This document shows positions 1 through 33,402 of a stretch of 33,402 nucleotides of DNA, in pieces; position 1 is the stretch's first letter; each line of letters opens with the position of its first letter. The stretch is taken from assembly GCA_040376695.1 (NCBI GenBank), contig JBEIQD010000001.1, positions 283,029 to 316,430 on the forward strand. The letters are read 5' to 3'. Below the pieces are notes generated by a model, which was not told the origin of the DNA, searched no databases, and saw only the letters and a list, made by a program, of their open reading frames with translations. The position numbers and the translations under genes were made by a program. This stretch comes from Candidatus Nomurabacteria bacterium (GTDB lineage Bacteria > Patescibacteriota > Minisyncoccia > Phycocordibacterales > UBA5272).

Positions 1-279
1 TACGGATGTCTCACTTTGCTCGATTGCTACACTATAAAACCCTTCACTCTCTAACCTCTCCAAAGCCTGAACAGTTGATTCAATGTATTCCCACGCAACA
101 GTATCCTCAGCACCGAGCGCGACTTTCGCAAAATCTTTTCTTCGTAAACCTTTCTTGTCCAAAGGTGTGGGGGTTATGCCGCACAAAATAATCTTTTCAA
201 TGCCTACCGCGTTTGCAGTGCGGAAAATAGACCCCACATTGTAGACACTGCGAATATTATCAAGTACTGCAACTTTCAT
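1..279 (-). CDS. TrmH/SpoU-family (SPOUT) RNA methyltransferase, 3' end outside window
   Basis: Not in the ORF track. Manual translation from ATG at 279 gives MKVAVLDNIRSVYNVGSIFRTANAVGIEKIILCGITPTP...KVALGAE...VAIEQ, which contains SpoU motif 1 (LDNIRSxxNVGSIFRTA). The frame is open to the window edge. Confidence 0.9.
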   Translation of the reverse strand, partial: MKVAVLDNIRSVYNVGSIFRTANAVGIEKIILCGITPTPLDKKGLRRKDFAKVALGAEDTVAWEYIESTVQALERLESEGFYSVAIEQSETSV

Positions 280-304
280 GCCCTTATGCTACCACGCGAA
301 TAGA

Positions 305-1090
305 TTAAGCTCTCAATTTCCAGCCTGTTGTGAATATCCAAACACAAACACCAAGCGCAATTACAGAAAGAGAACCTAGGACTCCAACCCCCAGTAAAAG
401 AGATGCTTCATGGTATCCAGTTAGTGCATAACGAATTCCATCAACAACGTAGAAGATTGGGTTGAAGTGAACAATAAACTGCCACTTCTCTGGGAGCATG
501 GTGATTGAGTAGAAAGCGCCACCAAGGAATGAAAGTGGTGTAAGAATAAAGTTTGTTACGAAACCAAATTTCTCAAAATTATTATCCGCCCAAATTCCCG
601 CTATCACACCGAGTAATCCGAACAGAACACTAGCAAGTAACACATAGCCCGCAAGAATCAGAGGATGAGCTAAATCGTTTACCCCAAAAGCTACAGCTAC
701 CAATGAGAGTGCAAGTGTAATCGCAATAGCTCGAGCGATTCCACCGAAGATAAGAGAAATAACCAACTCAGCATATGAAAGCGGAAGCGTTAGCATATCC
801 TCAATTGTCTTTTGAAACTTCATAAAGAAAATTGAAAACGATGTTGCTGAAAAAACTGCCATAACAAGGTTCATAGTAAAGATACCCGGAAAGACGAAAC
901 TAATATATTTTATTCCTTGAATAAGTTCAATCTTACTTCCAATAACATACCCGAATACAAAGATATAGAGAGATGCTGTTATGAGCGGCGTTATAATTGC
1001 TTGACCTATTACTCGCTTTGTTCGCCCAACTTCACGACGAACTAGTGTGTAAAATCCAGTCCAATTAAATGTAGAGATATTTTTTTTCAT
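305..1090 (-). CDS. ABC-2 type transporter permease (YadH-like)
   Basis: About six hydrophobic segments, FLGGAFYSITMLP and NPIFYVVDGIR motifs; adjacent to an ABC ATPase. Confidence 0.9.
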   Translation of the reverse strand: MKKNISTFNWTGFYTLVRREVGRTKRVIGQAIITPLITASLYIFVFGYVIGSKIELIQGIKYISFVFPGIFTMNLVMAVFSATSFSIFFMKFQKTIEDMLTLPLSYAELVISLIFGGIARAIAITLALSLVAVAFGVNDLAHPLILAGYVLLASVLFGLLGVIAGIWADNNFEKFGFVTNFILTPLSFLGGAFYSITMLPEKWQFIVHFNPIFYVVDGIRYALTGYHEASLLLGVGVLGSLSVIALGVCVWIFTTGWKLRA

Positions 1091-1095
1091 ATATG

Positions 1096-1830
1096 TTAAG
1101 CAATGTGCCCTACCGCCTCTAAATACACTTTTTCCAGACTCTTATCTTCAGTTAGTTTCTTGACACTGTCATCCATAAGAATCATTCCATCCTTAATAAT
1201 AGCCACACGCTCACACAGCGCCTCCACCTCTTCCAGATAATGAGAAGTTAATACTAATGTTTTTCCACTAGCGTGAAGTTCTCTAAGAAATTTCCACAAT
1301 GCCTGACGTGTCTCAACATCAACTCCCGCTGTAGGTTCATCTAAGATGAGAACATCGGGATCGTGCATCATCGCCTTAGCAAGTGTTGCTCGTCGCTTAA
1401 GTCCACCTGAAAGAAACTGAAACTTCTTATCTCGATGAGAGATAAGATCAAACTTCTTTAACATTTCCTCTCGACGTTCTTTCATTTCAGATCCGATGAT
1501 TCCAAAAAACCCAGCTTGGTAATCAAGTATTTCATCAATGGTCTGAAATGCATCAATATTAAACTCTTGTGGAGAAAGTCCTACACTTGCTCGCGCCGCT
1601 CTGTAGTCAGTAACCACATCATGCCCCATAACAAGAATCTTTCCTTCTGTTGGTGAAGAAATACCAGTGATACAACTAATTGTTGTCGTTTTTCCTGCAC
1701 CGTTTGGACCAAGTAGTCCAAAAAATTGTCCCTTTGGAATTTCCAGATTAATACCGTGAAGGATTTCTTTACCCCCTTTCTTATCTCTATATGTTTTCTT
1801 TAGGTTTTCTATAGCAATAGCATTTTTCAT
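1096..1830 (-). CDS. ABC transporter ATP-binding protein (YadG-like)
   Basis: Walker A GPNGAGKTT, signature LSGG, Walker B LILDEPT, H-loop SHY. Confidence 0.95.
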   Translation of the reverse strand: MKNAIAIENLKKTYRDKKGGKEILHGINLEIPKGQFFGLLGPNGAGKTTTISCITGISSPTEGKILVMGHDVVTDYRAARASVGLSPQEFNIDAFQTIDEILDYQAGFFGIIGSEMKERREEMLKKFDLISHRDKKFQFLSGGLKRRATLAKAMMHDPDVLILDEPTAGVDVETRQALWKFLRELHASGKTLVLTSHYLEEVEALCERVAIIKDGMILMDDSVKKLTEDKSLEKVYLEAVGHIA

Positions 1831-1843
1831 ACGGTTGTAGTTT

Positions 1844-2365
1844 TTATGACGTAGTAGGGTGCATACTCATGTCACCAATAAATAATGATTTAGTAACCGG
1901 AACACCTTTCGCACGCAAAATATCATATGCAGTTACAGTATGGAAAAATAAATTAGCTGACGCAAATTCATCTACAAAATCTTTTCCAAGCATATGTGTT
2001 CCTTGGAACCACGGCAATGTAATTGCGCGAGTATCGGCATCAACAAAATCAGATACTGTAAATGATTCAACCACCGCAAGAGATTTGCTAATGCGTTCCT
2101 TCAAGTCTGCAATAGTTGTTTCGGTGTCTGTCATAGCCACCGGCTCCTTACCTGAAAGACGAGCTAAATTCTTGCGACCGTTATCAGTGGCGATCTGAAT
2201 CTGTTTTGTAAAATCAAACATGTCTGGATATAACTTAGCACTAAGAAGTTCAGATTCTGGAATTCCTTTTTCCTTTGCATATACTTCGGCTGCGTCCAAA
2301 ATACGAGAAAGCGTCATGAGAGTACGCTTCGTCGTTGTTAATAAAAGTTCGTATTTGTTGTTCAT
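1844..2365 (-). CDS. DUF1993 family protein (DinB-like helical bundle)
   Basis: Motifs LYPDMFDFTKQIQIATD and NLFFHTVTAYDILRAKGV. Confidence 0.85.
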   Translation of the reverse strand: MNNKYELLLTTTKRTLMTLSRILDAAEVYAKEKGIPESELLSAKLYPDMFDFTKQIQIATDNGRKNLARLSGKEPVAMTDTETTIADLKERISKSLAVVESFTVSDFVDADTRAITLPWFQGTHMLGKDFVDEFASANLFFHTVTAYDILRAKGVPVTKSLFIGDMSMHPTTS

Positions 2366-2405
2366 GCTATTTTAATAGTTAGTATGCTAAGTATAGCACA
2401 AGCTG

Positions 2406-2492
2406 CGGAGGCGGAGAGATTCGAACTCTCGAACAGGTTACCCCGTTGCTACCTTTCCAAGGTAGTGCACTAGACCACTATGCGACGCTTCC
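2406..2492 (-). tRNA. tRNA-Ser(GGA)
   Basis: Reverse complement GGAAGCGTCGCATAGTGGTCTAGTGCACTACC-TTGGAAA-GGTAG...GAGAGTTCGAATCTCTCCGCCTCCG; long variable arm; CCA not encoded. Confidence 0.95.
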
Positions 2493-2501
2493 TTCTCTTA
2501 T

Positions 2502-2717
2502 TTATGCATTAGAAATCTTAGCATACTCATGCTTCTTTTCAACGAAGAAATAGATAACCCCTCCAATAAGAGGAATCCCTACGATCAATACTATCCACCA
2601 ATACTTATCTGCTTTTGCAGCGTCTACCGCCATCCACAGGATGAAAGAGATTCCTAAAATACAGATAATGTTTGCGATTGCGAATACAAGAACTCCGATA
2701 AAAATAGCAAGAGACAT
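2502..2717 (-). CDS. Small two-TM membrane protein (PLDc_N-like)
   Basis: LWMAVDAAK...KYWWIVLIVGIPLIGGVIYFF pattern. Confidence 0.7.
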   Translation of the reverse strand: MSLAIFIGVLVFAIANIICILGISFILWMAVDAAKADKYWWIVLIVGIPLIGGVIYFFVEKKHEYAKISNA

Positions 2718-2753
2718 AATGAAAATGATTAATGTATACCTAGAAGTATACCA

Positions 2754-3674
2754 CTAACCATTTTTGCGTCCGACGAGTCTTTCAACGCGTTCAGCAACTG
2801 GAGGATGTGTCATAAACATTTTTGTAATCCAAGAAACCTTCTCATGTTCTCGTAGTTCAGATTCATCGTTAACCCCTGACGGATCAGAGATAAAGAGGTG
2901 AGCAATTGCATTATGTTGTACACGCATTGGCTGATGAAAGTTAGCGATTTTCTGGAGAGCAGAAGCTAATCCTTCTGGGTATCGAGTAATCAATGCGCCT
3001 GTTGCATCAGCTAAGAATTCTCGCTCACGAGAAATTGCGAGTTTGATAATTGTTGCTGCAATCGGCGCTAAAATAATTGCAAAAATACCAAGCACTAAAA
3101 AGATTGGATTCTTCTTATCATCGCCCCCTCCTCCAAACATTGAAGCTCGAAGAGCAAAATCTGCAACAAAAGAAATAAGTCCAGCAAACACCACAACTAC
3201 TGTACTTACTAACATGTCTCTATTTCCTATATGAGAAAGCTCGTGAGCAAGCACTCCTTCAAGTTCTGACTTATTAAGAAGTGGTAGAAGTCCTGTTGTA
3301 ACCGCAACAACTGCTTTTTCTTTATTACGCCCTGTAGCAAAAGCGTTTGGTGCAGGATCATCGATAACATAGAGCGCAGGCATTGGGAGTCCTGCTGTTA
3401 TACAAAGATTCTCCATAGTGTTCCAAAACTCTGGGTACTGATCTTTAGATTCAATACGAGTAGCGTTGGCCATTGAAAGCACCAGCTTGTCTGAAAACCA
3501 GTACGCTGAAATATTAAGGAAGATACTAATAAAGATGGCGATGTAAAGCAGATTTGGATTTCCATACAAGAAGGAAAGCGTAAACCCGATGACGATAATA
3601 AAGAGTAGGAACCCTGTTAAAAGGAACCATGTCTTTCTAATATTTGACGCCTGATGAGAATAGAGAGTAGCCAT
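2754..3674 (-). CDS. htpX: HtpX / M48 family membrane zinc metalloprotease
   Basis: PNAFATGR, HELSH zinc motif, SREREFLAD, THPP; downstream of lemA. Confidence 0.92.
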   Translation of the reverse strand: MATLYSHQASNIRKTWFLLTGFLLFIIVIGFTLSFLYGNPNLLYIAIFISIFLNISAYWFSDKLVLSMANATRIESKDQYPEFWNTMENLCITAGLPMPALYVIDDPAPNAFATGRNKEKAVVAVTTGLLPLLNKSELEGVLAHELSHIGNRDMLVSTVVVVFAGLISFVADFALRASMFGGGGDDKKNPIFLVLGIFAIILAPIAATIIKLAISREREFLADATGALITRYPEGLASALQKIANFHQPMRVQHNAIAHLFISDPSGVNDESELREHEKVSWITKMFMTHPPVAERVERLVGRKNG

Positions 3675-3730
3675 AATAGATAGAGATAACCAATAAACTA
3701 GTATCTGTAACTAATAGAGTAAGTTGGTAT

Positions 3731-4291
3731 TTAGAATTTTACTTCAACAGGATTGCGAGCGGACTGATCTTCCGCTCCAAGTTCAAAGAATTCAGATTCC
3801 TGGAAACCAAACATCTTAGCAAAAATATTTGTAGGGACAGTCTGAACTTTTGTATTGTATTCAGTAACAACTCCGTTATAGAAACGGCGAGCAGCCTGAA
3901 TTTTGTTCTCAGTGTCTGAAAGTTCATTCTGAAGAGCAATGAAATTCTGGTTTGACTTAAGATCAGGATAACTTTCCGCAAGTGCAAAGAATCCAGTAAG
4001 CGCGCCGCGCATAGCCATGTCAGCCTCTCCAGCGGTTGCTGGTGTATGTGCTTCCATTCCACGACTACGTGCCTGGATAACTTTCTCAAGTGTAGAACTT
4101 TCGAAATTTGTTGATCCTTTTACTGTGTTTACAAGGTTTGGAATAAGATCAAAACGACGCTTAAACTGAACCTCAATATCTGACCAAGCTTCCTTCACAC
4201 GCATGCGCGCAGTAACAAGCCCGTTATAAATAGCAATAACGATGATAACGAGAACCGCAATAATACCAATTCCAATATATAGTGGTGACAT
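3731..4291 (-). CDS. lemA: LemA family protein
   Basis: N-terminal TM helix, AWSDIEVQFKRRFDLIPNLV, ESYPDLKSNQNF, ARRFYN. Start moved to ATG 4291 (186 aa). Confidence 0.93.
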   Translation of the reverse strand: MSPLYIGIGIIAVLVIIVIAIYNGLVTARMRVKEAWSDIEVQFKRRFDLIPNLVNTVKGSTNFESSTLEKVIQARSRGMEAHTPATAGEADMAMRGALTGFFALAESYPDLKSNQNFIALQNELSDTENKIQAARRFYNGVVTEYNTKVQTVPTNIFAKMFGFQESEFFELGAEDQSARNPVEVKF

Positions 4292-4472
4292 AAATCTAAA
4301 GTAAATGTCTCCTAGCGTTCGGACGTATCTGTGTTCACGTCTAGGAGGTATATTCATAGTACAAAACCTGGGGCCTATGTCAAGGAAAGAAATTTGACTC
4401 CAATACCCCAGATGTGTTGAGATTTCTTGATTTACTCTTATCATAAAAAGGTTTTTCTGGTAGTATTAAAAG

Positions 4473-6230
4473 ATGTCAACTTCAACAGATTACCTATCCG
4501 CCAAGCGTCACAGCCTAGCCCACGTGCTCCTTATGGCCGTAAAGCACCATTACCCTCACGCCCTCCCTACTATTGGCCCTGTTATTGAAAATGGTTTCTA
4601 TTATGACTTCGATTTTGGAACATCTGGAAAGCCAGGGTTAGAGGATCTTGAGAAGATAGAAAAAACTATGCAGGAAGTCGTAGCGCAAAACCTAGCGTTT
4701 CGTCACGAAGAAGTCACAGCAGACCAAGCTCGAGGATATTTTGAAGTAAATCCTTACAAGAAAGAGCTCGTCGATGGACTTGAAAAAGATGGGAAAACTA
4801 TCACTCTCTACTACACGGGAGATGATTTCTTTGATCTTTGTGTCGGAGGCCACACAGAAACTACAGGCGAGATTGCTACTGGAAGTTTCAAATTAGATAA
4901 AATTGCTGGAGCTTACTGGCGAGGAGATGAAAAAAACGCAATGCTTACTCGTATCTACGGATTGGCATTCGACACAAAAGAAGAGCTTGACGCCTACCTA
5001 ATCCAACAAGAAGAAGCGAAGAAGCGAGATCACCGAATACTAGGTAAACAACTTAAACTTTTCACCTTTAGTGAGCTTGTTGGTCCTGGTCTTCCATTAT
5101 GGACTCCACGAGGAACGATTATCCGTGAAGAGCTTAATGATTTTGTGTGGTCACTACGAAAGAAGCAAGGTTTCCAAAAAGTAACAATCCCTCATATCAC
5201 CAAGAAAGATTTGTACGAGAAAAGTGGTCACTGGGCAAAATATGCCGAAGATCTTTTTAAGATTGATACTCGAGACGGTCATACGTTCTGCATGAAGCCG
5301 ATGAACTGCCCACATCACGCACAAATATATGCAAGTGAAATGAGATCATACAGAGAACTCCCTCTTCGATTTTCAGAAACTACGATGGTATACCGCGACG
5401 AACAGTCAGGTGAACTCTCTGGTCTTGCTCGTGTTCTTTCTATTACTCAGGATGATGCTCACGTATTTTGTCGAGAGTCACAAATAGAAGAAGAAGTTGG
5501 TAAAGTGTGGGATATTATTTCAACATTTTATAGCACATTTGGATTTACTCTTATTCCGCGATTCTCTAGACGAGACCCTGCAACTCCAGAAAAATTCATG
5601 GGGACGGAAGAAACATGGAACAAAGCAGAAGGGGCAATTAAAAATACACTTGAAGCACGAGGCTCCACTAATTGGATAGACGGTTTGGGGGAGGCCGCAT
5701 TTTACGGACCAAAGATAGACTTCATGGCGAAAGATTCTATTGGACGCACCTGGCAAGTTGCAACCATTCAGTTGGACTTCGTGCAGCCTTCAAACTTTGG
5801 ACTTGAATTTGTTAATGAAGAAGGGAAACGTGAACAACCTGTCATGATTCACTGTGCAATCATGGGTTCAATCGAACGATTTATGTCTACACTTATTGAA
5901 CATACAGCGGGTAACTTCCCTCTCTGGCTTTCACCTACTCAGATTTCTATTGTTCCAATTGCAGAAGCGCACCATGAATACGCAAAGAATGTACAAGCAA
6001 CACTTCAAGATGCTGACATCCGAGTAGAAGCTGATATCTCAAAAGAAGGACTCGGCAAGAAAATACGCGCAGCCCGAGAAATGAAAACTCCCTACTGGGC
6101 AGTAATTGGAGATGCTGAAATTGCGAATGGCACAGTAACACTTGAACATCGAACAGAAGGAAAGATTGGAGAAATAAAAATTGAAGAACTACTTTCAAAA
6201 CTGATAGAAGAAATAAAGAATAAGAAATAA
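4473..6230 (+). CDS. thrS: Threonine--tRNA ligase (no N-terminal TGS domain)
   Basis: RHSLAH and DLCVGGH editing motifs, AYWRGD, RDHR, KPMNCP, class II motifs, C-terminal anticodon-binding domain. Confidence 0.98.
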   Translation: MSTSTDYLSAKRHSLAHVLLMAVKHHYPHALPTIGPVIENGFYYDFDFGTSGKPGLEDLEKIEKTMQEVVAQNLAFRHEEVTADQARGYFEVNPYKKELVDGLEKDGKTITLYYTGDDFFDLCVGGHTETTGEIATGSFKLDKIAGAYWRGDEKNAMLTRIYGLAFDTKEELDAYLIQQEEAKKRDHRILGKQLKLFTFSELVGPGLPLWTPRGTIIREELNDFVWSLRKKQGFQKVTIPHITKKDLYEKSGHWAKYAEDLFKIDTRDGHTFCMKPMNCPHHAQIYASEMRSYRELPLRFSETTMVYRDEQSGELSGLARVLSITQDDAHVFCRESQIEEEVGKVWDIISTFYSTFGFTLIPRFSRRDPATPEKFMGTEETWNKAEGAIKNTLEARGSTNWIDGLGEAAFYGPKIDFMAKDSIGRTWQVATIQLDFVQPSNFGLEFVNEEGKREQPVMIHCAIMGSIERFMSTLIEHTAGNFPLWLSPTQISIVPIAEAHHEYAKNVQATLQDADIRVEADISKEGLGKKIRAAREMKTPYWAVIGDAEIANGTVTLEHRTEGKIGEIKIEELLSKLIEEIKNKK

Positions 6231-6314
6231 AGGGTTCTCAACCCTTTTTAACTCCTCGGTTCGGAAGTGTAAAAGAGTACTTTTCCACTTCTCTCACTCT
6301 ACGTCATTAATAAG

Positions 6315-6340
6315 AAAAGCCCCGCAATGCGGGGCTTTTT
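6315..6340. terminator. Bidirectional intrinsic terminator between convergent thrS and orphan ORF
   Basis: AAAAGCCCCGCA-A-TGCGGGGCTTTTT inverted repeat with A/T tails. Confidence 0.85.
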
Positions 6341-6351
6341 CAATGCTGAAG

Positions 6352-6888
6352 TTAGGCAGAGATAAAAACTGGAGCCATGTCTTTTGACCACTCCTCAAAC
6401 AGCTCTCGTAGCTCCTTCGCTTTTTTGATGTTTGGAAGGTTTCCTCCTAACCGTTTAAAATGAACAGTATCCGAAATATACTTCGGACGATTTGGGTGCG
6501 GTGGTCGACAGACAGGATAGATAAACCCCGGCTTACAACCAAGAGGAAGTACGTCGATAATGGTGTTTGATTCTTTATGCAGCAACCATGAATGAGGTAT
6601 CTGTTTCATCATCACAGGAAGTTGGACAGACCCCGGCGTGAGAGAAGTCAACCGATGAGGCTTCCAGCCCTCTTCAAAGATTGATCCCTCCATAACTGGA
6701 ACAACATCAACAAGGAATCCATGACATGCTGTAAGCAATCTAGGAAACATTGTTTCAAATGCGCACACCAGAAGATGGACATCCAGATACTCGGGCAGTG
6801 GTGACTCACGATGCTTTACATACAACCTATCAATGACTACCAGAACTTGCCCATAGAGGACTTCACCTTTTTCAAGAACATTATTCAT
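6352..6888 (-). CDS. Hypothetical protein (178 aa)
   Basis: Long ORF; ATG 6888 preceded by AAAGGT and by a sigma70-like promoter. The TTG at 6951 used by the track is actually the -35 box. Confidence 0.7.
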   Translation of the reverse strand: MNNVLEKGEVLYGQVLVVIDRLYVKHRESPLPEYLDVHLLVCAFETMFPRLLTACHGFLVDVVPVMEGSIFEEGWKPHRLTSLTPGSVQLPVMMKQIPHSWLLHKESNTIIDVLPLGCKPGFIYPVCRPPHPNRPKYISDTVHFKRLGGNLPNIKKAKELRELFEEWSKDMAPVFISA

Positions 6889-6922
6889 ACATACCTTTAT
6901 AGTAAAAGTTACAGCTGCCCTG

Positions 6923-6951
6923 ATACTAATCCTTAGCATGTCCGCAGTCAA
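6923..6951 (-). promoter_or_regulatory. Sigma70-type promoter
   Basis: TTGACT-N17-TAGTAT on the minus strand. Confidence 0.65.
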
Positions 6952-6953
6952 GC

Positions 6954-6984
6954 AAAAGAAAAAGCAAGCGACGAGCGCTTGCTT
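6954..6984 (-). terminator. Intrinsic terminator after the 58-aa ORF
   Basis: AAGCAAGCG-N5-CGCTTGCTT stem followed by a U-rich tail on the minus strand. Confidence 0.7.
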
Positions 6985-7007
6985 GCGAATGCCAAAGCAT
7001 CCAATTG

Positions 7008-7184
7008 TTACAGACAGATTTTGCCAGATTCCTGCTGCCCCCTGTTAATGAGGCGCAGAACTGGCGACATGCCGCCTTGCTGTTGTTGATGTTGCTGCTG
7101 CGGTCCTCTCCATGCCGTTTTCGGCTGATTGTCATCATTCGCAGCAACGGGTGCTGGTTTTTTTACTTGAGCTTGAAGGCTCAT
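7008..7184 (-). CDS. Small Gln-rich hypothetical protein (58 aa)
   Basis: GGAG 6 nt before ATG 7184, extended -10 TGGTAGTAT upstream, terminator downstream. Confidence 0.55.
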   Translation of the reverse strand: MSLQAQVKKPAPVAANDDNQPKTAWRGPQQQHQQQQGGMSPVLRLINRGQQESGKICL

Positions 7185-7242
7185 AAGGAACTCCAATGTT
7201 TGTTTACAAGACTTAAAATACTACCACATTTTTAGGTAAATG

Positions 7243-7272
7243 AAAAGGCCGACACATATGTGTCGGCCTTTT
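7243..7272. terminator. Perfect 30-bp palindrome / intrinsic terminator
   Basis: AAAAGGCCGACACAT|ATGTGTCGGCCTTTT. Confidence 0.8.
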
Positions 7273-7289
7273 TGATTTGATGACGCCAG

Positions 7290-7595
7290 CTATGCGTCGT
7301 TGTTGGGATGTGCGGGGTCTGTTGGACCCTGTCCAAAAGATACCCCCCGCAAAACCTGCTCGTCTTTGGGAAGGAAGCTTTCATCGCTGAGCACTTGACC
7401 CGAACCAACAGTCACCCCCTCACCTTCATCGTTCCCGTCTGGAGACGGTTGATGGAGACGAACAGTTTTTGGCGCTGCCTGCTGTGGTTGAGTCAGCGGT
7501 AATACTTTGAATCCTGGAATCTTGCTGACTGCCCCAGAAAAGAGTGCCACGTCTGCAGCGCTACCGAAAACGCCAATTACTCTGTCTTTTTTCAA
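7290..7595 (-). CDS. Hypothetical protein (101 aa, probably disordered C-terminus)
   Basis: TAAGGAG followed by a TTG start, consensus promoter upstream, terminator downstream. Confidence 0.6.
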   Translation of the reverse strand: MKKDRVIGVFGSAADVALFSGAVSKIPGFKVLPLTQPQQAAPKTVRLHQPSPDGNDEGEGVTVGSGQVLSDESFLPKDEQVLRGVSFGQGPTDPAHPNNDA

Positions 7596-7640
7596 GATGA
7601 AACTCCTTATTGTGTAGGAATTGAAAAAACTTACTTTTTT

Positions 7641-7669
7641 ATAGTACCAACTTTATCTACCATTGTCAA
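7641..7669 (-). promoter_or_regulatory. Near-consensus sigma70 promoter
   Basis: TTGACA-N17-TACTAT with TG extension. Confidence 0.75.
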
Positions 7670-7671
7670 TA

Positions 7672-8187
7672 TTACTCCTCTATCGAATATTTTTTGTGAA
7701 GCGTGACAGGAAGCCCAGCTGCAACAGATTTATCAATCGTGTCTTGAGTTCCAGTAGAATTATTTACCTGAAACGCATAGACCTCATCTGAAATAGCAAC
7801 TTCCTCGTTATGACGGAGGTTGTAGTGATCTTGCGTGATTTCATTCTCAAAAGGCATTTCAACAAGATGATCAGGCTGAATAGTTTTCAAACGAAGAAGT
7901 AATTCCTGCAACTCGATAATGGTCGCCTTGGTAACAGGAAGCTTGCACCAGTTTGTGTTGTAATCCAGAACATAGTTCTCGAGGTGTGTTGGAATGATCA
8001 CCTTCAGCGATGCCCCTGTTGGGTCACACATAAGCGCTTCATCCATCGCGAAATAGTCCACTCCTGTCGCTCCACCTGTTACGATTCCATCCCCGCGCTC
8101 TATTACCTGACGCGCAGCAGCACGCACTTCTCGTTCAACGTTTTCATCCGTTAATCTCCATGTTCCTGTAAAGAGTATCCATTTCAT
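7672..8187 (-). CDS. SLOG-superfamily (DprA/Smf/YspA-like Rossmann fold) protein
   Basis: ILFTGT, IVTGGATGVD, RH/RN-type motif, STGTQDTI. Confidence 0.75.
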   Translation of the reverse strand: MKWILFTGTWRLTDENVEREVRAAARQVIERGDGIVTGGATGVDYFAMDEALMCDPTGASLKVIIPTHLENYVLDYNTNWCKLPVTKATIIELQELLLRLKTIQPDHLVEMPFENEITQDHYNLRHNEEVAISDEVYAFQVNNSTGTQDTIDKSVAAGLPVTLHKKYSIEE

Positions 8188-8270
8188 ATGTTTTCCTTAT
8201 GAGGGTAAGTGTATTATGGTTCAAAGAAACACTACAATAAAAATGTAAAACTGTCCATTAAAAGGAAACC

Positions 8271-10382
<2,112 letters not shown>

Positions 10383-10468
10383 TTAGCATGAACATGCGAG
10401 TGGAAAAACACTGTTTTTAGGCTTACAGATAAGGGTTATTTGTCCTTACGTCTCCATAAAAACATTCA

Positions 10469-10497
10469 TTGACTTTTAGTATAATTAATGTTATAAT
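10469..10497 (+). promoter_or_regulatory. Sigma70 promoter of the Nudix gene
   Basis: TTGACT-N17-TATAAT with TG extension; TAAGGAG SD downstream. Confidence 0.75.
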
Positions 10498-10530
10498 GTA
10501 TATAGTAATAACTTTAAGGAGACAGGCATC

Positions 10531-11031
10531 ATGTCTACTGAATACAATAGCTCTTTTGTCATCATGACCAACACCAAAGGAGAAATCCTCCTGAACCGAG
10601 ACGCCCGTGAGCACGAGCATGGCTTAGGCAAGCTCAACTACCCTGGCGGCGGCATAAGTATGGGTGAACACCCTGTCGAAGCAGCCGTAAGAGAAACAGG
10701 CGAAGAATCTGGGCGAGAAATCCTTGCACAGAATCTCACAATCGTGGGCATGTACACGATGCGGAAAAGTTACGGGATTGTGTTCCTGTATGCACATATG
10801 GAGCCAGTGGGTGAAGCACATCCACTGCACGAGTGCGACGAGGTTACTGAAAAGTGCTGGATACTGCCTGAGAAGGTCATCCAGCTGCCAGATACCGAAA
10901 TCTATCCGGCACAGCGCACACTCACACGCTACTACCTCCAGTGGTTACGCGATGGCCAGAAAAAGCAGGAAAGTGTTCAGTTCCTCTCGCCGCCTTTCGA
11001 AATTACAGGAAAGTATTTCGATGGTTTGTGA
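10531..11031 (+). CDS. Nudix hydrolase
   Basis: Nudix box GGISMGEHPVEAAVRETGEESG (GX5EX7REUXEEXG). Confidence 0.9.
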   Translation: MSTEYNSSFVIMTNTKGEILLNRDAREHEHGLGKLNYPGGGISMGEHPVEAAVRETGEESGREILAQNLTIVGMYTMRKSYGIVFLYAHMEPVGEAHPLHECDEVTEKCWILPEKVIQLPDTEIYPAQRTLTRYYLQWLRDGQKKQESVQFLSPPFEITGKYFDGL

Positions 11032-11048
11032 TTCAATTCATATCAAAC

Positions 11049-11079
11049 AAGAGCGCTATCGCAAGATCGCGCTCTTTTT
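11049..11079 (+). terminator. Intrinsic terminator
   Basis: AAGAGCGC(T)ATC-GCAA-GAT(C)GCGCTCTT followed by a T tract. Confidence 0.75.
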
Positions 11080-11114
11080 CTTTTCCTCTATTGTTTGTTA
11101 TGATGGAATACATT

Positions 11115-11816
11115 ATGCAAGCAGTCATTCTCGCAGCAGGTAAAGGGACCCGTCTTGCCCCTCTCACTGAACAGTTACCAAAGCCACTTATTCCTGTTTG
11201 CGGAACACCTATTCTTATTCGACTCCTAACCTCTCTCCCTGAGGAAATCACTGAAATTATTATTGTTGTTGGACACAAAGGAGACATCATTAGATCAACA
11301 ATTGGAGTATTGTATGGAAATAGAAACATTACATACGTAGAACAAGGTGCCATGCACGGAACATATGGAGCCCTACTCTCAGCAAAACCTTTTATAACCT
11401 CACCTCACTTTCTTGTTATGGGAGCAGACGATATCCAAGATAGAGAGGCCCTTAAAAAAATGACTCAGCAAGATCTTGCTTTCGGTGTACACAACAAAAT
11501 ACTTCCACAAAAAGAGTACCTTATCGTGGACATTCATGAAGACATTGTACGGGGGATGCGTCGACCGACAGAAATTGAATTTGAACAACCGCAACCAATG
11601 GCAACAGGTATTTATCTTTTTGATCAAACAATTTGGAACTATGAACCATCAGAATATAAAGATGGTGAATATGGAATTCCGCAAACTATTCGTCCAATGC
11701 TTCTAGACCATGATTTCAAAGCGATTGAAATGCCAGAGTGGGTTCAGATTAATTCTCACGAAGACTTAGCTTACGCTGAACAAGTACTTACGAACAACGC
11801 CTTACCTCTCCAATAA
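11115..11816 (+). CDS. Sugar-phosphate nucleotidyltransferase (NTP_transferase family)
   Basis: MQAVILAAGKGTRLAPLT..LPKPL motif; start moved to ATG 11115. Confidence 0.9.
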   Translation: MQAVILAAGKGTRLAPLTEQLPKPLIPVCGTPILIRLLTSLPEEITEIIIVVGHKGDIIRSTIGVLYGNRNITYVEQGAMHGTYGALLSAKPFITSPHFLVMGADDIQDREALKKMTQQDLAFGVHNKILPQKEYLIVDIHEDIVRGMRRPTEIEFEQPQPMATGIYLFDQTIWNYEPSEYKDGEYGIPQTIRPMLLDHDFKAIEMPEWVQINSHEDLAYAEQVLTNNALPLQ

Positions 11817-12271
11817 TTCATAAACGTCTCTGTGTCACACCTACGATACTGCCCACGTTCCTTGTCAGTAGATTCTGGCTCATGATAAATAATCATTCCG
11901 TCTTCATATCCAACAACAACAAGCATGTGAAAACGCTTTTGTTCAAGAACTCTTTTTTCTACTGAAACAATAACAGGATTTCCTTTTTCTAGAAAACTCA
12001 TAATTTCATTAAGATCCGTAAGCCCCTCTTTTCTTTCTGCCTGAAGACCATATTCTTTTGCTTTGTTGACTAAATAATCATGCATCCAACCATTTGTCAT
12101 ATCGTATCCACCTGCATCTTTTGCTTCATTACAAAAATCTATGATGCTAGGAATTTTTACTCCATGAAATGTAGCGACCATGGCAAAGCTCACCGCTCCA
12201 CACCCTCTCAACATCCAAAATGGATCCGCTATATCAACAAACTGTGAGTAATATGGAACAGTAAGTTTCAT
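11771..12271 (-). CDS. C39-like (papain-fold) peptidase
   Basis: VPYYSQ, GCGAVSFAM (catalytic Cys), NPVIVS, HMLVVVGY (His), YHEP. Start at 12271, 1 nt after the pheT stop; no signal peptide. Confidence 0.85.
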   Translation of the reverse strand: MKLTVPYYSQFVDIADPFWMLRGCGAVSFAMVATFHGVKIPSIIDFCNEAKDAGGYDMTNGWMHDYLVNKAKEYGLQAERKEGLTDLNEIMSFLEKGNPVIVSVEKRVLEQKRFHMLVVVGYEDGMIIYHEPESTDKERGQYRRCDTETFMNYWRGKALFVSTCSA

Positions 12272-12272
12272 A

Positions 12273-14612
12273 TTAGCGAACTTCATATCCCTTTTCTTTT
12301 AAAAGTCTGTACATCCTATCTGCGACTTCATTTGCTTCTACGTCAGTGAGTGTTCGATCTTTAGCTTGAAGTACAAAACGAAAGGCATACGAAGTTTTTT
12401 GTACACCCTCTATCTCTTTCGTAAAGGTGTCAAAGCAATCAATACGAACAACAAGAGGAGAATCAACTTGTAGAGCGAGAACGTGGATACTATCCCATGA
12501 TGTTGAAGCAGGAGTCCACACAGCAATATCACGAACAATGAACGGATAAGGAGAGACTGCTTCGTATAGAACAGAATCTGTGCGCGGTGTAAGAGGTTCA
12601 TACGAAGTTGGTTCAGGTAGTGTATCAATGAGCGCATCAAAATCAAGCTCAATGATATATGGTTTCGCTTGCACTGTTTCACACTCAAGATTTGAAACCC
12701 CCAGATCACGTTTAATCTGTGAAAGTATCATGTCCACCTCATCATTAAAAGAAGATTTCTTTTTACCGTCATCAATAACGAGAGCTAAGTGTCTACGTTC
12801 ACTATTTGTGGTAAAAATATTTCCAAACTCATACATCTTCACTGTTTGAATATGTAAGAGCGGAGCGTTTAACATGTTCATCTGGAATGCTTTATTAATT
12901 CCAATACTTAAACTATGTCGTAACTTTTCTTTATCTGTTGCTAACCCTTTCACAATCTCCACTTCACCTACATCTCCAAATGAATACGTCATAATTTCTG
13001 AAAATCCATTCGCATTAAGAATATTCTTAATTTTATTTTCATAATACAGACGCTTATGAGGAAGCCCGGTTCTCTTTAATTGTGGCAATACACCTTTAAT
13101 TGAAGAGAGTCCTTGTATGCGAGCAACTTCTTCGATGAGGTCTTCCTTGATGCGAATATCAAGACGGTCATGTGGAACAGTTACAAAGAATCTAACCTCA
13201 TCTACGTCAATCATGCGAGCGTATAAAACCCCGTTCTTAAAATTTTTAGAACTTGCAATTTCTTCTGTAATTATTTTTCCAGACCCTTGAGAAATGTGAG
13301 TAACGCTGCCATTCCCAACATATAAACCAACATGATCTATACCTTGCTCTACCTTTGTGCCAGGCAAAAACCCAACTGACTCATATCGAATTTTTCCTTC
13401 ACCGGTATTTGAAAACACCAAATCTCCCCATACTGGTTCTGTTATTTTTTCTCCATATACATATTTATCGATTGAGATACTTGGTTGCCAAATACCTGAA
13501 AAGATAAAGCTCATAAGTGACGAACAAGAGAAGTGAGCAGGAGCGTCTTCTCGCATACTGGACGGATTTTTATATGTTGCACCTTCGGCCGCTAATAGTT
13601 TTTCTTCAATTATTTCTCGTGTTGTCGCTTTCCTCACACCAAAACCAAGACGAGAAAATACACCCTCTATTTCTTTGTCTCCATACGAAGTTCCAAGAAA
13701 TCCATTAACTTCTCGCACCGAAACAGAAACCACATACTCCCATGACTTTCTATTCCAAACATCAATAATTTCACCAACAGCAGCTTTTGGATTTAGTTTT
13801 TTAATTAGTGCAATTGTCATACGAAGACCCTCCTCAACAAGAGTATCGCTTATCTCATTTTCAAAACGCTTTGACGCATCAGTTCGCAGACCATACTTCT
13901 GAGAAGTTTTTCTAATAAGCGTTGGGTTAAAATTTGCCGATTCAAGAATAATAGAAGTGGTGGAAGAACTAATACCAGAAAACTTTCCTCCTTTAATACC
14001 AGCAAGCCCAAGCGGCTTCTCAGTGTCTGAAATAACAAGCGTTGAACTGTCGAGTGTGAGCTCTTTATCATCAAGAGTTGTAAGGGTTTCACCTGCTTGA
14101 GCAAAGCGTGCCACAAGAGTATTTCCTCCAATTAAAGCCGCGTCGTACGCGTGCATTGGCTTATTGAGTGAGAACTGAACGTAATTAGTGATATCTACGA
14201 TTGAATTAATACTCTTTTGTCCTATTGCTTGAAGTTTATCCTTTAGCCAAACTGGAGATTCTGTAACTTCTACACCATCAATACGCACACTCATAAAACG
14301 AGAACAAGCCTGTATGTCTTCTGTAATAATTACAGGAGCAATGACATCACTTGAAACCTTGCCTTTCCAGTATTCATGCGGATCAATAAAGGTATTCCCA
14401 ACGAGAGCTACTATGTCCTTACCCATCCCTCTATGCCCTAGTGCGTCGTGAGCTCTGTTTGGGAGCACTTTAATGTCTAAAATAGTGTCATCACCAAATG
14501 TGCTAGTCTCTTCTATTTCAAACGCATTAAATGTAACAATCTCCTCAAGTTTTTCTACGGGAGGAAATGGTTCTTTACTATATTCTTGCAACCAGTGTAG
14601 TGAAAATTTCAT
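12273..14612 (-). CDS. pheT: Phenylalanine--tRNA ligase beta subunit, lacking the B2 OB domain, with an NlpC/P60 domain inserted in B5
   Basis: MKFSLHWL, LPNRAHDAL, B3/4 motifs (IVDITNYV, LAGIKGG, LESANF, TDASKRFE), B5 RLDIRIKEDLIEEVARI, C-terminal FDX-ACB (YPFIVRDIAV, DRTLTD). Confidence 0.96.
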   Translation of the reverse strand: MKFSLHWLQEYSKEPFPPVEKLEEIVTFNAFEIEETSTFGDDTILDIKVLPNRAHDALGHRGMGKDIVALVGNTFIDPHEYWKGKVSSDVIAPVIITEDIQACSRFMSVRIDGVEVTESPVWLKDKLQAIGQKSINSIVDITNYVQFSLNKPMHAYDAALIGGNTLVARFAQAGETLTTLDDKELTLDSSTLVISDTEKPLGLAGIKGGKFSGISSSTTSIILESANFNPTLIRKTSQKYGLRTDASKRFENEISDTLVEEGLRMTIALIKKLNPKAAVGEIIDVWNRKSWEYVVSVSVREVNGFLGTSYGDKEIEGVFSRLGFGVRKATTREIIEEKLLAAEGATYKNPSSMREDAPAHFSCSSLMSFIFSGIWQPSISIDKYVYGEKITEPVWGDLVFSNTGEGKIRYESVGFLPGTKVEQGIDHVGLYVGNGSVTHISQGSGKIITEEIASSKNFKNGVLYARMIDVDEVRFFVTVPHDRLDIRIKEDLIEEVARIQGLSSIKGVLPQLKRTGLPHKRLYYENKIKNILNANGFSEIMTYSFGDVGEVEIVKGLATDKEKLRHSLSIGINKAFQMNMLNAPLLHIQTVKMYEFGNIFTTNSERRHLALVIDDGKKKSSFNDEVDMILSQIKRDLGVSNLECETVQAKPYIIELDFDALIDTLPEPTSYEPLTPRTDSVLYEAVSPYPFIVRDIAVWTPASTSWDSIHVLALQVDSPLVVRIDCFDTFTKEIEGVQKTSYAFRFVLQAKDRTLTDVEANEVADRMYRLLKEKGYEVR
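13206..13628 (-). other. NlpC/P60 (C40) domain inserted in-frame in PheT (about aa 329-469)
   Basis: GATY...FSCSSL (Cys363), GDLVF, DHVGLYVGNGSVTH (His427, His439), terminal ARMI. Confidence 0.85.
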
Positions 14613-14614
14613 AG

Positions 14615-15400
14615 TTATTTAAGATAAAGATTAAGAACACCTTCAGTATTAATAATCTCTTTCAATTTACTATAAGGGATCACTACCTGCTGAGGTCCTG
14701 CAACATATGGTGCCACCTGATACTCATCAAAATAAATTACTAGACCATCTTTTGTAGGAAGCACTCTCGAAAAATTTTCTTTAGTGGGCGCTGTGCCTTC
14801 ACGCACCATCTCTTCGTTATAAATATACTCCGTATCCCCCTGTTTTAATTGCGCCTTTAAATCTTCCTTCGATAACGTAGAGAGTACTGCCGCGTAATCA
14901 GCACCTTGCTTGAAAAGATCTGGTACTGTAACTAACTTTTTATGTTGATAGTCATAGACATACGTATCTATGGTATGAAATGGGTGTGCTGCACCACGAA
15001 GATACCACTCCATTCCCATAAAAATAGAAACATACCTCTCATTTTGTTCTTCAGTTGAAGGACTACCTGTTACAGCGCTGTGTACCTCTTTTGGAATATC
15101 TAGCTCTGCATTTGTACTGTCTACGGCATCTTTTTCAAATTCTGCAATTTTCTCATCTATACGCTTCTTCAAACTTTCATTCGTTTGTTTAATTTCTTGA
15201 GTAGCGCCTGGAATAACAGGATAGGTAACCTCAACAGTTAAAACATCTGTATTTTTTTCTATCTTTTCCACCTGAACAGGAGTCTCAACAATTGGTTGAG
15301 AAACTTGTGGTGAAGTTTTAGTAAACTGACTATATACCAAAGCAATTACAAAAATTGTAAGAAGTCCGATAATGGTAAATTGTGTTTTTCGACTATTCAT
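14615..15400 (-). CDS. Membrane-anchored DUF3298/DUF4163 (RsiV/PdaC-like) protein
   Basis: N-terminal TM helix, VTYPVI, GAAHP, DLF, GLVIYFDEYQVAPYVAG..VVIPY; start moved to ATG 15400. Confidence 0.85.
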   Translation of the reverse strand: MNSRKTQFTIIGLLTIFVIALVYSQFTKTSPQVSQPIVETPVQVEKIEKNTDVLTVEVTYPVIPGATQEIKQTNESLKKRIDEKIAEFEKDAVDSTNAELDIPKEVHSAVTGSPSTEEQNERYVSIFMGMEWYLRGAAHPFHTIDTYVYDYQHKKLVTVPDLFKQGADYAAVLSTLSKEDLKAQLKQGDTEYIYNEEMVREGTAPTKENFSRVLPTKDGLVIYFDEYQVAPYVAGPQQVVIPYSKLKEIINTEGVLNLYLK

Positions 15401-15404
15401 ATGT

Positions 15405-16217
15405 TTAGAATTGATTGACAACACGAAGATCACCGTTATAAAGCATACGAATATCATCTATGCCCGTCTGAAGCATTACGAGGCGATCAAGTCCTCCACC
15501 AAATGCGAACCCTTGGTACTCGCGTGGATTAAGACCAGCGTTTTGCAACACGTTAGGATGGATCATTCCAGCTCCCATAATTTCTATCCAACCCGATGAA
15601 GAACACAAAGAGCAGTGTCCGTCTCCAGAATCCCCTGTTCCAGAACACTTGAAACACTGCATATCAACTTCTACACTAGGTTCAGTAAATGGAAAGAACG
15701 AAGAACGAAAACGTACAGCAACTTCTTTTTCTAGGAACTCGCTAAAATAGTGCTCAAGCACACCCTTCAGATTTGCGAGCGTTACGTCTTTCCCAACCAT
15801 TAACCCTTCAACTTGAAAAAACTGAGCTTCATGTCGTGCATCTGTTGCTTCACTACGAAATACTTTTCCAGGAACAATTACAGCTATTGGAAATTCTTTC
15901 CCTTCTTTTATCCAGCGCTCAATAGTTCTTACTTGTACTCCAGAAGTATGAGTACGGAGTACGTGTCCAAGAGGTAATCCTTTCGCTAGTACTTTTTGTT
16001 CAGATACCGTAAGATGACGACCTTCGATTGTGTCACTCTTAATCCAAAACGTATCTTGCATGTCTCGTGACGGATGATCTCGTGGGACATTAAGCGCGTC
16101 AAAGTTGTACCATTCACTTTCAAGCTCTGGACCATCCACCACATCAAATCCAATTGAGGTAAATATACGCGAAACTTTATCAATCGCTTTAGTTATTGGG
16201 TGAAAATGACCATTCAT
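15405..16217 (-). CDS. pheS: Phenylalanine--tRNA ligase alpha subunit (no N-terminal coiled coil)
   Basis: GHFHPI, NFDALN..DHPSRDMQDTF, LRTHTS, FFPFTEPS, CxxC...CxxC insert, GFAFGGGLDRL; start moved to ATG 16217. Confidence 0.97.
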   Translation of the reverse strand: MNGHFHPITKAIDKVSRIFTSIGFDVVDGPELESEWYNFDALNVPRDHPSRDMQDTFWIKSDTIEGRHLTVSEQKVLAKGLPLGHVLRTHTSGVQVRTIERWIKEGKEFPIAVIVPGKVFRSEATDARHEAQFFQVEGLMVGKDVTLANLKGVLEHYFSEFLEKEVAVRFRSSFFPFTEPSVEVDMQCFKCSGTGDSGDGHCSLCSSSGWIEIMGAGMIHPNVLQNAGLNPREYQGFAFGGGLDRLVMLQTGIDDIRMLYNGDLRVVNQF

Positions 16218-16249
16218 ACCTTCTATTCTATCACAAAAGAAGACCCTGA

Positions 16250-17512
16250 CTATTTCTTGGTGTCTTGTAGAATCCACTCATTCTTCTGCTTGAAAAAAGT
16301 ATCAAACACAGCACGTCCAAGATAGAGCGGAACGAAGAATGGGTAGAGTATGAAAAATACCGGGAAGTTTCTAAAAAATTGCTGTCGATCATCTGTAAGC
16401 GTGTTACTAATGTACAGAACAAGAAGGAACATGGTGAGCATAACCATCACAATAAACGACATAACGTTAGTATTAAAGTAGAAAATATCAAATGTTGGAA
16501 TTTGAAAATGAATACCTACCGTAAGCCAGCGCTCAACTAATTGAGCAATCTGTTTTGCTGAAGTATATACAGCGAAGAGTGCTGCATAGAGACCATAAAA
16601 AACAAACATAAACGCCATTGGCAGTGTGAACATTCCAAAGTTTCCATATTCTTTCTTGAAAAAGAGCTCCCTATAATCTAGTGCATTCTCAAGAAAACCT
16701 CGTGCCCAACGAAGACGCTGATAAAAGAAACCTACTGCAGTAGATGGTCCAACGGTATACACAAGCGCCTTGTGTGAGTTGGCAATTTTAAGATGTGCCT
16801 TGTGCATGCGGAGCGTAATTTCAAAGTCTTCTGTGTTGTGAGCCTTATGATAATTACCAATCTTTTCAAACACTTCTTTTTTGAAAATAGAAAATGGACC
16901 AGGTGTTACTTGAATAGCATCCAGTGACCCGAAAGCTTTTCGAACGAATACCCCCATCAGATACTCAACAGCCTGCATACGCTGTACGAATGTTTTAGGA
17001 CGTCTAATATGAATACACGGAGTAACTGCCATGATTTCAGGATCTCTATCAAAATAAGAAATAATCGTCTTGAGTGTATGAGGGGCAACGAATGAATCAG
17101 CGTCTAAGCATCCGAAGAAATCTGACGTAGAACGCTCAAGCGCTAAGTTTACAGCAGTATGTTTACCTCCGTTTTCTTTTGAGATTGCAGTGATAAGCCC
17201 TGGATACTTTGTGGCGTATTCTTGTGCAATTGCATACGTGTTATCTTTACTTCCGTCATCAACCACCATGATCGAAAGCTTATCTTTTGGATAATCAAGC
17301 GCAAGTAGTGAATCAAGTGTTGCGGGGAGCGTTCTCTCTTCATTCCAACAAGGAATAGCGACGGCCACGCTGGGGAAATGTTCTAATTTATGATATTCCT
17401 CTTCGTCAAATTTCTTTTTGTTTTCAAAAAAAGAAATAAGCAAAAGCACTTGAAAAAACATTGAGAGAAACAAGAACGGATACATGAGCGCAGACAGAAT
17501 TTGCTCGAGCAT
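16250..17512 (-). CDS. Processive GT2 glycosyltransferase (PgaC/IcaA/CesA-like)
   Basis: DDGS, GGK, DAD, TED and QRLRW motifs plus TM helices. Confidence 0.9.
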   Translation of the reverse strand: MLEQILSALMYPFLFLSMFFQVLLLISFFENKKKFDEEEYHKLEHFPSVAVAIPCWNEERTLPATLDSLLALDYPKDKLSIMVVDDGSKDNTYAIAQEYATKYPGLITAISKENGGKHTAVNLALERSTSDFFGCLDADSFVAPHTLKTIISYFDRDPEIMAVTPCIHIRRPKTFVQRMQAVEYLMGVFVRKAFGSLDAIQVTPGPFSIFKKEVFEKIGNYHKAHNTEDFEITLRMHKAHLKIANSHKALVYTVGPSTAVGFFYQRLRWARGFLENALDYRELFFKKEYGNFGMFTLPMAFMFVFYGLYAALFAVYTSAKQIAQLVERWLTVGIHFQIPTFDIFYFNTNVMSFIVMVMLTMFLLVLYISNTLTDDRQQFFRNFPVFFILYPFFVPLYLGRAVFDTFFKQKNEWILQDTKK

Positions 17513-17523
17513 AAAAGTGGAGG

Positions 17524-18225
17524 CTATTTAGCCTTTTTAGTTGTTGAGGAGGTCGTACTTGTCGCAGAGAGTGACATATTCTCTTTAAGAGTATCTGGGA
17601 GAAGAAGCTCTAATTCCTCAACAGATTTAAAACCGATGTATGTTTGATCTTCAATCACAAGAGCAGGTAAACTAGATGTGATTTTATAAATACGCTTCAT
17701 AGAATCAACCGCTGAGAGATCTAGGTTGTAATCAAATGAATACACCCGAAGCTCAGGATACTTTTCTTTAAGGCGAGTAAGTACAAACCCTTCTTTCTCA
17801 CACTCAGGACAGTCTCCTTTGTTTGAATAGAAATAGATAATGAATACTGGCTTCTTTGCAGCTCCACACTTTTCAACTAACTTCTTTGAAAGAAGATAGT
17901 CCTTAATTTCAAGTAGTGTGTAGTACTTCTTAAGGTACACAACATCAGGATCTGTTCCCCCTCGCTCACTTTCAGTACGTGAAAGCTTTTCCCCTATTTC
18001 TGAAAGCTGAGGCGAAAGCATGCTGTCATTTACGTTACTGCAAGAAACTTCCTTAAGAAGATCAAACTGTGTTTCAGATGAGAGGATATCAATAGCGATA
18101 TTGTCCTGAATTTCTTTTACGTTTTCAACACGCTTTCCAGAAAAGAAAGATGAGGCGAAAAAGGCTGTAGCGAAAAGTGCGGCAGTTAAGACGAACGTAA
18201 AAATGTATTTTCTCGTGTCTATCAT
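17524..18225 (-). CDS. Membrane-anchored protein with C-terminal thioredoxin-like domain
   Basis: N-terminal TM helix; YFYS..CPEC; YKITSSLP (cis-Pro position). Start moved to 18225 because the track start overlaps tRNA-Thr. Confidence 0.7.
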   Translation of the reverse strand: MIDTRKYIFTFVLTAALFATAFFASSFFSGKRVENVKEIQDNIAIDILSSETQFDLLKEVSCSNVNDSMLSPQLSEIGEKLSRTESERGGTDPDVVYLKKYYTLLEIKDYLLSKKLVEKCGAAKKPVFIIYFYSNKGDCPECEKEGFVLTRLKEKYPELRVYSFDYNLDLSAVDSMKRIYKITSSLPALVIEDQTYIGFKSVEELELLLPDTLKENMSLSATSTTSSTTKKAK

Positions 18226-18231
18226 ATTGCT

Positions 18232-18307
18232 TGGAGCCACTTCTCAGGCTCGAACTGAGGACCTACGGTTTACAAAACCGTTGCTCTACCAACTGAGCTA
18301 AAGTGGC
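18232..18307 (-). tRNA. tRNA-Thr(TGT)
   Basis: GCCACTTTAGCTCAGTTGGTAGAGCAACGGT-TTTGTAA-ACCGTAGGTCCTCAGTTCGAGCCTGAGAAGTGGCTCCA. Confidence 0.97.
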
Positions 18308-18373
18308 AATTTATATACACATTGGTACTCAATATCCTATCATAAAAAAAGAAGGTTGTCATGTGCACTAACG

Positions 18374-18412
18374 CATAACAAAAGCGACACTTCTGATGCC
18401 GCTTTTGTTATG
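18374..18412 (-). terminator. Hairpin, probable terminator of the rpsB-tsf-ORF unit
   Basis: CATAACAAAAGCG...CGCTTTTGTTATG 13-bp inverted repeat. Confidence 0.65.
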
Positions 18413-18431
18413 TTGTAGAAGAAATACTCTA

Positions 18432-18821
18432 CTAATCTTCTTCCTTTTCTTTATCCATTTCCTGCTTATACACCTTCAAGTGTTCCCAGAAATGAGGTAC
18501 GGTACCTCTATTACGTACAGCATTCTTCACAAACCAGTTTCTTGATTTTGCGTATAGGAAAGCTGTTAACTTATCAATATAGTACATCACTCGTACAGCT
18601 AGATGTGCCACATACTGAATAAAAAACTTTCGAGCATGAACACTTCTCTTAAGCCCATAACGGATAATCGCATGTAGAGTGAGAGAAACTTCTGCTGGAC
18701 CATTATACCCTTCTTCAACAATTACTTTGCCACGAGATACTCTATAACTTTGAAGTACCAAGATAGAGCCCGCAGATAGTGCAGCTGTAAGTCCCGCTAT
18801 TACTAAAAGGATTACTAGCAT
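18432..18821 (-). CDS. Hypothetical membrane-anchored protein
   Basis: 129-aa ORF with a hydrophobic N-terminus, co-oriented right after tsf. Confidence 0.7.
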   Translation of the reverse strand: MLVILLVIAGLTAALSAGSILVLQSYRVSRGKVIVEEGYNGPAEVSLTLHAIIRYGLKRSVHARKFFIQYVAHLAVRVMYYIDKLTAFLYAKSRNWFVKNAVRNRGTVPHFWEHLKVYKQEMDKEKEED

Positions 18822-18838
18822 GTGTTGTTTCTCGCTAC

Positions 18839-19306
18839 CTAGATACTATAGCGAGTGAATTTTGTAACTTTGATGTTCTCTCCAAACTTTTGAATTGCTG
18901 CCTGAATACGACCTTCTACCGTTAACTCTGGGTCTTTAATAAAAGACTGCTTAAGAAGTGACGTCTCTTCTCCTAGTCCATCTTCATTATTTACCGATGT
19001 AGGAGCCATCGCACATACGTGCATCGCTAAATCTTTTGCAAGCGCAACGAATTCCTCGTTCTTTGCCACGAAATCAGTTTCGCATGCAAGTTCTAGAAGC
19101 ACTCCAGTTGTTCCGTTTGAATGAACGTATGCTGACACAGCGCCTGCTTCTACTTCACGATCACTTTTCTTTTCTGCTTGCGCAGCAGAATACTGTGAAA
19201 GTATTTCACGTGCCTTATCTTTATCTCCAGCTGCTTCATCAAGCGCTTTCTTGATTTGAGCAAATGAGAGACCTGTTTCCTCACGAAGTTCTTTAATGGT
19301 GTCCAT
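18839..19306 (-). CDS. tsf: Elongation factor Ts (short form)
   Basis: IKELREETG, ELACETDFVAKN, GENIKV; follows rpsB. Confidence 0.96.
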   Translation of the reverse strand: MDTIKELREETGLSFAQIKKALDEAAGDKDKAREILSQYSAAQAEKKSDREVEAGAVSAYVHSNGTTGVLLELACETDFVAKNEEFVALAKDLAMHVCAMAPTSVNNEDGLGEETSLLKQSFIKDPELTVEGRIQAAIQKFGENIKVTKFTRYSI

Positions 19307-19345
19307 AAATAATATGTAATGATCAATAAATAAGCGAACGACTAA

Positions 19346-20020
19346 CTATGCTGTGATAGCAAGAGCTTCCTTCATCGCTTCGAGCACAAAACGAACAGAA
19401 CCTACTGATCCGTCATTTCCGACAATTGGATACTCAATACCTTCAAGTGTACAGTCTGTGTTTGCAAGCGCAACTACAGGAATGTGAAGACGCTTAGCTT
19501 CCTTAAGACACATATCTTCATGTCGTGAGTCAATCATAACGATTGCTGCTGGAATATTTGTAAGTGAAGAAATACCTCCGAAATCACGATCCAAACGATC
19601 AATATCACGCTGAATGAGAAGCTGTTCCTTTTTTGTGTACACAGCAAGCTCTCCTGTTTCCTTCTTCTTAAGAAGATCATGAAGTTTTTCAATACGCTTC
19701 TTGATCTGAGGGAAGTTAGTAAGTGTTCCACCAATGAAACGTTCAGAGATATACGGTGCGTTAACTGAAAGCGCTACTTCTTTAACAATTTGACGAATTT
19801 CTGGCTTAACCCCAACGAAAAGAATAACCTTTCCTGCTCCCTGTACTGATTTCAAGAATGAAATAGCTTCATTGATCTGTTCAGCTGTTTTATCAAGATT
19901 AATAAAGTCTACGCCGTTATGATTAGCCTCAATGTAAGGCTTAATTGATGGGTGACGACGTGTACGAGAGTAACCGTACTGAAGTCCTGCTTTTGATAAA
20001 GCTTCTTTTGTGATTGACAT
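19346..20020 (-). CDS. rpsB: 30S ribosomal protein S2
   Basis: ILFVG, RFIGGTLTNF, IPVVALANTD, PIVGND. Confidence 0.97.
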   Translation of the reverse strand: MSITKEALSKAGLQYGYSRTRRHPSIKPYIEANHNGVDFINLDKTAEQINEAISFLKSVQGAGKVILFVGVKPEIRQIVKEVALSVNAPYISERFIGGTLTNFPQIKKRIEKLHDLLKKKETGELAVYTKKEQLLIQRDIDRLDRDFGGISSLTNIPAAIVMIDSRHEDMCLKEAKRLHIPVVALANTDCTLEGIEYPIVGNDGSVGSVRFVLEAMKEALAITA

Positions 20021-20046
20021 ATGATGATTGTGTTAATTAATAAACA

Positions 20047-20160
20047 TTTGCCTCGTGCCACAACGCCCTTTCTCCGTAGTACAAGATTTTGTACGCGTCA
20101 GTAGTGCTCGAAAGGTGTGCTCAGGTGTCCAAATCCTGATGTGCCCGATTGGATGTAACA
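20047..20160 (-). promoter_or_regulatory. Putative structured rpsB (S2) leader
   Basis: GC-richer 5' UTR after TGCTAGAAT (-10) with hairpins (CAGG/CCTG, CCTTTC/GAAAGG, GTACAA/TTGTAC) and GGCACAT...GAGGCA ends recalling the E. coli rpsB leader. Confidence 0.45.
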
Positions 20161-20213
20161 GGGATTATTCTAGCACAAAATAGGTGTTTTGTGAATACTG
20201 ATATATCGCCCAA

Positions 20214-21182
20214 TTACTCATCTCCCGCGTCGCCAAACTCCCCTGTAAAGTTCTGCAAAGCATCTACAATAGGCTCCATACTTCCTTCCATAATCTTTGG
20301 GAGTCCGTGCCATGACTGTCCAATTCTATGATCAGTTACGCGGTCTTGTGGAAAGTTGTAGGTACGAATCTTTTCTGATCTGTCCCCTGTTCCGACTTGA
20401 GATTTCTTTTCAGACGCATGCTTTCTATCGTCTTCTTCTTGAGCTAGTTGGTCTAATTTTGCTTGGAGCATTTCAAGTGCACGCTCTTTGTTCTTCAGCT
20501 GAGAACGTTCAATCGTACAACGAATAGCAATACCTGTTGGCTTATGAATAACACGCACAGCTGTTTCCACTTTGTTCACGTTCTGTCCTCCTGCTCCACC
20601 TGAACGAGATGTTTCAAACTCTAAATCTGACGGCGGAATAGTTACTTTTGTATTGGTTCGTAACGGCATCACCGAAACAGTCACCGTTGAAGTATGTACA
20701 CGTCCGTTCTTTTCAGTTTCAGGAATTCTCTGTACGCGATGAACACCAGTTTCAAAACGAAGGGCATCATAAGCATCCTTACCTTTAATCTCAAATGACA
20801 CATCCTTGTACCCTCCAACATCAGATACTGATTCATCAAGTTTGTTCCAACCCCAGCCACGAGTTTCAACATAGTTCTGATACATAAGTGCGAGCTCAGC
20901 AGCAAACAAAGATGATTCATCTCCCCCTGCTCCACCTTGAATTTCAAGAATCATAGCTTTAGGCTTTGCTTCTTCTTCCTTTGCAGCTTCTGCTGTGTCT
21001 TCCATTTGCTTCCACAGCGCCTCTAGTTGAGGTGTAAGCGTTGCCAGCTCAGCTTCTGCTAATTCACGCAAACTTTCATCTGCAAGAAGAGCTTCGGCTT
21101 CTTCTTTAGTAGCAGAAAGGCGCTCATATTCTTGAGCAGTATACATTGTGCGTGGATTTGATTTGAAATCGTCGAGAGTCAT
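20214..21182 (-). CDS. prfA: Peptide chain release factor 1
   Basis: [12 protein letters not shown] (PxT), [30 protein letters not shown]. Confidence 0.96.
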
Positions 21183-21205
21183 GTGTGAAATAATTTTAGC
21201 ATAGA

Positions 21206-21240
21206 AAAAGCGCGAAGAGCTCTAGGCTCTTCGCGCTTTT
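21206..21240 (-). terminator. Intrinsic terminator after rpmE
   Basis: AAAAGCGCGAAGAGC-N5-GCTCTTCGCGCTTTT. Confidence 0.8.
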
Positions 21241-21247
21241 GTCTTCA

Positions 21248-21463
21248 TTACGCCTTCTTTGTAGCAGCTGCTGATCGCTTCTTAAACTTATCAACACGTC
21301 CTGTTGTGTCGAGAACCTTTTCAAGTCCTGTGTAGAAAGGATGGCACGCTGTACAGATTTCAACTGAGATAGTCTCGTGAGTTGAACCAACAGTATAACT
21401 AGCGCCACATGCGCATGTTGCTACCGCGTTTGCATAATATGTTGGGTGAATGTCTGCTTTCAT
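21248..21463 (-). CDS. rpmE: 50S ribosomal protein L31 (Zn-binding C+ type)
   Basis: [29 protein letters not shown]. Confidence 0.97.
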
Positions 21464-21557
21464 AGTTTTACAATATTAACACATTTATAAGCTTCCTGCA
21501 ATGGGCTTTTAGAGTAGATTTTCTAAGTAAAATTCCCTGGATTCCTTGAAAGGAAAG

Positions 21558-22913
21558 CTATCTCTGAAGCTTATCAATATCCTCCTGAGTTGCGTACATT
21601 TTCTTCATTACGGCGTTTCCGTACCCTGCTCCAGCAGTTGAAGCTGAACAAGCTCTTCCAGAATAGTACTTACATGCAGCATTTCTTTCTGACGCCTCAT
21701 TCCCTGAAACTGCACCTAAATCTTGCAAATACATAGCCATAGCAGTGATAGCATGATATGGATTCCAAGGATTAGCTACGGCAGCTCCTGTTGAGTTCTC
21801 AATTCTTTTTTCAAAAATCTTCCATGTAGAAGGAATAAACTGTGAAGGACCCATGGCCCCACCCCACCCCGTTGGACTTCCTCCGCTGTACATTGCTATC
21901 CAACATGATACAGGTGTTGTATCTGGATCACGCCCAAGACGAGAAGTAAGAGCAAGGAATGGTGGCACGTCTCGAGTTGGACTCATCGTACGAAGCTTCT
22001 CTGCACCAGTTTTAATTGAAATACCAGCCCCTGTATTAGTGTCACGCAGATAGCATGCTCCAACATTAGTTCCCAAAGAAGACTCCTGCATAAGAATCGC
22101 TAACATAAGTGCAGGACGAACCCCTGTTGTTTTGCTTGCAGCAAGTGCAAAATCATACGCCTGTCCGAAAGAAATAGCACTTGTGTCTCGAAGCTCAAAA
22201 AGTCTAGACCTGATTTGAGCTGCTTCTTTTTCACGAGCCGCAAGAACTTTCTTGTACTCTGTTTCTTGATTTTTAGTTTGAGTAAGGAGATTGTTCTTTT
22301 CTTTTTGGTTACTCTCTACTTTTTTTCTCTCAGATTCTTGAGCAAGTTTTTTCTGTGTCTCTTCATCTTTTGCTGTTTCTAGTTCAGATTTTACTTCCTC
22401 AAGCTCATTTTGTGTCGCACGAATATCGGAAAAACTCTGGTTAAGCGCGCGGTTAAGCGTAGAAAAAGAATCTACATCCGAAAAAAAAGTAGAGAGTGAC
22501 TGTGCCTGAAGCCCAAAATCAAGAAGAGAGTATTGTTCTAAGTATCGAGTCTTTCTCATGATTTGAGCAAGTGAATCTTTTTCACGTTCCATCTTTGCAT
22601 CAAGCGTATTAATATTTCTATTTTTCTCAGTAATGTTCTGATTTAATTTTGAAATAGCGGCATCATGAGCTTTTATCTTTAACTTACTTTGATTAATCTT
22701 TTGTGTAAGCAAAGTAATATCTTTTGCCAAAGAGTTTTTCTGAGCTTGTGTTTGTGTAATACTTCCATTGAGCGCCTTAATTTGAGCCTCCAAATCAATA
22801 AGCTCCTGCTCTAACTGTTCACGAGACTGTTGCGCAACAGCTGGTGTTGAATCAATAAACACTATGCCTAAACATACTGTGACAACAATAAAAAATGCCG
22901 TGAGACTTCTCAT
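21558..22913 (-). CDS. Secreted coiled-coil protein with C-terminal lytic transglycosylase (SLT_2/MltB-like) domain
   Basis: Signal peptide, CwlO/EnvC-like coiled coil, MQESSLG (catalytic Glu), GGAMGPSQFIPSTW. Confidence 0.85.
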   Translation of the reverse strand: MRSLTAFFIVVTVCLGIVFIDSTPAVAQQSREQLEQELIDLEAQIKALNGSITQTQAQKNSLAKDITLLTQKINQSKLKIKAHDAAISKLNQNITEKNRNINTLDAKMEREKDSLAQIMRKTRYLEQYSLLDFGLQAQSLSTFFSDVDSFSTLNRALNQSFSDIRATQNELEEVKSELETAKDEETQKKLAQESERKKVESNQKEKNNLLTQTKNQETEYKKVLAAREKEAAQIRSRLFELRDTSAISFGQAYDFALAASKTTGVRPALMLAILMQESSLGTNVGACYLRDTNTGAGISIKTGAEKLRTMSPTRDVPPFLALTSRLGRDPDTTPVSCWIAMYSGGSPTGWGGAMGPSQFIPSTWKIFEKRIENSTGAAVANPWNPYHAITAMAMYLQDLGAVSGNEASERNAACKYYSGRACSASTAGAGYGNAVMKKMYATQEDIDKLQR

Positions 22914-22954
22914 ATATACAGTATAACAAACTACTTTCTGTAATGTGACAAAAA

Positions 22955-22990
22955 TATAAAAAAACGATACTTTCGTATCGTTTTTTTATA
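22955..22990 (-). terminator. Intrinsic terminator after rplY
   Basis: 16-bp perfect inverted repeat TATAAAAAAACGATAC/GTATCGTTTTTTTATA with a GAAA loop on the minus strand. Confidence 0.8.
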
Positions 22991-23000
22991 TAGATATCCC

Positions 23001-23645
23001 TTATTCTGTAGCAACTTCTGCTTCACCCTCTTCCTTCTTACCCTTAGCTTCAACTTCAATAGTTGAAAGGTCAACTTCTGTTGGAGCAGCTTCTGTTTCT
23101 TCAACCGCTTCTGCGATAGATGCAATCACATCATCTGCAGTAATGTGGTAAAGTTCCACACCTGCTGGGAGCTTGATGTCTCCAACCTTAATCACACTAT
23201 CCTTCGCTGTAAGAAGAGCTAGGTCAATAGTGAATTCATGTGGAAGCTTTGATGGCTCGCCTTCAACTGAAAGTTCATGCATTACCTTAACAAGAACACC
23301 TCCTTCCTTAACCGCCTGCGACTCACCGATAAACTCAAGTGGAGTCTTAACGTGAACTTTCTGACCCTTTTCAATAAGATAAAAATCAGCATGGATAGGC
23401 ATTCCCTTTACTGGGTGAACCTGAACATCATGGATCATGGCGTTCTCAGTTCCTGTTGCTGTAACAAGCTCGATAGAACTTGATTCACCAGCCGAAGCAA
23501 GAACCTTCTTAAATTCGATTGCATCGATAAAAACTGAAACAGATGCAGAGTGTGAACCGTAATATACGGCTGGAATAAAACCATCCTTCTTAGTCTCCTT
23601 TCGGGCGCGAGGAACTGTTGTTAATGTAAGCTTAGCTGTTGTCAT
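23001..23645 (-). CDS. rplY: 50S ribosomal protein L25 (long CTC/TL5 form)
   Basis: GFIPAVYYG, DVQVHPV..PIHADF, C-terminal beta domain, acidic tail. Confidence 0.95.
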   Translation of the reverse strand: MTTAKLTLTTVPRARKETKKDGFIPAVYYGSHSASVSVFIDAIEFKKVLASAGESSSIELVTATGTENAMIHDVQVHPVKGMPIHADFYLIEKGQKVHVKTPLEFIGESQAVKEGGVLVKVMHELSVEGEPSKLPHEFTIDLALLTAKDSVIKVGDIKLPAGVELYHITADDVIASIAEAVEETEAAPTEVDLSTIEVEAKGKKEEGEAEVATE

Positions 23646-23690
23646 AGTTTTAGGATTATACCCTATTTAAGGCCTTTTATCAAGCTTTAC

Positions 23691-24770
23691 CTAGTTCCCT
23701 TTAGCGTATCGTCCAACTCGTTTAACAAACGCCTCTGTAGAAGGATATTTGTAGTGATATCCATACATTTCAGTTAATTTAGAGCCGTCCACCGCAATTG
23801 GGTATGAATACCCTTTCCATGATCCACGAGAGGTTGGAACCTTACCTCGGGTGGCATGCCAGAAGAAAAAGAAAGCTAGGCGAGCCATCCAAGGCTGGAT
23901 TGGGAGTGTTCTTTTCCCTACAGCGCGAGCCATATCCTTCCCGAGCACCACTTCCCCTGGAGGACAGATATTAAAGGCTTCATAAATGTCTCCTCGAACC
24001 TCATGATGAAATGTGAGCAATTCAACAATATCATTTACATCATCTTCGTGTATATATTGGCGTAACCACTTAGGAGTAACAGGTACCCAAGATACGAGTG
24101 CAGAAATAACACTGTAAATAAATGATTTACCTTTTAAGGTTCCTGAGAGAGCTGACTGGAGACCAAAACGCACACGATCAATGCGACCACGAGGTCCAGT
24201 GATAGCCGCTGGGCGAACAAGATAAACCTGCCCATGCCACCCTGAAGCTTTTGCCTCCTTGTAACGCTTTTCAAGATTTTCTTCAACCATTCGCTTCTCT
24301 TCTGCATAGTTATAGTCGGTTACCCTGAATGGATCAGTTTCTTTATAGCGATAGTCGATACTATTATCTGGAAACGCCCCATATGAAGCAACTGTTGAGA
24401 AGTACACCAGTCGATGAACTGAAGGGATAGTAAACACTAAATCAAATACATGATTACTTCCATCTATGTTCCATTTTCTTTGGAGCGGAAGATTCCCGTA
24501 AATATCTCTAATTTGCCACGCAGTATGGATGATTGCTGTTGGAGCAAAGTCTCGCGCCTGTTTCATCCATGAACTTTCTGTTTCAGTATTTCCAAGATTA
24601 TCTTGTATATACGAAATCTTATCTTTGTGTGCTGTATTTTTTGTAAGATCAGTTTCGGGCTCTTTGTCTATCAAAAGAATAGCCTCAACATCTTCACGTG
24701 AGGAGAACTGATCTGCGAGCATGGCTCCGATATACCCTGCCCCACCTGTGATAAAAAGTCTCTGTTTCAT
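23691..24770 (-). CDS. NAD-dependent epimerase/dehydratase (extended SDR)
   Basis: TGGAGYIG, HTAW, FSTVASYG, YAEEK. Confidence 0.9.
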   Translation of the reverse strand: MKQRLFITGGAGYIGAMLADQFSSREDVEAILLIDKEPETDLTKNTAHKDKISYIQDNLGNTETESSWMKQARDFAPTAIIHTAWQIRDIYGNLPLQRKWNIDGSNHVFDLVFTIPSVHRLVYFSTVASYGAFPDNSIDYRYKETDPFRVTDYNYAEEKRMVEENLEKRYKEAKASGWHGQVYLVRPAAITGPRGRIDRVRFGLQSALSGTLKGKSFIYSVISALVSWVPVTPKWLRQYIHEDDVNDIVELLTFHHEVRGDIYEAFNICPPGEVVLGKDMARAVGKRTLPIQPWMARLAFFFFWHATRGKVPTSRGSWKGYSYPIAVDGSKLTEMYGYHYKYPSTEAFVKRVGRYAKGN

Positions 24771-24789
24771 ACGCTCAATAGTATCACAC

Positions 24790-26142
24790 CTACATACCAG
24801 TCCTCAGTACAAGAACTCTAAATGTTTTAACCATGATAATAAAATCAAGGAGAAGTGACCTGTTCTTCACATAGTACAAATCATACTGGAGTCTCACTTT
24901 TGTTTCTTCGAGAGAATTCGGCGGCAACTCTTGGTTAACCTGAGCCCACCCAGAAAGTCCTGGTACGATTGTGTAGCGCATCATGTAATATGGAATCTCT
25001 GCAGAAAGTTTCCCTCCATTAGCTAAAATATCTGACCGTGGCCCAACTAAAGAAACATCCCCAATCAGTACATTAATAAGCTGAGGAAACTCGTCCAGTC
25101 GACTCTTGCGTAGAAATGCCCCAACTCGCGTAACTTTATTATTTTTATTTTGTGTAACCCATTCACCTTCATCCGTAAAATCCATGGTACGAATTTTATA
25201 TATATTTACAATCTTTCCTCCACGTCCATAGCGTTTCTGGATACTGAGAAGTGGGCCTTTGTCATCTAGCTTAATTGCCAAATAAATAAACGGAACAAAT
25301 GGTGTATAGAGAAGTAGAACAGGGAGAGCAACCGCAATGTCGATAATACGTTTTGCTGCTTCGTACGCCTGAATATTCAAGTGGACAGATTCAAAAAACC
25401 AAAAATGTCCAATTCCTCTCATGGGCATTTTCTTTAAAACATCCTGGTACACAAGTGCTGCATCAAACACGTGGATCTTCCGCTGAGCAGCTAAATTATA
25501 AAGATATGGTAGTAATTCGCTCACCCGCTCATCACGAATATCAACAACTACTTGGGAAATTCCATTGCGCTCCAATATAGATTTAAGTTGAGTAAGTGTA
25601 TTACCAGAAGCACTATCTTTGAGTGTTACATTTAAATGATCAGCAATATAAAAAGGATAAAATGAATGACTGTTTACTGTTTGCTTTAATTCTTCGTACT
25701 CATCCCCTTCTGCAATTAAAAGTGTCTTAGCGCGGGTGGCGGGATTTAAAACCGAAGGAACAATAAATACTCTCCAAAGAATTGCGAGAACAATATGTAT
25801 AGCTGTATAGAGAACTAGAACAGTCTTTGGGGTAAGTTCTGTAATAGAAGCGAAGAGATAGAAATATCCAAACCCAAGAAGTGCGACAAAAATATGAATA
25901 TTAATAATTCTTGAAAGTTGCTTTAATTTTGTTTGAAATACAGAGAAGTCATAAAAATCAAAACTATAATACATAATCACGAGAATTGCATAAATCGGCA
26001 CAAACAGCTGCGTGTGGATGGTAAGACGCTCGCTTGGCGGAGTATCAAAAAAACGAAGCGTAAGAGCGAGGAAGAGGGCGAGGCTTGCAATAATGGTATC
26101 CCCTGCAAAAAGGGCGACTTGTTTTGACTTAAGTTTCAGCAT
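24790..26142 (-). CDS. Polyprenyl-phosphate glycosylphosphotransferase (WcaJ/WbaP-like)
   Basis: N-terminal TM helices, KRIIDI, KIRTM, TRVGAFLRKSRLDEFPQ, SLVGPR, PGLSGWAQV, DLYYV. Confidence 0.92.
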   Translation of the reverse strand: MLKLKSKQVALFAGDTIIASLALFLALTLRFFDTPPSERLTIHTQLFVPIYAILVIMYYSFDFYDFSVFQTKLKQLSRIINIHIFVALLGFGYFYLFASITELTPKTVLVLYTAIHIVLAILWRVFIVPSVLNPATRAKTLLIAEGDEYEELKQTVNSHSFYPFYIADHLNVTLKDSASGNTLTQLKSILERNGISQVVVDIRDERVSELLPYLYNLAAQRKIHVFDAALVYQDVLKKMPMRGIGHFWFFESVHLNIQAYEAAKRIIDIAVALPVLLLYTPFVPFIYLAIKLDDKGPLLSIQKRYGRGGKIVNIYKIRTMDFTDEGEWVTQNKNNKVTRVGAFLRKSRLDEFPQLINVLIGDVSLVGPRSDILANGGKLSAEIPYYMMRYTIVPGLSGWAQVNQELPPNSLEETKVRLQYDLYYVKNRSLLLDFIIMVKTFRVLVLRTGM

Positions 26143-26175
26143 GCCTTTTGTTACAATGTACTATATCATATACAC

Positions 26176-27294
26176 ATGGAAATAACCAAAACACCACAAA
26201 AAGTGCTTCTTGTCATTACAAAGTCTAATTGGGGTGGTGCTCAAAAGTATGTCCATGACATCGCAACCTCTCTCCAAAAGCAACACATAAGCGTCGCTGT
26301 AGCTCTTGGAGGAAACGGTGAACTTGCGATAAAACTTAGAGACAACGGTGTGCGAGTTATTGAGTTACGGAGACTCAAGAATAACATGAACCCGTTTACG
26401 AGCTTGCTGTCATTTTTCGAACTCATTGCTCTGTACAGAAAAGAAGAACCGACCGTAGTTCATGTAAATAGTTCTAAAGTAGGACTATTTGGAACCATCG
26501 CCGCAAGACTGGTCCGCATCCCTACTATTGTATTTACTGCACACGGGTGGACATTTAATGAAGAAAGGTCAGCTTGGCAAAAAGCATTACTACGAGGTCT
26601 TGCTTATATAACAGTTATCTTTAGTCATACAACTATCTGTGTTTCCAAAAAAACACTTGCCGATTTATACGCACCCCTGTTTATTACAAAAAAATGTCTT
26701 GTTATTCACAATGGCATTACTCCAATTGCATTTAAAGCGCCAACCGCTTTTTATGAGGAGAAACATTGCATGCGAAGAGAAAAAATAACGCTTATCTCTA
26801 TTGGAGAATTACACCCAAGCAAAGGCTTTGACGTTGCTCTTTCATACCTTAAAGATTTACAAGACCTTTCGTGGGAATGGTTCATACTAGGCGAAGGTCA
26901 TGCACGTGCAACCCTAGAAGGGCTCATCAAGAAATATAATCTATCGTCTCGTGTCCATCTTATGGGGCACACCCGAGACGCATCAAGATATCTCTCCGCT
27001 TTTGATGTTTTCTTTTTACCATCAAGAACTGAGGCATTGGCTTATGTTGCTCTTGAAGCACTTCAAACGAACTTACCAATCATTGCAAGTAACGTAGGAG
27101 GGATACCAGAAGTACTTGCCACCGACCCAGGAACAAAACTTGTAGATATTAATGACGAAACCACCCGAGAACTACTGCGAGAAGTATTTACTTCTCCTGT
27201 CAAAAAAATAGACAACTCTCTGAGAAACAATCTTCGAGAAGAGTTCTCACTTGAAAACATGATGCATAAAACTATACAGGTCTACTCCTTATAA
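26176..27294 (+). CDS. GT4 glycosyltransferase
   Basis: GGAQ, TAHGW, IHNGI, PSRTEALAYVALEA (EX7E), VGGIPE. Confidence 0.92.
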   Translation: MEITKTPQKVLLVITKSNWGGAQKYVHDIATSLQKQHISVAVALGGNGELAIKLRDNGVRVIELRRLKNNMNPFTSLLSFFELIALYRKEEPTVVHVNSSKVGLFGTIAARLVRIPTIVFTAHGWTFNEERSAWQKALLRGLAYITVIFSHTTICVSKKTLADLYAPLFITKKCLVIHNGITPIAFKAPTAFYEEKHCMRREKITLISIGELHPSKGFDVALSYLKDLQDLSWEWFILGEGHARATLEGLIKKYNLSSRVHLMGHTRDASRYLSAFDVFFLPSRTEALAYVALEALQTNLPIIASNVGGIPEVLATDPGTKLVDINDETTRELLREVFTSPVKKIDNSLRNNLREEFSLENMMHKTIQVYSL

Positions 27295-27321
27295 AGACAA
27301 TACTGTCATACATAGGTGTAG

Positions 27322-28452
27322 CTATTCTAGTCCCAAGAATTCATTCTTCATGTGATACTTGTGTCCAGCACGAGCATAGGCGTGCATCCCGACCGCCATA
27401 CCAAGCGCAAGACATTCAGCGACAAGATGAGAACCTCCATAACTCATGAGTGGTAAAGGAATTCCTGTTACGGGCATAATACCTATATTCATTCCAATAT
27501 TGATTGCAATGTGTGTGAGAAACCATATTAAAACACCATAGGTAAAGAGAGCCTCAAATGTTGAATCTGCAACGAGAGCATATGAGGCAAGTTTAAATAG
27601 AATCAAAAAATAGAAAAGTAGTAAGAGAATTGCACCTATAAATCCCCACTCTTCAGCGTATGCTGCAAAGATAAAGTCAGTTTTATATTCAGGAAGGAAA
27701 TTAAGACGAGACTGCGTTCCATATCCAATACCTTTTCCTAAAAGTCCACCTGATCCTACGGCAATAGTAGACTGATATGCGTTATATCCCGTCCCCCTAA
27801 TATCTTGAAGTGGATCAATGAAGTTGATAATACGAGCTTTTTGGTATGGCTTAAATACCAAATTCCACGCCAGGAGAAATGATAATAATCCAATCCCAAA
27901 CACGATAAGAAGGTGTTTCTTAGAAATACCCGAGACCAGTACCATGCCGAGCCAAATAGCAAAGAGCACCATAGCTGAACCGAAGTCTGGCTGGAGTACC
28001 ACAAGAATAAATGGGATAAGCGCATACACTCCAGAAACAATAATGTGACGAATGTTTGCAATCTCAACATGGCGGCGAGAGAAGTATTTCGCAAGCACAA
28101 TAATAAGCGCAAGTTTCATAAGATCAGCTGGTTGAAATGAAAATCCTCCGACAGAGAACCATGACTGTGCACCTTTTGCTACACGGCCAAGCACAAACAA
28201 AAGCGACAATATAAAAAGCAGAGATGCATAAATACCCACAACCACTTGAGTCTGTTTAAGAAATCGGTACTCAAACATAGACGCTGCGCAGAAAACTCCT
28301 AAACCGATTGCAATAAACAGCCCCTGCTTCCAAAAATAAGCATCTTGTCCCACGAAAGAACTCATCGTAAGGAGTCCTGCAATGAGCACAAAAAAAAGTG
28401 GAATAAAAAGTGCCGCCTCAATACGTTTGAAAAGAGATAGGAAACTACGCAT
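27322..28452 (-). CDS. rodA: SEDS protein RodA (FtsW/RodA family)
   Basis: GAQSW, FQPADLMK, QPDFG, YQS..AVGSGG..GKG..GTQ..L.FLPE..TDFIF, GIPLPLMSYGGS. Confidence 0.9.
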   Translation of the reverse strand: MRSFLSLFKRIEAALFIPLFFVLIAGLLTMSSFVGQDAYFWKQGLFIAIGLGVFCAASMFEYRFLKQTQVVVGIYASLLFILSLLFVLGRVAKGAQSWFSVGGFSFQPADLMKLALIIVLAKYFSRRHVEIANIRHIIVSGVYALIPFILVVLQPDFGSAMVLFAIWLGMVLVSGISKKHLLIVFGIGLLSFLLAWNLVFKPYQKARIINFIDPLQDIRGTGYNAYQSTIAVGSGGLLGKGIGYGTQSRLNFLPEYKTDFIFAAYAEEWGFIGAILLLLFYFLILFKLASYALVADSTFEALFTYGVLIWFLTHIAINIGMNIGIMPVTGIPLPLMSYGGSHLVAECLALGMAVGMHAYARAGHKYHMKNEFLGLE

Positions 28453-28456
28453 ACCA

Positions 28457-29233
28457 TTAGAGAGATCCTAAAAATGGATCAAGAATTGGGAACACTCGTA
28501 TTCTTGTAGGAGTAATCGAAAATGCTTTATCCCATGTAAACACAACTTCTTTTGTGCCTTCTTTACCAAGAGAAGGCACTATTGTTTGCCCTGCAGCAAA
28601 CACGTTTCCATCAGCATCATACAGCAAAACTCTCACCGGAAGATTCCTTAACTCAATACGTTTTGTATTGATGATTGTTGCATACACTCGTGGAATACTT
28701 CCTGCTTCAAAACGAGAACTTACAATACGAAGCGTAGGTGTAGTTGGTTTTTCAAGAACGGTATAGTGAGGCACGTTAGAAACAATAGTAGCACTCACTG
28801 TAGTCGGAACTTGTGCTAAACGAATATTTTGCGCGATGATTGGGAAATCCCCATCAATAGGAGCAGTAGTGGTGCCTTGTACTCGTATAATTTCTTGAGC
28901 ATCTTTGTTGTATGCAATGAATGTATAAGCAACGCTTCGTGGCGCATTATCAATATTTTTACTCGAGATAAGTGCCGCGAAATCATACGTTGAAGATGAT
29001 GTTGCAAGTGGGCGAGCCCATAACACAGAAAGTGGAATCACTTCTTGTGAGCAACGAAGACTACACGTTCCCCCACAATCAATTCCTGATTCAAAATTAT
29101 TTTGCTTTCCATCGAAACATGTTTGCACTGGGAAAAGTATGCCTCGAAAAAAATAGATACTAGCGAGTATGGCGATAATGATAGTTATTGCGCCATAGAT
29201 TATTTTTCTTTTCTTTGCCCATTCTAAGTTCAT
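28457..29233 (-). CDS. Membrane-anchored hypothetical protein with Cys-rich CxDGxxNxxExGxDCGGxC module and beta-rich ectodomain
   Basis: TM helix followed by TCFDGKQNNFESGIDCGGTCSLRC; start moved to ATG 29233. Confidence 0.75.
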   Translation of the reverse strand: MNLEWAKKRKIIYGAITIIIAILASIYFFRGILFPVQTCFDGKQNNFESGIDCGGTCSLRCSQEVIPLSVLWARPLATSSSTYDFAALISSKNIDNAPRSVAYTFIAYNKDAQEIIRVQGTTTAPIDGDFPIIAQNIRLAQVPTTVSATIVSNVPHYTVLEKPTTPTLRIVSSRFEAGSIPRVYATIINTKRIELRNLPVRVLLYDADGNVFAAGQTIVPSLGKEGTKEVVFTWDKAFSITPTRIRVFPILDPFLGSL

Positions 29234-29271
29234 GTGAGCAGTATAGCAAAAGCAAGAACAGTCTAATAGGA

Positions 29272-29307
29272 AAAGCAAAAACCACCCTTGCGGGTGGTTT
29301 TTGCTTT
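29272..29307 (-). terminator. rRNA operon terminator
   Basis: 16-bp inverted repeat AAAGCAAAAACCACCC/GGGTGGTTTTTGCTTT with a GCAA loop, downstream of 5S. Confidence 0.85.
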
Positions 29308-29347
29308 GTATGTAAAAGCACAGAATCGTTTCATCTTAAGTCCTCAG

Positions 29348-29457
<110 letters not shown>

Positions 29458-29741
29458 CTGAGGACTTAAAATAGAAACACACATGAAAGTTGTAATCAAA
29501 ACGCTAAATGTTATCTCGTGATAATCATGTTTCCTAATAGGATTCGGGTAATTAGTAGTCCTCAGCTAAACACATTGCTGTGCGTACACTTAGACCCTAT
29601 CAACGTAATAGTCTCTTACGACCCTTCAACGAATACTTATCTTGAAGTTGGCTTCCCTCTTAGATGCTTTCAGAGGTTATCCATTCCCGACATAGCTACT
29701 GGGCGATCCGGCTGGCGCCAGAGCCCACACACCAGAGGTCA

Positions 29742-29772
<31 letters not shown>

Positions 29773-29918
29773 ATCTTCTCAATATTCGAACGCCTGCAGA
29801 AGATAGGAAACCAACCTGTCTCACGACGGTTTGAACCCAGCTCACGTATCTTTTTAAATGGCGAACAGCCATACCCTTGGTAGCTTCTCCACCACCAGGA
29901 TAAGATGAGCCGACATCG

Positions 29919-30287
29919 CTGTCGTACTTTGTCTTCCATTACTGGAAGGATCGGACTATATCTTCATCCACCCGATCAAAGGTGGCGTTGGCGTTTTAGC
30001 AATGGATCTTCTCCATCACTCCGTCACTTTGTTAGATTGCAACTACGCGCACTAACGTGACAAGTCTCTACGAGGTTATAAACGTAATCACATTTTTTGA
30101 TGTGCAGCTCTCCATTAAAATGGAGTGATCGCTTTCTTACGTCTAAACTTCCCACGGTATTGCCCTTGTGTTGTTCAGATACAAGGGTTTCACCGTTATA
30201 AGCCAAGAATTTCTCTATACAAATTATTTATTGACGATTGTACATATTGTTGCTACAGGATTACTCCTGACGCACCCCGATATGTTA
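29919..30287 (-). mobile_element. Group I intron at 23S position L2500, 369 nt, no homing endonuclease
   Basis: Interrupts GGCACCU^CGAUGUCGG; ends in G; P1 GCACCU/GGGUGC with U-G wobble; P10 AUAUCG/CGAUGU; P, Q, R and S-like elements (AACGGUGAAACC, AAUACCGUGGGAAG, GUAGAGACU, AAGAUAUAGUCC). Confidence 0.93.
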
Positions 30288-30859
30288 AGGTGCCGAACTG
30301 TGCCGTCGATATGAACTCTTAGGCACAACTAGCCTGTTATCCCCGTGGTAGCTTCTATCCGTTAATCTGCTCCGGCGTCTAAAGCCAAGAGTAGGTTCAC
30401 TAGGACCCACTTTCGTGTCTGCTCGACATGCCCGTCTTACAGTCAAGCCATCTTATGCCCTTACGCTATCGGCACGGTTTCCATTCGCGCCTAGATGACC
30501 TTAATATACTCCTCCGTTACCTTTTAGGAGGAAACCGCCCCAGTTAAACTCCCCACCAGATACTGTCTGCGAACGTTTTTTCCGTTCACGTTAGAGTATG
30601 CCCAATTACAGATGACTATTTCACTGTCGAGTAGAGTACAGCCGAAACCATACACATCAAACCTCTCGTCACTATGCTACGCAGTAATTGAACATACTCA
30701 ATATCAAGCTAGAGTAAAGCTCACGGGGTCTTTTCGTCTATCTGCAGGTAACCGGCATCTTCACCGGTACTGTATTTTCACCGAGCTACTCCCTGAGACA
30801 GTTCCCCAGTCGTTACGCCATTCGTGCACGTCTGAACTTACCAGACAAGGAATTTCGCT

Positions 30860-31089
<230 letters not shown>

Positions 31090-31235
31090 GACGGGGGCTT
31101 ATATCATCCAGCACCGAAGCACCGCTGATATTTAACCTTCCCGCATTGGTCAGGCGTCACCTCCTATACATCCACTTACGTGTTCGCAGGAAGCTGTGTT
31201 TTTGGTAAACAGTCGCTAGGGAAACTTTCGCTGCG

Positions 31236-31398
31236 GCCCCCATCACTTTACTTTCAAAGTAATGTTGGACATAGAGAATCATTTCCATCACACTATCTTA
31301 CCCGTATATCTAGCTCTAGATATACGGGTTTCATTTTGTCTCAATTTCATCTAATTCTCTAGGACCATCCTTTTGTTTAAAAACAAAGTGATGGGGGC
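31236..31398 (-). other. Expanded 23S helix 63 / IVS-like insertion
   Basis: 14-bp closing stem GCCCCCATCACTTT/AAAGTGATGGGGGC enclosing about 135 AT-rich nt with an internal 14-bp hairpin (31300-31329). Confidence 0.8.
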
Positions 31399-31525
31399 AG
31401 GCCTTATCGCTAACTTACGGCCGCTTTTTTGCCTAGTTCCTTAGGGAGAATTCACTCGTTCGCCTTAGTCTACTCGACTCGAATACCTGTGTCGGTTTGC
31501 GGTACGGATTAATAGTAACTTAAGC

Positions 31526-31580
31526 ATCTATGTGTACCTTATTACTAAGACACACATAGACGTTCTGTATTCACAGAATG
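31526..31580 (-). other. About 55-nt two-hairpin expansion segment in 23S domain III (near E. coli 1580)
   Basis: Extra sequence between conserved GGTACG...AAGC and TAGAG.CTTTTC..GGAAGC; stems TCTATGTGT/ACACATAGA and TTCTG/CAGAA. Confidence 0.7.
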
Positions 31581-33349
31581 TAGAGACTTTTCTCGGAAGC
31601 GTGCTTTATAAAGTTGAATCAGGTTGCCCATCATCTTCATACAGTGCTTGGAGTGGTATTAAAACCAGTTGCGTGGATTTCCCTGCGCATCACCCTTACA
31701 CAATAAACGTCAATCCAATAAGACGCTTTATATACTACACTCCGTCATCCCATCACATTACTACCAAGTCAAGGAATATTAACCTTGTGTCCATCGGATC
31801 CGGCGATAGCCATCTCCTTAGGCCCGACTAACCCTTCGCTGACAATCATTGCAAAGGAAACCTTATTCTTTCGGCGGGAGGGGATCTCACCCTCCTTGCG
31901 GTTACTTGTGCCAACATTCGTACTTCCACACGCTCCACTATGGGTTACCCCTTTAGCTTCAACGCAGAGTGGAACACTCTCCTACCGCTCATACATAAAT
32001 GTATAAACCCTCAGTTTCGGTGATATATTTGAGCCCCGATTATTTATGGCGCAGAGTCTCTCGATGGGTGAGCTGTTACGCTTTCTTTCAATGATGGCTG
32101 CTTCTAAGCCAACATCCTCATTGTCAATGAAACTCCACCTCCTCGCTTACACTTAATATATACTTAGGGACCTTAACTTGAGATCTGGGCTGTTTCCCTT
32201 TTGACCGACGGAGCTTCGCCCCCGTGGTCTTACTGCTGTATTTTTAACTCTTGGTATTCGGAGTTTGATAGGTGTTGCCGTATTGCTACTAGTCAAAACC
32301 TTCCAGTGCTCTACCCCCAAGAGGAACACACAACGCTAGTCCTAAAACTATTTCGGAGAGAACCAGCTATTACCGAATTCGATTAGCTTTTCACTCCTTA
32401 CCACAAGTCATCCAAAGGAGTCGTACAACCTACTGGTTCGGGCCTCCATACATCTTTCGATGTACTTCACCCTGCTCATGGTAAGCTCATTCGGCTTCGG
32501 GTCTGTAAGCTACTACAATTTGTTTCGCGCTATTCACACTTGCTTTCGCTATGGCTCCGTGACTTTATACCACTTAGCCTGCAGTAACCTACAACTCGTT
32601 GGCTCATTCTTCAATAGGCACGCAGTCGAGGTATAAATACCTCTTCTACTCTTTGTAAACATACGGTTTCAGTTCTATTTCACTCCCCTTCCGGGGTTCT
32701 TTTCACCTTTCCCTCGCGGTACTGTTTCTCTATCGGTCACACGGGAATATTTAGCCTTACCTCGTGGTCGAGGCAGATTCACACGGGATTTCACGTGCCC
32801 CATGCTACTCGGGATGCAGTTAAGCTGGTGCCTTTTTCGACTACAGGACTTTCACCTTCTCTGGTGCGGTTTTCAGCCGCTTCGTCTAAATTTCCCAGTC
32901 TTTTGTCACTGTCCCACGACCCCAAGTTCCGGAGAACTTGGTTTAGGCTGTTCCCTTTTCGCTCGCCGCTACTGGGGGAATCGCTGTTGCTTTCTTTTCC
33001 TCTGGCTACTAAGATGTTTCAGTTAACCAGGTTCGCTCGCTCCACCCTATTGATTCAGGTGGTCGTGTTTATGGTTGCCCCATTCGGATATCTTCGGATC
33101 GATGCTTGCTTCCCGCTCCCCGAAGCGTTTCGTCGGTAACTACGTCCTTCTTCGCTTCCGTGTGCCTAGGTATCCACCGTTAGCCCTTATTAGCTTGACC
33201 TTGCGGTCTTCTTTTTTGGCTTTTTCACCTAGCTCTATGCAGTTTTCAAGGTTCCTCTGGACTCTTTACTCAGAGCCAGCATTCTCTCTTATATATAGAT
33301 AAGATAAGGTGCTGATTCCTCGCTTCTTTGTTTTTGCCACCTGTGCAGG

Positions 33350-33402
33350 TGGGCCATCCTGGACTCGAACCAGGGACCTCACCCTTATCAGGGGTGCGCT
33401 CT
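33350..33402 (-). tRNA. tRNA-Ile(GAT), 5' part outside window (rRNA spacer tRNA)
   Basis: AGAGCGCACCC-CTGATAA-GGGTGAGGTCCCTGGTTCGAGTCCAGGATGGCCCA. Confidence 0.95.

What the first reader, a model, noticed from the sequence alone, without database searches (positions are those of the whole stretch)
13206..13628. Phe-tRNA synthetase beta subunit carries an intact-looking NlpC/P60 cysteine peptidase domain inserted in B5
Seen: in PheT the B5 motifs 'RLGFGV' and 'FFVTVPHDRLDIRIKEDLIEE', normally only a few residues apart, are separated by about 140 aa. The insert reads as NlpC/P60: GATY (conserved Tyr), FSCSSL (cf. FDCSGL; Cys363), GDLVF, HVGLYVGNG (His427) and a second His 12 residues later (His439), giving a complete Cys-His-His triad. 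The insertion is in frame and the B5 metal-binding acidic motif is preserved. Established: NlpC/P60 domains are mostly peptidoglycan DL-endopeptidases or amidases, and some members are acyltransferases; they are not part of canonical PheRS. Inference: with no signal peptide this is a cytoplasmic aaRS-peptidase chimera. It could recycle muropeptides, transfer Phe from Phe-tRNA or Phe-AMP to a peptide acceptor, self-process, or moonlight on the surface of a host-attached cell. I do not know of a characterised example, but cannot exclude that the architecture is already present in databases.
Basis: partly seen in the sequence, partly recalled or inferred. Interest (0 to 1): 0.9.

Follow-up and report, generated by a model that had tools for sequence, protein, structure and literature searches.

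The report
Peptidase domain nested inside PheRS beta
The essential phenylalanyl-tRNA synthetase beta subunit of this tiny-genome bacterium really does carry an intact-looking cell-wall-type cysteine peptidase domain inside its B5 domain, a conserved but so far undescribed arrangement whose job is unknown.

Summary
PheT (window 12273-14612, minus strand, 779 aa) has a 142-residue NlpC/P60 domain (aa 329-470, nt 13203-13628) in the B5 hairpin. Pfam PF00877 scores above its cut-off. The AlphaFold model has pLDDT 92 and matches only NlpC/P60 endopeptidases. Cys363-His427-His439 is invariant in 63 of 63 aligned homologues.

It is not an assembly artefact: contigs from two other studies span both junctions without indels. 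The same architecture occurs in 102 of 401 sampled genomes of the order and in 207 database clusters, which carry only automatic names.

New findings:
- The insert is patchy within the genus. It is compatible with the PheT tree, so repeated loss is likely.
- Relatives with a single-chain PheRS or an insert-less PheT keep the module as a 200-250 aa stand-alone B5-framed NlpC/P60 protein.
- A C39-like cysteine peptidase gene follows it in 60 of 102 genomes and is fused to it in at least three proteins.
- The B3/4 editing residues are intact.

Best reading: an accessory, active cytoplasmic cysteine amidase that is independent of aminoacylation, often works with the C39-like partner, and perhaps acts on cell-wall peptides. 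The substrate is unproven. It is a new variant of a known kind, of moderate to high interest.

The parts
12273..14612 (-). pheT, phenylalanyl-tRNA synthetase beta subunit, 779 aa. It lacks the B2 (tRNA_bind) domain and is the only pheT in the genome.
   Evidence: TIGR00472 scores 384 bits, below its 402.65 cut-off. In the PDB alignment, query residue 39 aligns to T. thermophilus residue 150.
13794..14309 (-). B3_4 editing domain (aa 102-273).
   Evidence: Pfam E 4.6e-57. T142, N143, H154 and E224 align to T. thermophilus T249, N250, H261 and E334 and are identical in all 30 PheTs compared, with or without the insert.
13629..13760 (-). N-terminal half of the B5 domain (aa 285-328).
   Evidence: Pfam B5 is found in two stretches. 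See also the alignment.
13203..13628 (-). Inserted NlpC/P60 (C40) cysteine peptidase domain, aa 329-470.
   Evidence: PF00877 scores 32.8 bits against a cut-off of 23. AF2 pLDDT is 92.1. Foldseek top hit is 7cfl at E 5e-8, TM 0.70. By sequence against the PDB, 7cfl scores E 2e-6.
13524..13526 (-). Codon of the catalytic Cys363 (motif FSCSS).
   Evidence: Invariant in 63/63 sequences, 13/13 and 8/8 stand-alone forms.
13332..13334 (-). Codon of His427 (motif DHVG).
   Evidence: Invariant in 63/63 and 13/13.
13296..13298 (-). Codon of His439, the third triad residue.
   Evidence: Invariant in 63/63 and 13/13. It is Asp in one distant PheT, L053.
13107..13202 (-). C-terminal half of B5 (aa 471-502) with the acidic motif.
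   Evidence: Pfam B5 at 470-501. R483 and D485 are invariant, and E490, D491, E494 and E495 are invariant or nearly so.
12675..13100 (-). Catalytic-like module (tRNA_synthFbeta), aa 505-646.
12276..12554 (-). FDX-ACB anticodon-binding domain, aa 687-779.
11771..12286 (-). C39-like (Peptidase_C39_2) cysteine peptidase, 171 aa, or 166 aa from the second ATG. The first ATG overlaps the end of pheT by 14 nt. The second ATG lies 1 nt after the pheT stop codon. This is the likely partner of the insert.
   Evidence: PF13529 scores 46.4 bits against a cut-off of 24. Q15, C29 and H120 are invariant in 10/10 sequences. The junction was read.
14615..15457 (-). Membrane-anchored PdaC/DUF3298 (RsiV-like) protein lying between pheS and pheT.
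   Evidence: Pfam and NCBIfam RsiV, below cut-off. It is present beside both insert-bearing and insert-less pheT genes, so it is not tied to the insert.
15405..16277 (-). pheS, the PheRS alpha subunit. It is short and has no N-terminal coiled coil.
   Evidence: PF01409 at E 1.7e-90. TIGR00468 scores 293.6 bits, above its cut-off, with the match starting at profile position 67.

Best explanation
PheRS-beta of this small-genome (688 kb) Patescibacteria-type bacterium hosts a nested, catalytically competent NlpC/P60 (C40) cysteine amidase/peptidase in a surface hairpin of its B5 domain.

Shown:
- The domain is real, folded and under purifying selection, and its Cys-His-His triad is kept.
- PheT otherwise keeps its editing-site and structural motifs.

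Inferred:
- The B5-framed NlpC/P60 unit is an accessory module whose activity does not depend on aminoacylation.
- PheT mainly serves as a scaffold and a guaranteed expression host.
- The module acts in the cytoplasm, often together with the C39-like cysteine peptidase encoded directly downstream.
- The most likely substrate is a gamma-D-glutamyl-type or other unusual peptide amide, such as peptidoglycan stem peptides or wall precursors.

My odds: real architecture 0.99; active hydrolase 0.8; functional pairing with the C39-like protein 0.6; cell-wall-derived substrate 0.35.
For: Domain identity:
- PF00877 scores above its cut-off.
- The AF2 models have pLDDT 89 for the whole protein, with the insert blocks at 90-97, and 92 for the insert alone.
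- The listed Foldseek hits are NlpC/P60-family proteins, nearly all cell-wall endopeptidases: Acd24020, RipB, Spr/MepS, CwlO, LytE.

Selection:
- C363, H427 and H439 (with Y347 and D426) are invariant in 63/63 PheTs. I picked these 63 from the 120 listed hits.
- Mean pairwise identity of the insert is 0.57, against 0.52-0.70 for the canonical domains.
- Against a 98%-identical strain, the insert has 6 synonymous and 3 conservative changes, and the rest of pheT has 12 and 5. These are 40 of that contig's 55 differences.

Independence from PheRS:
- 5/5 genomes of family f210 have no B3_4 domain. They have a single-chain PheRS (tRNA-synt_2d + FDX-ACB) followed by a 202-242 aa stand-alone B5::NlpC/P60 protein.
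- G529 and G773 have an insert-less PheT plus a separate module.
- 8/8 stand-alone forms keep Cys, His and His.
- The B3/4 editing residues are unchanged with or without the insert.

Partner:
- A C39-like gene lies directly downstream in 8/13 insert-bearing loci and 0/15 insert-less loci.
- In the order draw it lies on the same strand downstream in 60/102 module genomes.
- It is next to pheT in only 2 of the 23 genomes that have a C39-like gene but no module; 13 are not adjacent and 8 are unresolved.
- Module and C39 are fused in L049, P0167 and P0189.

Cell-wall hint:
- Detached modules in family f251 sit between MraY-like GT4, CAP and VanW/PG_binding_4 or DUF218 genes.
- The genome makes peptidoglycan: 3 PBPs, MraY and Mur ligases.
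Against: - No substrate was tested.
- G000 has no LdcA (PF02016) and no AmpD-type amidase (PF01510), so a canonical muropeptide-recycling pathway is not evident.
- The module is dispensable. The nearest PheT relatives (75-76% identical flanks) lack it, at least 6 changes of state are needed on the PheT tree, and insert-less relatives have no other PF00877 protein (0 of 28 over the cut-off).
- 39 of 102 module genomes have no C39-like hit.
- The phylogenetically paired test of insert against C39 is underpowered: 6 pairs, about 3 in the same direction and 0 opposite, p about 0.25.
- One insert-less, editing-less PheT (G699) also has the C39-like gene downstream.
- In family f210 the stand-alone module still sits right after the PheRS gene, so a physical link to PheRS is not excluded.
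Confidence: 0.55

Rival explanations
1. The chemistry is coupled to the aaRS. Held on B5 next to the alpha subunit and the B3/4 editing domain, the papain-fold domain would act on a PheRS product or ligand. It could deacylate a mischarged tRNA-Phe as an extra editing site. It could pass Phe from Phe-tRNA or Phe-AMP through a thioester to a peptide or wall-precursor acceptor. Or it could destroy an aminoacyl-adenylate-mimicking inhibitor of PheRS.
For: - The insertion is always at the same B5 hairpin, including in distant PheTs of other families.
- B5 contacts B3/4 helices and the A subunit (one passage read in PMC12449066).
- Stand-alone forms keep both B5 halves, and in 5 f210 genomes they lie directly after the single-chain PheRS gene.
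- NlpC/P60-superfamily members include acyltransferases (general knowledge, recalled).
Against: - Editing residues are intact in all 30 PheTs, so no lost editing site needs replacing.
- In G529 and G773 the module is unlinked from pheST and sits among envelope genes, while PheT lacks it.
- The acidic B5 motif degenerates in stand-alone forms. This suggests B5 is only a frame there.
- The domain has the canonical (Cys before His) order, not the permuted LRAT order. The LRAT Pfam match is below its cut-off.
- No geometry could be measured.
Confidence: 0.12
2. The protein moonlights outside the cell. PheRS-beta or the module would reach the cell surface or medium, by lysis or an unconventional route, and cut the cell wall of the bacterium itself or of a host cell.
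For: - The closest structures are secreted autolysins.
- It is the only PF00877 domain in the genome.
- Detached modules sit among envelope genes.
Against: - Neither PheT, the stand-alone proteins nor the C39-like partner shows a signal peptide or wall-binding domain (read by eye; Pfam).
- An essential cytoplasmic enzyme is an unlikely vehicle.
- Insert-less relatives manage with no NlpC/P60 at all.
Confidence: 0.08
3. The domain is an inert or decaying passenger, tolerated in a permissive loop and without catalytic function.
For: - It has been lost repeatedly among close relatives.
- Those relatives have no replacement NlpC/P60.
Against: - The triad and about 17 further insert positions are invariant across 63 sequences that are 40-90% identical to the query.
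- Synonymous changes predominate between strains.
- The module is retained as a separate gene after PheT loss.
Confidence: 0.07
4. The element is selfish or mobile, spreading between pheT alleles by recombination through its B5 arms or in an intein-like way. Horizontal gain, rather than loss, would then explain the patchiness.
For: - The distribution is patchy, with at least 6 state changes on the PheT tree.
- The junctions are precise.
- Stand-alone copies have B5 arms that could recombine.
- The correlation between insert and flank identity is only 0.67.
Against: - Insert data do not reject the flank topology (AU p = 0.226).
- The three other-family insert-bearing rows (G040, G037, G025) branch outside the genus clade, next to the insert-less outgroup G033.
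- Pfam finds no intein, Hint or homing-endonuclease domain.
- Contigs of other strains show no insert-less form at this locus.
Confidence: 0.05
5. The arrangement is an assembly or binning chimera.
For: None was found.
Against: - Contigs from two other studies span 11771-14612 and 11945-14612 with 0 gaps.
- The arrangement occurs in 102/401 genomes of the order and in 207 protein clusters.
Confidence: 0.01

Closest known systems
Canonical NlpC/P60 (MEROPS C40) DL-endopeptidases: C. difficile Acd24020 (7cfl), M. tuberculosis RipB (3pbi), E. coli Spr/MepS (2k1g, 8xud), B. subtilis CwlO/LytE.
   Same: The fold is the same (TM 0.58-0.71 normalised to the query). The Cys...His...His order is canonical, and the motifs around Cys (F-[SD]-C-S-S) and His (D-H-V-G-x-Y-x-G) match. 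Pfam scores above its cut-off.
   Different: This domain is nested inside an essential cytoplasmic aaRS subunit. It has no signal peptide, lipobox, LysM or SH3b module. It has about 14 extra residues between the GDLVF strand and the His strand (alignment), and longer inserts there in some relatives. Sequence identity is only 16-25%.
Cytoplasmic NlpC/P60 enzymes of murein-peptide catabolism, such as B. subtilis YkfC and the related structure 3h41. The function of YkfC is recalled, not read here.
   Same: It is a cytoplasmic papain-fold amidase with no export signal. The YkfC-like structure 3h41 is among the fold hits (rank 30).
   Different: YkfC-type proteins carry SH3b domains and sit in operons with LD-carboxypeptidase, epimerase and peptide-transporter genes. 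Here no LdcA or AmpD-type amidase was found in the genome. The partner is a C39-like peptidase.
Bifunctional glutathionylspermidine synthetase/amidase, in which a CHAP amidase is fused to a ligase (recalled).
   Same: It is a precedent for a cytoplasmic NlpC/P60-clan amidase joined to an ATP-dependent ligase in one polypeptide.
   Different: There the amidase hydrolyses the ligase's own product and is an N-terminal fusion. Here the domain is nested in the non-catalytic beta subunit, and the evidence points away from coupling.
Inserted or appended editing domains of aaRS: CP1 of Leu/Ile/ValRS, INS of ProRS, B3/4 of PheRS.
   Same: A hydrolytic domain is inserted into a synthetase fold.
   Different: Those domains are universal or clade-wide, are not papain-fold, and act on aminoacyl-tRNA. 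This one is patchy, dispensable and also exists detached from the synthetase.
Peptidase_C39_2 (PF13529) papain-like peptidases. This applies to the partner gene.
   Same: Pfam scores above its cut-off, and Gln/Cys/His are conserved.
   Different: There is no ABC-transporter fusion and no identifiable leader-peptide substrate. There is no close solved structure by sequence (best E 0.73).

Membership tests
NlpC/P60 (Pfam PF00877, MEROPS C40) | Profile match above the curated cut-off. | tested here: met
   26.6 bits in the whole PheT and 32.8 bits on the insert alone, against a cut-off of 23. A genome-wide scan gives the same single hit.
NlpC/P60 (Pfam PF00877, MEROPS C40) | Papain-like alpha+beta fold, with the Cys on an N-terminal helix and the His residues on a beta-sheet. 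| tested here: met
   The AF2 insert model has pLDDT 92.1. Foldseek finds 51 hits at E<=1e-3, the best being 7cfl at E 5.4e-8 and TM 0.70, and all listed hits are NlpC/P60.
NlpC/P60 (Pfam PF00877, MEROPS C40) | Cys-His-(His/polar) triad in canonical order, and conserved. | tested here: met
   C363, H427 and H439 are invariant in 63/63, 13/13 and 8/8 stand-alone forms. One distant PheT has Asp in the third position.
NlpC/P60 (Pfam PF00877, MEROPS C40) | Hydrolysis of gamma-D-Glu-diamino-acid or related amide bonds. | not testable with these tools
   This needs an enzyme assay.
NlpC/P60 (Pfam PF00877, MEROPS C40) | Export signal or wall-binding module. This is typical of the family, not defining. 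| tested here: not met
   Pfam finds no LysM, SH3b or PG_binding domain. The N-termini were read by eye only.
Bacterial PheRS beta subunit (TIGR00472 pheT_bact) | Equivalog profile above its cut-off. | tested here: not met
   384.2 bits against a cut-off of 402.65. The shortfall fits the missing B2 domain and the interrupted B5.
Bacterial PheRS beta subunit (TIGR00472 pheT_bact) | Domain set B3_4, B5, CLM and FDX-ACB, a single copy, and a position next to pheS. | tested here: met
   B2/tRNA_bind is absent.
Bacterial PheRS beta subunit (TIGR00472 pheT_bact) | Editing-site residues. Their role as T. thermophilus T249, N250, H261 and E334 is recalled. | tested here: met
   T142, N143, H154 and E224 align to them and are identical in 30/30 PheTs.
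Peptidase_C39_2 (PF13529), the partner gene | Profile above its cut-off, with conserved Gln/Cys/His. | tested here: met
   46.4 bits against a cut-off of 24. Q15, C29 and H120 are invariant in 10/10. It is the only PF13529 hit in the genome.
Intein / homing element (considered) | Hint/intein splicing domain or homing endonuclease. | tested here: not met
   The Pfam scan of PheT at E<=1 lists none. The insert is fully accounted for by the NlpC/P60 fold.
LRAT/PLAAT-type permuted NlpC/P60 acyltransferases (considered) | Circularly permuted order (His before Cys) and an LRAT profile match. | tested here: not met
   Cys363 precedes His427. PF04970 scores 13.9-15.2 bits against a cut-off of 24.3.

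The most novel reading that the evidence does not exclude
The B5-framed NlpC/P60 domain, with its C39-like partner, is a PheRS-docked thiol enzyme acting on a PheRS-bound ligand. One possibility is that it takes Phe from Phe-AMP or Phe-tRNA as a thioester and passes it to a peptide or cell-wall precursor; that would be a papain-fold, aaRS-embedded counterpart of the Fem or L/F transferases. The other is that it hydrolyses aminoacyl-adenylate-mimic inhibitors as built-in self-protection of the target enzyme. The retained B5 halves in the stand-alone forms would then be the docking piece that keeps it on PheRS.
Probability: 0.1. Interest if true: 0.9.

Novelty: new variant of a known kind. Interest (0 to 1): 0.62.

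Why it matters
No aminoacyl-tRNA synthetase with a nested papain-fold peptidase turned up in seven full-text searches, and I recall none. Yet the arrangement occurs in about a quarter of sampled genomes of a large order of ultra-small bacteria.

Evolution has also run a natural dissection experiment. Lineages that reduced PheRS to a single chain discarded B1, B3/4 and the catalytic-like module but kept B5::NlpC/P60. This indicates an independent, selectable activity, and it gives a minimal 200-aa construct to test.

There are three practical consequences:
- The interrupted PheT falls below NCBI's equivalog cut-off and is sometimes named 'C40 family peptidase' or 'beta subunit-related protein'. 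Automated reconstructions can therefore miss an essential gene or miscount wall hydrolases.
- If the substrate is a wall peptide, this would be a new cytoplasmic route of peptide scavenging in organisms that cannot make their own building blocks.
- If the activity is coupled to PheRS, it would be a new kind of aaRS chemistry.

Tried and rejected
**Complex prediction.** I ran B5::NlpC/P60 (aa 283-502, alignment A1) with the C39-like protein (A3). The verdict was 'no answer', with a score of 0.00. It counts neither for nor against binding.

**Expression.** The look-up of sequencing runs listed no RNA holder, so nothing can be said about expression.

**Geometry.** The structure tools return no coordinates. 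I could not measure the distance from Cys363 to the synthetic site, the editing site or the tRNA CCA end.

**Replacement-editing idea.** Rejected, because the editing residues are identical in insert-bearing and insert-less PheTs.

**Complementation idea.** I asked whether insert-less relatives carry a free NlpC/P60 instead. Rejected: 0 of 28 have a hit over the cut-off.

**PdaC/DUF3298 gene.** The gene between pheS and pheT is not linked to the insert. It occurs beside both forms.

**C39-like partner.**
- A sequence search of the PDB found nothing significant (best E 0.73).
- NCBIfam gave no family.
- The protein atlas returned only generic C39-like clusters.

**Paired phylogenetic test of insert against C39.** It is underpowered, with p about 0.25.

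**Literature.** Seven full-text searches found no description of the architecture. For the listed papers I saw only search listings. The exception is one passage of PMC12449066. Supplements were not consulted.

**Incomplete listings.**
- One search listed only 150 of 358 matches. The pheT positions of 8 genomes that have a C39-like gene but no module therefore remain unknown.
- One search covers 40 of the 55 differences of that contig.

**Rows dropped.** L035 (G013, gene split over two contigs) and L043 (G030, fragment) were left out of the tree, so 28 of 30 rows were used.

**How A1 was built.** It holds the window's own PheT plus 62 near-full-length sequences I chose from the 120 listed of 207 hits.


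Full report
**1.

The ORF at 12273..14612 on the minus strand encodes a 779-aa PheT. Pfam finds these domains:
- B3_4 at 102-273
- B5 split into two stretches
- NLPC_P60 at 358-454
- the catalytic-like module at 505-646
- FDX-ACB at 687-779

The alignment to T. thermophilus PheRS beta places the insertion between residues 435 and 441. It also shows that this PheT lacks the B2 domain, because query residue 39 aligns to T. thermophilus residue 150.

The genome is small (688 kb, 13 contigs, 100% complete). It has one pheT, and the insert is its only PF00877 match. The gene order is pheS, a PdaC/DUF3298 membrane protein, pheT, then a 171-aa Peptidase_C39_2-like gene. The first ATG of that last gene overlaps the end of pheT by 14 nt, and its second ATG lies 1 nt after the pheT stop.

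**2. It is a folded NlpC/P60 domain with an intact active site**

AlphaFold2 on a 63-row alignment gives pLDDT 89.1 for the whole protein, with the insert blocks at 90-97. The insert alone (13 rows) gives pLDDT 92.1 and pTM 0.87.

Foldseek against the PDB returns 51 hits at E<=1e-3. The listed ones are NlpC/P60-family proteins, nearly all cell-wall endopeptidases: Acd24020 (7cfl; E 5.4e-8, TM 0.70), RipB, Spr/MepS, CwlO and LytE. By sequence the best PDB match is also 7cfl, at E 2e-6.

I aligned the window's own PheT with 62 near-full-length homologues that I picked from the 120 listed of 207 hits. In all 63 sequences C363, H427 and H439 are invariant, as are Y347, D426 and about 15 other insert positions.

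The insert is as conserved as the canonical domains. Its mean pairwise identity is 0.57, against 0.52-0.70 for them.

**3. It is not an artefact, and it is under purifying selection**

Contigs of two studies other than the possible source cover 11771-14612 and 11945-14612. They differ at 55 and 35 positions and have no gaps, so both junctions are bridged independently.

Forty of the 55 differences of the first contig are listed. Among them the insert has 6 synonymous and 3 conservative non-synonymous changes. The rest of pheT has 12 and 5, and the C39-like gene has 9 and 5.

**4. Distribution**

- The insert matches 13 of 41 close relatives: 9 of 24 in the genus and 3 of 16 other families. Their PheT reading frames run 785-841 aa, or 699 aa where the contig cuts the gene.
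- It matches 102 of 401 genomes drawn from the order at E<=1e-8, and 92 of these hits lie in ORFs of 682-888 aa.
- In a draw of 401 genomes from the phylum, only 2 hits fall in the window's own order: G000 itself and G025. Two further hits, G306 and G105, proved to be 942- and 955-aa PheTs of other families. They carry a divergent NlpC/P60 at the same hairpin, with triads C/H/H and C/H/D.
- Public protein collections hold 207 clusters at 90% identity and 230 representatives at 50% identity.
- The sources name these proteins only 'phenylalanyl-tRNA synthetase beta subunit', 'beta subunit-related protein' or 'C40 family peptidase'. The equivalog model TIGR00472 falls just below its cut-off, at 384 against 402.65 bits.
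- Seven literature searches found no description of the architecture.

**5. It is patchy and dispensable**

Within the genus, 15 PheTs of 638-672 aa have a 0-4 residue turn where the insert would be. The PheTs closest to the window's in the flanking sequence, G005 and G021 at 75-76% identity, lack the insert.

On a maximum-likelihood tree of 28 PheTs built without the insert columns, the insert state needs 8 changes, and well-supported branches force at least 6. The three other-family insert-bearing rows (G040, G037, G025) branch outside the genus clade, next to the insert-less outgroup G033.

The insert alignment does not reject the flank topology (AU p = 0.226). Inheritance with PheT followed by repeated precise loss is therefore the simplest history, although recombination between alleles is not excluded.

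Insert-less relatives have no other NlpC/P60 protein: 0 of 28 score over the cut-off.

**6. The module also lives outside PheT**

Eight genomes encode a 202-251 aa protein, or 403 aa in one case, that aligns to PheT residues about 285-498. That region is both halves of B5 with the NlpC/P60 domain between them. All eight keep Cys, His and His.

Five of the eight belong to family f210. In these genomes:
- No B3_4 domain is found in any of them (0 of 5; completeness 98-100%).
- The PheRS is a single chain of 382-405 aa (ORFs 382-413 aa) with tRNA-synt_2d plus FDX-ACB. It is near, but below, the cut-offs of the mitochondrial-type and SrmL models.
- The module gene follows this PheRS gene directly.

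G529 and G773 have an ordinary insert-less PheT (657 and 663 aa) and a separate module elsewhere. There it lies between MraY-like GT4, CAP and VanW/PG_binding_4 or DUF218 genes.

Public databases hold 8 clusters of such stand-alone proteins of 206-252 aa. They are named 'hypothetical protein' where they are named at all.

Because B5 is a PheT domain, these proteins descend from an insert-bearing PheT. Their acidic B5 motif is degenerate, so B5 probably serves only as a structural frame.

**7. A partner**

- The C39-like gene lies directly downstream of pheT in 8 of 13 insert-bearing loci and 0 of 15 insert-less loci.
- In the order draw, 63 of the 102 module genomes have a C39-like hit, against 23 of the 299 genomes without the module. 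In 60 of the 102 it lies on the same strand downstream, mostly 0.9-1.1 kb from the insert, which is just after pheT.
- Of the 23 genomes that have a C39-like gene but no module, it adjoins pheT in 2 (G699, G728), does not in 13, and is unresolved in 8.
- Module and C39-like domain are fused in one polypeptide in L049, P0167 and P0189.
- The partner keeps Gln15, Cys29 and His120 in 10 of 10 sequences.

Caveats:
- 39 of the 102 module genomes have no C39-like hit.
- These counts are not corrected for shared ancestry.
- The paired test on the small tree is underpowered: 6 pairs, about 3 in the same direction and none opposite, p about 0.25.

**8. What it does**

The editing residues of B3/4 (their role is recalled from the literature) are unchanged in all 30 PheTs, with or without the insert. 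The domain therefore does not replace a lost editing site.

Four observations fit an accessory cytoplasmic thiol amidase that does not need PheRS chemistry:
- the triad is retained
- the module is dispensable
- it survives detached from PheT
- it has a second papain-fold partner

A cell-wall-peptide substrate is suggested by two things. The nearest structures are cell-wall endopeptidases, and detached copies sit among envelope genes. The organism does make peptidoglycan.

Against this, the usual recycling enzymes LdcA and AmpD-type amidase were not found, and nothing was assayed.

A PheRS-coupled role remains possible. The insertion site is constant, B5 lies against B3/4 and the alpha subunit (one passage of PMC12449066), and in family f210 the module stays beside the PheRS gene.

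**9. Verdict**

The chimera is real, its function is open, and the architecture is already in databases.
- It is a new variant of a known kind: a canonical NlpC/P60 domain in an unprecedented host, with an evolutionary record that marks it as an independent functional unit.

Noticed in passing
L045-L047, L050, L051 (genomes G798, G582, G488, G651, G708). Also G027, G036 and G038.: One family of the order has no B3_4 domain anywhere in its genomes. It encodes a single-chain PheRS-like protein of 382-405 aa (tRNA-synt_2d + FDX-ACB), the architecture of mitochondrial PheRS. It scores just below the cut-offs of both pheS_mito and the 'PheS-related mystery ligase SrmL' models.
   Followed up: partly
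L054:2671-3921 (G699). Rows of 417-445 aa for G566, G458, G637, G747 and G791.: Family f180 has a shortened PheT of about 417-445 aa. In G699 it aligns only to B1, B5, the catalytic-like module and FDX-ACB, so it lacks the B3/4 editing domain. In G699 it is still followed by the C39-like gene.
   Followed up: partly
window 12273-14612 and 15405-16277: This PheRS is trimmed. PheT lacks the B2 (tRNA_bind) domain. PheS starts at about position 67 of the TIGR00468 profile, so it has no N-terminal coiled coil.
   Followed up: partly
window 14615-15457 (-): A membrane-anchored PdaC/DUF3298 protein sits between pheS and pheT. It resembles the lysozyme-sensing anti-sigma factor RsiV, at 65 bits and below the cut-off. 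Homologues lie upstream of pheT in six relatives, with and without the insert.
   Followed up: partly
P0174 (534 aa), P0205 (530 aa): Some database proteins begin at B5::NlpC/P60 and continue through the catalytic-like module and FDX-ACB. They may be N-terminally reduced PheTs or gene fragments. I could not tell which.
   Followed up: no
G001:C2:6119-6352, G020:C111:10465-10806, G040:C11:38665-38970, G036:C12:38738-39040: A few relatives have a second, short NlpC/P60-like ORF of 156-227 aa. Most score below the cut-off. I did not examine them further. The one in G036, a genome with a single-chain PheRS, might be a divergent stand-alone module.
   Followed up: no
window 1-33402: The surrounding genes are ordinary housekeeping and envelope genes: thrS (4473-6230), gyrB (8271-10346), a NUDIX and a nucleotidyl-transferase gene (10531-11816), a GT2 glycosyltransferase (16250-17512), a release factor (20214-21182), an SLT_2-like transglycosylase (21558-22913), a sugar transferase (24790-26142), tRNA-Ser(GGA) at 2405-2492 and tRNA-Thr(TGT) at 18232-18307.
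   Followed up: partly
G000 whole genome: Only two ORFs with a Mur-ligase middle domain were detected, where four are usual, although three PBPs and MraY are present. This may reflect the sensitivity limit of the first-look search or a reduced precursor pathway.
   Followed up: no
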